From positions 960,001 to 1,024,000 of the forward strand of contig CAWEMM010000006.1 of NCBI GenBank assembly GCA_963810095.1: a DNA stretch of 64,000 nucleotides, written 5' to 3'. How positions within the stretch are numbered: position 1 is the first letter of the stretch; every line of letters begins with the position of its first letter. The notes below the pieces were generated by a model that had not been told where the DNA came from, did no database searches, and saw only the letters and a program-made list of their open reading frames with translations. A program made the position numbers and the translations under genes. Below are positions 1 to 64,000 of the stretch, in pieces. The stretch comes from an uncultured Chloroflexia bacterium. GTDB lineage: Bacteria > Chloroflexota > Anaerolineae > CG2-30-64-16.

Positions 1-468
1 CTAAAGGCGCTCAACCATTTTCACCGGCTGGAAGGGCAAACCCTCGAGGAAGTGCAGTCTCAGGTGGCACGCGAGCTGCGGCTGTGCCTTGCCGGTGGGT
101 CGCATTCGGTCTACCTCGCGACGGGGCCGGGCGGGGAAATCGCCGGCTACGCCAACGTCCACTGGTTGCCTTACCTCTTCCTGCCCGGTCCGGAAGGCTA
201 CGTCTCCGAGTTGTTCGTCGCCGAAGCGGCCCGCGGGCAGGGGATCGGCAGTGCGCTGCTGGATGCGGTGCAGGATGAGGCGCGGCGGCGCGGCTGCGCT
301 CGGCTGTCGCTGCTCAACATGCGCGGGCGCGAGTCGTATGCGCGCGGTTTCTACGCCAAGGCCGGCTGGACCGAACGGGACGACGCGGCCAACTTCGTCC
401 TCGACTTCAGGGAGCCCTATTTCGGGCTCGGTCGGAGACCGGCCAGAGCATTCGCTTGCGTGGTTTAG
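1..468 (+). CDS. GNAT family N-acetyltransferase (5' truncated by window)
   Basis: Frame is open from base 1; acetyl-CoA motif ELFVAEAARGQGIG and FYAKAGW. Confidence 0.85.
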   Translation, partial: LKALNHFHRLEGQTLEEVQSQVARELRLCLAGGSHSVYLATGPGGEIAGYANVHWLPYLFLPGPEGYVSELFVAEAARGQGIGSALLDAVQDEARRRGCARLSLLNMRGRESYARGFYAKAGWTERDDAANFVLDFREPYFGLGRRPARAFACVV

Positions 469-477
469 GGGCAGCCG

Positions 478-2766
478 TCAGCGCACGCCCACGCTGCTGT
501 AGCGCGCCAGCCAGAACCGCTTGCCATCCGAGATCACCTCGACCGCCGCGCGGGGATCGACACGCGTCACGCCAATTTCGCCCTGCAAGTACTCCACAAC
601 GTCGGGCGGATAGGTCGTCTCCAGGGGCCAGAGGACAAGCTGCGGCCGTGCTGCGCTCAGGTAGGGCACGCCCGGCCACACGCCCGTGCCGGGCCCGGCC
701 GCCTTGAGCACCGAGACAGGCGGCAGCGCCCCAAGGCTGTCCTGCGCACTGGTGGGCAGCGTCGATGGCAGCAGCAGGGTCAGCTCGCCGAACCGGAGCA
801 GGAGCGCGGGCGCGCCGCTCGTCCCGAGCCGCGTCAGCTGCAGCCCGTCGCCCAGCGCCACCGTGCTCCCGGGGGCCAGCCCGGCGAGATCGATGCAGGC
901 GCGCTGCGCCCAGGGGTTGGCGTCGCAGCGCGCCAGTACAACATCCGGCTCTCCCCGCACCCAGCCTCCCGCGCGCGTGGCCTCGACCAACGCCCCGCCA
1001 TCCCCGCGGCCATCCCAAAGCCAGGCCGTCCGGCCCGACGGCGCGACGATCACCGCAGCCTCCGTGTCGCCGGCCGGGACGAAGACGACGTGCAACTTCC
1101 CGTCGGGCTGGGCGCGCCAGACAAAAAAGACCAGGCAGGCGGGGACTGCGAATGCGGCGCTCCAGGCAAGCGCGCGCCGCATGTCGGGCTGTCGTCGCAG
1201 CGTGCGTGCGATCCGCGGAAGGACGAGCGCGAAGAGGAGCAAAAGGTAGTAAGCCGCGACGATCCCGGGGCCGATCCGCCCGATCTCGAGCGACGCAAAG
1301 GGGATCGCCGCAGCCGCCCGCACCGCTGCAACGGTGTAGCTCAGGAAGAGCCAGGGGACGGTGGCCACCGCCTGCCCGAAAGGCTGCCAGGCTGCACCGG
1401 CAAGGAGGGCCGCAATGCCGCCCGCCAGGATGGGCGGCTGGACCGGGAGGACCAGGGCGTTTGCCAGCAGCGACACGGGTGACAGGCTGCCGAAATAGTG
1501 CAGGATCAACGGCAGCACGGCGGCCTGTGCGGCGACCGTAACGATCAGGGTGCCGTCCAACACTCCGGTCCAGCGCCGCGTCTCACCTGGCGGCAGGCGC
1601 CGGCGGAGAGCCGCCGCGACCGCGTTGCTGAGGGGCCGGCTGAGGAGAATCAGGCCCAGGCTCGTCATAAAGCTCAATTGGAACCCGATGTCCCACAGGG
1701 TCAGTGGGTTAAGAGCGAGCATGACGAGCCCCGCCGCGCACAAGGAGACATAGGCGGTGCCGCGGCGGCCGAAGAACACCGCACCGAGCCCGAGCAGGCC
1801 CATCACACCGGCGCGCAGCGCGGGCGGATCGGCGCCGACCAGGAGCACGTACAGCAGCACGAGCGGCGCGGCCGCCAGGGCCGCCCGGCGCCGCGAGAGC
1901 ACTCGGCCCAGTGCCGCCACCAGCGCGCCGGCCAGCAGCGCAATGTTGCTGCCCGAGATGACGATCAGGTGGGTCGTGCCCGTCGCCTTGAAGGCCGCAT
2001 TCACCTCGGTCGAGATGCCGCCCTCGATGCCGAGCACCATGCCATTGGTCAGGCTCGCGGCCGGGTCGGGCATGATCCGGCCGGTGACCCCCGCCCCGCG
2101 GCTCCTTATACCGTACAGGGCCCGCCAGAACGCCTGGCCACCGCCCGAAGCCAGCCGTGCAACCTGTGGGCGCCGGACGAGCGTGTGGATGCCGCGGGCA
2201 GCGAGGAAGCGGCGGTAGTCGAACTCGTCCGAGACGGGCGGCTCGAGCAAGAGCCCGTCGACCCGCAGCCGGTCGCCATAAGCATAGACGGGGTAGCGGG
2301 GCGCCTCGACCAGAGCCGTCCCCGAAACGGCAAGTTCCTGTCCGGCCACCAGCAGCCGCTCGACGGCCAGCTGGTAACGCGTGCCCTTGTCCTGCACGTC
2401 GGGGAACCCCACGACTTCGCCTTCGAGCGTCGCCCGCACGCCCGCCTCAGACTGGTAGTAAGCCAGGTCGTGCGCCGACCAGCAGCGCTCGAACGGGTCC
2501 GCCGTGTAGCGCCAGAGGCCCAGGATGACGAAGAGCGCGATCGCGGCGGCCAGCGCACCGGGGGCGTGACGGCGCAAGAGGATTAGTAAAGCGAAAACGG
2601 ATGCCACGAGCGAGGGAAAAAGCCAGCCGGGCACAGCGCAGGCGAGGACACCCTCCGACCGAAGGACGTGACCGGCGAGGATGCCGACAGTGAAGCCAAC
2701 CGCGAGATAAACGAGGGCCATGGCAAGGGGGCGACGCTGCCGCGTTGACGTGCCACGCCAAGCCAT
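478..2766 (-). CDS. comEC: ComEC/Rec2 DNA uptake competence protein
   Basis: N-terminal TMs and OB-like domain; competence domain motifs GTTHLIVISGSNI and GFQLSF; degenerate C-terminal beta-lactamase-like domain. Confidence 0.9.
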   Translation of the reverse strand: MAWRGTSTRQRRPLAMALVYLAVGFTVGILAGHVLRSEGVLACAVPGWLFPSLVASVFALLILLRRHAPGALAAAIALFVILGLWRYTADPFERCWSAHDLAYYQSEAGVRATLEGEVVGFPDVQDKGTRYQLAVERLLVAGQELAVSGTALVEAPRYPVYAYGDRLRVDGLLLEPPVSDEFDYRRFLAARGIHTLVRRPQVARLASGGGQAFWRALYGIRSRGAGVTGRIMPDPAASLTNGMVLGIEGGISTEVNAAFKATGTTHLIVISGSNIALLAGALVAALGRVLSRRRAALAAAPLVLLYVLLVGADPPALRAGVMGLLGLGAVFFGRRGTAYVSLCAAGLVMLALNPLTLWDIGFQLSFMTSLGLILLSRPLSNAVAAALRRRLPPGETRRWTGVLDGTLIVTVAAQAAVLPLILHYFGSLSPVSLLANALVLPVQPPILAGGIAALLAGAAWQPFGQAVATVPWLFLSYTVAAVRAAAAIPFASLEIGRIGPGIVAAYYLLLLFALVLPRIARTLRRQPDMRRALAWSAAFAVPACLVFFVWRAQPDGKLHVVFVPAGDTEAAVIVAPSGRTAWLWDGRGDGGALVEATRAGGWVRGEPDVVLARCDANPWAQRACIDLAGLAPGSTVALGDGLQLTRLGTSGAPALLLRFGELTLLLPSTLPTSAQDSLGALPPVSVLKAAGPGTGVWPGVPYLSAARPQLVLWPLETTYPPDVVEYLQGEIGVTRVDPRAAVEVISDGKRFWLARYSSVGVR

Positions 2767-2820
2767 TTTACCGCCAGTTGAAAGGCGCTACAAGAGGCGC
2801 TATACTACGCTGGTTGTTGC

Positions 2821-2902
2821 TAACCACTAAGAACCGAAGAAATGAAGGATCACAAAGTCTCGATAGCTTTACCACTTCGCGATGCTTTGATTCTTCATGT
2901 GA
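2821..2902. repeat. Periodic imperfect palindrome (AAGAACCGAAG/CACAAAG family)
   Basis: Shares AAGAACCGAAG and the ~8-bp periodic ..GAAG/..AAAG units with 61429-61489. Confidence 0.45.
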
Positions 2903-2928
2903 ACATAGCCCACATCTGGAGACCACCT

Positions 2929-5249
2929 ATGTCCGACGACGGCAGCTACATCCCCAAGGTCCATCGCGTTCATATGATGCTGGGCGCCTACCCGATCCTC
3001 GGCGACGTGATGCGCGAGCGCATGCGTGAGGAACTGTTCCGCCGCGGCATTGTCACCCGCAAGCGCTTCGAGGATGAGGTCCGCGAGCGGGCCGTCGCTT
3101 CGCAGCGCCGCGAAGGGGTGCTCAACCCCTACCAGGACGAACCGTCTGACGTCTGGGAGCGCCGCCTGACGAAAATCCGCGATAACCTGACCGAGTTCTA
3201 TTGGGCCTACAACCTCAGCCCACAGCTCTTCGAAGAGCTGGCCGGCGAGGTACTGAACCAGCGGCCGACTGCGGAGAAGGCGCTGACGTTCAACCCCGAA
3301 ATGGCCTCGATGGAAATCCTGTTTCAGCAGATGGAGAACTATACGAAGCTTTCGCCCGGCGAGCAAGCCGCGCGCGGCATAACATGCAGGAGACCAAGGT
3401 TGTCCTCATCAAGGCCCTGATCAGCGACGAACTGGATTTCGTGCGGGTGGCGAAGGAATACCTGAGCTACGAAGACCTGGTGTCGATTCGCAACCACCGG
3501 GTCGGTCGCGGCAAGATCGGGGGTAAGGCGGCCGGCCTGGTGCTCGCCTGGAAGATCTTGCAGGTCACGCTCGACCGTTTCTGCGACACATGCCAGCACA
3601 TCGACCTGGTGATGCCGGAAACGTACTTCGTCGGCGCGGACGTCAGCTACGAATTCCTCGAGGTGAACGACCTGGTCCGCTATTTGAACCAGAAGTACAA
3701 AAGCATGGACCAGATCGAGGGCGACTACCCCGAAGTCCAGGCGGCCTACGGTCGCGGGCGCTTCCCGACCGACGTCATCGACCGCCTGACGGGCGTCCTT
3801 AACGAGGTCGGCCCACGACCCATGATCGTGCGGTCGTCCAGCCTGCTCGAAGATAATTTCGGCTTGTCGTTCGCGGGCATGTACGAGAGCATCTTCTGCC
3901 CCAACCAGGGCACGCCCCAGGAGAACCTGGACGCGCTCCTCAAGGCTATCGCGCGGGTCTACGCCAGCGTCTATAACCCCGACGTTCTGCTCTATCGCAA
4001 ACAGCAGAAGGTGCTGGACTTCGACGAGCGCATGGCGATTCTGCTGCAAGTAGTTCAGGGCGAGCGCTATCGTGACCTTTACTTCCCCGCGGCTGCGGGC
4101 GTGGCCTACAGCCGCAACCCGTTTGTCTGGAACCCGAAGCTGCGCCGGGAGGACGGCTTCACGCGGCTGGTCGTCGGCCTGGGCACCCGGGCCGTCGATC
4201 GGGTGGGCGAGGACTACCCGCGCATGGTCGCACTCAGCCACCCGAACCTGCGACCGGAAGCCGGCGCGAAAGACATCAAGTACTACTCGCAGTATTACAT
4301 GGACGTGATTAACCTGACGACCAACCGGATCGAAACCCTGCCCGTACAGGAAGTGCTGGGCAGCGATTACCCCGGCCTGCGGCTGCTCGCATCGCTCGAC
4401 AACGGCGACTACGTCAGCCCGATGGTCTCCATCGACCGCAGCCTCGATCCCCGCTCGCTCGTCATTACTATGGAGTCGCTGCTGACGCAGACCAGGTTTG
4501 CGAGCGACCTGAAAACCGTGCTGAAGGCGCTCGAGTTCAGTTACAGCCACCCGGTCGACATCGAATTCACCGTGGAGATCGGCCAGGAGTATCCCAAGCC
4601 GTCCGTCAAGCTGCACCTGTTGCAGTGCCGGCCGCACAGTAACCCGAACGAGAACGAACGGGTGACCATCCCCGACCGGATTCCCGAGCAGGACATCATT
4701 TTTGCCACCACCCAGCTCGTGCCCACCGGCCTGGTGCGTCAAATCGCCTACGTCGTCTACGCGGAGCCGGAGATGTACGCCGCCGCCAATCCAAGCCAGA
4801 AACTCGAGCTGGCGCGGCTGATCGGCCGGATCAACCAGCGGCTGGAAGGCAAGACGTTTATCCTGATGGGACCGGGCCGGTGGGGCAGCTCGAATCCGGA
4901 CCTGGGGCTAAAGGTGGGCTACGCCGACTTCTATAACACCCGAGCGCTTGTAGAGATCGGCTGGGGCAAGGGCAAGAACCGGCCCACGCTCTCATACGGG
5001 ACGCACTTCTTCCAGGACCTTGTGGAATCGCACATCTACCCGTTAGCCGTGTTCCCGGGCGAAGCGGGCAATCCCTTCAAGGCCAGTTTCTTCGCCGGCG
5101 CGCTCAATGCGCTGCCGGCGCTCTTGCCCGGCGATTCGGCGTGGAGCGACTACGTCAAGGTCATCGATGTGCCGGCCACGACGGGCGGCCGGCTGCTCGA
5201 GCTCGTCATGAGCGGCGACGAAGGGCGCGCGGTGGCCTACTTGGGCTGA
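2929..5249 (+). CDS. PEP/pyruvate-binding (PPDK_N ATP-grasp) domain protein, frameshifted near 3370
   Basis: ORFs 2842-3420 and 3201-5249 join; motifs IGGKA, VRSSSLLED, FAGMYES, DIEF, LLQCRP; no phospho-His domain seen. Confidence 0.85.
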
Positions 5250-5575
5250 CGCGGCGGCAAGCCGGTCACCGGGAGCAGGGCCGCCAACACCTTTCGTTCG
5301 TCGCTCAGGTCGCCGACGACGCTGGTGCGCGCGCCCGGCGCCAGGCGTACTAGCGTCGGCGTCACCAGGACGTTGTCGCTCAGCGCACGCAGCGGCTCTC
5401 TGAGGACGTCGACGATTTCCAGGCGGTAGCGGTCTCCGAAGTGCGCGGCGCAGAGCGCCCGCAGATTCTCGACTGCCCGCATCGAATTAGGCGCCACGCC
5501 CGTGATGTAGAGCCGCACGACCAACTCGCCTTCCTCAAGGCCGTCCGCGGGCGGTGAGGGATCCACGGGCCTCAT
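5237..5575 (-). CDS. kaiB: KaiB family circadian clock protein
   Basis: RLYITG..PNSMRAVENL...LEIVDVL..P...VLVTPTLVR; ATG overlaps the kaiC stop. Confidence 0.9.
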   Translation of the reverse strand: MRPVDPSPPADGLEEGELVVRLYITGVAPNSMRAVENLRALCAAHFGDRYRLEIVDVLREPLRALSDNVLVTPTLVRLAPGARTSVVGDLSDERKVLAALLPVTGLPPRQPK

Positions 5576-7266
5576 GACGGCCTCACCGCGTCGCTGCGCC
5601 GACGGCGCAGCTTCTCCGTCTCCTCTGCTTTGCCGGCGCTGCTGCTCAGGTCATGCTCCCGCTCCAGTTGGCTGAGCTCCGCGGCGCGCGCCTCAGCCTC
5701 GCGGCTGAGCACTTCGATGCGTGCATTTGCCTCGATGACCGCTAGCTCGAGTCTCGCGACGTTTGCGCTCGAGCTCAGACTGCCGTCGTATGCCCTCGTT
5801 TCGTTCCTGCAGCTCGCGCTCCCAGCGCAGCGTGCCCATCAAGACCGCGCCGCCGACTGAATAGACGTCTGACAGGGTGATGCCCTCGCCGGTCAAAATC
5901 AGCTCGCGCACCTGGTTCGAATGACTCGTGCCGCGCGACTTGATGATCGTGAGCGCCCGGTTGCGTTCGCCACCTTGGACGAGATAGGAAAGGTGGATCC
6001 ATGTGTCGGCAATCGTGGAGATCGCGAGCGGCGAACTCTCCTGCGACGGGTCCGAGCCCTCCAGCAAGCTCGTAAACACGGAAGTGATCCCGGAGGCTTT
6101 TGTCAGCGCCAGGAGGCGGCTGGCAACGCTCAGCGCATTCAGATGCCCTCCCGCCTTGATCATCGCCGATAACGGATCGACCACGAGGCAGCGGGGCTCG
6201 TGATTGCGGATGATGTTGCGGAGCTGGATCAGGTGTTCCTCGGCCGTACCCGTTTCCGTCCGGTCCGCATACAGGCAGAGCAGGCCGCTGTCGACGTATT
6301 GCTGCAGCTCCACGTTGATCGAAGCCATGTTGCGCACGATTTCGGCAGTTGCCTCGTCGAAGCTGATTAGCACGGTGCGCTCGCCCCGGGCGCATGCCGC
6401 GGCCGCAAAGCATGCGGCGAGCGATGACTTCGCCGTCCCCGGCGCCCCGGTGATTAGCACGCTCGTCCCCCGCAGGTATCCGCCGCCGAACATGGTGTCC
6501 AGTCGCTCGACCCCGGTCGAAATCCGCTCGGTCGACACCTGCACTTCGGGCGCGTCCATCCCGAACGCGGCAACCTCGATCCCCGTTTGGCCGATGACGA
6601 AAGGAAACTCATTGCCCCGGAAGCTAGAGCCGCGGTATTTCAAGACGCGGAGCTCGCGCAGGGCCACACGCTCCGTCATCGCGCGTTGCCAGCTGCACGG
6701 TGCAGTCCGTCGTATACTGGATGAAGCCGAAGCGCTGCGTGTCGGGCGAGGTCAGAGGGTCGCCCCGGGTGGTGATGATGCCAGTCAGCCCGGTGCGATT
6801 CAGCCACTCGTGCAGCCGGTAGATCTCCTGCCGCTCACTCAGCGGATCGTTCATCAGCGTGAGCAGCACGTCGATCGAGTCGAACACGACGCGCCGTGCG
6901 CCCATCTCGCTGCGCCTTGGCGTCGAGGCTCGCCAGCATCCCTGCCAGGTCGAACGGACCGGCGCGAACGGTGTCCACCGACATCCGCGCATCCAGAAAG
7001 AAAAGCCGGTTCTTCGCCAGCTCGTCCAGGTCCCAGCCGAACGAGGCCGCATTCGTGATGATCTGCTCCGAGTTCTCCTCGAACGCGACGAAGATACCCG
7101 GCTCCTGCCACTGCCTGGCGCCGTTCACCAGCGTCTGCAGCGCGAAGACCGTCTTGCCGCTCCCCGGTGCGCCGATAATGAGCGAGGTCCGGCCCCGCGG
7201 CAGCCCCCCGAACGTAATCTCATCGAACCCCTCGATGCCGGTCGGCGCTTTTTCGAATTCGTGCAT
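5572..7266 (-). CDS. kaiC: KaiC double-domain ATPase (three apparent frameshifts, ~6910, ~6680, ~5750)
   Basis: KAPTGIEGFDEIT.GGLP.GR, Walker A GAPGSGKT, FEE; second domain ISTGVERLD, GAPGTAKS, ISTIADT, KSRGTSHSNQVRE; C-terminal coiled coil ends in TGA at 5572-5574. Confidence 0.9.
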
Positions 7267-7279
7267 GCAGCGCACCTCT

Positions 7280-8697
7280 CTATTGGCGGCCCCCGTTGGC
7301 ACACGGCGGCTGATGCGGTGAAGTGTCGGTATCACCAGCGAATGGAACGAAGACCGTAACGCGGGTCCCTTGCCCGGGGCCGGTGTCGAGGTCAAACCGG
7401 GCGCCCAACTCCAGTGCCCGTTCGCGCATGGACTGCAAGCCGTAGTGCCCCGGCCGCAGGTGTCCCGGCTCAAACCCGATCCCGTCGTCCGCGATCTCCA
7501 GCCGCAATCCCCCCTGCACTGCGGCAAGCCGGAGGCCCACCTGATTGGCCCGCGCGTGCTTCAACGCATTGTGCAGCGCCTCGCGCGCGATTCCGTACAG
7601 GGCTTCCTTGCAGGCCGCCCCCAAGGCCGGCTCCTCGCAGAGACTCGTGGTCACCGCCAGGCCGTGTCGCTGCCGCAGAAACTGCGCTCGCTCGAGCAGC
7701 GCGTTGACAAGCCCGTTGCGCTTAATCGAATCGTCGCGAAGGTCAAACAACAAGGCTCGCAAATCGGCTTGCGCCGCGCCGGTAAGAACCTGGACGTTGT
7801 CCAGGGCGCGTTCGACCCGGCCGAGGTCCTTGTGGAGGTTCGCCTTGCCCGCCGTGACGGCCAGGATGATCGCATACAGGGCCTGGGATACCGAGTCGTG
7901 CAGGTCCCGTGCCAGGCGATTGCGCTCCTGGAGCGCGGCGGCCTGGCGTACCTGCTCGTACAGATGCACCCGCTCGAGCACGGCCGCACTTTGTTGGGCG
8001 AGCACCAGCATGAACGCCCGGTCGGCGATCGGCAAGGGCTGCGGAACGTCGAACCGGAAGCCCAACACACCCAGCACCCGACCCTCCGCAATCAACGGGA
8101 TCACCGCCAAGGCCCCGGCCTCGCTCCACCCGGGAGTCGCCCACGACGCGTACCGCCCGCGCAGGTCGCCCGGCGTCTCAATCCACAGCGATTGCGCCGT
8201 GGCTGCGACCTCTCCGAACGGCGACGAGTCGTCGAGCGCGACCGGCCCCATGGGGGGGCCGTCGCCCCCCGGTACGACGACCGGCTCGAGGGTCCCGCCA
8301 TCGACCACCAGCAGCATCACGCCGGCGTCGGCCCCCAGCGCCGGCAGCGCCTGATCGATGACCACATGAGCGGCCTGCGACTGGGTCGAGTGCAACCGAC
8401 AACGTCGTATTGATTGCGTAGAGCCGGGTGGTCCGCTCGGCCGACCAAATGAGGGTGTCCGCTTCGGGCGGGCCGGCGAGGGGTGGCTGGCCGGTCGGAC
8501 CCTCGCCAAGCTCCGTCGCGCTCAGCCGTTCCTCGAGCTGGGCGAGGGTCGCACGCAAGACGCGCAATGTCCTCGGCAGCCATAGAGCGCGGGGCCTCGC
8601 TCGAGGCGCCAAGTGCATCGTACAGCGCGAGTGCTTGCGCGTTGAGGGCGCCGACCTGGCGGCGGATCGAATCCTGATCCACGACAAATCCCAACAA
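7280..8697 (-). CDS. GAF-domain HisKA_3 (NarX-like) sensor histidine kinase, frameshifted in the N-terminal part
   Basis: H-box ERNRLARDLHDSVSQ, N-box EALHNALKHA, DDGIGF, GHYGL; preceding GAF domain; start uncertain. Confidence 0.85.
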
Positions 8698-8828
8698 ACT
8701 TTAGCGATAGCTATCGACAACCACTTTTCCACAGTGTATGCGCGCCGCGAGTGAAATGCAAGGGGCATTTGCGGTATACTAGCGCTTACGGGATCTTCGA
8801 GCTCCGAGCACAGTAGGATGTGGGGACA

Positions 8829-10121
8829 ATGGGACAGACTGTCGAACTTACGCTGGATGCCATCGCCCACGGCGGCGAGGCCATCGGCAGGTATGCCGGC
8901 AAGAGCATTTTCGTGCCTTACGCCATACCGGGCGAGCAGGTGCAAGTGGAAATCGTCGAAGAAAAGGAACGCTGGGGCCGCGCCCGCCTGCTGAAGGTCC
9001 TGCGCGCCAGCCCGGATCGGGTCGAACCGCCCTGCCCTTACTTCGGGCCCGACAAGTGCGGCGGCTGCCAGTGGCAGCACATCGCCTACCCCCGGCAGGC
9101 CGAGCTGAAACAGGCGATCGTGGCCGATCAACTCCGCCGGCTCGGCCGCATTGGGCAGCCGAACGTCGCAGACACGGTCGCGCTCGGCCGACCCGGAAGC
9201 CGGGGGGGACGAGGTCGCCTACCTGGCGTATGGCTACCGCAACCAGATCGAGTTTGCGGTTGCTGGCGGGCAGACCGCCCTTCGCCGCACCGACGGTCAC
9301 TCACCCATTCCGGTCGACTTCTGCCTGCTGGTCGACGACCGCATCGACCAACTCCACACCGCGCTTCAGGTCGACTATCCTGAGCTGTCCGCCATCCGGA
9401 TTCGGGCCGGCGAGAGCACGGACGACGCCCTGGTTCTGTTCGACGTCGGGGCCGGACCCTCTGCCGCGGACGCGCCCGAGATCGAGATTCGACCTGCCGG
9501 CCGCGGTGGCGCTGCGCGGCGAACGCGGCGTCCAGCCGCTCATCGGCGACCCGTTCGTCTCGGAAACGATCAACGGCTTCTCCTATCGTATCTCAGCCCT
9601 GAGCTACTTCCCACCCAACAGCGCGGGAGCCGCGGCGCTGGTCGACGTGGTGCTCGGGTACGCGAATGTTCGGCCGGGCGACGCAGTTCTCGACGCGTAT
9701 TGCAGCGTTGGGCTCTTCTCCATCCCGCTGGCAGATGCGGGCGCGGCCGTGACGGGCGTCGAATCGAACGCGGCGGCGTGCGAGGACTTCGCAGCCAACG
9801 CGGCCGCGCTGCCCCGAGCGCGCCAACCTCGAGCTGCACGAAGGCACGGTGGAAGAGGTGTTGCCCATCCTCGCCGCCGCAGAACAGCGCTTCCAGGTCG
9901 TCATCCTCGACCCGCCGCGCACCGGGGCCGGCCCCGACGTCCTGCGCCTGATTGCCGGCCTCGAGCCGCTGCGGGTGGTCTATGTCGCAAGCGACCCCGC
10001 CAGCCTGGCCCGCGACGGGCTGCACCTGACTGCGCTGGGCTATCACCTCGTCGAGGCCCAACCCATCGACCTTCAGCCGCAGACCTTCCGCGTCGACACG
10101 GTCGCGCTCTGGGAACGCTAG
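8829..10121 (+). CDS. rlmD: 23S rRNA (uracil-C5)-methyltransferase RlmD/TrmA family, several frameshifts
   Basis: TRAM domain; CPYF..CGGCQWQH Fe-S motif; LDAYCSVG; LDPPRTG; fragments in three frames. Confidence 0.85.
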
Positions 10122-10127
10122 AGCATT

Positions 10128-10209
10128 GGACGCAGACTTAACCGCTCGAACAGATTAATCCTTGCTTGAAGAATCATGCGGATCAGTTGGATCAGTTCAA
10201 TCTGCGTCC
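10128..10209. repeat. Palindromic mini-element, family A (CTGAT/ATCAG 9-bp periodic), copy 1
   Basis: Terminal IR GGACGCAGA...TCTGCGTCC; periodic ATCAGTTGG ATCAGTTCA ATCTG. Confidence 0.75.
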
Positions 10210-10241
10210 TGTTCCCCGACTCGTGGAATCACAGGCGTTAT

Positions 10242-10270
10242 TTGCCGCCCCCCTCCGACCGTGGTATACT
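10242..10270 (+). promoter_or_regulatory. Sigma70-type promoter of rpsO
   Basis: TTGCCG-N17-TATACT with extended -10 TG. Confidence 0.6.
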
Positions 10271-10347
10271 CCGTTCCGTTAACTGACTGAAACACTCGCC
10301 CCGGTATTCCAGCGGTGTTCCGGTTACATTCATCAAGGAGTGTTCCG

Positions 10348-10617
10348 ATGGGTCTTTCGACGATTGAGAAAAATGCCATCATCCAGGAATACCACGTGCA
10401 CGCCAGTGATACGGGGTCCCCTGAGGTGCAGGTGGCCATCCTCACGACGCGCATCAACGCGCTGATTGATCACTTGAAGACGCACAAGCACGATCAGTCT
10501 TCGCGGCGTGGTCTGTTGAAGCTGGTCGGCCAACGGCGCCGGCATCTGGCGTATTTGAGCAGCAAGAATCCGGACCGCTACCAGGAGCTGATTCAGCGCC
10601 TGGGCCTGCGCAAGTAA
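10348..10617 (+). CDS. rpsO: 30S ribosomal protein S15
   Basis: [38 protein letters not shown]; RBS AAGGAG. Confidence 0.97.
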
Positions 10618-10776
10618 TTGCTGCATAAGCAGCGGGCAAGGCAAAGGTTCTGAACGTAGATCGTAAGCGTTCCCATTGACGAGTAGATGCGACTTGTCGT
10701 ATCTGCTCGTTTGTCGTTAAGCTTAGTCCGGTGCTCGGGCGGGGCTCAGCCTTGCCCCGGCGCCCTGGCAGACCGT

Positions 10777-10854
10777 GCCGGAAGGCGCAGGAATTGGGGA
10801 GTGAGGCGGAACACGGCGTTCCGAAGCACTCCCCAGTCCCTGAACCTCTCCGGC
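10777..10854 (+). promoter_or_regulatory. Long stem-loop in pnp leader (candidate RNase III processing site)
   Basis: GCCGGA..CAGG.ATTGGGGAGTG...CACTCCCCAGT.CCTG..TCCGGC imperfect hairpin. Confidence 0.5.
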
Positions 10855-10977
10855 TGATATCATCCAGGAGAAGCGCGCCTTGCCTTCTCCATTTACGGCA
10901 ACCCCTGGGGTCCCAGGGGGCCCCTGGCGTACCCAGGGGGCGTCCTGGCACGGCCAGGAGAGAGGTTCCAGTCCTAG

Positions 10978-13226
10978 ATGCAACAGTATTCATACACTAC
11001 CACGATTGGCGGCCGCGACATCACGATCGAGAGCGGCACGTGGGCCAAGCTCGCGGCCGGCTCCGTGACCGTCCGCTCGGGCGACTCGGTCTTGCTCGGC
11101 ACCGTGACGTCGGCCGGCCCCGCGAGGGCGGCGACTTCTTCCCGCTCAGCGTCGACTTTGAGGAAAGGCTCTACGCCGCAGGCCGTATTCCCGGCAGCTT
11201 CCAGCGCCGCGAGTCCCGGCCCTCCGACCAGGCCATCCTGACCTCCCGCTTGATCGACCGGCCGCTCCGCCCGCTGTTCGCCAAGGGCTTCCTGAACGAA
11301 GTGCAGGTCATCATCACGGCCCTGGCGCGCGATCCCGAGCTGCACCTCGACATCCTGGCCATCATCGCCGCCAGCGCGGCCGTCACCATTTCGGACATCC
11401 CCTGGGAAGGCCCGATCGGTGCAGTCCGCGTCGGCTTCATCGACGGCGCGTTCGTCATCAACCCGACCGTCGACCAGATGAACTCCTCCACCCTTGACCT
11501 GCGCATGGCGGGCACCAAGGACGCCATCCTGATGGTCGAGGCGGGCGCGGACGAGCTGCCCGAAGACCTGATGCTGGAAGCACTGCGGACCGGCTGGGAA
11601 GCGATGCAGCCCATCATCGAGCTCCAGGAGAAGATGCGCGCGGAGATCGGCAAGCCGAAGTACGAGTACGCGCCCATCCTGGCCGATGCCGCCGCGCAGA
11701 CCGCCGTCACCGGTTGGATCGGCGGCCGCATGGCCGAGATCTTCGCCACGCCGCTGAAGAAGCAGGAACAGAACGCAGCCATGAAGGCGCTGCGCACCGA
11801 GCTGCTGGCCGCGTTGGGCGAGCAGCACGATCCCAAGGCCCTCGCCATGGCGTTCGACAACGTCGAAAAGAAGGTCGTGCGCGAAAACATCCTCGGTCGC
11901 GGGGTCCGTCCCGACAATCGCGGCACGAAAGAGATCCGGCCCATCGACGTGCAGGTAGGCGTTCTGCCGCGCGTCCACGGCAGCGGACTCTTCACCCGCG
12001 GCGAGACCCAGGTCCTGACCGTCGCCACGTTGGGCACGCCCGGCGACGCGCAGAAGCTGGACACCCTCGGGATGGAAGAATCCAAGCGCTACATGCACCA
12101 CTACAATTTCCCGCCCTTCTCCACGGGCGAGGTGGCCCCGAACCGCGGCCCCAAACGCCGCGAGATCGGCCACGGTGCACTGGCCGAGCGCGCGCTCGAG
12201 CCCATGATCCCCGCGCAGGAGTCCTTTGCGTACACGCTGCGCCTGGTCTCTGAAGCCATCTCATCCAACGGCTCGACGTCAATGGCCTCCGTCTGCGGCA
12301 GCACGCTGGCGCTCATGGATGCCGGCGTTCCGATCAAGGCGCCGGTGGCCGGCATCGCGATGGGCCTGATTACCGATGGCGACGTCAGCGCGGCGAACCT
12401 GCGCTACGCGATCCTGAGCGATATCCAGGGCCTCGAAGATCACCTGGGCGACATGGACTTCAAGGTGGCGGGCACCGAGCACGGCATCACCGCGCTCCAG
12501 ATGGACATCAAGATCCACGGCCTGACGCAGAAGATCCTGGAAGAGGCGATGGCCCAGGCGCGCGAAGGCCGCCTGTTCATCCTCGGCAAGATGCTCGACG
12601 TGCTGCCCGCGCCGCGCAAGTCGCTCTCGGTCCATGCGCCCCGTATCATCACGGTGCACATCGACCCCGAGAAGATCGGCAAGGTGATTGGCCCCGGCGG
12701 CAAGATGATCCGCAGCCTGCAAGAGCAGTACAGCGTGAAGATCGACATCGAGGACGACGGCTCGGTCTTCATCTCGGGTGCGGAAGGCCAGGGCGCCGAA
12801 ATGGCAGCTTCGGAAATCGAAAAGATGACCGAGGAAATCAAGATCGGCCGCATCTACACGGGCAAGGTCGTGCGCATCGAGTCCTACGGCGCCTTTGTCG
12901 AAATTGCGCCCGGCCAGGATGGTATGGTACATATTAGCCAGCTCGCTGACTACCGTGTGCCGAGCGTCGAAGATGTGGTGAAGCTTGACGATGAGATCAC
13001 CGTCATGGTGACCGACATCGATCCTGCCGGCAAGATACGCCTCAGCCGCCAGGCCGTCCTCGAAGGCTGGACCCCCGAAGAAGCCCGCGAACGCGATCGC
13101 GGCTCGGGCGGCGGCGGCCGGGGTGGCCCGGGCGGTGGTGACCGCGGCCCGCGCGGCGGTGGCGACCGTGGTGGTGACCGTGGGCGCGGCGGCGATCGCG
13201 GCGGATATCGCGGCCCCCGCAACTAG
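10978..13226 (+). CDS. pnp: Polyribonucleotide nucleotidyltransferase, frameshift near 11120
   Basis: [13 protein letters not shown] start joins [11 protein letters not shown]; [25 protein letters not shown]; KH and S1 domains; RGG-rich tail. Confidence 0.96.
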
Positions 13227-13296
13227 GCGAACGTGTGTGTGGCAGGGGCGACCTGTGGCCGTCCCTGCCAGGCAGAACAACCCGAATCCCTTTTGC

Positions 13297-13333
13297 GAGT
13301 GAGCACTAACAAGTGAGCACAAACGAGTGAGTC
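13297..13333 (+). repeat. 14-bp tandem repeat (~2.6 copies) directly before the lepB start
   Basis: GAGTGAGCACTAAC AAGTGAGCACAAAC GAGTGAGTC-ATG. Confidence 0.6.
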
Positions 13334-13939
13334 ATGAACAATGACCTACCGGCGCTTCCCCAACCGGAAGCACCGAACCCAGGCGCGCCAGAGGCCGGCA
13401 GGCCCAAGGCACGCTCCGGCATAGGTGCCTGGTTGGGGTCCGCATTACGAGACGCAGCAGGAACCATCATTCCTGCAATCGTCATCGCACTCCTGATCCA
13501 CGTCTTTCTGGCCCAGGCCACCCGGGTTTACGGCCAGAGCATGGAGCCCAACCTCCACACCAACGAGCGATTGGTGATCGAGAAGTTCAGCTACCACTTC
13601 CACGGCCCCCGGCGGGGCGACGTCGTGGTGCTGCGCGACCCGGGCGGCAGCCCCGAGCTGCTGATCAAGCGCGTCGTGGGCCTGCCGGGCGAGCGCGTAA
13701 CCCTGGCCGACGGCCGGGTCTACATCGACGGGAAGCCACTCGACGAGCCGTATCTGAATCAGTCGACCAATGGCGGGGGCCGCTCGTGGGTCGTGCCGCC
13801 CTTGTCCGTGTTCGTGATGGGCGACAACCGGTCCGCCAGCCGTGACTCGCGCATCTTCGGTACGGTGGCGCTGGAGGAGCTGGTGGGCAGAGCCTTGTTC
13901 CGCTATTGGCCCTTGGGCGAGGTCGGGCCCGTTCCGTAA
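13334..13939 (+). CDS. lepB: Signal peptidase I
   Basis: GQSMEPNL (Ser), IKRVVGLPGE (Lys), MGDNR..S.DSR.FG. Confidence 0.95.
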   Translation: MNNDLPALPQPEAPNPGAPEAGRPKARSGIGAWLGSALRDAAGTIIPAIVIALLIHVFLAQATRVYGQSMEPNLHTNERLVIEKFSYHFHGPRRGDVVVLRDPGGSPELLIKRVVGLPGERVTLADGRVYIDGKPLDEPYLNQSTNGGGRSWVVPPLSVFVMGDNRSASRDSRIFGTVALEELVGRALFRYWPLGEVGPVP

Positions 13940-13970
13940 CGACCGCTAGCAATGAATGTTCCACTAACTC

Positions 13971-14009
13971 GAGGACCCGGCCTGTCAGCAGGCCGGGTCC
14001 TTCTTTTTT
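13971..14009 (+). terminator. Rho-independent terminator
   Basis: GGACCCGGCCTG-tcag-CAGGCCGGGTCC followed by TTCTTTTTT. Confidence 0.85.
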
Positions 14010-14112
14010 CCCGCCCCTCCCTGCGATTAGCAACTCGCAGTTCGGATGCACGTATACAGAGACAACTGAGCATCAGGATGCGATACGACCCGTGGGCAAA
14101 GGAGTGCCAACC

Positions 14113-14592
14113 ATGCAGCAGGTAATGCCAAAGAAAATCGGCGTGAAATATCTGATGGGCAGCGGCGACAAGATCATGTTGCTCACGCTGCCGTTCCTCG
14201 TCGTCGGCCTGATCTTCAATATCCTGTATCCTTCCTTCTTCAGCGTGGGCGGCCCGTCCACCGCGTTGAAGGTGCTCTCCATCGTCGTCCTGGTTCCCGG
14301 GGTCGTCATTTGGCTGTGGTCGGTCGTTCTGATCCTGACACGCGTGTCTCGCGGCGAACTGATCACCACCGGTCCGTATGCCCTGGTCAAGCACCCGCTG
14401 TACACGAGCGTGAGCCTGCTGGTGCTGCCGTGGGCCGGCTTTCTACTCAACACCTGGTTGGGCCTCCTGCTCGGGATAGTGCTCTACCTGGCCGCGAGAA
14501 GGTACGCGCCGGAAGAGGAACGGGCCCTCGCGATCACGTTCGGTGCCAAATGGTATAAGTACAGCGCCCAGGTCAAAGTACCGTGGCTTTGA
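14113..14592 (+). CDS. Isoprenylcysteine carboxyl methyltransferase/PEMT family membrane protein
   Basis: LITTGPYALVKHPLY and EEERAL..FG..W..Y...V motifs; multiple TMs. Confidence 0.8.
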   Translation: MQQVMPKKIGVKYLMGSGDKIMLLTLPFLVVGLIFNILYPSFFSVGGPSTALKVLSIVVLVPGVVIWLWSVVLILTRVSRGELITTGPYALVKHPLYTSVSLLVLPWAGFLLNTWLGLLLGIVLYLAARRYAPEEERALAITFGAKWYKYSAQVKVPWL

Positions 14593-14636
14593 GAGCCTAG
14601 CGCCGTCCAGCGAGGGTGTTGCGGCAAGGAGTTAGT

Positions 14637-16088
14637 ATGATGACTGTCCCCACGTCGTCTGTCGGGGGGTCTTACGCGGCGATCGAGGCCTATGTGAAGC
14701 AGCAGATGCGCCGGCTGAACCTGCCCGGCGCCGCGCTGGCGATCGTCGAAGGGGACTGCATCACCCATGTGGAAGGCTTCGGCCGCGCCCGCCCTGACGG
14801 CCGGCCACCGGCCCCGCAGACACCCTTCGGCATCGGGTCGACCACCAAGTCCGTCACTGCGCTGGCCGTCATGCAACTCGTCGAAGCGGGCATGGTCGAC
14901 CTCGACGCGCCGGTGCAGCATTACCTGCCTTGGTTCCAGACGGCCGACCGCGTTACCTCCGCCCACATCACCGTGCGCCACCTGCTCAACCAGACCAGCG
15001 GACTGCCGTTGGGAGCGGGGTGGGCAGCACTGGCAGACTTGGACGCTCGGCCCGGCGCGGCCGAGCGACAGGCGCGCGCCCTCGCTGCGATCCGGCCTCA
15101 CGGCCCTCCCGGGGCGAAGTTCGAATACAGCAACCTGAACTACAACCTGCTGGGCCTGGTGATCGAGGCAGTCGCCGGTCAATCCTACGCTGCCTACCTC
15201 GAAGACCACATCTTCGGCCCACTCGGCATGGCTCACAGCCATTCCTCCAGGGTCGCGGCCAGGCACGACGACATGGCGGTGGGCCACCTGTCCTGGTTCG
15301 GCGTTCCGATCCCCGCGCCCAACCTGTCCGACGCGAGCGGCTGCCTGGCCTCCGGGCAGCTCCTTGCGAGCGCGGAGGACATGGCCCGCTATCTCATCGC
15401 ACACCTCAACGGGGGCCGCTGCGGCCCGGCGCAGATTCTTTCGCCGGCCGGCATGGCCGAACTCCATCGCCCCGCGGTCGACGCGGGCACATTGTTCGTC
15501 AAAGAGCAGTATGCGATGGGCTGGTTTGTCGAGTCGCGAGGCGACATCACGCTTCTGTCGCACACAGGCATGGTGCCCGACTTCTTCACCTACATGGCCT
15601 TGCTTCCCGAACAAAAGCGGGGGGTGGTTCTGCTGCTCAACGTCGACCACTTCACGATGCAGCTCACGATGGCGGAAGTGGGCGCGGGGCTCGCCATGTT
15701 GCTCGCGGGCCAGCCGCCCCCGCCCATCCGGCTCGGCGCGATTCCCTGGGCGGTGCGCGGCCTGCCGCTCATCCCGCTCCTGCAGGTGGCCGGCATCGTC
15801 GCGACCGTGGGCCTCGTGCGCGGGTGGCGGATGGATCCATTGCGCCGCCCAAGCCGCGGGCGCCTGTGGGGGCAGCACGTCCTGCTCCCGCTGCTGCCCA
15901 ACGTGCTGCTCGCCTCAGGCGCGGCCTGGTTGTTCCGCAGCCGGCTGTTCGGCTTCATGCGCCTCTTCGCACCCGACGTCACGGCGACCGCGCTGCTGTC
16001 TGGCGGCATCGCCGGCCTATGGGCCATCCTGCGCACCGGGCTCGTGGTGCGCGCCGCAACCGCCCGTAAGACGGAGGAGGTCCGATGA
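14637..16088 (+). CDS. Serine hydrolase (beta-lactamase class C-like) with C-terminal TM helices
   Basis: SxxK (STTK), LLNQTSG, YSN, HTG motifs. Confidence 0.85.
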   Translation: MMTVPTSSVGGSYAAIEAYVKQQMRRLNLPGAALAIVEGDCITHVEGFGRARPDGRPPAPQTPFGIGSTTKSVTALAVMQLVEAGMVDLDAPVQHYLPWFQTADRVTSAHITVRHLLNQTSGLPLGAGWAALADLDARPGAAERQARALAAIRPHGPPGAKFEYSNLNYNLLGLVIEAVAGQSYAAYLEDHIFGPLGMAHSHSSRVAARHDDMAVGHLSWFGVPIPAPNLSDASGCLASGQLLASAEDMARYLIAHLNGGRCGPAQILSPAGMAELHRPAVDAGTLFVKEQYAMGWFVESRGDITLLSHTGMVPDFFTYMALLPEQKRGVVLLLNVDHFTMQLTMAEVGAGLAMLLAGQPPPPIRLGAIPWAVRGLPLIPLLQVAGIVATVGLVRGWRMDPLRRPSRGRLWGQHVLLPLLPNVLLASGAAWLFRSRLFGFMRLFAPDVTATALLSGGIAGLWAILRTGLVVRAATARKTEEVR

Positions 16089-16975
16089 GGTCGCCTGCTC
16101 AAGTTCGCCCCTATCAGATCGTCGATATCCCCCGGGCGCGCCAGATCGTCGTCAGCTTCCTGGACCTGAGTTCCGGAGGCCACTACATTTACGGACTGGT
16201 CGAAGTAGATGTTACGCTGGCGCGCCGCCGCCTGGCCTCCTATCAGGCCCAGACGGGCGAGCACCTGTCCTTCACCGGCTACCTGATTTTTTGTCTCGCC
16301 CAGGCTGTCGACGAGAACAAGGCGGTGCAGGCCTACCGGAAGGGCCACAAGCAGCTCGTGGTGTTCGACGATGTGGACGTGGGCATCATGGTCGAGCACG
16401 AGTTCGGCGCGGCGCCCGCCGCCGCCCAGCCCGGCGTGCCCGGCTCAAGCGAGTCGCGCGCGCCGATCGGACATGTTATCAAGCGCGCCAACCACAAGAC
16501 GTACATGGAGATTCATCGGGAGATCCGCTCGCTGCAAACGCAAACACCGCAGCGCAAGGACATGCCGTCGTGGATGAAGTTTACGCTGGGGCTGCCCGGC
16601 CCGCTCCAGAAGGGGCTCGTCGCCCTGGCCGGGGCCGCCATGCACCGAGACCCGGCCGGGATGTGGGTGCCCATGGCGGGCACCGTCGGCGTCACCTCGG
16701 TCGGCATGTTCGGCAAGAGCAGCGGCTGGGGGTTGAGCGCGCCGAACGGGCACAACCTGGCATTGACCGTTGGCGGCATCGCCCGCAAGCCGGCCGTCGT
16801 CGGCGACCGCGTCGAGCCCCGCGAGCTTCTGAGCCTGACGCTGGCATTCAACCACGACGTCGTCGACGGTGCGCCGGCCGCCCGCTTTACCCGGCGCCTG
16901 ATCGAGTTGATCGAAGGCGGGTGCGGGCTCGAGATGATCGGACCCGATTCACCCGGCGAGCGGATTCACGCCTAA
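16085..16975 (+). CDS. Stand-alone 2-oxoacid dehydrogenase E2-like acyltransferase catalytic domain
   Basis: HDVVDGAPAARF catalytic motif; no lipoyl domain. Confidence 0.8.
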   Translation: MRSPAQVRPYQIVDIPRARQIVVSFLDLSSGGHYIYGLVEVDVTLARRRLASYQAQTGEHLSFTGYLIFCLAQAVDENKAVQAYRKGHKQLVVFDDVDVGIMVEHEFGAAPAAAQPGVPGSSESRAPIGHVIKRANHKTYMEIHREIRSLQTQTPQRKDMPSWMKFTLGLPGPLQKGLVALAGAAMHRDPAGMWVPMAGTVGVTSVGMFGKSSGWGLSAPNGHNLALTVGGIARKPAVVGDRVEPRELLSLTLAFNHDVVDGAPAARFTRRLIELIEGGCGLEMIGPDSPGERIHA

Positions 16976-17001
16976 ATGTCGCTTGTGGTAATATCGCGGC
17001 C

Positions 17002-18840
17002 ATGAACACGGGCACGCGTTGGAATCCATTTACGAAGCAATTAGTCGTCGTGGCTTTGCTCGTCGGCGCCGTGTTCGTCCTGTTCCGCGTCAGCGAGATC
17101 ATTCCCCCGCTCATCATTGCGCTGTTCCTGTCTTACCTGATTGCAACCGTCATCCCCTGGCTCCAGCGCAACACCGGCTGGTCACGCGGCGCCGCCGCGA
17201 TCATCATAGAGCTTTTCGTCGTGCTTCTGGTGTTCACCCTGCCCGCCCTCATCATGCCCTGGCTGATCAACGCGGTGACGGGCTTCGCCACGACCTTCGG
17301 CAAGGTCGTCAACGAGTTGCTGAGCGTCACGCCCAAGCCGATCGAAATCACGCCCAAGCTCATCATCAACCTGGGCCCGTTCTACCAGCCGATTAACCAG
17401 TGGCTGCGCGGCGTGGTGGGGCCCGAGATCGGCAACCTGCAGAACCTGCTCAATCTGCAGGACCTGCAGGGGTTCCTCACGCCTTTTGCCAGCGGCGTCA
17501 CCACGGTCCTCAAAGGCGCGGTCAGCGGCATCATCTGGTTCTTCTTCATCCTCGTCGTCGCCTTTTACGTCTCTCGGGACGGCGAACGGTTCGGCCGGTT
17601 CGTGTCCGAGCGCGTGCCAGACGACTGGCGTCCCGAGTTCGGCCGGCTCTGGCGTGAGCTTGCGCTCATTTGGGACTCGTTCGTGCGCGGCCAGTTGCTC
17701 CTCGCGCTGATCGTGGGCGTGGTCGTCTGGATCTCGATGACGATCCTGGGCATCGCCAACGCCCCGGTTCTCGGCCTCATCTCTGCCGTGCTCGAATTCG
17801 TCCCTTCGATCGGCCCGGTGCTGGCGGCCGTGCCCGGCGTGCTGATTGCGCTTGTGCTAGGCTCCACCTGGATTCCGCTGCCCAACACGTGGTTTGCAGT
17901 GCTCGTCGGCTTCGTCTATTTCCTCATCCAGCAAGTCGAAAACCTCTACCTCCTCCCCCGCGTCGTCGGCGCGCGCATCCGTTTGCACCCGGTTGTCGTG
18001 ATCGTCGGCGCCCTTGCCGGGAATGCAATCGCCGGCATCCTGGGCATCCTGCTCGCAGCTCCCACCATCGCATGCGCCCGCGTGCTGGGCGGCTATGCGC
18101 TGAGAAAACTGTTCGACCAGGAGCCCTTCGCCGAGCCGGAGACCCCCGACCTGCGCCTGATTTGGGGTGAGCTGGTGCAGAAACGCGAGATCGCGGCCAT
18201 CCTGTTCGACATCGACGGGACGCTGGTGGAGAGCGACGACTATGTGGCCCGCTGGGTGTCGGATTCGCTGCGGGTGGGCGGCAGGCTGATGCCCGAGGCG
18301 CGCCGGGTCCAGCTTGCGCGGCGGAGCGTGATGGCGCTCGAGGGCCCAACGAACCTGGCAGTGAGCCTCCTCGACACAGTCGGCCTGGACGAGCCGGCCT
18401 TCCGGTTGCGCCGATGGATGCGGCGCGCGACGGGCGTGGCCGAAGCCGGTGGGTGCGCGTGCGTCGACGGCACTGCGGAAGCCCTGCGCGTGATGCGCAG
18501 CCGCGGCTACCTGCTCGGCGTAGTGACGAACCGCAATCGGGACGAGGCGGATGCCATCCTTCAGGACGCGGGACTGCGTCCGCTGGTTGGCATCGTGATC
18601 ACTCGGGAAGACAGCGCGCGCATGAAACCGCACCCCATGCCGGTGCTCATCGCGGCGGAGAAACTCGGCGTCAAGGCCGAACAGTGCATCATGGTGGGCG
18701 ATACCAGCGTGGACATTCGGGCGGGGAAATCGGCGGGCAGCCTGGCAGTCGGAGTGCGTTGCGGTTTCGGCCAGGATGGCGACTTCCGTGAGGCCGACCT
18801 GGTGCTCGACAAGCCCGCGGACCTGACGGGGTGGCTGTAG
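17002..18840 (+). CDS. AI-2E family transporter fused to C-terminal HAD-family phosphatase
   Basis: FVRGQLL, LEFVPSIGP, IQQVENLYLLPRVVG (AI-2E); FDIDGTL, VVTN, MKPHP, VGDT..D (HAD); one continuous frame. Confidence 0.85.
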   Translation: MNTGTRWNPFTKQLVVVALLVGAVFVLFRVSEIIPPLIIALFLSYLIATVIPWLQRNTGWSRGAAAIIIELFVVLLVFTLPALIMPWLINAVTGFATTFGKVVNELLSVTPKPIEITPKLIINLGPFYQPINQWLRGVVGPEIGNLQNLLNLQDLQGFLTPFASGVTTVLKGAVSGIIWFFFILVVAFYVSRDGERFGRFVSERVPDDWRPEFGRLWRELALIWDSFVRGQLLLALIVGVVVWISMTILGIANAPVLGLISAVLEFVPSIGPVLAAVPGVLIALVLGSTWIPLPNTWFAVLVGFVYFLIQQVENLYLLPRVVGARIRLHPVVVIVGALAGNAIAGILGILLAAPTIACARVLGGYALRKLFDQEPFAEPETPDLRLIWGELVQKREIAAILFDIDGTLVESDDYVARWVSDSLRVGGRLMPEARRVQLARRSVMALEGPTNLAVSLLDTVGLDEPAFRLRRWMRRATGVAEAGGCACVDGTAEALRVMRSRGYLLGVVTNRNRDEADAILQDAGLRPLVGIVITREDSARMKPHPMPVLIAAEKLGVKAEQCIMVGDTSVDIRAGKSAGSLAVGVRCGFGQDGDFREADLVLDKPADLTGWL

Positions 18841-18879
18841 GCCTGCGACTCAGACGAAAGAAACGGATCAGAAGCGGTT

Positions 18880-18937
18880 CAGAAACCAGGTTTTTGGCAA
18901 AGGCCTGGTTTCTTTGTGTCCTCGTGCCTTTGTGTTA
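18880..18937. repeat. REP-like palindrome (GAAACCAGGTTT family) plus CTTTGTG periodic arm
   Basis: AGAAACCAGGTTTTT...AAAGGCCTGGTTTCT between convergent genes; similar to 25951-25983 and 34838-34872. Confidence 0.7.
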
Positions 18938-18950
18938 ACACTGGCTTCGC

Positions 18951-19772
18951 CTAGCTGGCAATCCGCAAGCGCTTCTCCACCCATCTCAATAAGAGCGCCA
19001 GCCCGATCGTCATGACAAGATAGAGGAATGCGACCACGTTATAAGTCTCGAAGAAACGAAACGTGCTCGCCGAGTAAACCTTCCCCAACTGCGTGATGTC
19101 CTGCACGCCCAGCACAGACACCAGCGACGAGTCCTTCAGCATCGCCACCAGGTCGTTGCCCAGCGGCGGCAGCACGTTGCGCACGGCCTGGGGCAGGATC
19201 ACCGCCCGCATCGCCTGCCGGTAGCTCATGCCCAGCGAACGCGCCGCCTCCATCTGCCCCCGGCCGATCGACTGGATGCCGGCGCGGAAGATCTCGGCGA
19301 GGAAGGCGCTGTAGCCGATCGTCAGCGCAAGGATGGCGCGCGACGTGAAGTTGAGTTGCCGCACCTGAAAGTCGGCCAGGTGGTTGCCCAGGCCGGCGAG
19401 TGGCCCGACCCGGCCCAGCGCTCCGCCGAACGCATTGACCACCTCGGCCAGGCCCGGCGCGCCGACAAATGCGATGTAGTACAAGATGACCAGCATGGGG
19501 ACGGCCCGGACGATCTCCACATAAAACTGGGAGACTTCCCGCGCCGCCCGGTTCTGCGACACCCGCATCAGCCCGAACACCAGCCCGACCAATAGGGCCA
19601 GCGTGTACGCGACGGCGGTCACATACACCGTGGTGATCACACCCTTGGACACCGCGTTCAAGATCACGCGGTAATCCGCATGGGTAAGCATGATCCACAG
19701 GAAGATCACGCCAAACAGCACCGCCGCCAGCAGCCAATACGGCAGCCGCGATAAACGATTGACAAACAGCAT
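18951..19772 (-). CDS. Polar amino acid ABC transporter permease
   Basis: [26 protein letters not shown] motif; LKDSSL. Confidence 0.93.
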
Positions 19773-19787
19773 GTTACACCGAGGGAT

Positions 19788-19882
19788 AATAGGACGCTGA
19801 TCCGACTGATCGAACTGATTTACATGATCCGTTCGGGTAAGATCATGTGAGTCAGTTCGATCAGTTCAATCTGTGTCCTATT
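19788..19882. repeat. Palindromic mini-element, family A, copy 2
   Basis: AATAGGAC...GTCCTATT termini; CTGAT x3 and ATCAG/TCAG x3 at 9-bp spacing. Confidence 0.8.
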
Positions 19883-21604
19883 CTACTTCGCGTTAGCGTC
19901 GTAGAGGAAGAACCAGCGCGTGTTCAGGTGATTTACGAAGCCGTCGTCCTTCATTGTCTTGATCGCCGCGTTGAAGGGTGCGACCAGGTCCGACTTGGGC
20001 GTGAAGATGAAACCGAACTCCTCCGTGCCCAGCGGCTCGTCCAGCGACTTCAGCTTATCCGGGTTGGCCCCGATGTAGCCCTTCGACGACGCCGCGTCCA
20101 TCAGCACCGTATCCACGTCGCCTGCCAGCAGCGCCTGCACCGCCGCCCCGAACGTCTCGAACAGCTTGATCCGCGGGTTGTTCTCCGTGCCGCCGAGCAG
20201 GTCTTGCGCCACGTAGAAGTTCGTCGTCCCCGCCTGCGACCCAATCAGCAGCTTGTCGTTCGCAGCAAACTCTTTCGAGGTCTTGAACCGGTCTTCGTCC
20301 GCCCGCACCAGCATGAACTGCTGCGACACCATGTACGGGTCCGAGAAGTCGACTTGCTTCTTGCGCTCGTCGTTGATCGTGATCCCGTCCATCCCCACGT
20401 CGAACTGCCCGCCCTTCACGGCGGGAATCATCGCATCCCACGAGGACGTTCCCCACTCCACAGTGCAATTCAGCCGCCGGCAAATCTCGTTGACCGCGTC
20501 GTACTCCCATCCCACTGCCTGGCCGGTCTTCGCATCCACAAAGTTCAGCGGCGTGTAGGCGTTCTCGGTCACCGCCTTGATCGTCCGCCCCTTCAGATCG
20601 GGCAACTGCTTGTAGACGTCGGCGCCGTTCGGATTGGCAAGGAAGAACCAGCGGTCGTTCAGGTAATCCAGGTAGCCGTCGGCCTTCATCTGGCCGATGG
20701 CCTGGTTGAAGGGTGCGACCAGGTCCGACTTGGGCGTAAAGATGAAGCCGAACTCCTCGGTGCCCAGCGGCTCGTCCAGCGACTTCAGCTTATCCGGGTT
20801 GGCCCCGACGTAACCCTTCGACGACGCCGCGTCCATCAGCACCGTATCCACGTCGCCTGCCAGCAGCGCCTGCACGGCCGCCCCGAACGTCTCGAACAGC
20901 TTGATCCGCGGGTTCTGCTCGTTCCCGTCCAGCACCTCGTACACTGCCGTGTAGAAGTTCGTCGTCCCCGCCTGCGACCCAATCAGCAGCTTGTCGTTCG
21001 CCTTGAACTCCGCCGCACTGTTGAACCGGCTCTCGTCTGCCCGCACCAGCATGAACTGCTGCGACACCATGTACGGGTCCGAGAAGTCTACTTCCTTCTT
21101 GCGCTCGTCGTTGATCGTGATCCCGTCCATCCCCACGTCAAACTGCCCGCCCTTGACCGCCGGGATCATCGCATCCCACGAGGACGTTCCCCACTCCACG
21201 GTGCAGTTCAGCCGCCGGCAAATCTCGTTGACCGCGTCGTATTCCCACCCAACCGCCTTGCCGGTCTTGGCATCCACGAAGTTTAGCGGTGTATAGGCGT
21301 TTTCGGTCACCGCCTTGATCGTCCGCCCCTTCAGATCGGGCAATCGCAACGTCTTCGCAGCCGCGCTGACATCATTGGCCGGGGCCTGAGCCGTCGCCGC
21401 GGCGGTGGCGCTGGCCGCGGGTGCGGCTGTCGCAGCCACGGCTGTGGCGGGTGCCGCTGTGGCAGCCACGGCTGAAGGCGCCTCCGTTGGCGCGGGCGCA
21501 GCGGTGGGCGCGCTGGTGGTGGCGGCGGGCGCTGGACCGCACGCGGACAAAACCAAGACCACCAGGGCCAGGATCGATACAACACGAAGGATGCGCTTGG
21601 ACAT
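19883..21604 (-). CDS. ABC substrate-binding lipoprotein with two tandem SBP_bac_3 domains
   Basis: Lipobox LSAC; Ala/Thr/Pro linker; two near-identical ~246-aa domains (DNA period 738 bp). Confidence 0.9.
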   Translation of the reverse strand: MSKRILRVVSILALVVLVLSACGPAPAATTSAPTAAPAPTEAPSAVAATAAPATAVAATAAPAASATAAATAQAPANDVSAAAKTLRLPDLKGRTIKAVTENAYTPLNFVDAKTGKAVGWEYDAVNEICRRLNCTVEWGTSSWDAMIPAVKGGQFDVGMDGITINDERKKEVDFSDPYMVSQQFMLVRADESRFNSAAEFKANDKLLIGSQAGTTNFYTAVYEVLDGNEQNPRIKLFETFGAAVQALLAGDVDTVLMDAASSKGYVGANPDKLKSLDEPLGTEEFGFIFTPKSDLVAPFNQAIGQMKADGYLDYLNDRWFFLANPNGADVYKQLPDLKGRTIKAVTENAYTPLNFVDAKTGQAVGWEYDAVNEICRRLNCTVEWGTSSWDAMIPAVKGGQFDVGMDGITINDERKKQVDFSDPYMVSQQFMLVRADEDRFKTSKEFAANDKLLIGSQAGTTNFYVAQDLLGGTENNPRIKLFETFGAAVQALLAGDVDTVLMDAASSKGYIGANPDKLKSLDEPLGTEEFGFIFTPKSDLVAPFNAAIKTMKDDGFVNHLNTRWFFLYDANAK

Positions 21605-21902
21605 ACAGTCTCCTCACTGTGCTAATGTCAGGCGTCAACTTTGCTCGCGCGGACCCACGAACAGAGCGCTGCTGCCGCCAAATTGGGCGGGCGACACCAA
21701 CACGATGGGAAGATTGTAGCGTAAGCCGAGACGGCGGGCAAGGGTCGCGGCTTCCCGATAGATGTTCTGAGTTCCGCCTGAGCACATGACATACTTGTTG
21801 AGTCAAAATGGCCGCTGTATCAAAAACGCCGAATGGGTGTACACTCACGTCGTGGGTCGAAGGAGGAGAGAATAGATCACATCCGCGGATAGGAGGGTTA
21901 CG

Positions 21903-23771
21903 ATGTCCCGATTTGTCTCGGTAGGTATTCGGTTCCTGGCGGTGCTGCCGCTCCTGCTGGCCGTCGTGCCTGGGGCGGTGGCCGCGGCCCCGGTGCCGCA
22001 AACGGCGGCCGGCGTCACTGCAACAAGCGCCCGCGTTGGCTCGGCTCAGCCCGATCTCGGCCCGACAGTCCTGGTCTTCGATCCGTCCATGCCGACGAGC
22101 GAAATTCAGGCCGCAGTCGACACCGTCGCCAACGAGATGGTCGACAATGAAATGGGTGCGCAGCGTTACGCGCTGCTGTTCAAGCCGGGCGTCTACGGCA
22201 GCACCGCGCAGCCGCTCATCGTCCGCGTCGGCTACTACACCGAGGTGGCCGGCCTCGGCGCCTCGCCCACCGACGTCACCATCAACGGCCACGTCGACGT
22301 CTACAACCGCTGCCTGGCCCCAGATAACTGCATCGCGCTCGTCAACTTCTGGCGCTCTGTGTCGAACCTGACGATCAATGTGATGGGGCTCGACGGCTGT
22401 CGGGCTTCCGGCAACTTCTGGGCCGTTTCGCAGGCGGCGCCGATGCGCCGGGTCAACATCACCGGGGGCAACCTCACCCTCATGGACTACTGCACCGCCG
22501 GCCCGCAGTACGCCAGCGGCGGCTACATTGCCGACTCGCAGACGGGCTTCATCATCAACGGCTCACAGCAGCAGTTCTTCGTACGTGACAGCAGCATCGG
22601 CGGCTGGTCTAACGGCGTGTGGAACCAGGTATTCTCGGGCGTGATCGGTGCGCCCGACCAGTCGTTCGGGACCACGCCCTACGATCCCCCGCCCTACACC
22701 ACGTTGGAGACAAGCCCGCTGACGCGTGAGAAGCCCTTCCTGTACCAAAATGCGGGGGGCGCGTACAACGTCTTCGTGCCCGCGCTCCGCCAGGATTCGC
22801 GGGGTACGACGTGGAGCGCGGGGCTTGCGGCCGGTGCGTCGATCCCGATCGACCAGTTCTTCATCGCCAAGCCAACGGACAGCGCCAAGCTAATCAATGT
22901 TGCGCTCGCACGAGGGCAGAACCTGCTCTTGACCCCAGGCGTCTACCATCTCGACCGGCCGCTTGACGTCAAGCGCGCAGACACGGTCGTGCTCGGCCTG
23001 GGCTTCCCCACGCTCATCCCCGACAACGGAACGGTAGCGCTGCGGGTTGCCGATGTGAAGGGCGTGAAGCTTGCAGGATTCATGGTCGACGCCGGGCCGC
23101 AGCTCTCGCCCGCGCTCGTCCAGGTAGGGACCCAGCGGGCGGCGCGCGGACAAGGGCGCAGCCAGTGGAGCGATCCTGCCGATCCCACGTCGCTGCAAGA
23201 CGTCTTTATCCGCGTCGGCGGCGCGACGCCGGGCAAGACTCGCGTCGGCCTCGTCGTGAATAGCGACAACGTTATCCTCGACAATATCTGGTCCTGGCGC
23301 GCCGACCATGGCAATGGGGTGGGCTGGACCGAGAACACCGCGGACACCGGATTGGTGGTGACCGGCGACAACGTCACCGCTTATGGGCTGTTCGTGGAGC
23401 ACTACCAGAAGTACGAGGTGATCTGGAGCGGCGAGAACGGACGGACGATCTTCTTCCAGAACGAAATGCCGTATGATGCGCCCGACCAGGCGTCCTGGCA
23501 GCACGACGGGGTAAACGGCTGGGCGGCCTACAAGGTGACCGACAACGTCCAAACCCACGAGGGTTGGGGCATGGGCAGCTACTGCTACTTCATAAACCCG
23601 GGCGTCGAAGCGACCCGGGCATTCGAGGTGCCCGCGTCGCCGGGCGTCAAGCTGCACGACATCCTGACCGTCTTCCTCAATGGGAACGGCGGTATCGACC
23701 ACGTGGTGAACGACACCGGCGCCCGGGTCGACTCGACCAACCAGGTGACAAACATCGTCAGCTACCCGTAA
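21903..23771 (+). CDS. Secreted GH55-like exo-beta-1,3-glucanase
   Basis: Signal peptide; PDLGP.VLVFDP, NFWRS, WAVSQAAP.RR, SQQQ, WRADHG, EHYQ, FFQNEMPYD, resembling actinobacterial GH55. Confidence 0.75.
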   Translation: MSRFVSVGIRFLAVLPLLLAVVPGAVAAAPVPQTAAGVTATSARVGSAQPDLGPTVLVFDPSMPTSEIQAAVDTVANEMVDNEMGAQRYALLFKPGVYGSTAQPLIVRVGYYTEVAGLGASPTDVTINGHVDVYNRCLAPDNCIALVNFWRSVSNLTINVMGLDGCRASGNFWAVSQAAPMRRVNITGGNLTLMDYCTAGPQYASGGYIADSQTGFIINGSQQQFFVRDSSIGGWSNGVWNQVFSGVIGAPDQSFGTTPYDPPPYTTLETSPLTREKPFLYQNAGGAYNVFVPALRQDSRGTTWSAGLAAGASIPIDQFFIAKPTDSAKLINVALARGQNLLLTPGVYHLDRPLDVKRADTVVLGLGFPTLIPDNGTVALRVADVKGVKLAGFMVDAGPQLSPALVQVGTQRAARGQGRSQWSDPADPTSLQDVFIRVGGATPGKTRVGLVVNSDNVILDNIWSWRADHGNGVGWTENTADTGLVVTGDNVTAYGLFVEHYQKYEVIWSGENGRTIFFQNEMPYDAPDQASWQHDGVNGWAAYKVTDNVQTHEGWGMGSYCYFINPGVEATRAFEVPASPGVKLHDILTVFLNGNGGIDHVVNDTGARVDSTNQVTNIVSYP

Positions 23772-23785
23772 AGCTGACCTGAGTT

Positions 23786-23830
23786 GCAGGTGGCCGGCCT
23801 GTGCATCGCTGCACGGGCCGGCCATCTGTT
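23786..23830 (+). terminator. Probable terminator hairpin
   Basis: CAGGTGGCCGGCCTGTGCA-tcgc-TGCACGGGCCGGCCATCTG-TTT. Confidence 0.65.
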
Positions 23831-23835
23831 TAAAC

Positions 23836-23945
23836 TGATCCGAAATAGGACCTGGTGCAACTGATTGAACTGATCCGCACTGTCCGCTGGGTAGAAATCG
23901 TGATAATCAGTCCGATCCGTTCAATCAGTGTCCCATTTCAGATCA
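23836..23945. repeat. Palindromic mini-element, family A, copy 3
   Basis: TGATCCGAAATAGGAC...GTCCCATTTCAGATCA; closely similar to 45855-45960. Confidence 0.85.
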
Positions 23946-23966
23946 CCACGCGAGCCAGGCGCGGCG

Positions 23967-25112
23967 TCAGTCCGTGGGGGGTGCGGGACACTCCTTGTCG
24001 GCCGCCTTCTTGCCGAGATCTTCCAGGGGCTTGCGCAGGAACAGCTTTTCTTTCTCCGCCTGCAGCGCCGCCTGATCCCCAACCGCCAGCACCCACTCAC
24101 CCTTCTGAGTCACAATCTCCTCGAGAGCATTCATGCTGAACTGGAAGCCGTGCAGGTCGGACGGCTTCAGCCCGGCGCCCAGCTGTGCCAGGCGCACGAT
24201 GTCGACCAGCCCGAGGTCGGTGGTATACAGGTCAGACATCGCCGAGAGCAACTGCGGCAGCCGGGGAAGCAGGTTGACCTGGAGCGCCTTGTTGCGCAGC
24301 GCCCAGATAAGCTGCTGCTGGCGCTGGCTCCGCCCGAAGTCGCTCGTCACGTGGCGGTAGGTCACAAACTTGCGCGCCTCGTCGCCGTTGAGCGTTACGT
24401 CTCCCGCTGGCAGCGACCAGGGCACGTACTCGGTCATTTGCGCATCTTTCGGCGTGGCCTCGTAAAGCGGACAATCGAGATGCACCGTCACCCCGCCCAA
24501 CGCGTCGACCAGCTTCGTTAGCCCATTCAGATGGATGCGCACGTAGTGTTGCGTGGGAATCCCCAGCGTCTCTGAAATCACCCGCGCCGCGAGCGCCGGC
24601 CCGCCGCCCGGATACCCTGTCTTCTCTCCAACGTAGTCCGTGATGTTGATGCGTTCCTGGCCATACGTCGGGATGTCCACGTACAGATCGCGCGGGATGC
24701 TGATGATTCCGACCTGCTGCCGCTCACGGTCGATCGCCAGGACCATGATCGAGTCGGTACGCCACGATTCCCAGCCCGGCCGCTGATCCTGGCCCAGGAT
24801 CAGGATGTTCTCGGTCTTGTCGAGCCGGTGCGCAACGCGTGTCTCGATGTCGGCTAGCAAGCCGGGTTGCTCTGCAGGTTCAAATGTGCCCAGCCGCTCG
24901 CGCGCCAGCTCGACATCCGAATTCAGTGTGTATGACTCGGCGACGACGTCGAGGTACTTCTCCCGTTCGGCCGGCGCCAGGTCCAGCCCCGCCGCATCCG
25001 TCCACTGCACCGGAAACACCCACCACCCCAGCACCATCCAGCCGATGAGCAATCCGGCGAAGAGGGCCAGCCCGACTGCGATCCAGGAAAGCCGTCGATT
25101 GTCTCGTCGCAT
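23967..25112 (-). CDS. LCP (LytR-CpsA-Psr) family cell-wall phosphotransferase
   Basis: NILILGQD.R, RTDSIMV, SIPRDLYV, SDFGRSQRQQ. Confidence 0.9.
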   Translation of the reverse strand: MRRDNRRLSWIAVGLALFAGLLIGWMVLGWWVFPVQWTDAAGLDLAPAEREKYLDVVAESYTLNSDVELARERLGTFEPAEQPGLLADIETRVAHRLDKTENILILGQDQRPGWESWRTDSIMVLAIDRERQQVGIISIPRDLYVDIPTYGQERINITDYVGEKTGYPGGGPALAARVISETLGIPTQHYVRIHLNGLTKLVDALGGVTVHLDCPLYEATPKDAQMTEYVPWSLPAGDVTLNGDEARKFVTYRHVTSDFGRSQRQQQLIWALRNKALQVNLLPRLPQLLSAMSDLYTTDLGLVDIVRLAQLGAGLKPSDLHGFQFSMNALEEIVTQKGEWVLAVGDQAALQAEKEKLFLRKPLEDLGKKAADKECPAPPTD

Positions 25113-25264
25113 GGCCGCGGTCCTTCTGTCACAGGCTTACAAATAAAGAGTGATTCGATTCTATCACAGGCTCCTGCAAGACACAACCTGCCAAAAAGGC
25201 TGAAAAGGCGATCATCGAGGGCTGGGCGTCAGGCCTGCCTGCGCCACGAGGACCGTGCGTTATC

Positions 25265-25318
25265 TTGACACCCATCACAAAGAGCGTTACACTCGCTGCA
25301 TCTTTATAGTGACTATAA
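25265..25318 (+). promoter_or_regulatory. Promoter and candidate TetR operator
   Basis: TTGACA-N17-TACACT (25265-25293), then palindrome TTATAGT-G-ACTATAA (25304-25318). Confidence 0.65.
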
Positions 25319-25340
25319 TTTTACAGCAGGTAAACACAGC

Positions 25341-25952
25341 ATGACACTCTCACTCCGCGACGTCAAGCGCTCTCTGACCGAACAGACTATCGTCGAGAAG
25401 GGCACGGCCCTCTTCAAGCAGCACGGCTTTGCGCAGGTGTCGGTGCGCCAAATCGCAAAAGCCTCGCTGGTCAGTGAAAAGACCGTCTTCAACTACTTCC
25501 CCTATAAGGAACTCATCGTCCTCGCCGGCGCCCAGCCGGCATTGAATGAGATCATGGACGCCATCCAAACCGAGATCGACAACATCGCCGAGCCCACCGA
25601 GGTGCTCCGAAAGTTCGGCACGGACCTGGCCGATTGGTGCACCGCGAACCCCGAGGTCGCCTGCATCGTCATCGCCGAGCTTCTTTCGCCCGACCCGCAG
25701 CGCCTTGCCAGCGCGGTCCGCTCCCTGCCCGATTTCTACAACCCCATTCGCACGGTCATCACGCTGGCGCGCGCCCAGGGCAAGCTGCGGCCCGAGGTGG
25801 GCGTCGAGTACGCGACCGACTTCTTTTTGAGCAACGTGTTCAACGTCATCCGCAGCCACGTGGCGGTCGGCCAGTTCGACCGCCTGCGCGGCATGCTCAA
25901 CGCGACCCTGGAGATCTTTCTCCACGGTGCTTTCGCGGCGTCTCAGCCTTAA
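25341..25952 (+). CDS. TetR/AcrR family regulator
   Basis: LFKQHGF..VSVRQIA....VSEKTVFNYFPYKE HTH. Confidence 0.9.
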   Translation: MTLSLRDVKRSLTEQTIVEKGTALFKQHGFAQVSVRQIAKASLVSEKTVFNYFPYKELIVLAGAQPALNEIMDAIQTEIDNIAEPTEVLRKFGTDLADWCTANPEVACIVIAELLSPDPQRLASAVRSLPDFYNPIRTVITLARAQGKLRPEVGVEYATDFFLSNVFNVIRSHVAVGQFDRLRGMLNATLEIFLHGAFAASQP

Positions 25953-25983
25953 GCAACCGGGTTTCTTCGAGAAACCTGCTTGC
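25951..25983. repeat. REP-like palindrome (GAAACC family)
   Basis: AAGCAACCGGGTTTCTTCGAGAAACCTGCTTGC. Confidence 0.6.
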
Positions 25984-26007
25984 GGCCTGCTTCCCCGAGG
26001 AGCCAAC

Positions 26008-27485
26008 ATGAACGTATTGCTGCTATATCCGGAATTTCCGGATACCTTCTGGAGCTTCAAACACGCGCTGGCGTTTGTCGACAAGTCGGCCGGGATGCCC
26101 CCGCTCGGGCTGCTCACGGTGGCCGCGCTGCTGCCCCCCGAGTGGAACCTGCGGCTGGTGGACATGAACGTCGCTCGCCTGACCGAAGGCGACCTGGCAT
26201 GGGCCGGCTGCGTCTTTGTCAGCGCGATGGTCGTCCAGCGCGACGCGACCTGCTGCTGCCATCCGGCGGTGCAAGGCGGCGGGCCTGCCCGTGGTGGCGG
26301 GTGGTCCGCTCTTCACGGCCGAGTGGGAGGACTTCCCCCAGGTCGATCACTTCGTCCTGAACGAAGCCGAAATCACCCTCGCGCCCTTCCTGGCAGACTT
26401 TGCGGCCGGGCGAGCGAAGCGCGTGTATGCAACCGACGAGTACGCCGACATGCACGCCTCCCCGCTGCCGCGCTGGGACCTGGTCGACCTGAAGCACTAT
26501 GCGACGACTGCGGTGCAGTTCTCGCGGGGCTGTCCGTTCGACTGCGAGTTCTGCAACATCACGGCCCTCTACGGCCACCGCCCGCGCGTCAAGACCGCCG
26601 CCCAGATTGTCGCCGAGCTCGACCTCTTCTATGGCCTCGGTTGGCGCGGCCGGGTCTTCTTCGTGGACGACAACCTGATCGGCAATCGCAAGTACCTCAA
26701 GGAGCAGCTGCTTCCCGCCATCATCGAGTGGCGCAAAGGCAAACGGGCCGGCCTGCCGTTCAACACGGAAGCGTCCATTAACCTGGCCGACGATCCGGAG
26801 TTGATGCGCCTGATGGTCGAAGCGGGCTTTGACGGCGTCTTCATCGGCATCGAAACGCCCGACGAAGAGCAGCCTGGCCGAGTGCAACAAGAAGCAGAAC
26901 GTGGGCCGCAACCTGGTCGAGGACGTCAAGCGCATCCAGCGCGCAGGGCTGGAAGTGCAAGGGGGCTTCATCCTGGGCTTCGACAGCGATACCCCGTCCA
27001 CCTTTCAGCGGCAGATCGACTTCATTCAGCGCAGCGGCATTGTCACCGCGATGGTTGGGCTGCTGCAGGCGCCCCCTGCGACACGACTGTGGCAGCGGAT
27101 GGCGGAAGAGGGGCGGCTCGTCGGTGCATTAACAGGCAACAACGTCGAGGCCGCGACGAATATCATCCCGAAGATGCCGCTCGAAACCCTTTACGAGGGC
27201 TACCGCGAGGTCGTCGGGCATCTGTACGAGCCCGAGCATTACTATGCGCGCGCCATGACGTTCTTGCGGGAGGTGAAGCCGCCCAAGTTCAGCGCCCCCA
27301 TCGACGCCGCGTACGTCCGCGCGTTCTTCCGCTCCATGGGTCGCCTGGGCATCGTGGGAAAGGAGCGAGCGCAGTACTGGAAGCTGTTTTTCTGGACGCT
27401 GGGGCGCCGTCCGGCACTTCTGCCCCTCGCCATCACCATCGCGATCTACGGATACCACTTCCGGCTGCTGGCGGAAGCGATCTGA
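26008..27485 (+). CDS. B12-binding radical SAM protein (DUF4070-type), two frameshifts
   Basis: PPLGLLTVAA, GGP; SRGCPFDCEFC; FFVDDN; FIGIETP; FILGFDSD. Confidence 0.88.
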
Positions 27486-27511
27486 ACCCGGTCGCCGAAA
27501 CCGTATTGACC

Positions 27512-27544
27512 CGTACGAAGGGCGGGGGTCTCGCCCTTCGTACG
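27512..27544. terminator. Hairpin (terminator or REP-like) after the radical SAM gene
   Basis: CGTACGAAGGGCG-ggggtct-CGCCCTTCGTACG. Confidence 0.55.
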
Positions 27545-27652
27545 CAAGGGCAACCCGCGCGCGGCGCGTTCAATGCCGCCACCGGCCGGTCCCTTCGTCC
27601 ATGCTGCCCGCTGCCGCCCCCCCAACTTCTCCGTCCTCTGCAAAATCTCCTG

Positions 27653-27681
27653 TTGACCCGAGCGCGCTTCCGCCCTATAAT
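27653..27681 (+). promoter_or_regulatory. Sigma70 promoter of the two-component operon
   Basis: TTGACC-N17-TATAAT. Confidence 0.7.
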
Positions 27682-27778
27682 ACGTTTGCTCCCACCGCCG
27701 CCTCCTCGCTTGCGCTGCACCTCGTCGGACGTTTCCCGTTACCGAATCTCAATCGCCGGGTTTGAGAGGAGGAATCCT

Positions 27779-28429
27779 GTGGATCACACCCCCACCTCGA
27801 TCCTGATCGTCGACGACCACCCCGTCGTGCGCACGGGCATCCGGGCCGTCCTGGTCGCGCATGGCTTTCATGTCGCCGCCGAGTGTGCCAGCGGGTCCGA
27901 CGCGCTCCGCCTCGCCGCCCAAAATTCCTTCGATGCGATCGTGCTGGACGTGAATCTGCCTGACCTCGACGGCCTGGAAGTAACCCGCTGCCTGCGCGCC
28001 CGCGGCGACCAGACGCCGATCGTCGTGCTCACGGTTCGGAATGACAGCCAGACGGTGATGGGGCTGTTCGAGGCGGGCGCAAGCGGCTACGTGCTGAAAG
28101 ACGAAGCAACCGACCACCTTTGCGACGCGGTGCGGGCTGTCGCTCGTGGGGAAACCTGGGTCAGTCCCAGCATCGCCGCAACGGTGATCCGGCGAGCGCT
28201 CGGGGCCGGGGTGGACGTGCCGCCCCACTCGCCCCTGACGCCGCGCGAGCTGGACGTGCTGCGCCTGCTGGCCCAGGGGTTGGACAACGGAGCCATTGCC
28301 CAACAGCTCGTCATGTGCAAGCGGACCGTTCAGAACCACATCAGCATCATCTACGATAAGCTCGGCGTTAGCTCACGCACGGAAGCGCTGCTGTACGCGG
28401 TGCAGCGGGATTGGGTCCACCTACCATAA
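27779..28429 (+). CDS. NarL/LuxR family response regulator
   Basis: ILIVDDHPVVR, LDVNLP, GYVLK; LTPRELDVL..LAQG..N..IA..L...RTV.NH; RBS GAGGAGG before GTG. Confidence 0.92.
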   Translation: MDHTPTSILIVDDHPVVRTGIRAVLVAHGFHVAAECASGSDALRLAAQNSFDAIVLDVNLPDLDGLEVTRCLRARGDQTPIVVLTVRNDSQTVMGLFEAGASGYVLKDEATDHLCDAVRAVARGETWVSPSIAATVIRRALGAGVDVPPHSPLTPRELDVLRLLAQGLDNGAIAQQLVMCKRTVQNHISIIYDKLGVSSRTEALLYAVQRDWVHLP

Positions 28430-28448
28430 GGGTCGGGAGGGCCGGTCG

Positions 28449-30740
28449 ATGCAGAAGCGGTCAAGGCTGGATTCCGCGGTGATCCTGGCGCTGGGCATGC
28501 TCGCGCTGCTCGTGCCCGCGCTTGCGGGATGGGTCCTCGTCGACCAGTCGCGCACCCCGCTCCTGGGCATCTACGTCGACGATGCTGTGCCGCCCCACAT
28601 CACGCAGGCCATGGCCGGCTCGGCCGCGGCCCGCAGTGGGCTGGCTGCCGGCGATACCATCCTGACGGTAGACGGTCGGCCCTATGCGGCATGGCTCGCT
28701 GCACCACGACAAATCGGGCAGCACTACCGTTTCGACCTCCTGCGCGAGGGATCTGCGGAGACCGCCAACGCGGCCATGGGTTCGGTGCTCCAGGCAACGG
28801 GCGTGAGCGCCGGGGCCGCGCTCGTTGTCGCGCTGGCTTTTTGGGCCGCGGGCGTGATCCTCCTCAGCCGCCGCGTCGGCCGAAGCGACGTGCGCGTGCT
28901 GTTTTTGCTGTACCAGGCGTGCGCGGTATGCCTCTTGCTCGGCCTGGCCTACCCTCGCTTCCTGCTGCCCGCACCGTGGATGGTGACATTATCGGTCGCC
29001 GCGCTCATCTTTGCCGGGCCGCTCCTCCTGCACTACCAGATCTCGTATCCGGTCATGCTCGGCGAGCCCGCCCCGCGTCACGCGCTCCTGGGCGCACTCT
29101 ACGCGCTGGCGCTGCTCGGGGCCTGGTGGGCGGCGCGGCGGCCGAGTCCCTGGTCGACCGTGCCCGTCTTCGCCAGCCTGGCGGTGGGGCTGCTTGCGTT
29201 TGGCGTGATGGTTTTCGTCTACCTCCGGGGGGCAGGTTTGCGCGAGCGCCGGCGCATGCGTGTCGGGGGCGTCGGGGCCGTGGTGGGGTTGGGCGTGCCC
29301 CTGGTTGCCTACGTGCTGCCCACCGTGATTGCCGGTTATTCCCCACCCATGCCCCGGTGGTTCGTCAGCCTGTTCCTGCTGCTGATCCCGCTGAGCGCCC
29401 TCTATGCGGTGGCGCGGCACGACCTGTTCGACATCGACCGCCTGATCAACCGGGCCATCGTCTACGGTGCGCTCGCGCTCACCGTCTTTGCGCTGTACCT
29501 GGCCGCCTTCTTCGTCCTCTATCGCTTTATGCCCGAACGCCGGCTCGCGCAGGTCACGGTGCTCGCGGGGCTGAGCGTCTTCATCGGCCTGACGTTCCAG
29601 CCGGCACGCATGCGAATCCAAAAAATTGTCGACCGCCTCTTCTACGCGGGCTGGTACGACTACCCTGACATTGTGGAGCACACGACCGCAGGGCTGGCGC
29701 ACGCACGCGAGTGGGATGCCGTGGCAAACAGCCTGACCGTCGACGCGCCGCAGCGGATGTCGCTGTCGGGCGCGGTGCTCGAAGTTGGGGCTCGGCGTGC
29801 ATCGACGCTGCCCGCCTCGGCGCAGCCCCAGGTCGCGCTTGCACTCGAATGCGGCACGCAGGCGCGCGGGATGCTGGCGCTGTCGCCGGGCATCTCGACG
29901 GCTCACCCCTTACGCCGACCGACCGCCGTATCCTGCGCACCCTCGCCCGCGAGGCCGAGATCGCGCTCCGTCGCGTGCTCTTGCTGCAAGCGCTGCGCAA
30001 TCAGTTAGCCGAGATCCAGGCCGGCCGCGAGAGTCTGGTGCAGGCGCAGCACCAGCTGCTGCGCACGCGCGAGCAAGAACGTGCGCGCCTGGCGCGCGAG
30101 TTGCACGACGGCCCGATGCAGGCGCTCGTGGGCATGAACATGCAGCTTGGCCTCTTGCTGCAGCCGGGCGGCGAGTGCTCGGCTGGCGCCGAGTGTCTCG
30201 GCTGGCGGCGCGCTGATCGAGACACTCCAAGACCTCGGCGCCGAGGTGCGCGGGCTGCTGGGCGAACTCCGCCAGGTTTGCACGGTGCTCCGGCCGCCCA
30301 TGCTCGACACGCTGGGCCTCGAAGCTGCGCTGGCGGCGCTCGCCGCCGAGTGGTCGGCCCAGCAGGGTATCCCGGTCGCAGTCGACCTGCCCGAGGGCCG
30401 GCTGTTGCGCAATCTGCCGGAAGAGGTGGCCGTCAACCTCTACCGCATCGTTCAGGAGGCCCTATCCAACGTTGCCCGCCACGCCCAGGCCAACCACGTC
30501 GTCCTCTGCCTCGTATGCCGCACCCCCTCAGAAGGTCTGGAGCTTACCGTGACCGACGACGGCGTCGGGTGTGTGCTGGGCCCCGTGGACGAGTTAACAC
30601 GCCAGGGACACTTCGGGCTAACCGGCATCCGGGAGCGGGTGGCTCTGATCGGCGGCGCCTGGCGGCTCGAGTCCACTCCCGGCCACGGCACCACACTGCG
30701 CATAACCTGGCGCCCAGGCGCAGCCGCGCCCCTTAACTAA
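28449..30740 (+). CDS. Membrane sensor histidine kinase: PDZ-like, multi-TM, HisKA_3/HATPase; two frameshifts
   Basis: GSAAARSGLAAGDTILTVDG (PDZ); about 8 TMs; ERARLARELHDGPMQ; QEALSNVARHA; DDGVG; GHFGL. Confidence 0.85.
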
Positions 30741-30881
30741 CCCCACCCGGTACCCCGGTACCAATCAACTCCTCTGGAAAATAGTACCGCGCTCAGGTGC
30801 GCCCGAACCCGCTATTTGCTACCCTATGGGCGGCGCAAAACATCCAGACAGGCACGAGTCCCGTCATTACGCCAAGTCGCC

Positions 30882-31252
30882 ATGAGTCGAGTCTTGATCG
30901 TCGATGACCAGCCCGAGTTCCGACTGCACCTGCGCCGGCTGCTGTCGCGGCGGGCCTGGAGGTAGCCGGCGAGGCCGGCAGCATTCTCGAAGCGGAAGCG
31001 CTCGTCTGTGCGCTGCGCCCCGACCTGGCGATTGTGGACGTGATGTTGCCCGGAATGAACGGCGCTGACGGGGCGGTGCGGCTGCTCTCGCTGCTGCCGG
31101 GCTTGCGAGTGGTGCTCGTCAGCGCCTACCTGGACCAAGCGCACATCTTCGAACGAGAGGCGGTGCGTGTGGGCGCCGAGGTCTTCGTGCCAAAGGATCA
31201 ACTCGACCTGGAGCTGGCGCGAAGTTGGAATACCGGCGGGAACAAGCAATAG
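30882..31252 (+). CDS. Single-domain response regulator (receiver), frameshifted
   Basis: MSRVLIVDDQPEFR joins PDLAIVDVMLPGMNG...FVPK. Confidence 0.75.
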
Positions 31253-31264
31253 GAGGCTGTTGAA

Positions 31265-32946
31265 ATGAGCGAGCAAACGAAGCACACCATCGAAGGGCAT
31301 CTTCAATGCGCTGGCGAGGTGGATGTCGCCAAGATCGGGCTGGCCGTCCATGCGTTTGTGGGCGGCAAGCCCGTGGCCGTAGCGCCGGTAGCAGCATCTG
31401 GCGCCTACAAGTTGAGCTTTGCGAGCATGGAGGCCCAGCCCGCGGTCGAGCTTCGGCTCATTCCAGACCGCTTCTGTGACGATGCCGCGCTGTTCCCGGC
31501 CGTGCACACGTCTATGAGCCCGCTCCGCTTCAGCACCTTGAAGGGCGGCGCTAATTACGCGAAAGTGGACATCAGCCTCCCGGCCCAGGCGGTGATCGAC
31601 CTCCAGCGCCATCTGAAGCACTACCTGCTCCATGGCGTCGTGTACACGGTGCGTGATATTATCATCCCGCCCCCGTTCCCCGGTTGGCCGCCCCGGCGCG
31701 CGCTGTTGAAGCGGCCAGTTCCCGCAGCGAAGCTGGACTTCTACGAAGCCTCGTGGGCGGGAATGCCGCCGTACGTTCCCTTCAAGTTGTACACTCGACA
31801 CCTCGGCGTCGCCTATACGGCACAGGACGGCTCCTATGAGTTCGGCTTCGACATGACCACCAGCATTATCACCTGGATGCTGACACACGATGGGCTGCCC
31901 GACATCCAGGTGCGCGTCTCGCAGTTCCAGGACGGTGCCTGGCGGGAAGTCTACCAAAGCGACATTGACTGGAACATCGCAGACGACTTTCAGCGCGATT
32001 ACCTGATCCCCGAGGCCGACGTCAGCCTGCCGCCCGCCGATTCGGCTCGTTGGACACCGGGTTCCGCCCGGTCGCACTGGGCCTGGTCCCGCTCGATGCC
32101 AGCCGTATCCTCGACGGCTACGTGACCTCAGGGCCGGGCGACCCGGTGCAGCTCGCCCACCAGCCATTCTGCGAAACGCTGCGCGTCTTCGGCCGGTTCG
32201 GAGATAACGACCAGGTTTTGTTCTACCGGGTGCTCCTGGCTGCGGCGAAGCAAGATGCGGCCGGAAATTGGGTCGCGGACGGGCCGCCGGAGGACGTGGT
32301 CGACCCGCTCAACAACCAGAAATGGAACGAGGCCGAGCGCGTTTGGAAGTGGCAGGTCCTCGGTCCCGACCCGGCGACACACGCCTATCGCAACGTCGAC
32401 CGGGAGCCGGAAGCGGATTGGTTCGAGCACGAACTGAAGGTGACGTGGAACAGCGCCAACAAGACGGACGGCTACTACCTGCTCAAGATCGTGCCGTGCG
32501 ACGAGCAGGGAACCCCGACGGGCCTGGGCTACGAGCTGCCGGTGCTCAGGACAGACAACACGCTGCCCCAAGCCGAGCTGACCGTACAGAACCCGCTGCC
32601 CGACGCCAAGTGCGGCTCACTTACGCTGCGGGCCGATCGCGAGCTGACGTTCGCCGTGACCGCCTACAGCCCCGCGGGCCACATCCTCGAATACCAATTG
32701 CTCGGAAACCGTGGGCTGACGGCCAGGGCCGCGGGAGACGCGGTGACGGGGGCCCGGCCGGCCGGAGCAAAGTGGAACGGCGTGTACCAGGCGCCCACCG
32801 TCTTTACCGTGAACGCCGACGCGTCAGGCTGCTCGGCTGTGGCCTACAACTTCGAGTTGATGGTCCAGGGTGCGGCCACCAACGGCTACAGCTCGTGGCT
32901 GTACTCCAGGCGCGTCTGGAAACAGACCAACCTCGTCGTGTATTAG
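31265..32946 (+). CDS. Large hypothetical protein (~560 aa; ORFs 31265-32125 and 32050-32946 probably one gene)
   Basis: RBS AGGAGG; host-like codon usage; -1 overlap near 32050; beta-rich, Trp/Tyr-rich; no family recognised. Confidence 0.7.
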
Positions 32947-33006
32947 CCGTGTTTGGGGCGAGCGAAAGAGCCCGGCTGGCACTGCCGTGAAAGCGAGAGC
33001 AGTCCG

Positions 33007-34364
33007 ATGAAACCGTCGCAGTACAACTGCTTCTATGCGATCGACGACGCCGTGATCCTGGGCTTCAACACCCTCTCGACCGCGCTGCTGGCGCTGACGC
33101 CGGCCGAATTCGCCGGGCTCCGCTGCTTCTGCGCAGAGCCCGGCGCCGGGGCATTCGATCGCCTGGCGCTGCCGCAACTGGGGCGGCGGCTGGCCGAGGC
33201 CGGCATGGTTGTGGACGCAGAGACGGACGAACTGGCGCAGGTACGCGCCGCGGCAAGAGGCGCTGCGCGGCGCGGGTCGCTGCCTGAGCCTGACCATTAC
33301 ACCCACGTTGGATTGCAATTTCCGGTGTGCATACTGCTTCAGCTATTTGCAGCGGGGCCGGATGACGAGCGAGACCCAGGATGCGGTGGTGCGGTTTGCC
33401 GAGGCCCGGTTCGACAAGGTGGAAAAGCTGGCGCTCAAGTGGTATGGCGGCGAGCCCACGCTTTGCCTTGACGTGATCGAGAGGCTGGCGGGCCGGCTGC
33501 GAGAGGCCGCCGCACAGCACGGTGTCACCGTCGAAGGCGACGGCATCGTAACGAACGGGTACGTTTTGAACCGGCGGACGGGGGAGCGGTTACGGGGTGC
33601 GGGGATCACGCGGGCGCAGGTCACACTCGACGGCGCCCGCGCGACCCACGACGCCCGCCGTCCGCTGCTGGGCGGCGGTTCGAGCTTCGATCGCATCGTC
33701 GATAACCTAACCCAAGTTCACGACCTTATCGACATCGTCGTGCGCATCAACGTCGACCGGGGCAACTCCGGCGATGCCATACGAGTGCTCGACGCGCTGG
33801 CAGACGCAGGGCTCCGCGGCAAAGTCTGGCCCTACCTGGGGCATGTGCGGCCCTACTCCGACGCCTGCGGCGACATCGCCGGCGACTGCCTTTCGGATCG
33901 CGAGTTCAGCAAGCTGGCGCTGGCGCTGGCCAAAGAGGCGTTGCTGCGGGGCTTCGCCCTGGTCGACCTGCCGGAATCGCAGCTTGGCGGGGTGTGCGGC
34001 GCATGCCAGCCGCACAGCTACGTGGTTTCGCCCGACGGACTGCTGTTCAAGTGCTGGGCCGAGGTGTCCTGCGGCCCGGCAGCGTCGATCGGCTCGGTGT
34101 TTCGTGACGAACGCACGGCCGAGGAAGAGGCAAACCTGCGGCTGTACCTGGATTGGGATGTCACCCGTGACCACGAGTGCCGCGGCGTGCCGTATGCTCC
34201 CCATCTGCATGGGCGGCTGCCCCCACCAACGTCTGCGTCAGCACCGGCCCGCCTGCGCCTCATGGCGCTACACACTGGGCGAAACGCTGGGCTTGCAGCA
34301 CCAACTCAATGGGTTGACCGCGCGGTTGGCCGCCGAATCCACTGCGGCCGCCGCGCACGGATAA
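33007..34364 (+). CDS. Radical SAM/SPASM-domain maturase, two frameshifts
   Basis: N-terminal MKPSQYN...FNTLSTAL extension; CNFRCAYC; WYGGEP; TNG; QVTLDG; SPASM C..C...G.LFKCW and C..C..LPICMGGCP....C. Confidence 0.88.
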
Positions 34365-34397
34365 GGGCGGATCACAGATCTTTAGAAGGAGCGTCCA

Positions 34398-34703
34398 ATG
34401 GAAGAGAGGAAACTGGTCCACACCTGCAAGGTCCTGGACAAGGGCCAGCTTGTGGTCAAGATCCACGTAGAGTGCGCCAAGACGCTCGAGCGTTTGGAGC
34501 ACGAGGAGTACGTCTGCGCACACTGGGATGAGCCTGGCTGCAAGTTCGACCTTGGTATCGACAAGCGGAACTGGGAGGAACTGGTCACGCAGGTGGTGAC
34601 CCAGCCGGTGCAGATGGCGCTGGCGGCCAAGGCTCTCCAGTACCAGGTGAAGGAGCTCACAACGGAAATCGCCACGCTGAAGAAGCAGGGCGTCCACAAC
34701 TGA
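34398..34703 (+). CDS. Small Cys-containing protein, candidate radical SAM substrate
   Basis: Strong RBS AGAAGGAG; biased codon usage; 4 Cys, YVCAHWDEPGC; C-terminal coiled-coil-like segment. Confidence 0.75.
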   Translation: MEERKLVHTCKVLDKGQLVVKIHVECAKTLERLEHEEYVCAHWDEPGCKFDLGIDKRNWEELVTQVVTQPVQMALAAKALQYQVKELTTEIATLKKQGVHN

Positions 34704-34720
34704 TCGACGGGGGAACAAAC

Positions 34721-34774
34721 AATCCCTGCGCGTCCCGGCTCGCGGCCGCCCTCCTTCCGGGCTGCGCAGGGATT
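34721..34774 (+). terminator. Hairpin ending the rSAM operon
   Basis: AATCCCTGCGC..CCCGG...CCGGG..GCGCAGGGATT. Confidence 0.55.
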
Positions 34775-34837
34775 CTCCCCTTAAATGATCCGGGCAGAGA
34801 ACCTCGTTGTCCCCTGCCCGCAAGATGGCGTGCGCAT

Positions 34838-34872
34838 GAGAAACCAGGTTTCTTCGAGAAGCCTGGCTTTTC
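34838..34872. repeat. REP-like palindrome (GAAACC family)
   Basis: GAGAAACCAGGTTTCTTCGAGAAGCCTGGCTTTTC. Confidence 0.7.
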
Positions 34873-34877
34873 GGTTC

Positions 34878-35555
34878 TTACACCGGCGGGGCGGCGCGGC
34901 CCAGCAAGGCGGCCAGCGCATCACGCTGGTCGGTGTTGATAACTGCCAATACCTCATCGCCCGCATGCAACTGGGTATCGCCGCGGACCGCGTACACGTC
35001 TTCCTTGCGGATCACCGCTGCCAGAGTGCAGTCTTCGGGCAGCTTCAGATCACGGACGAATGCACCGTCGGCCGGCGCGCCCGGCACGATCTTCTCCTCG
35101 ACCAGCGCGACCGCGCCCTTGCGCAGCTTGAGGAGGGTCATCATGTCGCCCAGCGACATCTCCTCCGCGATCAGCTTCGCCATCAAATCGGCCTGGTTCA
35201 GGGCCACGTCTACGTGGAACTTCTCGTCAAAGAACCAGGCGCTGCGCGGGTTATTGATGCGCGCAATCGTGCGGCCCACGCCATACCGCTCGCGCGCCAT
35301 GTAACACAGCACCAGGTTGTCCGCATCGTTCGTCGTGCACGCCGCCAGGACCTGCGCATCCCGAATCCCCGCGCTCTCCAGCACGACCGGGTTCGTCGGA
35401 TCGCCTTGGAAGATCACCTCGGTCGGCAGTTCATGATGAATGCGATCGAGCACATCCGTGCGCTGCTCGACCAGGTGCACCCGGTGGTTCCCGTTCACAA
35501 GCACCGATGCGAGTTGGGCGCCCGTGCGGCCGCCGCCAGCAATCACGACAAACAT
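34878..35555 (-). CDS. trkA: TrkA family RCK potassium uptake protein
   Basis: IAGGGRTG Rossmann motif; RCK-C domain. Confidence 0.88.
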   Translation of the reverse strand: MFVVIAGGGRTGAQLASVLVNGNHRVHLVEQRTDVLDRIHHELPTEVIFQGDPTNPVVLESAGIRDAQVLAACTTNDADNLVLCYMARERYGVGRTIARINNPRSAWFFDEKFHVDVALNQADLMAKLIAEEMSLGDMMTLLKLRKGAVALVEEKIVPGAPADGAFVRDLKLPEDCTLAAVIRKEDVYAVRGDTQLHAGDEVLAVINTDQRDALAALLGRAAPPV

Positions 35556-35556
35556 C

Positions 35557-36216
35557 TCAGACCTCCTCGACCTCGCTCAGTCGCTTGCGCAAACCTTCGA
35601 TGCCGTCCTGCGTCGCGCTGACGTGGATGACGTCGCCGCCTCGCAGGGGCAGGCTCGGCGACGGCAGCATGGCCCGGCCAGCACGCGATACCGCGACCGG
35701 CTGGCAGTTGCCGTTGTAGAGCACCTCCGTCAGGTGCTTGCCGTTCCACGCCTTCGGCACCGTGAACTCGTAGACCTCGACCTCGCCGTTGCCGGCCGAG
35801 AAGACCGTTCGCAGCGAGCCGCCACCTAACATCTCTTCGATGCGCTGAGCGCCCCAGACACTCGGGCTGACGAGTTGGTAGCCAAATGCTTCGTGCAGGC
35901 CGCGCTTGGAGGGCTCGTAATCGCGGACGACAATGTTCTTCACGCCCCACACGGTCCGCGCCGCGTGCGCGACGACCGCGTTGACCGAATCCACCGGCGT
36001 TACGGCGGCCAGCGCGTCTGCGGTTTCAATGCCGGCCCGCAGCAAAAGCTCTCTGCTCAGCACCTCGCCAGCGAGGGTGCGGCCACGGAAGTCGGCCGGC
36101 AGGTTTTTGAAGGCGTCCGGGTCGCGGTCGAGCACGACGACCTTCTGTCCTCGTTTGTAGAGGTTGTAGGCCAATTCCGAGCCGACCCGGCCGCAGCCGA
36201 CGACAATCACGTTCAT
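35557..36216 (-). CDS. trkA: TrkA family RCK potassium uptake protein
   Basis: VVGCGRVG Rossmann motif; RCK-C domain. Confidence 0.88.
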   Translation of the reverse strand: MNVIVVGCGRVGSELAYNLYKRGQKVVVLDRDPDAFKNLPADFRGRTLAGEVLSRELLLRAGIETADALAAVTPVDSVNAVVAHAARTVWGVKNIVVRDYEPSKRGLHEAFGYQLVSPSVWGAQRIEEMLGGGSLRTVFSAGNGEVEVYEFTVPKAWNGKHLTEVLYNGNCQPVAVSRAGRAMLPSPSLPLRGGDVIHVSATQDGIEGLRKRLSEVEEV

Positions 36217-36245
36217 GTAATTCCTCTATCTGATTGACTGCTTGA

Positions 36246-38186
36246 CTATTGCACCTGGTAGGGCACATCTGTGATGACGATGCCCGGCCGGCCACGTAAC
36301 GCCAACGACAGCCAGGTCGCAGCCTGGGTGTGCAGGAGGTTGGCGGCCGCCTGCTTCGGCACGAACTGCGGCACCACGACTGTAATCATGTCATTCGGCT
36401 GCCGCTCGCGATCGATCGTGTCGATGTACTCGAGCATCGGCTCCATCAGCAGCCGGTACGGCGATTCGAGCACCACGAGCCGCACGCCTTCACCCCACGT
36501 CTCCCACTTGTTGCGCACGCGCTCCGTGTCCTCCGGATCGATCGACACGTGCACCGCCGTGACGTCCTTCGACAGCCCCTGCGCGTAGCGCAGTGCAGCA
36601 AGCGTTCCGCGGTGCACCCCGCTAACCGGCAAAATCACCCGGTGGCGCGAGATTGGCGGCGGTTCGCCGAAATCCTCCAGCGAGAGCGACCGCGCCAGCC
36701 CACGGTAGTGCCGGTGGATTGCGTTCAAGCCAAAGACGACGATCGGGATCAATATCAGGATGATATACGCACCGTCCCTGAACTTCGCCACCGCAAACAC
36801 GATTGCAACGACCGCGGTCAACACGGCACCAAAGCCGTTGACAAACATCTTCCCGCGCCAACCCGGCTCGAAGCGCAGCGTCGAGCCCCGCTCCTTGATC
36901 TCCTCGTCACCGCGCAACTGGCCGATCTTGCGCCAGCGGATCGCCATCCCGGTCTGCGAGAGGGTGAACGAGAGAAAAACGCCGATCGCATAGAGCGGGA
37001 TCAACGCGGTCACCGACGCCTTGAAGATGACGATCAGGATCGAGGCCATCAGCGCCAACACGATGATGCCGCGAGAGAACACGAGACGGCTGCCCCGGTA
37101 CGCGAGTTGGCGCGGCAGAAATCCGTCCTGGCCCAGCAGCGCCGCGAGCCGTGGAAAGTCCGCGAACGCGGTGTTGGCCGCCATGATCAGGATCAGCGCC
37201 GTGGCTGCCATCAACAGCCCATACCCCAAGTTCCGCCCGTCAAATACGGTGCGGCCGATCTGCGAGATAACCGTTTCGAGCTCCGACGGCACTGCGCCGA
37301 TCTTGACGGCCAGGAACGTGATGCCGAGCAGCAGCACCCCCAGGATCGACGACATCCAGATCAAGGTGATGCCAGCGTTGCGGCTGCGCGGCTCTTTGAA
37401 CGCGGGAATGCCGTTCGAGATGGCCTCCACCCCGGTCAGCGCGCTGGTCCCGTTGGCGAACGCCCGCAGAATGAGGAAGAGCGAAACGGCTTGTGCCCCG
37501 TGAATCATCTCGAGCTCGGGCGGGTCGACCACCGTGCCCAGGCTGCCGGTGAGGTAGCGGAACAGGCCCAAGAGCACGGTCGCAAACATCATGACGATGA
37601 AGAAGTACGTCGGGATGGCGAAGATCGTCCCTGATTCCTTTACCCCCCGCAGGTTAATCACCATGACCAGCACGACCAGCGCCACCGCGATCTCGACGCG
37701 CCACGGGAACAGGGCCGGCACGGCCGACGTGATCTGCGCCACACCAGAGGAGATAGACACGGCGACCGTCAGGATGTAGTCCATCAACAGCGCCGCGCCG
37801 GCCACCTGCGCGGGCAACTCGCCCAGGTTGTCGCGCGAGACAATGTACGCGCCGCCGCCCGACGGGTACGCATGGATCGTCTGCTCGTATGAGATGGTTA
37901 CAATGGCGAGCAAGCCGACAATCGCGATCGATAGGGGAATGGCATAGTGAAACGCCGCCGTGCCCGCAAGCGCCAGGATGACCAGCATTTCCTGCGTGGC
38001 ATACGCGGACGACGACATTGCGTCGGAAGAAAAGACCGCCAGCCCCACGATCTTGCGAATCGCCTGGTGCGGTGCGTCGGCGGTCGTGAGCGGTCGGCCA
38101 AACAGCCAAGTGCGCCAGGACCGGCCGGGAACGTACCCGGCCGTGCGGTGTTGGACCCCAACGGGGTCTTCATCAGGACGTAGCAT
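36246..38186 (-). CDS. APC family permease, KimA/YdaO-like K+ transporter
   Basis: SSDAMSSSAYA, YPSGGGAY, DYILTVAVS, LTGVEAISNG, LIPLYAIGVF; C-terminal cytosolic domain SPYR. Confidence 0.88.
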   Translation of the reverse strand: MLRPDEDPVGVQHRTAGYVPGRSWRTWLFGRPLTTADAPHQAIRKIVGLAVFSSDAMSSSAYATQEMLVILALAGTAAFHYAIPLSIAIVGLLAIVTISYEQTIHAYPSGGGAYIVSRDNLGELPAQVAGAALLMDYILTVAVSISSGVAQITSAVPALFPWRVEIAVALVVLVMVINLRGVKESGTIFAIPTYFFIVMMFATVLLGLFRYLTGSLGTVVDPPELEMIHGAQAVSLFLILRAFANGTSALTGVEAISNGIPAFKEPRSRNAGITLIWMSSILGVLLLGITFLAVKIGAVPSELETVISQIGRTVFDGRNLGYGLLMAATALILIMAANTAFADFPRLAALLGQDGFLPRQLAYRGSRLVFSRGIIVLALMASILIVIFKASVTALIPLYAIGVFLSFTLSQTGMAIRWRKIGQLRGDEEIKERGSTLRFEPGWRGKMFVNGFGAVLTAVVAIVFAVAKFRDGAYIILILIPIVVFGLNAIHRHYRGLARSLSLEDFGEPPPISRHRVILPVSGVHRGTLAALRYAQGLSKDVTAVHVSIDPEDTERVRNKWETWGEGVRLVVLESPYRLLMEPMLEYIDTIDRERQPNDMITVVVPQFVPKQAAANLLHTQAATWLSLALRGRPGIVITDVPYQVQ

Positions 38187-38293
38187 ACATGCTAGGAAAG
38201 CGCTGAGAGGCGCGTCCCAACTTCCTCACTTCCACAACTCGGAGAAAAACATACAGAGCGATATGGGCCGCTCCAGGAAGCGCTCACGTAAAC

Positions 38294-38376
38294 AAAAAAA
38301 CCCACCCGTAGAACGGGCAGGCCTTGCCGGATACGTTGCTTCTCAACCATTATACTCTGCCCCACTGGACTGTCAA
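38294..38376 (-). promoter_or_regulatory. Consensus promoter followed by a short leader with intrinsic terminator (attenuator)
   Basis: TTGACA (38376-38371)-N16-TATAAT (38354-38349); then CCTGCCCGT-tct-ACGGGTGGG-TTTTTTT. Confidence 0.75.
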
Positions 38377-38464
38377 ACGTCGCAGAGACTGTTCCAAGTT
38401 CCACCATTCAGGTCACGCCCCCAGAAGTGCGAAGGCGACTTTATAAACTATATGATTAACTTAC

Positions 38465-38493
38465 TTGACAAAGGCCGGTCCAGGGACTACACT
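38465..38493 (+). promoter_or_regulatory. sodA promoter
   Basis: TTGACA-N17-TACACT. Confidence 0.65.
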
Positions 38494-38608
38494 GACACAC
38501 CGTTGCACCGATCGTATGGTTTTGGTCGGGTTGGCTGTGGGCCGCGGCTCGCTGTCGATAACCTGCCAGGACCCCCGATCGAATCCATGGATTGAGGGGG
38601 GTTTTCGC

Positions 38609-39208
38609 ATGGCACACCAGTTGGCTCCGCTTCCGTATGCGTTCGACGCGCTGGAACCGTACATTGACGCCAAGACGATGGAGATTCACCACGACAAGCA
38701 TCACGCAGCCTATCTGAACAACCTGAACAAGGCGCTCGAAGGCAGCGAGTGGGAGAATATGCCGGTCGAGCAGTTGCTCGCGAACCTGGACCGGGTCCAC
38801 GAGAACATTCGCACCACGGTGCGCAACAACGGCGGCGGCTACGTTAACCACAACCTCTTCTGGCAGATCATGGGCCCCAACGCGGGCGGGTCGCCGACCG
38901 GCGAGCTGGCTGCCGCGATCGAGCGCACCTTCGGCAGCTTTGCTGCATTTCAGGAGAAGTTCGCCACAGCGGCCGCGACCCGCTTCGGCAGTGGCTGGGC
39001 GTGGCTCGTTCAGAAGCACGACGGGAGCCTCGACGTCTACAGCACTCCCAACCAGGACAGCCCGCTCATGACCGGCGACAAGCCGCTGCTGGGCCTGGAT
39101 GTCTGGGAGCATGCGTACTACCTTAAGTACCAGAACCGCCGTCCCGAGTACATCGCCAACTTCTGGAACGTCGTCAACTGGCCGGCTGTGACCAAGAACT
39201 TCCGCTAA
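38609..39208 (+). CDS. sodA: Superoxide dismutase [Mn]
   Basis: HHDKHH, NNGGG.NH (Mn-type), [15 protein letters not shown]. Confidence 0.96.
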
Positions 39209-39215
39209 GGTTTCT

Positions 39216-39253
39216 TTTTAGGGGATGAGGGCCCGGGCCCTCATCCCCTAAAA
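39216..39253. terminator. Perfect 38-bp palindrome after sodA
   Basis: TTTTAGGGGATGAGGGCCCGGGCCCTCATCCCCTAAAA. Confidence 0.7.
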
Positions 39254-39364
39254 TAAATTCTTGAACTTCGGTCATTTTTCCCGTAACATTTGCCCTCTCC
39301 CACACGTCTCCTTATCTCAGAAATGCAGAAAACCAGTCGCCTGCGGGCCCCTGGAGGGATAAAG

Positions 39365-39976
39365 ATGACCGAACCACTGCGCAGCGGCCGGCGCGAACAG
39401 GCCAAGCTCGAACGCCGGGAGCGGATCTACGAAGCCGCTCTGAACCTGTTCCGGGAACAAGGTTACGAAAGCACCACCGTCGATCAGATCACGCGCTACG
39501 CGGGGCTGGCGAAAGGCACGTTCTTCAATTACTTTCCGACCAAGGACGCGGTGCTTCGTTATCTGGGCACTCGTGAAATCGGCCGGCTCGGCTCCTCTTT
39601 GTCGACCAACGGGAACGGCCGCGGCACAGCCATTGGCAAGTTGAAGCGGCTGATGGCGGCCCTCGCGGCGAACCTCGAGGAAGACCGGCCGCTGGTCTCC
39701 CTGATCTTCCGCAAAGGCGTCACTGCGCCCGACCTGTTGGCGGGCGATGCCGGGGGCTTCAGCCTGCAGCCGGTCGCGTCGCTGCTCATCCGCCAGGCCC
39801 AGTACAACGGGGAGGTTAATCGGGACTTGGACCCCGACGGGCTCGCCGCCGCTTTGGACGCGCTGTACTTGCAGCAGCTCGTGCGCTGGTGCGAGAGCAC
39901 CCGACCCTATCCGTTGGCCGAACGGCTGACGGGGATTGTCGACCTGCTGCTCCTGGGCATCGGCTCGGCAGACTAA
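39365..39976 (+). CDS. TetR/AcrR family regulator
   Basis: LFREQGY..TTVDQI...AGLAKGTFFNYFPTKD. Confidence 0.92.
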   Translation: MTEPLRSGRREQAKLERRERIYEAALNLFREQGYESTTVDQITRYAGLAKGTFFNYFPTKDAVLRYLGTREIGRLGSSLSTNGNGRGTAIGKLKRLMAALAANLEEDRPLVSLIFRKGVTAPDLLAGDAGGFSLQPVASLLIRQAQYNGEVNRDLDPDGLAAALDALYLQQLVRWCESTRPYPLAERLTGIVDLLLLGIGSAD

Positions 39977-39995
39977 GAACTTGGAAGGTTTTGGG

Positions 39996-41417
39996 TTGAG
40001 CACAACCGAGGCAAGCAACATCGCAGACGCGGGCCAGGCCGGCTGGACGAGGGGCTTGGCCCGCGATTTATTCCCCGGTCCGGCCACGCCTTTTGCCTGG
40101 ACGCTGCTGGCTCCTGCGGCTGAAAAGGCTCTGCCCAACGTCTACAGCGAAGTGGGCGGGCAAACGAGCGCGAGTGCAGCCTTCTGGCGGCTGGAGCGCG
40201 GCTATGCATACCTGAACGCCGCAGCTCTTGCCGAGGCGGATCAAACGCTGTGTGGCGCGGCCTGGCTGGGGCCTGTGCAGCCGCCCGTGCCAGGGGGATT
40301 GCGTGGTCGCTTGCAGGCCGGCGGGGTCACTAAACGCTGCCAGGCCCGGCTCGCTTCTGCGGTGGGCGAGGCCTCGGGCCTGCAGACACGCCTCTCGCGC
40401 TGGCTGGCATGGGTTCAGGGCGTTAAGTGGTCGCAGGCCGACCTGTTGCAGGTGATGGAGGAGCTCGAGCCGCACGCCTTTTCTGCGTTGCAGGTCCATT
40501 TCTATGCACGCATGGGGCTAAATGTCGCCCGGGCCGCGCTCGAAGCACAGCTGCCCGAATGGCTGCCGGCCGCGCCTGACGTGGCGGCGGCACTCTCCAT
40601 CGGCGTCCCCGGCCTGCCTTCCGTCGCCATCGCCGAAGCGGTGCTCGATGCGGCCCGGCGTGAGCCGGCAGATCCGGAACGCTTGGCCACGCTGGCGCGC
40701 TCCGGCCACCGCGGGCCGGGGGAGATCCGGCCCGATGCCGCACGCTGGGCCGACGCCGCGGAGCTATTGGGCCGCTTGGCCGAGCATGGCACGCCCGTGT
40801 GGACGCAGGCAGCGGCCGGCGGTAGGCGCGAGGCCGCGCTGACGGAGCTAAAGCGCCGGCTGAATGGGGGCCAGTTCCGCCAGGCGGAAGAACTGCTCGC
40901 CGGCCTTGCAGGCGCCATGCGAGCGGCTGACGTTGCATGGGACTGCCTGGCCCTGGTCATGGCGGCGGCTCAGCGCTGGGCGGGTGCGGCGGCCCGTGAG
41001 GCGCTGGCGGCGGGCCTGATCGTACGGCCCGCCGATGTCCTGTACCTCGAGTTGGAAGAGTTGAAGCAGGTGGCCACCGGCGAATGGCACGCGGGCGACC
41101 GCGAAGAAGTCGGCGCCGCGGTTTCCCGGCGCATGGCAGAGGCGGTCGTCGCGCCCGCGCCGCCGGGCACATTGGCGGCCACGCTCGTCACTCCCGGCCC
41201 CTGCGCCGGACCACTCTACCGCGCATCTCCGTCCGACGTGCTGCCGCCTGCGGGCGCAAGGTGGTCGGCTGAGACAGCGGACGCCGGCTGTGCGCCGTTC
41301 TGGAACTTTGCGGCCTGCGTGGAAACGACGGGGGACGATGCGTGGTCGCCGGGAATGGTCGTCGCACGCGGGCTGGGCGTACCCGCGAGAGTCGGGGTTA
41401 CGCCTGCAGACGCGTGA
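39996..41417 (+). CDS. Degenerate PEP-utilising (rifampicin-phosphotransferase-like) protein with His-less swivel domain
   Basis: DLFPGPATPF, GHRGPGE, W.D and DVLYLELEEL motifs; C-terminal TADAGCAPFW...WSPGMVVARGLGVPARVG, where SH is expected. Confidence 0.65.
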   Translation: MSTTEASNIADAGQAGWTRGLARDLFPGPATPFAWTLLAPAAEKALPNVYSEVGGQTSASAAFWRLERGYAYLNAAALAEADQTLCGAAWLGPVQPPVPGGLRGRLQAGGVTKRCQARLASAVGEASGLQTRLSRWLAWVQGVKWSQADLLQVMEELEPHAFSALQVHFYARMGLNVARAALEAQLPEWLPAAPDVAAALSIGVPGLPSVAIAEAVLDAARREPADPERLATLARSGHRGPGEIRPDAARWADAAELLGRLAEHGTPVWTQAAAGGRREAALTELKRRLNGGQFRQAEELLAGLAGAMRAADVAWDCLALVMAAAQRWAGAAAREALAAGLIVRPADVLYLELEELKQVATGEWHAGDREEVGAAVSRRMAEAVVAPAPPGTLAATLVTPGPCAGPLYRASPSDVLPPAGARWSAETADAGCAPFWNFAACVETTGDDAWSPGMVVARGLGVPARVGVTPADA

Positions 41418-41510
41418 CCCGCCGCCGGTCCCACCATCTCGTTCTGGAATCGCCCTTCTCTTGTACTCGCCCTGTAGGAATATCCCGCTCTGTGGTAATA
41501 TCCCGCACTA

Positions 41511-42284
41511 ATGGAACGTCTCGTCACAGGCGCGGCGCAGATGGGGGTGAGCCTGACCCCGGCGCACATCGCTGCCTTCCAGGTTTACAGCGACGAGCTG
41601 CTCGAGTGGAACCAGCAGTTCAACCTGACTGCGGTCACCGCGCCTGAGCAGGTACAGACGCGCCACTTCCTCGATTCCCTGGCGCTCATCCCCGCGCTCG
41701 CTGCCCATGAAGGCATCCCCATCGCCACGTTGTTGTCGCGCAACCTGCGCGTGGTCGACGTGGGCGCGGGCGCGGGCTTCCCGGGGCTCGCCTTGCGGAT
41801 CGTCTGGCCGCGCGCGCGTCTCTCGCTGATCGAGGCGACGGGAAAGAAGGTGCGCTTCCTGGAGCACGTCAGCCAGAAGCTGGGCTTCACCGACGTCCGC
41901 TTGATCCAGGGCCGGGCCGAAGAGCTGGGGTTGAAGGAGCCGTACCGGGCCGGTTACGACCTGGTGCTGGCACGGGCGGTCGCAACGCTGCCGACGCTGG
42001 TGGAGTACCTCTTGCCGCTGTCACGACGCGGGGGCCAGGTGGTAGCCTACAAGGGGTCAGCCGCGCACGAGGAAGCCATGTGCGCGGAGCAGGCGATCCG
42101 CACCCTGGGCGGCCGGCTGACCAAGCTCATCCCGGTGGACATCCCCGGCCTCGTCGAGACGCGGGTCCTGGTGCTCATCGACAAAATCGCGCAGACGCCG
42201 GACGCCTATCCCCGGGGCCGCGGCCTGCCCCGCAAGCAGCCATTAGGCTGCAAGCCGGTCGAAGAAACTGCGGAGGAGGAATAG
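41511..42284 (+). CDS. rsmG: 16S rRNA m7G527 methyltransferase
   Basis: WNQQFNLTA, HFLDSL, DVGAGAGFPG, RAEE, ARAVA. Confidence 0.95.
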   Translation: MERLVTGAAQMGVSLTPAHIAAFQVYSDELLEWNQQFNLTAVTAPEQVQTRHFLDSLALIPALAAHEGIPIATLLSRNLRVVDVGAGAGFPGLALRIVWPRARLSLIEATGKKVRFLEHVSQKLGFTDVRLIQGRAEELGLKEPYRAGYDLVLARAVATLPTLVEYLLPLSRRGGQVVAYKGSAAHEEAMCAEQAIRTLGGRLTKLIPVDIPGLVETRVLVLIDKIAQTPDAYPRGRGLPRKQPLGCKPVEETAEEE

Positions 42285-42305
42285 AAAGCTGACGCGGGCA
42301 GCGGT

Positions 42306-43508
42306 CTATTCAGTCTCCATCACCCGCCCCGTCTCCACCCGGTAACGCCGCGCCTGCGCCAACAGCCCCTCGCTGAAATCGCCCCAATCCGTTGCGGTCA
42401 CAAGGGCCTGGTCGACCCCGCCGAGCGCGTCCAGCAGCGCGTGGCGGCGGATTTCGTCCAGCTCGGACATCACATCGTCAAGCAGCAGGAGCGGGCTTTC
42501 GCCCGTGACCCGGCGCATCATCTCCACCTCCGCCAGCTTCAGGCTGAGCGCGGCGGTGCGCTGCTGTCCGCGCGAGCCGTACGTGCGCAGGTCGCGGCCC
42601 TCGGCGAGGAATGCGACGTCGTCGCGATGTGGCCCGAACAGCGACGTGCCCGCTGCGATTTCCCGACTGCGCGAGGTCTTCAGGCGCGCCGCCAGGAGTT
42701 CTGACATGGCGGCTGAGGTCAGGCTCTCGTATCCAGGACCCTCGAGCGGCTGGTTGGCGGCTGGCCTGGCCTCCGGGTACGCAGGGCTGGGCAGGTAGGT
42801 TAGGGTGAGCCACTCGCGCGCACCGGAAAGCTCGCGATGGCGAAGCCGGGCGATCTCGTCGAGCATCTGGACTGCGCCGGCCCGTCGTCCGAGCACCCGT
42901 CCACCATGCTCGGCCATCTGCTGATCCCAGAAGGCCAGTTGGTGGGCGTCGCCCCCCTCGTCACGCAGCCGCTTGAGCAGCGCGTTTCGCTGCGCAAGCG
43001 CCTTGTTGTAGTCTGTCAGCGCCCGGCAGTAGGCAGGATCGACCTGGCAGAGCGCGATGTCGAGATAGCGCCGGCGCTCGCCGGGCGCGCCCGAGACGAG
43101 GCTGACGTCCTCGGGGAGGAACAACACCACCCGCAGGCGGCCGATCAGATCGAGCCCGCGCTTGGCGACGCCGTTGATCCGCACCTGTTTGCGCACCACC
43201 GGGCCGACTGCGCCGCCGCCGTTGCCCAGCTCGAGCACGAGTTCCAGCCGCTCGCTCGTCGTGCCATCGCCGATTTCAGCCGTCAGGCGTGCGTAGGGCA
43301 AGGGACTTTCGAGCGCCAGCCAGCTAATCAGCTCGCGCTCGGCCACCGCCCGGGGTGACCGGGCAGTGGCGAGAAGATGGATCGATTCGAGAAGGTTGGT
43401 CTTGCCCTGCGCGTTCGCCCCCTGGAACACGCTCAGGCCGCCGGGGACGCTCAGTTCAAGGCGCGCGTAATTGCGGAAGTTGGTGAGCGAAAGGTGGTTG
43501 AGCCGCAC
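42306..43508 (-). CDS. recF: DNA replication/repair protein RecF
   Basis: NFRNY, GANAQGKTNLLE, GPHRDD, GSRGQQR, LLLDDVMSELD. Confidence 0.96.
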   Translation of the reverse strand: MRLNHLSLTNFRNYARLELSVPGGLSVFQGANAQGKTNLLESIHLLATARSPRAVAERELISWLALESPLPYARLTAEIGDGTTSERLELVLELGNGGGAVGPVVRKQVRINGVAKRGLDLIGRLRVVLFLPEDVSLVSGAPGERRRYLDIALCQVDPAYCRALTDYNKALAQRNALLKRLRDEGGDAHQLAFWDQQMAEHGGRVLGRRAGAVQMLDEIARLRHRELSGAREWLTLTYLPSPAYPEARPAANQPLEGPGYESLTSAAMSELLAARLKTSRSREIAAGTSLFGPHRDDVAFLAEGRDLRTYGSRGQQRTAALSLKLAEVEMMRRVTGESPLLLLDDVMSELDEIRRHALLDALGGVDQALVTATDWGDFSEGLLAQARRYRVETGRVMETE

Positions 43509-43518
43509 ACTCGACTAC

Positions 43519-44706
43519 TTACTTCTGCAGCTGCATGGGCATGATCACGTGGGTGAATTCCTCGGGCCCTGCACCAACCGGTCGGATCACGCCGGGACGA
43601 TCCGAACGGGTCGTCTCGAGCACGACCTGGGGCGTGTCCAGCACGTTCATGACTTCCATGAGATAGCGCACGTTGAAAGCAATCTCGACGGGCGAGCCTT
43701 CCACCAGCGCATCCAGGTCGCTCACGTTATCGCCCGCTTCCTGCGAAGTCGCCCGAATCGTCAGTTGACCGGGTTCCGCGTCGGTGCCAGGCGTGACCGT
43801 GAAGACGACGCGGTCCGACGCGTCACGGGCGAACAGCGAAGCGACCTTCAGGCTCCGCAGGAAGGCCTGCGTATCCAGCACGGTGCGCGTGACGCAGTTC
43901 TTGGGGATGATGGCGTTGTAATCGGGGAACTTGGCGTCAATGAGCTGCGAGACAAGATCGACCTGGTGGAACGCGCCGCCCTTCTCCACGTCGCCCCGAC
44001 CATAGAGGCGGAACAAGATCTGGTTGCGCGCGCCGGCCACCACGAAGTCCACCGGGCGGTCGGGATCGGCTTCCCCACCGATGCGGCTGACTTCCTGCAG
44101 CGAACGTGCAGGAATGATGACCGTCGCGTCGGCTGGCGCGGCCGCGGGCAGGATCGTGCGGCGCACCGACAGCCGGTAGCCGTCCGTGGCCGCGAGCGTC
44201 AGGCGGTCGCCCTCAAACTTCGCCAGTACGCCGGTCAGCGCGGGGCGGCTGGTGTCCTTCGCGTCGGCGGCCGCAAAAACGACCTGGTCGATGATCTGGC
44301 GGAGGGTCGCGGGCGGCAGGCCAAGCGGCTGCTCGCCATCGGCGGTTGGGATCAGCGGAAATTCGCCCGCGTCGATGCCCTTGATATTGGACTCGGAGCG
44401 ACCGCTTCGCAGGTGCACGCTCATCGTGCGGACGCTCAGCTCCATATCGATGCGGCCGGGTTGCATGGAATTGACCCAGTCGGTGAGCAGGCGGGCGGGC
44501 AGCGTAACCGCGCCGTCATCCTCGACCTGGCTGCCCAGCCAGCACGTGACCCCGACCTCCAGGTTCGTCGCCGCCAGTTTCAGCCGGTCTTCATCCGTGC
44601 TCAGCAGGATATTGCTCAAGACGGGCAGCGTGCTGCGCGAAGAAACGGCGCGGCCGACAATGGACAGACCCTTGGCGAGGTTCTCTTGCATGACGGACAG
44701 GCGCAC
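43519..44706 (-). CDS. dnaN: DNA polymerase III beta clamp
   Basis: TLPVLSNIL, ATNLE, ATDGYRLS, FPDY..IIP, IAFN..YL, IMPM. Confidence 0.96.
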   Translation of the reverse strand: MRLSVMQENLAKGLSIVGRAVSSRSTLPVLSNILLSTDEDRLKLAATNLEVGVTCWLGSQVEDDGAVTLPARLLTDWVNSMQPGRIDMELSVRTMSVHLRSGRSESNIKGIDAGEFPLIPTADGEQPLGLPPATLRQIIDQVVFAAADAKDTSRPALTGVLAKFEGDRLTLAATDGYRLSVRRTILPAAAPADATVIIPARSLQEVSRIGGEADPDRPVDFVVAGARNQILFRLYGRGDVEKGGAFHQVDLVSQLIDAKFPDYNAIIPKNCVTRTVLDTQAFLRSLKVASLFARDASDRVVFTVTPGTDAEPGQLTIRATSQEAGDNVSDLDALVEGSPVEIAFNVRYLMEVMNVLDTPQVVLETTRSDRPGVIRPVGAGPEEFTHVIMPMQLQK

Positions 44707-44831
44707 GGCGACACCTCCAGCGGTTCAGCATGGGCCGTCCCGGCTCCCAAAACCGCGACGGCCGGTCTGGTCGACAATGGGATGGCGTAGTATAGCACTA
44801 AGTAAAGATGGGCGTCAATCAGCCCGAAAGC

Positions 44832-45773
44832 TCAATCGCCGTCGATGACGTTTCTGGGGGGCTGGCCGGGTTCGGGGAGCTGCGAGACGCCTTCGGGGTG
44901 ATAGTGAACGTGAACCCGGCGCAGCAGATCGATCCGTTCGTAGAGCCGCTCCTCGACCGCACAGGCAATCGAGTCGCCCGCGGCGACGGAAAGCGAGCCG
45001 TCAATGCCCACTGTGACGTTGATGACCAGGTAGGGGCCGAAGCGGTGAGCGTAAACCTCTTCCACGCACAGCACGCCCGGCACGCCCGCCAGCACCGCTT
45101 GCACTTGTGTAGCCAGCTCGTCGCCGGGCACGGTGTCCATCAGCTCGGCCGACGCGTCCGACAGGATCGCGATCCCCGTGCGCAGGACCAGCAAGGCCAC
45201 GACCGCGCCCGCCAGCGGGTCGCCCCAGGGCAGCCCGTTCATGCTCAGGAAGATGCCCAGGGCCGCGCCAGACGCGGCAAAGATGTCGTTGCGGTGGTCC
45301 TTCGCCAGTGCGGCCACCGCAATGTTGCCGGTTGCCTTGCCGATCCGGCGCGTGTAGAGCATCAGGCCGATCTTGACGACAATGGTGAAGAGTGCGACGG
45401 CCAGCGCGATGGGGGCCGCGCCTTCCGACGTGGTTTGCCCCGACCAAAGTGAGTAAACCTTGTTGATCGCGTCCCAGAAGATCGCCACCGCGGTCGTGAT
45501 GACGAACGCGCCGACGATCAGTGCCGCGATGCTCTCGAGCTGGGTGTGACCGTAGGGATGCTCACGGTCGGCCGGCTTGCCGGCAAGCCGCATGAAGATG
45601 CGCACGACGACGTAGTAGGCAACGTCGGAGGTGGAGTTAATCCCGTCGGCCAGCAGCGCCGCGCTGTTCCCGACGATGCCAACGCTCACCTTCAGCAGCG
45701 CAAGCACGACGTTCGCCGCGAGGCCCAGGTTGACCGCACGGATGCTCAGCGCTTGCCGGTTTTGTCCTTCCAT
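44832..45773 (-). CDS. Cation diffusion facilitator (FieF-like)
   Basis: SAALLADGINSTSD, PADREHPYGH, DHRND, VHVHYHP. Confidence 0.9.
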   Translation of the reverse strand: MEGQNRQALSIRAVNLGLAANVVLALLKVSVGIVGNSAALLADGINSTSDVAYYVVVRIFMRLAGKPADREHPYGHTQLESIAALIVGAFVITTAVAIFWDAINKVYSLWSGQTTSEGAAPIALAVALFTIVVKIGLMLYTRRIGKATGNIAVAALAKDHRNDIFAASGAALGIFLSMNGLPWGDPLAGAVVALLVLRTGIAILSDASAELMDTVPGDELATQVQAVLAGVPGVLCVEEVYAHRFGPYLVINVTVGIDGSLSVAAGDSIACAVEERLYERIDLLRRVHVHYHPEGVSQLPEPGQPPRNVIDGD

Positions 45774-45854
45774 TCGGTTGCCTTCGGCGTCTATCCTTGC
45801 CTCCGAGGTCGCCCCAGCCTTCGCACTGAATTGAGACCCCGCCGGTTCCTTAAC

Positions 45855-45960
45855 TGATCTGAAACGGGACGCTGATGCAACTGATTGAACTGATTTGCAC
45901 TGTCCTTCGGGTAAAGATCATGATAATCAGTCCGATCCGTTCAATCACTGTCCTATTGCA
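45855..45960. repeat. Palindromic mini-element, family A, copy 4
   Basis: Shares TGCAACTGATTGAACTGAT and TGATAATCAGTCCGATCCGTTCAATCA with copy 3. Confidence 0.85.
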
Positions 45961-46013
45961 TCCCTCGTTGTCCAGCACTCTGTGCGCAGCGTGCCCTTTC
46001 CAGTTTGCCAAGT

Positions 46014-46988
46014 TTACTCGCACTCATGATCCTGCAACCAGCCGTTTTGCAAACCGGCCTTCTCGAACGCTTCGAGCGCAGCCTCATATTCTTCTTCGGT
46101 GATCTTGCGCCCCAGCACCGGATCGTCAAGGGTGCGATACGTCGGGAAGTACTGATCCATTACGGATACGAATACGTCGGGCGAAAGTTCCCGGCTGATC
46201 CACTGCATCACCCCCGGCGTGTCGGCCAGGCCGTCGGGCAGCACCAGGTGGCGGACGATCATGCCGCGGCGGGCGATGCCGGCCCCGTCCAGAACGAGCC
46301 GGGGGCCCACCTGGCGCAGCATCTCCTTCACCGCAAGACGGTCGTTCTCCACGTAGCGCGGGAAACCTGACAGCCGCTTTGCAACGGCGTCGTCCGTGTA
46401 CTTAATGTCGGGCAGGTAGATGTCGATCACGCCATCCAGCAGGCGCAGCGTTTCGACCCGTTCGTAACCGCTGGTGTTATAGACGAGCGGGATGCGCAGC
46501 CCCCACCCGGCCGCGACATCGACGGCCGCAAGGATATGGGCCACAAAATGCGTCGGCGTAACGAAGTTGATGTTGTGGACCCCGCGGCGTTGAAGCTCGA
46601 GCATCATGCCGGCAAAACGCTCGATCGTAACCTGGTTCCCATAGCCCATCTGGCTGATCGAGTAATTCTGGCAGAAGCGGCAGCGCCCCGTACAGCCCGA
46701 AAAGAAGATCGTGCCAGAGCCGCGCGAGCCGGAGATCGGGGGTTCTTCCCAGGGGTGGACGTTCCACGATGCAATCACCGCGTCGCCGCCGATCCGGCAG
46801 ACCCCGTGCTTACCGGCCAAACGGTCGACCTTGCACGCGTGCGGGCACAGCTCGCAGCTTGCCAGGGACGCCATTGCCCCACGGGCGCGGCGGCGCAGCT
46901 CCCCGCTGCGATGCAGCGCCAGATAGGACGGCTCCCAACCGGAGACTGTAGCTTCTGAGTTTGGATCGGTCAGGATGTTGACCGCCAT
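46014..46988 (-). CDS. PflX-like radical SAM protein
   Basis: C.LCP..C.VDR, EEPPISG..GSGTIFFSGC...C.FCQN, DIYLPD.KY, VRHLVLP. Confidence 0.88.
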   Translation of the reverse strand: MAVNILTDPNSEATVSGWEPSYLALHRSGELRRRARGAMASLASCELCPHACKVDRLAGKHGVCRIGGDAVIASWNVHPWEEPPISGSRGSGTIFFSGCTGRCRFCQNYSISQMGYGNQVTIERFAGMMLELQRRGVHNINFVTPTHFVAHILAAVDVAAGWGLRIPLVYNTSGYERVETLRLLDGVIDIYLPDIKYTDDAVAKRLSGFPRYVENDRLAVKEMLRQVGPRLVLDGAGIARRGMIVRHLVLPDGLADTPGVMQWISRELSPDVFVSVMDQYFPTYRTLDDPVLGRKITEEEYEAALEAFEKAGLQNGWLQDHECE

Positions 46989-47114
46989 GATTGCTCCTGA
47001 GCAAGTGATGCGCGCAGTGATGGGCTTGCTCAACTGCGCGCGAGCACATTGTATACATAAAAGAGTGGAGTTACAAAGCAGGCGGCTTTCGGCTGCCAGC
47101 CGGTCCCTGAAAGA

Positions 47115-48902
47115 CTAGCTCAGCTGCACGAGCGCCATCTTCAGGTACGGCTCGCTCGAGGTGGGGAAGTCGAGCGCGGGTTCGTGGTAGACGCCGGCGA
47201 CTTCGCCGGTCCGGCCGGCCGCACTGATGCCGGCCAGCACCCGCTCACGGAACGCGCGCCAGGGAAGCTCGGCCAGGTTGCTGCACGCGAGCAGCCGGCC
47301 GCCCGGGGAAACCACCGCGGCGGCCAACTCGGCCAGTTGAGCGTAGTCCTTCGCCGCGGAGAAACGGCCGGTTTTCGTCTTGGAGAAGCTGGGCGGGTCA
47401 AGAATCACGAGGTCGAAAGTGTCGCCGCGCCGGGCAAAGCGCGCCAGCCAGTCGAACACGTCGCCGAAGACAAAGTCGTGCGCGTCAGGCACAAAGCCAT
47501 TAAGGCCGTAGTTGTCCTGTCCCCACGCGAGGACGTTGCGCGACAGATCCAGGTTGAGCACCCGCGCCGCGCCGCCGGCCGTCGCCGCCACGCCAAAGCC
47601 GCACGTATAGGCGAAGGTATTCAGCACCGTCTGCCCCGCCGCCCACGCCCCCACACGGGCGCGCGTCTCGCGCATGTCCGCGAATAGGCCGCTGCTCAGG
47701 CCCGTGTCGGAGCGAATCCGATACGTCAACCCTTCTTCGCGGGCGAGGAAGCCTGAGACCTCTGAGGTTGCGTCACCTTCGGTGACGGTCGAAGCCTCGA
47801 AGGTCTGGGTGGGTTGGCGCAGGTCCGGCCCGAAGACGGGCAGGGGCGGGGCAAGCGCAGCCATCTCCTCTTCGGGCACCCGGCTGGCCTGCCTCGGGCG
47901 GTACTTGACGTACACAGTCCCGATGTTTGCCGCCTGGGCCAGCATGGCCGCGAGCCCGTCGGGAAGTGGCGCGGGTGGCAGGGCTTCATCGTCGTCGTAG
48001 ATGCTGGCAACCAACGCATCCCCATAACGGTCGACGGTCAGGCCGGGGAGGCCGTCGCCCGCCGCGTTCACCAGGCGATAGATCGTCGTCTCGGGGTCGG
48101 CGGCCAGGGGCACGCGGCGCGCCACGGCCAGGCGCACAAGCGCCCGCACGAGGTCGGGCGACTGTAACCAGGCCGGGCGGATGTGCTGCGGCGGCCGGGC
48201 CAGCAGGCTCAGGCTGGGCTCGGGCACGCCGGTCACCAGCCTGTCGAGCGGCGCGGGCAGCGGAGCGTTGAATGTGATCCGTTTGCCTGTGCCCGGGAGG
48301 GGGATGGTCAGTTCGGCCGCATGCAGGCACAGGCGCGGATAGGCGGCCGCCCTCTCGCCATAGAGCGCATCGCCGATGACCGGCAGGCCCACATGTGCCA
48401 GGTGAAGGCGAATCTGGTGGGTGCGCCCCGTCTCGGGGATCGCCTCGATGACGGCAAACGGCAGGCCCTGGCCCTTCTTGCCGATCCAGCCCCGCTCGAC
48501 GACCTGGCAGCGGGTGCGGGCCGGTTGACCCGCGGGGTCCTTGCGGGCTGCGATCCTGTACCGACCCCCGCGATCGCGGGCAATGGGCGCGTCGATGATC
48601 GACTCGTCGACCTCTGGCGCACCGAGCACTGCGGCGAAGTAGACCTTGCGCGCGGCCCGGCCCTCGAACGCTGCGGCGAGGCTCCGGTTGGCCTCGGTGC
48701 GCAGCGAGAAGAGGAGCACGCCCGACGTGTCCGCGTCGAGGCGCTGGTGCATGCCCAGGTAGGAAAGCCCCTCCTGCTTCTGGAGCGCGGCCAGCGCGTC
48801 GCCGGGATAAGGGTCGGCGGGCTCCGGCGCATGGGTCGGAATGCCGGCCGGCTTATCCACGACGATGATATCGTCGTCGCGATAGAGGATTTTGATCTTC
48901 AT
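47115..48902 (-). CDS. RluA-family pseudouridine synthase fused to RlmI/RlmK-like SAM methyltransferase
   Basis: DKPAG, QRLDADTSG, TGRTHQIR.H; then GDGLPGLTVDRY, SGLFADMR, LNTFAYTCGF, LDPPSF. Confidence 0.88.
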   Translation of the reverse strand: MKIKILYRDDDIIVVDKPAGIPTHAPEPADPYPGDALAALQKQEGLSYLGMHQRLDADTSGVLLFSLRTEANRSLAAAFEGRAARKVYFAAVLGAPEVDESIIDAPIARDRGGRYRIAARKDPAGQPARTRCQVVERGWIGKKGQGLPFAVIEAIPETGRTHQIRLHLAHVGLPVIGDALYGERAAAYPRLCLHAAELTIPLPGTGKRITFNAPLPAPLDRLVTGVPEPSLSLLARPPQHIRPAWLQSPDLVRALVRLAVARRVPLAADPETTIYRLVNAAGDGLPGLTVDRYGDALVASIYDDDEALPPAPLPDGLAAMLAQAANIGTVYVKYRPRQASRVPEEEMAALAPPLPVFGPDLRQPTQTFEASTVTEGDATSEVSGFLAREEGLTYRIRSDTGLSSGLFADMRETRARVGAWAAGQTVLNTFAYTCGFGVAATAGGAARVLNLDLSRNVLAWGQDNYGLNGFVPDAHDFVFGDVFDWLARFARRGDTFDLVILDPPSFSKTKTGRFSAAKDYAQLAELAAAVVSPGGRLLACSNLAELPWRAFRERVLAGISAAGRTGEVAGVYHEPALDFPTSSEPYLKMALVQLS

Positions 48903-48903
48903 G

Positions 48904-48998
48904 TGATCGGAATGGGACGCTGACCTAACTGATTGAGCTGATCTTCCTGATGCTCATAAAGCGGGATCAGGTGAATCAGTCCAATCAGTCCGATCTGC
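48904..48998. repeat. Palindromic mini-element, family A, copy 5
   Basis: GGGACGCTGACCTAACTGATTGAGCTGAT...ATCAGGTGAATCAGTCCAATCAGTCCGATC. Confidence 0.75.
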
Positions 48999-49004
48999 AG
49001 GCTA

Positions 49005-50309
49005 TCAGGGCGCCAGCCGCGTCAAGTCCCGCGGGAACAGGGTCGCCAGGCGGATGTTGTCCAGGCCAAGCAACTGCATGATAAAGCGCTCCGAGCCAAT
49101 GGCGAAGCCGCCGTGGGGCGGCATGCCATATTTGAACGCTTCAAAATAGGTTTCGAACGGGCTGAGGTCAGTGTAGCCGCGCGCGGCCGCGCTGTCCAGG
49201 TAGTCCTGGTACAAGTGCAAGCGCTGGCCGCCGGTGACCAGCTCGGTGCCGCGGAAGAGCAGGTCGAACGAGTTCGAGAAGCGCGGGTCGGCCGGGTTTG
49301 GGTGCGTATAGAACGGCCGCTTGCCCATCGGGTAGCCCGTGACGAACAGGAAATCGGAGCCGTACTCTTGCCGCGCCCACTCGCCCAGCCAGCGTTCGTG
49401 CTGGGGCGCCAGGTCGGGCTCCCCGCGGCAGTCCTCGCCCCACTTCTGCAGGATCAGTTCCTGGGCCTCTGGGAAGTAGATCGCCGGGAAGGTCTCGGGC
49501 GCGACGGGCAGCTTAACGTTCAGCAGCGCCAGCTCGGGCGCATAGTGCTCCTCGAGATAGCCGGTTATGCCGCGCACCACCCTGGTCAGGACGGCCATCA
49601 CGTCCCGGTGGTCGCGGATGAAGCCCAGTTCCACGTCCAGGCTGACGTACTCGTTGATGTGGCGCACGGTGTCGTGCGGCTCGGCGCGAAACACCGGCCC
49701 GACCTCAAACACCCGCTCAAACACGCCCACCATGATCTGCTTGTAGAACTGCGGGCTTTGGGCCAGATACGCCTGCCGGTCGAAATACTTGACCCCAAAC
49801 ACGTTCGCGCCGCCCTCGGTGGCCGAGGCGACCAGCTTGGGCGTCTGGATCTCGGTAAAGCCCAAGCCGGTGAGCGTGGCGCGGAAGCCGGCCATCACGC
49901 CCGCATGCAGCCGGAAGAGCGCGCGCTTCTGTGGGTGGCGCAGGCCAACTACGGCGTGGTCGAGGAAGGTGGGCAGCGTGGCCTTGATCTCGGGCTTGTT
50001 GATCGGGAAGGGCAGCGCCTCACGCACGGGCGAGAGGATTTCGAACTGCGGCCGGTGGATTTCGATGCCGCCCGGCGCTTGTGGCTCGGCGCAGACGTCA
50101 CCCTCGAGCGCGAGGACCGTTTCGGGCAGCAGCCCTTCGAGTGCCGCCAGCGCCTCGGGCGTCTCGACGACCACCTGGACGGTGCCGCGCACGTCGCGCA
50201 GCACGAGGAAGTTGATGCCGCCCATCCGGCGCAGCGCATGTAGCCAGCCCGCCAGCCGGACGCGTTCTCCGACGTGAGAACCGACCTCCGATGTGTAGAC
50301 ACGTTCCAT
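49005..50309 (-). CDS. aspS: Aspartate--tRNA(Asp/Asn) ligase, short archaeal-type non-discriminating
   Basis: 434 aa; [27 protein letters not shown]; Pro in the anticodon-binding loop (QAPGG). Confidence 0.93.
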
Positions 50310-50324
50310 CAGGCACCCCCGAGT

Positions 50325-50712
50325 TAAATGAAATACGCGCTCCCCCTGCGAAGTCCTTGCCTTGGGCAGGAATCTTCTCCAGGGGCGAGGCGCGTGCTCG
50401 CGGTGCCACCCTGTTTCGCCGGAACCTCACGATCCCGGCCTCACCGGTCAACCATGACCCTGCCAGGTAACGGCTGGCGCCGGCGGTGACCTACGACCCT
50501 TTTGCACCGAATTACACGAATTAGTCGGATTCTACGAATTGCCAATGCTAGCGATTTCGTGCAATTCGTGTCAGTTCGTGTAATTCGGGGCAACCTCGTC
50601 TTTCGGCCCCACAGCTCCGGAGTGTCTTTCCGGGGAAGCGCAGGCGGCGTTCACACCCTCGGCCGCTCTCTGGACTGCGTGCGAGCCCCGTACTCTCTCC
50701 ATCGTCGCTTTT
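50325..50712 (-). promoter_or_regulatory. T-box riboswitch, Asp specifier (GAC)
   Basis: Stem I with AGTA and GAGAG; specifier GAA-A-GAC-A (50626-50624); stem II S-turn; CCGTTA stem IIA/B; antiterminator AGGGTGGCACCGCG; terminator hairpin with T-rich tail. Confidence 0.9.
50502..50593. repeat. 9-bp periodic palindrome (ACGAAT family) inside T-box stem II
   Basis: CCGAATTACACGAATT...TTCGTGTCAGTTCGTGTAATTCGG. Confidence 0.8.
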
Positions 50713-50757
50713 CCTGTTCTGTATGGCTGAAGCCTACGGTTTCAGCCAAGTTGCGAG

Positions 50758-50786
50758 AGGATAGCACACGTTGGCCCCACTGTCAA
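50758..50786 (-). promoter_or_regulatory. Promoter of T-box/aspS
   Basis: TTGACA-N17-TATCCT with TG extension. Confidence 0.7.
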
Positions 50787-50808
50787 TTGCGCATTTTGCG
50801 TTTGAATA

Positions 50809-50838
50809 GAACAGACGTACAATAGCGAACACTTGTAC
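50809..50838 (+). promoter_or_regulatory. Tandem LexA-like SOS boxes
   Basis: GAAC-AGAC-GTAC (50809-50820) and GAAC-ACTT-GTAC (50827-50838), overlapping -10 TACAAT. Confidence 0.75.
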
Positions 50839-50846
50839 GAGGGAAT

Positions 50847-51581
50847 ATGCCGTCGCAGCGCCGTCGCAAGCTGGATGCCTTGGTCACCCAGCTCCAGTTC
50901 GAGCATGGACCGCGGGCCATCCGCCGGGCAGAACCGGGGGAGCGCGCGCCTACAATTGCGCGCATCCCGACCACCTTTACGGAGCTGGACGGGCTGCTCG
51001 ACGGCGGGTTGCCCCGGGGCCGGATCAGCGAAGTGACCGGGCCGGCCACTTCGGGCAAGCTGACCCTGGCGGCGAAAGCCATCGCCTCCGCGCACCATGA
51101 GCGGGATGCGGTGGCCGCCTGGATCGACACGTGGCGCACCTGCGATGCGGACTACCTGCACCGGTGCGGGGTGGACCTCAGCCGGCTGCTGGTGGCCCGG
51201 CCGGCCTCCCTGTCCGATGCGCTGGCGATGGCGCTGCACCTGGTCGAAAGCCGCTCGCTGGCCGTGCTGGTGATGGACACGCTGCCTGCGGAGCCCGGCG
51301 GCGCAGGGACGCTGGCCGGCGCGCTGTCTCGGCTGGCGGCCCTGCTGACCGAAACACAGACCGCCGCCGTGTTCCTGACCGATCCCGAGCAGTTCTCACA
51401 GGCGCTGGCCCATGCCGCAGCCGTGCGCCTGAACATCCGTCGTGAACGCTGGCTAAAGCGCGGCGGCGACGTGCGCGGTTACGAGGGCCAGGTCGAGCTG
51501 GTGAAGAACCGCCTGGGCCGCACCGGAACCGCGCGCATCCGGATCACATTTAACGGCACGGTGCGGGGGGATGGCTTATAG
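50847..51581 (+). CDS. RecA-like ImuA-type protein
   Basis: IPT.F.ELD.LL.GGLPRGRISEVTGPATSGK; GVDLSRLLV; truncated RecA fold heading the mutagenesis cassette. Confidence 0.8.
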   Translation: MPSQRRRKLDALVTQLQFEHGPRAIRRAEPGERAPTIARIPTTFTELDGLLDGGLPRGRISEVTGPATSGKLTLAAKAIASAHHERDAVAAWIDTWRTCDADYLHRCGVDLSRLLVARPASLSDALAMALHLVESRSLAVLVMDTLPAEPGGAGTLAGALSRLAALLTETQTAAVFLTDPEQFSQALAHAAAVRLNIRRERWLKRGGDVRGYEGQVELVKNRLGRTGTARIRITFNGTVRGDGL

Positions 51582-52842
51582 CATGTACGGCGAGAAGCAG
51601 TCTGCCCGCAGGCAGGCTGCTTCTCGCCCCCTATCCGAAACGCAGTTCAAGCAAATTGCGTACGTCCTCGCGCCGCAATTCGGCGTCACCATCGCCCGGC
51701 GGGCCGATCCCGGGCTGGGCGAGGGGGCGGTGGGCCGGCGGCCGTTGGTGCTGCTCGACGACGCGGGCAACGTGCTCGCCGCGGATGCCCGGGCGGCCGC
51801 GGCCGGGGTCGCGCCGGGCCAGTCGGAGCGGCAGGCCGTGGCGCGCTGCCCGCTGGCGCTGCTGCAGCCGGCCGTCCACTACCCGATTGCCGAGGCGCAG
51901 GCCGAGCTGTCCGAGCGAGTGGCGCGCTACGGCGCGCGTTGGCAGCCGGCCGGATTGGGGGCCGTCTACCTCGACACGACCGGGCTGCCCGGCAACATGC
52001 TCGAATGGTGCCAGGACCTGGCGAACGAAGTGCGCCACTTGGGCGTGTCGCTGTCGATCGGCCTGACCAACGGCAAGTTCAGCGCCAGCGCGGCCGGCCA
52101 GGCCGCGCCCCCGGCCCATGCGCTGATCCTCGACAACATCACGCAGCCGGCCTTCCTCTCCCGCCAGGCCGCGGCCCTGCTGCCCCTCGAGCCGGACGCG
52201 CTGCTCCAGCTGCAGCACCTGGGCATTCGTACGCTCGGGCAGTACGCCCGGCTGCCGCCCGCGGCCGTGCTGACGCGCTGGGGGCAGGCCGGCCGCACCG
52301 CGCAGCGGTGGGCGCAGGGCTACGACGACCGGCCCGTCATCCCGCCGGCGGAACGGGCGGAAGTCGGGGGACACATCGAGTTCGATGGGGTCCTGTTGGA
52401 TCGCGACATCCTGCTGGCCGCGCTCGTCCGCAAGGCGGAGAAGCTGCTAGGCCCCCTGCGTGATCAGCTGCAAGCCATCGGCTGGCTCCAGGTGGCCATC
52501 ACCCGCGGCGACCGGCGCACGGTCGAGGTCAAGCACACCTTCCCCATGCCCACGGCCGCACCGAGCAGCGTCAAGCTGGCGCTGGACCGGGTGCTGGGGC
52601 GGGTGGAGTGGAACAAAGAAGGCGCCACGGATACCACGCTGACCCTGGGCGACATCACCGACGCGCCCAGCCAGCAGTTGAGCCTGTTCGATGCACCGAC
52701 CCCGCGCGAGACGCTGACCGCAACGCTGGAGCAGCTGGTCGCCCGCTACGGCCGCGACTCGTTTTGCATGGCGGTGCTGGCCGAGCCGGACCACCCGCTG
52801 CCCGAGCGGCGGGTGAGCTGGCAGGGATTTGGGACAATGTGA
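51571..52842 (+). CDS. imuB: ImuB-like inactive Y-family polymerase
   Basis: A...GV.PG...QA...CP; LGIRTLG; clamp motif QLSLFD; catalytic SIDE motif replaced. Confidence 0.8.
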   Translation: MAYSMYGEKQSARRQAASRPLSETQFKQIAYVLAPQFGVTIARRADPGLGEGAVGRRPLVLLDDAGNVLAADARAAAAGVAPGQSERQAVARCPLALLQPAVHYPIAEAQAELSERVARYGARWQPAGLGAVYLDTTGLPGNMLEWCQDLANEVRHLGVSLSIGLTNGKFSASAAGQAAPPAHALILDNITQPAFLSRQAAALLPLEPDALLQLQHLGIRTLGQYARLPPAAVLTRWGQAGRTAQRWAQGYDDRPVIPPAERAEVGGHIEFDGVLLDRDILLAALVRKAEKLLGPLRDQLQAIGWLQVAITRGDRRTVEVKHTFPMPTAAPSSVKLALDRVLGRVEWNKEGATDTTLTLGDITDAPSQQLSLFDAPTPRETLTATLEQLVARYGRDSFCMAVLAEPDHPLPERRVSWQGFGTM

Positions 52843-53099
52843 CACGCCTTTGGCCGACCGGGGACCCGGTCCAGGTGACTATGACGGCTGACGGCGCGCC
52901 GGGCCAGTTCTTCTGGCACGGCCGCTGGCACGCGGTCGACGCGGTCGCCAACCGCTGGCGGGTGCGCTCGAGCTGGTGGCTGCCCGCGGCCGATGCGCAC
53001 CGTGAGTATTTCAAGCTGACGACGACGGACGGCCTGTTGTGCACGCTGTACCGGGACCTGCGCGACGATGCGTGGTACTGTATGCGGGTTTATGACTGA
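52839..53099 (+). CDS. Small DUF6504-like protein of the mutagenesis cassette
   Basis: P..F.W.GR.H.V......W.....WW.....R.YF......G....LYRD....W....YD. Confidence 0.7.
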   Translation: MTRLWPTGDPVQVTMTADGAPGQFFWHGRWHAVDAVANRWRVRSSWWLPAADAHREYFKLTTTDGLLCTLYRDLRDDAWYCMRVYD

Positions 53100-56000
53100 G
53101 CCTTATGTCGAGCTGCACTGTCATTCGCACTATTCGCTCCTCGACGCGCCCTCTTCGCCCGAGGCGCTGCTCGATCGGGCGGCTGCCCTGGGCCTTTCCA
53201 GCCTCGCGCTGACCGACCACGACGGCTTGTACGGCGCGGTCGAGTTCTGGCGCGCGGCCCGCAAGCGCGGCATCCACCCTCTCATCGGCGCGGAGCTGAC
53301 CCTGGCGCACGGCTCGCACCTCACCCTTCTGGCCGAAAACCAGCGCGGCTACGGTAACCTCAGCCGGCTCATCAGCATCGGCCAACTGGCCGGCAGCAAG
53401 GGCAGCCCGCATCTCACCATCGAAGACGTGGCGCGGCACGCGGAGGGGCTCTTGTGCCTGACCGGCTGCAGCCGGGGTGCAGTCGCGGCTGCGGTGCTGG
53501 CAGACGATAAGAACGCCGGCGCACGTGCAGTCCGGGCGGCCGGCAAGCTGGCCGACATCTTCGGCCGAGGGCGGGTGTGGGTCGAGCTGCAGCGGCACTG
53601 GCTGCCCGACGACGGCCGGCTCAACGCGGGGCTGCTCGAGGTGGCGCAGGCCGCGGGCCTGCCCCTGGTCGCAACCAACGACGTCCACTATGCGGTGGTC
53701 GAGGAGCACCGCCTGCGCGACATCCTCCTGGCGACGCAGGACCTGTGCACACTGACCGAACTGGCCGCCCGGCCCGGCACGCACAACTCGACCGAGTTCT
53801 GCCTGAAGAGCGCGGGGGAGATGGGCGTCCTGTTTGCCGACCTGCCCGGGGCGCTCGCCGCCACGCAGGCCATCGCCGAGCGCTGCCAGGTGTCGCTCGA
53901 CTTCTCCGGCCGCCGCACGCCCGCCTTCCCCCGCCAGGCGCCCGATTTCCCGGCCGGGATTCCCCCCAGCGAAACGGCTTTCAGCTACCTGTACGGGCTA
54001 TCCCACCAGGGGCTGCGCGACCACTTCCGGCCCGTCACCCCCCAAGCGGTGCGCCAGCTGGCCCACGAACTGAACGTGATCGAGGCGGTGGGGCTGGCCG
54101 ACTATTTCCTGATTGTCTGGGACATCGTGCGGCACGCCCGGGAAGAAGGCATCCGCTGCCAGGGCCGGGGCTCGGCTGCGAATTCGCTGGTCGCCTACGT
54201 GCTGGGCATCACGCCGGTCGACCCCCTGCGCCACAACCTCCTGTTCGAGCGCTTCCTCAGCGACCGCACCGACACCATGCCCGACATCGATATCGACTTC
54301 GGGTCGGACCGCCGGGACGAGGTGATCCGCTACGTCTACGAGCGCTATGGGACCGAGCATGCGGCGATGGTGTGCAACGTGGTCACGTACCAATGGCGGC
54401 TGGCGGTGCGCGACGTGGCGCGGGCGCTGGGTTTTTCGCCCGAGGACGTGAACCGGGTGGCCGCGGCGCTGCACGAGCGGTCGGATGTGCCGCTGTACGA
54501 TACGTCCGTCGCACTTACTCCCGAGCGGGCGAATGCATTGATGCATGACGACACCAAGTGGCACGCTAACCCCCTGATCGTTGGAAGCATCCTGAGCGGA
54601 ACACCTTGCCGCAGGAAGGTGTAAAGTCGAAGGATGCTCCTCGAGACCATCTCGACGAGCAGGCCGTGGCGGTGGTGGCCGAACTGGCCGGGCGGCTCAT
54701 CGACACCCCCCGCCATCTGTCGGTTCACTCTGGCGGCCTCCTGATCACCGCGCAGCCCCTGGTCGAGGTGGTGCCGCTGGAGCGGGCGACCAAAGCGGGC
54801 ATCGTCGTCACGCAGTGGAACAAGGACTCGGTCGAGGACGCGGGGCTGATCAAGATCGACCTGCTGTGCCTGCGCACGCTGGACCTGGTGAGCGAGGCGG
54901 AAGAGCTGATCACCCGTCGCACCGGGCAGAAGCCGCCGCTCGACGCGCTGACGCTGGACGACCCGGCGGTCTATCGCGCGCTCTCCGAAGGCGACACCAT
55001 CGGCGCGTTCCAGGTGGAAAGCCGGGCGCAGGCGCAGATGCTGCCCCGGCTCAAGCCCCGGCGCTTCGAAGACATCGTGATCCAGGTAGCCATCATCCGG
55101 CCCGGCCCCATCCAGGGCGGCATGATCCACCCCTACCTGCGCCGGCGCCGGGGCGAGGAACGGCCCACCTACCTGCACCCCAAGCTCGAACCCATTTTGA
55201 GTGAGACGCTCGGCGTGATCCTGTTCCAGGAGCAGGTGATCCGGGTGGCGATGGCGTTGGCGGGGTTCACGCCCGGCGAGGCGGACCTGCTGCGCCGGGC
55301 CATGAGCCGGGCGCGCTCGGCCCGGGCCATGGCCGAGCTGCGGGACCGGTTCATTGCGGGCGCGGAGGCGAACGGTGTGGCACGCACGGTGGCCGAGGAA
55401 GCGTTCAAGCAGCTTCAAGGCTTCGCCACGTACGGCTTCTGTAAGTCGCATGCGGCTGCGTTCGCGCTGGTGGCATACCAGACGCTGTGGCTGAAGCTCT
55501 ATTACCCGGCCGAGTTCTACTGCGCGCTGCTGAATCACCAGCCGATGGGATTCTACTCGCCCGAGGTGGTGGTGGGCGATGCGGAGCGCCACGGGGTGCG
55601 GGTGCTGCGGCCGGATGTAAACTTGAGCCTGGACGAATGCACTGTGCCTCCGCAGGCCAAAGAAATCCGTCTCGGCCTGCGCTACCTGCACGGCTTGGGC
55701 GAGGCGGGCAGCGAGCGGCTGCTGGCGGCACGGGATGACGGCTCCAAGTCCTTTGCCGGCCTGGTCGATTTCTGCCGCCGGACCCGGCTCCCGCGCACCC
55801 TCATTGCCGACCTGGTGCGTGCGGGTGCGCTCGACACCCTTTCGACCGACCGGCGGGGCCTGCTGTGGACACTGGGCGGGCTGCAGTACGAGGAAGAGGC
55901 CCTGATGGAAGCCCCCGACGAGGCGGCCGAGCTGCCCGCGCTGGGGGAACGCGAGGCGCTGGCGTGGGATTACGAGCTGCTGGGGCTGTCGCCGGGCGAC

Positions 56001-56327
56001 CACCCGATGCGGATGCTGCGCGCAAAGCTCAAGGCGAAGGGCGTGCTTTCCGCGGCCGACCTGGCGCGCCAACCCGCGGGGCGCATCGTGGCCATCGCGG
56101 GCCTGGTCGTCGTGCGCCAGGCGCCACCCACGGCAAAGGGACACCTGTTTATCACGCTGGAGGACGAGACGGGGCTGGCAAACCTGATCATCCGGCCCGA
56201 CCTGTATGAGAAGCGCCGCGAGCTGCTCCATGCTGCGACGTTCCTGGCCGTCAAGGGGCTGATGCAGCGGGATGGGACGTCGACGAGCGTGCTGGTGCGA
56301 GAGGTCCGGGAAATGGAGCGGGATTAA
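53092..56327 (+). CDS. dnaE2: Error-prone DNA polymerase DnaE2, frameshift near 54570-54620
   Basis: PHP ELHCHSHYSLLD, TDH; GRGSAANS; PDIDIDF; FQVESRAQ; YGFCKSHA; OB domain RQAPPTAKG. Confidence 0.92.
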
Positions 56328-56332
56328 AAACA

Positions 56333-56366
56333 CCGCAAGCCTTAGTTGGCAGACCAAGGCTTGCGG
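56333..56366. terminator. Hairpin between convergent dnaE2 and htrA
   Basis: CCGCAAGCCTT...AAGGCTTGCGG, with a T-run on the minus strand. Confidence 0.6.
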
Positions 56367-56438
56367 CAGAAGCAGGGTGTTGCTGGATTCGTCTTTATTG
56401 ATGCTGCCCCGCCCGGCGGAGCAGCATCATTGGGCTGT

Positions 56439-58694
56439 TTATTGGGCCGGGCGAGCGCCGAGCGTGACGGGCACGTCCTGGCGCTGGCCGCCGCGCAGCA
56501 CCGTCAAGGTCAGGGTATCGCCCACCTTCTTGGCCTGCACCGTGCTGACCAGTTCTTCCATCGTCGTGATGTTCTTGCCATCCGCTGCGACGATGATATC
56601 CGCATTCACCAACTGGTTCAGGTTCTGGCCGCCCTGGCCGAGATTAAGCCCGGCGCCCTTGATGCCGGCCTTCTCGGCCGGGCTGCCCGGCACGACGTTC
56701 ATCACGAGCACGCCGGTCTGGTTGCCGAGGCCCGCCATCTGGGCCATCTGCGCCGACACCGTCAGGCCGCTCACGCCGAGCCACGGGCCACCCACTGCCG
56801 GGGTGGTCGCGCCGCTGGACGAGCCGGCGTTGGGCGTGGTCTGGGTCTCAGGAGTCGCCTGAGTTTCCGGCGTGGCCTGAGTCTCCGGCGTCGCCGGCGT
56901 CGTCGAGCCGCCCTGGCCGCCCGCAGCACCGCCGCGGGTCGCCAGCGTCGCGTTCACGCTCTGTTCCTGCCCGTTGCGCAGGATCGTCAGGGCGAGCACG
57001 TCGCCGGCCTTTTTCGCCTGCACCGCTGCCACCAACTCCTCCACGGTGGTGATGGCCTTGCCATCGACCGCGGTGATGACGTCGCCGCCGATCATCAGTT
57101 GCTGACCGTTGACGTCGGTCGACTGGGTGCTGCCCTTGAGGCCCGCATTTTCAGCCGGGCTGCCAGGCACCACGTTGACAACCAACGCGCCTTGCTTGTT
57201 GCCCAGGTTCATCGCCTGCGCGATTTCCGGGGTCACGGTCATGCCCGTCACGCCGAGGTACACGCCGCCCGCACGCGGTGCGGTCTGGCCCTGGCCCTGT
57301 TGACCCTGGCCCTGTTGGCCTTGACCCTGCTGGCCCTGGCCCTGTTGGTTCTGAGCGGTCTCAGGGGCTTGCGCCGGCCGGGCCGCCAGGGTGACGGTGA
57401 CGCTCTGGACCTGGCCGTTGCGCAGGACCGTCAGGTTGACCTGGTCGCCGACCTTGGCCGTGCGGGCCAGGAACGTCGTGAGGTCTTCGAAATCGCGAAT
57501 CTGCTGGCCGTTGACGGCCGTGATCACGTCGCCGCCGATCTGGGCATCCAGGCCGTCGATCTGCGTGGTTTTGGTGCTGCCCTTCAGGCCGGCCTTCTCG
57601 GCCGGGCTGCCTGCGGTCACATCGACCACCAGGGCGCCGCGGGTCGTGGCGGGCAGGCCCATCGCCTCGGCCACCTGCGAGGTGAGCGTGCCGCCGCGGA
57701 TACCGACGTAAGGATGCTCGAACTTGCCCGACGCGATCAGCGCGGGAACGACCTTCTGGACGATCACGGAAGGAACCGCGAAGCCAATGCCTGCCGAAGC
57801 GCCCGACTGCGACTCAATAGCCGTCGGGATGCCGACGAGCCGGCCGTTCATATCGACGAGCACGCCGCCCGAGTTGCCGGGGTTGACCGGGGCATCGGTC
57901 TGGATGATGTCAGGGATCGTATAGGAACCGGTCTGCGAGAAGGTGTTGCCCACGGGCAGCGAGCGGCCCAGCGCGCTCACGATGCCGAAGGTCATGGTGC
58001 CTTCCAGGCCGTACGGGTTGCCGATGGCCACGACGAACTGGCCGGGCTTCACCTGCGTGGAGTCGGCCACGGTCACAGGGCGCAGATTCTCGACCTTGCT
58101 CGGGTCGATCTTGATGACGGCAACTTCGCTCTCAGGATCGCGGCCGACCAGCGTCGCGGGCAGCGTCAGACCGTCGGAGAAGGTCACCGAGATGCGGTTC
58201 GCGCCGTCGACGACATGGTTGTTGGTGATGATGTTGCCCTTGGTGTCCCAGACGAAACCGGAACCAAGCGCAGCCGCCTCAAACGCACCGCCGTTGCCGT
58301 TACCGTTACCCTGATCGCCAAAAGGCGAGCCCGGCAGGTTGGGCATCTGGCCCAGGTCGGGCAAGGCGTTCTGGCCGCCGGTGGCGCTCATCGTGACGTT
58401 GATGTTCACGACCGAGGGCGAAACCGCCGAGTACAGGTTTGACAGAACGTTCTGCAAATCGGTAATGCTCGCCGGGAGGTTGCCCGGGAGGGGCGCAGCT
58501 TGCTGCGTATTGGTCGTAGCAGGCTGCTGGTCCGACCCCTGGGTTGTCGGAGCGACGGGCGTGGCCTGCGCTTGCGCGACAGGAGCCGCGCCCCGGCTGA
58601 GACTGGCAAGGCCTGAGACGGCCGCAGGCACCGCCGCGCAGCCGCTGAGGCTCAGCACGACGAGGACCGAGATCACCAAGAAGAGTTTGCGCAT
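56439..58694 (-). CDS. HtrA/DegP-like serine protease lipoprotein with three PDZ domains
   Basis: Lipobox LSGC; TNNHVV; IQTDAPVNPGNSGG; three SPAE.AG..G...D.I.A.DG/NG PDZ units; GQQGQ and ETQATP linkers. Confidence 0.9.
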   Translation of the reverse strand: MRKLFLVISVLVVLSLSGCAAVPAAVSGLASLSRGAAPVAQAQATPVAPTTQGSDQQPATTNTQQAAPLPGNLPASITDLQNVLSNLYSAVSPSVVNINVTMSATGGQNALPDLGQMPNLPGSPFGDQGNGNGNGGAFEAAALGSGFVWDTKGNIITNNHVVDGANRISVTFSDGLTLPATLVGRDPESEVAVIKIDPSKVENLRPVTVADSTQVKPGQFVVAIGNPYGLEGTMTFGIVSALGRSLPVGNTFSQTGSYTIPDIIQTDAPVNPGNSGGVLVDMNGRLVGIPTAIESQSGASAGIGFAVPSVIVQKVVPALIASGKFEHPYVGIRGGTLTSQVAEAMGLPATTRGALVVDVTAGSPAEKAGLKGSTKTTQIDGLDAQIGGDVITAVNGQQIRDFEDLTTFLARTAKVGDQVNLTVLRNGQVQSVTVTLAARPAQAPETAQNQQGQGQQGQGQQGQGQQGQGQTAPRAGGVYLGVTGMTVTPEIAQAMNLGNKQGALVVNVVPGSPAENAGLKGSTQSTDVNGQQLMIGGDVITAVDGKAITTVEELVAAVQAKKAGDVLALTILRNGQEQSVNATLATRGGAAGGQGGSTTPATPETQATPETQATPETQTTPNAGSSSGATTPAVGGPWLGVSGLTVSAQMAQMAGLGNQTGVLVMNVVPGSPAEKAGIKGAGLNLGQGGQNLNQLVNADIIVAADGKNITTMEELVSTVQAKKVGDTLTLTVLRGGQRQDVPVTLGARPAQ

Positions 58695-59198
58695 GTTTCC
58701 TCCATTGATTCGCTACACACGATTAAGTCATCTCTCTGGCGGCGCCGGTTGTAGGGGTCACCCACCATCGCCACCGCTATAGAAACGCGATCCGCCATTC
58801 AAATGGCAGATAAAGACCCTAGACGGACCTGGCCATCCATTTGTGCCAAGTATAGGCCGGCGGCAGCCCAAGTGCTTTAACAGGTGGTAAGACGGGGGTA
58901 AGGGTTTGATTAATGATGCGCAAACTGGTGCGAGGGGGTGCAAGTGCTAGAATAGCGGCGGAGGTTGGGGGATCGTCGAGCTCCTGATGAAATGGCCCCT
59001 TAACGCGCGAGCACCAGGGCTGCCCTTACCCTGGTGCTCATCAAAAGGAGGAGAAGGAGAGAAATCTGTTTGCATCTCTCGATACGTATACTACTACAGG
59101 CCACCCGGAACTACTGGACGTTTTCCCCATGTAAAGGATACTTCTTTTTGACGCTATTACTACGCTAACTATACGCAAACCCTACGGAGAGGAACTCG

Positions 59199-59651
59199 AT
59201 GAGCGCAAGTGACGCACAAATTCCTGAAGTGTCTGAGCTGAACCCAGGAGATTATGACGAGGTGCTGGCCCTATGGGCACGGGCGGGGCTGCGAGCGCGA
59301 CCGGAAGGCCGCGATGCCCCCGCTGCTTTCCAACGCCAGGTCGAAGGCGGCCTGCAGCGCGCCATCGGCATCCGCGAGAATGGGGTGTTGGTGGCGGTGG
59401 CCGTGCTCACGCACGACGGCCGCAAGGGGTGGATCAACCGGCTGGCGGTCGATCCGGAATACCGGCGCCGGGGTTACGCCTCGGCCATCGTCGAGGAGGC
59501 CGAGCGTTGGTTCCGCGACGAGGTCGGCGTGGAGGTGTACTCGGCCCTGATCCATTCCCACAACGACCCCTCCCGCTCGCTGTTTGCCGAACTCGGCTAC
59601 GAGACGGTCGACGTGGTCTACGTGCGCAAGTTGGTGCGGCCGGACGCGTAA
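59199..59651 (+). CDS. GNAT family acetyltransferase
   Basis: HDGRKGWINRLAVDPEYRRRG. Confidence 0.88.
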   Translation: MSASDAQIPEVSELNPGDYDEVLALWARAGLRARPEGRDAPAAFQRQVEGGLQRAIGIRENGVLVAVAVLTHDGRKGWINRLAVDPEYRRRGYASAIVEEAERWFRDEVGVEVYSALIHSHNDPSRSLFAELGYETVDVVYVRKLVRPDA

Positions 59652-59771
59652 GGGCACGCTTGAAGGTGGGCCCCGCGTCCCATCGCATTCATCCGCAACT
59701 CTAGGGACCAGGCTGCGTAGAGTATGGTGAACCGGGCGAGCAAGCTGGCCCGTGAAGTAGAGGAGACAATC

Positions 59772-59969
59772 ATGGAAACCAAGAAACTTTATCGCAGCAA
59801 CACGGACAAGATGGTTGCGGGTGTGTGTGGGGGCCTGGGCCAGTATTTCGGCGTCGATCCCACCCTGATTCGCCTGATCTTTGCGCTGCTGGTCGTCTTC
59901 GGCGTCGGCTCCGGGATTTTGCTGTACATCATCCTGGCGATCGTGATGCCGTTGGAACCGCTTTCGTAG
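59772..59969 (+). CDS. pspC: PspC domain protein
   Basis: KKLYRS..DKMVAGVCGGLG.YFGVDPT..R. Confidence 0.9.
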   Translation: METKKLYRSNTDKMVAGVCGGLGQYFGVDPTLIRLIFALLVVFGVGSGILLYIILAIVMPLEPLS

Positions 59970-60054
59970 AGGCGACCGCGTTCGTACTTCGCCGATACGG
60001 GGTGGTGCGGGCGATCTGGAGATCGCCCGCACCGATAATTAGGGGGAGGGACCT

Positions 60055-60585
60055 ATGACTTCTTCTCAACGTTCTGCACTTACGGGCGGCCTCGTCTTGA
60101 TCTTGCTGGGTGTCCTGTTTCTCGCCGGCCAACTGCTGCCTAATGTCTGGTCGTGGGTGACCGGCGCCAGCTGGCCTCTGGTCGTTGTCGGCGTCGGCGT
60201 CGCGCTGTTGATTATTGGCGTGCTGGCAAATGCGCCCGGTATGGCCGTGCCCGCGTGCATCGTCGGCGGGATCGGGCTGCTCCTCTACTGGCAGAACAGC
60301 ACCGGCAACTGGGAGAGCTGGGCGTACGCCTGGGCGCTGATCCCCGGTTTCGTCGGCGTCGGCACCGTCACCATGGGCCTGTGGGAGGGCAAATGGGCCA
60401 CGGTGCGCGGCGGGCTGTGGCTGATGCTCATCAGCGCGATCATGTTCGTCGTGTTCGGCTCGCTGCTCGGCGGCCTGTTCGGGGGCAACCTGGCGATCGT
60501 CGGACAGTGGTGGCCGGTCGGGCTGATCCTGCTGGGGGTGCTCAGCCTCGTCGATTACGCAACTCGGCGCCGCACCGCGGCGTGA
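60055..60585 (+). CDS. LiaI/LiaF-like (DUF5668) membrane protein
   Basis: GLVLILLGVLFL, WPL..., WPVGLILLG TM pattern; lies in the pspC operon. Confidence 0.65.
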   Translation: MTSSQRSALTGGLVLILLGVLFLAGQLLPNVWSWVTGASWPLVVVGVGVALLIIGVLANAPGMAVPACIVGGIGLLLYWQNSTGNWESWAYAWALIPGFVGVGTVTMGLWEGKWATVRGGLWLMLISAIMFVVFGSLLGGLFGGNLAIVGQWWPVGLILLGVLSLVDYATRRRTAA

Positions 60586-60597
60586 GCGGAGGTCCTC

Positions 60598-61398
60598 ATG
60601 CGCAATACGTCGGTTTTCTGGGCGGTTGTCCTGATCCTGGTGGGCCTGCTGTTCCTGCTGAATAACTTCGGCCTGCTGCCCAACTTTGGCTTCAGCATCT
60701 GGAACCTGGTCTGGCCGATCTTCCTCATTGCGCTCGGCGTCTGGTTCGTGTCGCGCACCTTCGTGCGGCCTGCGCCTGCCGAGATGGAACCGGGGAGCAT
60801 TCCGCTCGAGGGCGCAAGCCAGGCCGAAATCGAGCTGGCGCACGGGGCAGGCGAGCTGCGGGTGTCAGGAGGCGCCGGGGCCGGCGTGCTGGCCGAGGGC
60901 GTGTTCGGCGGCGGGCTGCGCTACGAGGCGAAGCACAAGGGCGATCTCCTGGACGTCGAAATGAAAATGCGCGTCGAGCCGGTGACGTTCCTCAACTGGG
61001 CGCCGGGCGGCTATGACTGGGATGTGCGGCTCAATCCGGACGTGCCCATCGAGTTGAAATGCGCGACGGGCGCGAGCCACAGCGTGCTGGACCTGCGCGA
61101 CCTGAGGGTGACCGGCTTGAAGCTGGAAACGGGCGCCAGCGCGACCGAAGTGACCTTGCCCGCGAACGCCGGACTGACCCGTGTGAAGGTGCAGGCCGGC
61201 GCCGCACGGGTGGACCTGCGCGTTCCCGGTGGGGTGGCGGCCCGCATCAAGACAAGCGGCGCGCTGGCGTCGATGGCCGTGGATGAGACGCGGTTTCCGG
61301 GGTTCGATAATCGTTACCAGTCGCCCGATTTCGACAGCGCGGCGAACCGGGTCGAGATCGAAGTGGAGACGGGCGTGGGGGCGGTGACGGTGAGTTGA
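60598..61398 (+). CDS. LiaF-like protein with toast-rack beta domain
   Basis: N-terminal TM pair plus repeated GAGEL/GAS..LDL/GVG beta motifs. Confidence 0.7.
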   Translation: MRNTSVFWAVVLILVGLLFLLNNFGLLPNFGFSIWNLVWPIFLIALGVWFVSRTFVRPAPAEMEPGSIPLEGASQAEIELAHGAGELRVSGGAGAGVLAEGVFGGGLRYEAKHKGDLLDVEMKMRVEPVTFLNWAPGGYDWDVRLNPDVPIELKCATGASHSVLDLRDLRVTGLKLETGASATEVTLPANAGLTRVKVQAGAARVDLRVPGGVAARIKTSGALASMAVDETRFPGFDNRYQSPDFDSAANRVEIEVETGVGAVTVS

Positions 61399-61428
61399 GC
61401 CGGTCGCGTTATCAACTAATAAACGCGT

Positions 61429-61489
61429 AAGAACCGAAGGTCCACGAAGAAGCTTTGTGGACCTTCGGTTCTTTGTTTCCTCGTGGTTG
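61429..61489. repeat. Palindrome (AAGAACCGAAG family) between convergent genes
   Basis: AAGAACCGAAGGTCCACGAAG-aag-CTTTGTGGACCTTCGGTTCTT. Confidence 0.7.
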
Positions 61490-61497
61490 GAGGGTTC

Positions 61498-62095
61498 TCA
61501 CCTGTACAGGCGCTTTTCTGCGATGTACGCCGACGACGGGGTCAGGAACCATGTATCTGATACTGCGCCCGGTGCGAACCCGCTCGCGCAAGTCGCGGGA
61601 GGCAATCTCCAGTTCGGGCATATCCAGCAGCCTGACCCGCTCGCGGACGCCCGGCAGCTGTGCCTCCAGCGCGTCCCACTCGATGGGCACGTCGGGCCGG
61701 GTTAGCGCGACGAGTTGTGCGGTACGAATAAGCTGCGCCGGCTCCCGCCACTTCGGTAGGTCGGCCAGGCTGTCAAAGCCCATCAGGAAGAAAAGCTCGC
61801 TGCCCGGCGGAAGCTGCGCGGCGACGATCTTCACCAGGTCGATGGTGTAGTGGGGACCGGGCCGATCGACGTCGCCCCGGGAAAGCTCGAAATGAGGATT
61901 GCCGCAGATCGCCAGCTCGGTCATCTGCACGCGGTCGGCTGTATTCGTCACGTCCTGGCCCGCCTTCAGCGGCTGCTGCCCGGCCGGGGCAAAAAGCACC
62001 TTGTCGAGCTGCAGCTGGTCGCGGGCTTCTTCGGCGAGGATCAAGTGTCCGATGTGAGGCGGGTCGAAGCTGCCCCCTAACAGGCCAACGCGCAC
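61498..62095 (-). CDS. nadD: Nicotinate-nucleotide adenylyltransferase, C-terminal frameshift
   Basis: GGSFDPPHIGH, YTID, MGFDS, IASRDLR; the true end AYIAEKRLYR* is in a shifted frame. Confidence 0.93.
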
Positions 62096-62103
62096 GGCGG
62101 CCC

Positions 62104-63372
62104 CTAGTCCGCCCATTCCAGTTCCTTGTCGCCGATGCGGACGGTGTCGCCCACCTCGATGCCGCGTTGAAGCAGCGCGTCCGTGATGCCCAACGCCTTC
62201 AGGATGCGCTGGAACCGCATCACCGCGTCGTAGTATTCCCACCGCGTCATCTTCACGATGCGCTCGATGCGCCTGCCGTGCACCCGGTATGCACCGTCCG
62301 GGTCGCGCTCGATGGAAAAACTCATATCCTCTTCGCGCGTCGGCGGGATCAGCGGCTGCACGTCCTCGAAGCGCGGCGCGGGCGGCAGTTCGGCAAGCAG
62401 ATCGGCCACCCGGCGCAGCAGCGTTTGCACGCCTTCCCCCGAGACCGCCGAGATCGCTAATGGCTCGGGCACGCCGCGCTTCCTGAGCCCCGCCGCGAGC
62501 TCGGGCCAGCGGTCGTGCACCTCGGTGAGGTCCATCTTGTTGACGACGACCACCTGCGGCTTTTCTGCCAGCATCGGGTTGAACTGCTCCAGTTCCTGGT
62601 TAATCACGGCATAGTCGCCCAACGGATCGGGGCTCATGCCGTCGAGCAGGTGAACCACCAGGCGGGTGCGCTCGATGTGACGCAGGAATTTGATGCCCAG
62701 GCCGGCCCCCTCGTGCGCGCCCTCGATCAGGCCCGGGATGTCGGCCCAAACCATGTCCCGGTTATCGATCAAGACCACGCCCAGGTTCGGTTCGAGGGTG
62801 GTGAAAGGGTAGTCGGCAATCTTCGGCCGCGCCGCGCTGGTCCGGCTGAGCAGGGTAGACTTGCCGGCGTTCGGAATACCCACGATGCCAACATCGGCCA
62901 GCAGCTTGAGCTCCAGGCGCAAGGCGCGCTCTTCACCGGGTTCGCCGTTCTCGGCAATACGCGGGGCTTGAATGGTGGGCGAGCGGAAGCGCCAGTTGCC
63001 GCGCCCGCCGCGCCCGCCCTGGGCCACCAGGGCTCGCTGGCCCGGCTCGGTCAGGTCTGCGATCAGCAAGCCGCTTTCGACCTCGTATGCGACCGTGCCG
63101 ATCGGGACCTTGATGACCAGGTCCGTTCCACTTACGCCCGTCTGGTTCTTGCTGCTGCCATGTCCGCCGTTATCTGCGGCGAAGTGCATCTTGTAGGTGA
63201 ACTCGATCAACGTATTGGCCTGGGAGTCCGCTTCCAGGTAGACGTCACCCCCACGCCCTCCGTTGCCGCCGCTCGGGCCGCCCCGCGGCACGTGCGCCTC
63301 GCGCCTGAATGCGACCGCGCCATTGCCGCCGTCGCCCGCTCTCACATTGATTCGCGCTTCATCTATAAACAT
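62104..63372 (-). CDS. obgE: GTPase ObgE
   Basis: MFIDEA...GDGGNG..AFRRE, GIPNAGKST, DIPGL, NKMD; C-terminal DUF1967 domain. Confidence 0.97.
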   Translation of the reverse strand: MFIDEARINVRAGDGGNGAVAFRREAHVPRGGPSGGNGGRGGDVYLEADSQANTLIEFTYKMHFAADNGGHGSSKNQTGVSGTDLVIKVPIGTVAYEVESGLLIADLTEPGQRALVAQGGRGGRGNWRFRSPTIQAPRIAENGEPGEERALRLELKLLADVGIVGIPNAGKSTLLSRTSAARPKIADYPFTTLEPNLGVVLIDNRDMVWADIPGLIEGAHEGAGLGIKFLRHIERTRLVVHLLDGMSPDPLGDYAVINQELEQFNPMLAEKPQVVVVNKMDLTEVHDRWPELAAGLRKRGVPEPLAISAVSGEGVQTLLRRVADLLAELPPAPRFEDVQPLIPPTREEDMSFSIERDPDGAYRVHGRRIERIVKMTRWEYYDAVMRFQRILKALGITDALLQRGIEVGDTVRIGDKELEWAD

Positions 63373-63566
63373 GGTGAGAGAATACACGTAAAGCAGACGG
63401 GCGTCAACAGATGGCCCGCTCCTCACTGCATACACTTTTCTAACGTTGATCCAACGCGCTTCTAACAGCTGTTTTTTATAGTACGATCAGAATCAAGTCC
63501 ACGGGCGAGGGCGCCGCCCTGGCCGTGGCACAGGCTGTACTGATACGCAGACAGGAGGTGGCTGGT

Positions 63567-64000
63567 ATGGCAAACATGGTGCGTTGGGATCCGGCTCGCG
63601 AAACGGTGAGCCTGCGGGAGGCGATGGACCGGCTGTTTGAGGAAAGCTTCCTCCGGCCCGGTTTTCTCGGCGGCAACGATTCGGCCGCAGGCTTGATGCC
63701 GCTCGACATGTACGAGACCGAGAATGACGTGGTCGTCAAGGCCGCAATCCCCGGCGTGAAGCCCGAGGACATCGAAGTGACGGTGACGGGCGACCTGCTG
63801 ACCATCAAGGGCGAGTTCAAGTCGGAGCGCGAGGAACGCGACGAGAAGCGCAACTATCACCGGCAGGAGCGCCGGTTCGGCAACTTCTCGCGCCAGGTGG
63901 CGCTGCCCACGAGCGTGAGCGCCGACGCCTGCCAGGCCGAATTCGAGAACGGCGTTCTGACTCTGAAACTGCCCAAGGCTGAAGAAGCCAAAGTCAAGAA
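63567..64000 (+). CDS. Hsp20/alpha-crystallin small heat shock protein (3' truncated)
   Basis: MANMVRWDP...MDRLFE; PLDMYETE..VVVKA.IPG; ER.FG.F.R...LP; NGVLTLKLPK. Confidence 0.93.
   Translation, partial: MANMVRWDPARETVSLREAMDRLFEESFLRPGFLGGNDSAAGLMPLDMYETENDVVVKAAIPGVKPEDIEVTVTGDLLTIKGEFKSEREERDEKRNYHRQERRFGNFSRQVALPTSVSADACQAEFENGVLTLKLPKAEEAKVK

Follow-up and report, generated by a model that had tools for sequence, protein, structure and literature searches.

The window, the whole 64,000-nucleotide stretch of DNA that was analysed, contains a block of six co-oriented genes. They sequentially encode a NarL/FixJ-type response regulator, a sensor histidine kinase, a stand-alone CheY-like receiver, a 560-aa all-β protein, a radical SAM/SPASM enzyme, and a 101-aa protein (Table 1). 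Every element listed in an earlier, sequence-only reading of this DNA was found on the + strand, and its picture of a co-oriented block running from a promoter-like site to a closing hairpin holds. The genes form two units: the regulator with the kinase, and a tightly packed four-gene module of receiver, 560-aa protein, enzyme, and 101-aa protein with gaps of 12, 60, and 33 nt. The promoter candidate is the only TTGACC-17-TATAAT site in a promoter scan of 27400–35000; shuffled sequences give 0.8 ± 0.9 sites at the scan threshold, so the site count alone is not above chance. No small ORF other than the 101-aa ORF fits the intergenic gaps of the block.

Table 1. Features of the block and their positions in the window.
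Feature	Position	Strand	Description
Accessory block	27480–34900	+	7.4 kb, two units
Sigma-70-like promoter candidate TTGACC-17-TATAAT	27653–27681	+	11/12 matches; in 290-bp gap 5′ of regulator
NarL/FixJ-type response regulator	27779–28429	+	intact; Response_reg 1e-28, GerE 1e-16
Sensor histidine kinase	28449–30740	+	HisKA_3 4e-8, HATPase_c 5e-12; read in three frames (frameshifts ~29890, ~30180)
Stand-alone CheY-like receiver	30882–31252	+	DD, D, S, K residues present; one frameshift ~30950
560-aa all-β protein	31265–32946	+	rare unnamed family; one frameshift ~32047
Radical SAM/SPASM enzyme	33007–34364	+	RRE-like N-terminus, CxxxCxxC core, seven-Cys SPASM; frameshifts ~33260, 34180
101-aa protein	34398–34703	+	4 Cys, 2 Trp; candidate substrate
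Hairpin 3′ of last gene	34721–34774	+	18-nt arms, 89% complementary, 18-nt loop
Terminator-like stem	34844–34866	+	10 pairs, T-rich tail; between block and convergent TrkA-like gene

The regulator gene has a GTG start behind a GAGAGGAGG ribosome-binding site. With its receiver and GerE domains, and the HisKA_3 and HATPase_c domains of the kinase, the first unit encodes a two-component pair of the NarL/FixJ type. The kinase is composed of TM1, an extracytoplasmic PDZ-like segment, about eight TM segments, HisKA_3, and HATPase_c. The PDZ-like segment scores 24.0 bits against PF00595 (cut-off 23.2), in a match covering only positions 24–60 of the 81 in the profile, and 25.6 bits against PDZ_6 (cut-off 27). 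The sensor part has a single weak paralogue in the genome.

The CxxxCxxC motif of the enzyme lies about 100 residues from its start, further in than the ~80-aa extension given by the sequence-only reading. The window fragment matches the radical SAM profile PF04055 at 1e-16, and all seven cysteines of the SPASM pattern C-x(9-15)-G-x4-C ... C-x2-C-x5-C-x3-C ... C are encoded across the frameshift at 34180. The CxxxCxxC motif and the seven SPASM cysteines are invariant in 32 aligned relatives. Intact relatives score 48–57 bits against the SPASM model TIGR04085 (cut-off 27); the window fragment reaches only 18.3 bits because the frameshift splits the enzyme. An RRE is an N-terminal winged helix, built of three strands and then three helices, through which the substrate leader is bound. 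Pfam has no match for the N-terminal domain of the enzyme, but the predicted structure of a homologue from locus L083, an independent metagenome contig, displays this order, with strands at residues 7–12, 16–21, and 26–30 followed by helices at 32–43, 49–52, and 56–64 (pLDDT 88, pTM 0.87). The same model aligns with the thioether maturase CteB over 445 of 452 columns, with a TM score of 0.66–0.71.

The best NCBIfam matches of the enzyme are TIGR04463 (the CrpC family), Clo7bot, geopeptide, CefB, FlmE/OhkG, and PapB, all of them maturases of Cys peptides or Cys proteins. Against TIGR04463 (cut-off 525), the window fragment scores 218 bits and six intact clade relatives 273–303 bits; the positive control P0084 scores 528 bits. 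The corresponding values for the window fragment and its relatives are 169 and 246–296 bits (intact relatives) against the Clo7bot maturase model TIGR04334 (cut-off 600), and 93.5 and 107–124 bits against the PapB family NF047865 (cut-off 340). The anaerobic sulfatase maturase model TIGR03942 (cut-off 349) gives 44 bits for the window fragment, 62–82 bits for the six intact clade relatives, and 92.5 bits for P0084. By these profile scores, the nearest curated families are TIGR04463 and Clo7bot. The enzyme lies below the cut-off of every curated family, so any chemistry assigned to it is extrapolated. It falls in a 55-row clade (53 database clusters) with an SH-aLRT of 100 and a long stem branch of 0.58, in which the window and L083 enzymes occupy different basal subclades. 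The 53 clusters are almost all metagenomic, and no curated family model names the clade. The family matches and the CteB-like full-length model support a maturase-type protein with radical SAM and SPASM domains and a predicted RRE-like domain, in agreement with the class first proposed.

The L083 contig carries the same order of receiver, 560-aa protein, enzyme, and small Cys-bearing protein. Between the two loci, the receivers share 63–68% identity, the 560-aa proteins 48–59%, and the enzymes 43–52%. The L083 small protein, encoded immediately downstream of the enzyme, has 121 residues, 8 Cys, and a heptad tail. Its BLASTP match to the 101-aa protein has an E value of 0.10 over 16 residues, at which homology is not demonstrable. 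L083 is the only accessible close-homologue locus, and conservation of the module therefore rests on two instances. The sequence-only reading had given the enzyme a PDZ-sensor two-component circuit of its own; conservation of this circuit is only partial. The lone receiver is kept in L083, but the NarL regulator and the kinase are absent from the ~530 bp available 5′ of it. A search of the upstream DNA for a conserved element found none. In distant relatives of the enzyme, Cys-rich ORFs directly adjoin the enzyme gene, for example in L049, L076, and L031; by a crude count, Cys-rich neighbours lie downstream in 13 of 81 loci and upstream in 22 of 81.

The 101-aa ORF is preceded by a AGAAGGAG ribosome-binding site, and its codon-position GC of 0.64/0.29/0.85 resembles that of neighbouring real genes; on these two grounds it is likely a real gene. 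A search of 5.8 billion proteins with its product returned no sequence but the query, and conservation of the protein is therefore only positional and compositional. The four cysteines (4%) are all in the N-terminal half, at positions 10, 26, 40, and 48. Typical substrates are far richer in Cys than this, and RiPP cores are usually C-terminal. The C-terminus is a heptad-patterned helix, a pattern matched by 35 of 500 shuffles in this protein and likewise in its L083 counterpart.

An Asp or Glu follows each cysteine of the 101-aa protein by 3–5 residues, in two CX3D, one CX2D, and one CX4E arrangements. This spacing was noticed post hoc, and Asp and Glu together make up 16% of the residues.

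The 560-aa protein has no Pfam or NCBIfam match and, as judged by eye, no signal peptide. Among 15 other loci of its family, seven have at least 0.5 kb of downstream sequence, and the enzyme is present in none of the seven; the neighbours vary. No small ORF with both cysteines and a heptad tail turned up among the ORFs read at 11 of these 15 enzyme-less loci. The family thus mostly occurs without the enzyme and is not tied to it. In L083, both positions flanking the enzyme are filled as in the window, with a 560-aa gene upstream and a small Cys gene downstream.

The block looks like known peptide- and protein-crosslinking systems with a variant gene set. CrpC of Methanococcus voltae, a TIGR04463 enzyme, installs ranthionine in the 28.8-kDa Cys-rich protein CrpA, and CrpB is suggested as a chaperone-like partner (PMC13692751, 2026). 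According to that report, CrpC shares with the window's enzyme an RRE-like domain of ~92 residues, the radical SAM core, and the seven-Cys SPASM, and its cluster cysteines have almost the same residue numbers as those of the window's enzyme relatives. Both systems have an adjacent known or candidate substrate gene, a protein rather than a short peptide as the likely product, and no known protease or exporter in the cluster. However, relatives of the window's enzyme are ~35% identical to a true TIGR04463 member and stay far from the cut-off. CrpA contains ten repeats and is highly rich in Cys, in contrast to the four cysteines and heptad tail of the 101-aa protein, and the Crp cluster as described there is without a receiver, a 560-aa β protein, or a two-component pair. 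QhpD crosslinks Cys to Asp/Glu in QhpC, a small protein subunit retained in the cell (PMC13692751), but its family model gives 38–73 bits against a cut-off of 453 and the block is without dehydrogenase subunits.

The ranthipeptide maturases (Clo7bot, CefB, FlmE/OhkG, PapB) align with the enzyme over the full HMM length, including the N-terminal domain, and their Cys-containing substrate genes also adjoin. PapB joins Cys and Asp within CX3D motifs (PMC9413430), and this motif occurs twice in the 101-aa protein. The enzyme lies below the cut-offs of all these families, and their precursors are 35–65 residues long, rich in Cys, and begin with a short leader that is conserved, whereas the partners here have 101–121 residues, fewer Cys, and no such leader. 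CteB, the SCIFF thioether maturase (PDB 5WGG/5WHY), is, of the solved structures, the closest to the enzyme in both fold and sequence along its entire length, but at only 19% identity, and the SCIFF family model gives 50–76 bits against a cut-off of 425. The anaerobic sulfatase-maturating enzymes share the radical SAM/SPASM core and differ in that the window's enzyme has the extra RRE-like domain. As the sequence-only reading had noted, the block fits neither the standard RiPP nor the anSME layout: no transporter, peptidase, or sulfatase domain appears among the Pfam and NCBIfam profile matches in 27480–34900, the 101-residue partner has no recognisable leader, and the anSME score is below cut-off.

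We propose that the enzyme introduces crosslinks into the small protein encoded downstream, that this protein remains in the cell, and that a phosphorelay controls the process, a tentative reading with somewhat less than an even chance. The RRE-like domain would bind the small protein, SAM would be cleaved at the CxxxCxxC cluster, and, with two SPASM clusters, a Cys sulfur would be joined to the side-chain carbon of a nearby Asp/Glu (ranthionine-type) or to an alpha carbon. With neither a protease nor an exporter encoded in the block, the product would probably remain intracellular as a modified protein, as CrpA and QhpC do, rather than be released as a peptide. The receiver would place the module under phosphorelay control, as would the adjacent kinase and regulator in the source genome. 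The 560-aa protein may serve the modified protein as partner or scaffold, or may itself be a second substrate. A bolder form of the proposal, which we consider rather unlikely, is that the four genes are a self-contained phosphorelay-gated intracellular protein-crosslinking system, in which the modified small protein acts with, or becomes covalently attached to, the 560-aa β-sandwich protein. If true, it would bring RiPP-like thioether chemistry to a bacterial protein that has a structural or regulatory role and is controlled by a signal.

The crosslinked protein could instead be the 560-aa protein, alone or as a second substrate, with the small protein as an accessory such as a CrpB-like chaperone partner. 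The 560-aa gene immediately precedes the enzyme gene in both loci, and PMC13692751 gives CrpC and QhpD as cases of whole-protein substrates and treats C-X-X-Q/D as a hint of a thioether. Three of the four closest family members (the window protein, P0121, and P0122) have an additional Cys in a C-x-x-Q setting. However, this Cys is missing from P0123 and from the rest of the family, which is not Cys-rich, and the enzyme is lacking at all seven informative loci; this assignment is improbable. The module may also be real and the enzyme carry out another radical reaction, such as a C–C or C–O crosslink or epimerisation, with no thioether. This is consistent with the sub-cut-off scores, the long stem branch, the few Cys and two Trp of the 101-aa protein, and the many chemistries of RRE-bearing SPASM enzymes (PMC13692751). 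Against it, the substrates of the six top-scoring families are all Cys-rich, and the closest solved structure is that of a thioether maturase; we give it a low probability.

That the genes are neighbours without shared function, with the enzyme's substrate encoded elsewhere and the 101-aa ORF an unrelated orphan or non-gene, would accord with the orphan status of this ORF, the varied neighbours of the 560-aa family, and the single comparator locus. The identical gene order with short gaps in L083, at 43–68% protein identity, argues otherwise, as do the gene-like signals of the 101-aa ORF and the lack of any other small ORF that fits the gaps; this is quite improbable. Decay of the block into a pseudogenised remnant with real frameshifts is suggested by six frameshifts in four of the six block genes, and only one shift site has been compared with reads. 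At that site, 34180, the only one of four in 30800–34800 with short-read coverage, the extra base is missing from the short-read contigs, which marks this shift as an assembly error. The adjoining conserved B12-radical SAM gene is in a single frame in three congeners and is shifted here and in one other few-contig assembly; the present assembly has 16 contigs, yet a completeness of only 88.5%. The block genes show no in-frame stops or large deletions relative to homologues. All eight shifts, whether inside the block or next to it, have the look of assembly errors; in the organism itself the genes are therefore probably intact, and decay is very unlikely. The assembly carries frequent single-base indels, and its split genes should not be taken as pseudogenes.

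The block is a rare accessory gene block: it has no match longer than ~170 nt in any of seven congeneric genomes, and the enzyme is present in one of 37 genomes of the order, the source genome itself. Radical SAM/SPASM thioether maturases are known mostly from short secreted peptides. To our knowledge, few cases of whole-protein modification by such enzymes have been described (QhpC, and CrpA in 2026), and the stand-alone receiver, the unnamed all-β protein, and the small, not Cys-rich protein set the partner genes apart from every described cluster that we know of. If the enzyme crosslinks the small protein, ranthionine-type modification at the protein level would gain a bacterial example, such chemistry would be tied to two-component signalling, and two families that now lack a function would receive one.

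The six genes proposed by the sequence-only reading were all found on the plus strand, between 27.6 and 34.8 kb of the window, in a source genome of 6.13 Mb in 16 contigs with an estimated completeness of 88.5%. The last four genes, from the stand-alone receiver to the 101-aa ORF, are closely spaced, with intergenic distances of 12, 60, and 33 nt, and are separated from the kinase by 141 nt. The promoter-like element and closing hairpin described earlier are also present, but the number of such promoter sites in a scan did not rise above the shuffled expectation. A domain search detected no protease or exporter in the block, and the matches from PADLOC were limited to generic similarity to radical SAM proteins and receivers.

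Features of the block (window coordinates)
Feature	Position	Strand	Remarks
Promoter-like element, TTGACC-17-TATAAT	27653-27681		
NarL-type regulator	27779-28429	+	
Kinase	28449-30740	+	One TM, partial PDZ match, about eight more TM, HisKA_3, HATPase_c
Stand-alone receiver	30882-31252	+	
560-aa protein	31265-32946	+	No Pfam or NCBIfam match
Radical SAM/SPASM enzyme	33007-34364	+	
101-aa ORF	34398-34703	+	
Hairpin	34721-34774		
Second stem, terminator-like	34844-34866		

The gap ahead of the receiver is long enough that it may accommodate a promoter. It contains a tandem CCGGTACC CCGGTACC at 30747-30762, followed by AGTACCG at 30783-30789. These elements could form a regulator-binding site. They are not conserved 5' of the receiver of L083, a metagenome contig and the sole comparator locus with close homologues of the enzyme and the 560-aa protein, and an alignment of the regions 5' of both receivers revealed no common element. 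At the other end of the block, an element of 30-45 nt at 34832-34876 overlaps the terminator-like stem, and has matches of 85-97% on several unrelated contigs of one congener; it may represent a terminator or repeat that has been reused.

Six single-base shifts break four of the six block genes, and two further shifts break the gene just upstream (25927-27485), which encodes a B12-binding radical SAM protein containing DUF4070. One of the six, at 34180, interrupts the enzyme frame between the second and third SPASM cysteines. Short-read contigs from public runs are otherwise identical over the stretch matched, and one of them omits one base at 34180; this frameshift is an assembly error. The other three shift sites within 30800-34800 are not covered by reads. 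Conserved in the genus, the B12-binding radical SAM gene occupies three frames here, but a single frame in three congeners. The same gene is shifted, at other places, in one other assembly of few contigs and low completeness. It is a useful marker for the indel error rate of the present assembly. Because a short-read contig omits the base at 34180 and the marker gene is unbroken in three congeners, the frameshifts of the block are read as assembly errors and its genes as intact in the organism. The window genes were left unrepaired, and the analyses used their fragments together with intact natural homologues.

Sixteen loci emerged when metagenome contigs were scanned with the 560-aa family. 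The enzyme is present in one of them, L083, which also carries the closest relative of the 560-aa protein. The genes of L083 are arranged in the order of receiver, 560-aa protein, enzyme, and a 121-aa ORF, so the four-gene order is common to two diverged loci. Identity between the window and L083 is 63-68% for the receiver, 48-59% for the 560-aa protein, and 43-52% for the enzyme. Only about 530 bp precede the receiver on L083; they carry the tail of an unrelated ORF, and neither a kinase nor a NarL regulator is seen in them. Of the 15 other loci, seven are informative on the downstream side (an identified gene, or 0.5 kb or more of sequence), and the enzyme is absent from all of them. Twelve extend 0.5 kb or more upstream, all without a receiver; six of those twelve have an acetolactate decarboxylase gene upstream of the 560-aa gene. 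No small Cys-bearing, heptad-tailed ORF was present among the ORFs read at 11 of the 15.

As to whether homologues of the enzyme keep both flanking genes, the check proposed earlier, L083 has the 560-aa gene upstream and a small Cys-bearing gene downstream. Among distant relatives, neither the 560-aa nor the 101-aa gene occurs at any of 80 loci of enzyme relatives with at most 39% identity, among the matches listed. The main limit is that conservation of the module, as judged from sequence, rests on two loci.

The enzyme belongs to the radical SAM/SPASM class. Its central fragment has matches in about 60 protein clusters (46-64% identity), whose members are about 450 residues long. Nearly all of these are metagenomic, and the few named ones are annotated only as 'radical SAM protein'. 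A quick maximum-likelihood tree with 81 rows places the window fragment in one clade with 54 others (SH-aLRT 100, stem 0.58). This clade comprises 53 database clusters, and its neighbors are a 14-row clade including Zixibacteria proteins and a group holding a true member of TIGR04463, the NCBIfam family of CrpC. The window and L083 enzymes fall into separate basal subclades of the 55-row clade; therefore, the four-gene arrangement is either old within the clade or mobile as a unit. The CxxxCxxC motif and seven SPASM cysteines are invariant in the alignment.

Curated models were scored on six intact proteins, each a member of the clade or a near relative, and none passed a cut-off. They reached 273-303 bits against a cut-off of 525 for TIGR04463 and 246-296 bits against 600 for Clo7bot, with lower scores for CefB, geopeptide, FlmE/OhkG, and PapB. 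P0084, a TIGR04463 member, served as a control and passed that family's cut-off with 528 bits. The L083 enzyme was modeled with a pLDDT of 88 and a pTM of 0.87, and its N-terminal domain is composed of three strands followed by three helices. Along its full length the model aligns with CteB, a thioether maturase (TM 0.66-0.71), which also ranks first when solved structures are searched with a profile.

Judging from its sequence features, the 101-aa ORF is probably a genuine gene. A AGAAGGAG ribosome-binding site lies 7 nt 5' of it, and its codon-position GC (0.64/0.29/0.85) resembles that of the adjacent genes; an overlapping antisense ORF displays the inverse pattern. A sequence search with the protein returned itself alone, and the ESM Atlas gave no usable match. 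All four cysteines are followed after 3-5 residues by Asp or Glu, including two CX3D, a motif that PapB is described as using (PMC9413430). This spacing, recognized post hoc, is weakly suggestive of thioether crosslinking. The 121-aa protein of L083 (4260-4625) contains eight cysteines, with a short internal tandem repeat, some nine residues long, directly ahead of the sixth. Both small proteins end in a heptad-patterned C-terminal helix, a pattern matched by 35 of 500 shuffles for each protein. BLASTP between the two gave an E value of 0.10, and they are unalignable outside a 16-residue stretch. When the L083 enzyme (alignment A4) was co-folded with the neighboring 121-aa protein, the score was 0.01 (mark, 0.32), with an uncertain partner fold and without controls, and it speaks neither for nor against the pairing.

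At many of the listed loci of distant enzyme relatives, Cys-rich ORFs adjoin the enzyme; the shortest encode peptides of 35-65 residues, and the longest are proteins of 114 and 234. Examples are two peptides of 54 residues (seven Cys) and 36 residues (four Cys) at L049:2815-3115, a 114-aa protein with 11 Cys at L076:3490-3834, and, at L031:8282-8986, a 234-aa protein that has a Cys-rich stretch and is twin-arginine-like at its start. Many of the small ORFs share a leader of the form M-x-aromatic-I/V-I/V-x-P (L010, L012, L014, L023, L036, L049, L050, L079, and others), which is not clearly present in the 101-aa protein or the L083 121-aa protein.

The 560-aa protein is encoded by a single-copy gene in the source genome and belongs to an all-β family (model pLDDT 72). 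Twelve full-length relatives came out of a word-based search, all lacking any relevant Pfam domain, and a profile search of 1.84 billion representatives gave 705 hits at E ≤ 0.001, 56 of them at E ≤ 1e-30. Foldseek matched the model only to generic tandem Ig/Fn3-like arrays (TM 0.1-0.25), and an Atlas search returned only unnamed clusters. One segment is a Big_13/Big_7-like repeat. Proteins of 800-2700 residues (P0196, P0197, P0205, P0215, and P0218) also contain the family's C-terminal half, next to right-handed β-helix/NosD-like domains and, in one, Peptidase_C25. Some relatives possess an N-terminal helix-hairpin-helix extension. No signal peptide was seen by eye.

The block is accessory. 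In a DNA search of the seven other genomes of the genus, both flanks (23966-27479 and 34898-38379) are present at 70-85% identity, while 27480-34900 has no match longer than about 170 nt. The flanks sit on different contigs in the relatives, and therefore a simple insertion is not demonstrable; no direct repeats were found flanking the block. The enzyme occurs in one of 37 genomes of the order, the source genome itself. One genome with a match was found in a sample of 400 others of the class (31% identity) and one in a sample of 400 others of the phylum (36%), so that these searches contain no relative above 36% identity outside the source genome. Viral contigs contained none. A repeat of about 110 bp at 23830-23946 has more than 40 copies of 82-90% identity on at least nine contigs of the genome, with weaker copies in one congener, and may be a small dispersed element.

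CrpC, the one characterized TIGR04463 member, is reported to install ranthionine crosslinks in a Cys-rich protein of 28.8 kDa, the product of an adjacent gene; as described there, its layout is that of the enzyme, with nearly equal cysteine positions (PMC13692751). By architecture and nearest relatives, the enzyme may work in the manner of the thioether maturases grouped with CrpC, Clo7bot, and PapB. It scores below the membership threshold of each family. The block differs from described clusters in containing a receiver and an all-β protein, in its Cys-poor, heptad-tailed small partner, and in the lack of a protease and exporter. A full-text literature search, judged on titles and abstracts, found no description of such a module. 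The enzyme would bind the downstream small protein and introduce Cys-derived thioether crosslinks. Because the block lacks a protease and exporter, the product is probably a modified protein retained in the cell. For the 560-aa protein, possible roles are those of a partner or a second substrate. The receiver, together with the adjacent kinase and regulator in the source genome, suggests phosphorelay control. Taken tentatively, the enzyme could thus crosslink a retained small downstream protein under phosphorelay control, a reading that we hold at slightly less than even confidence.
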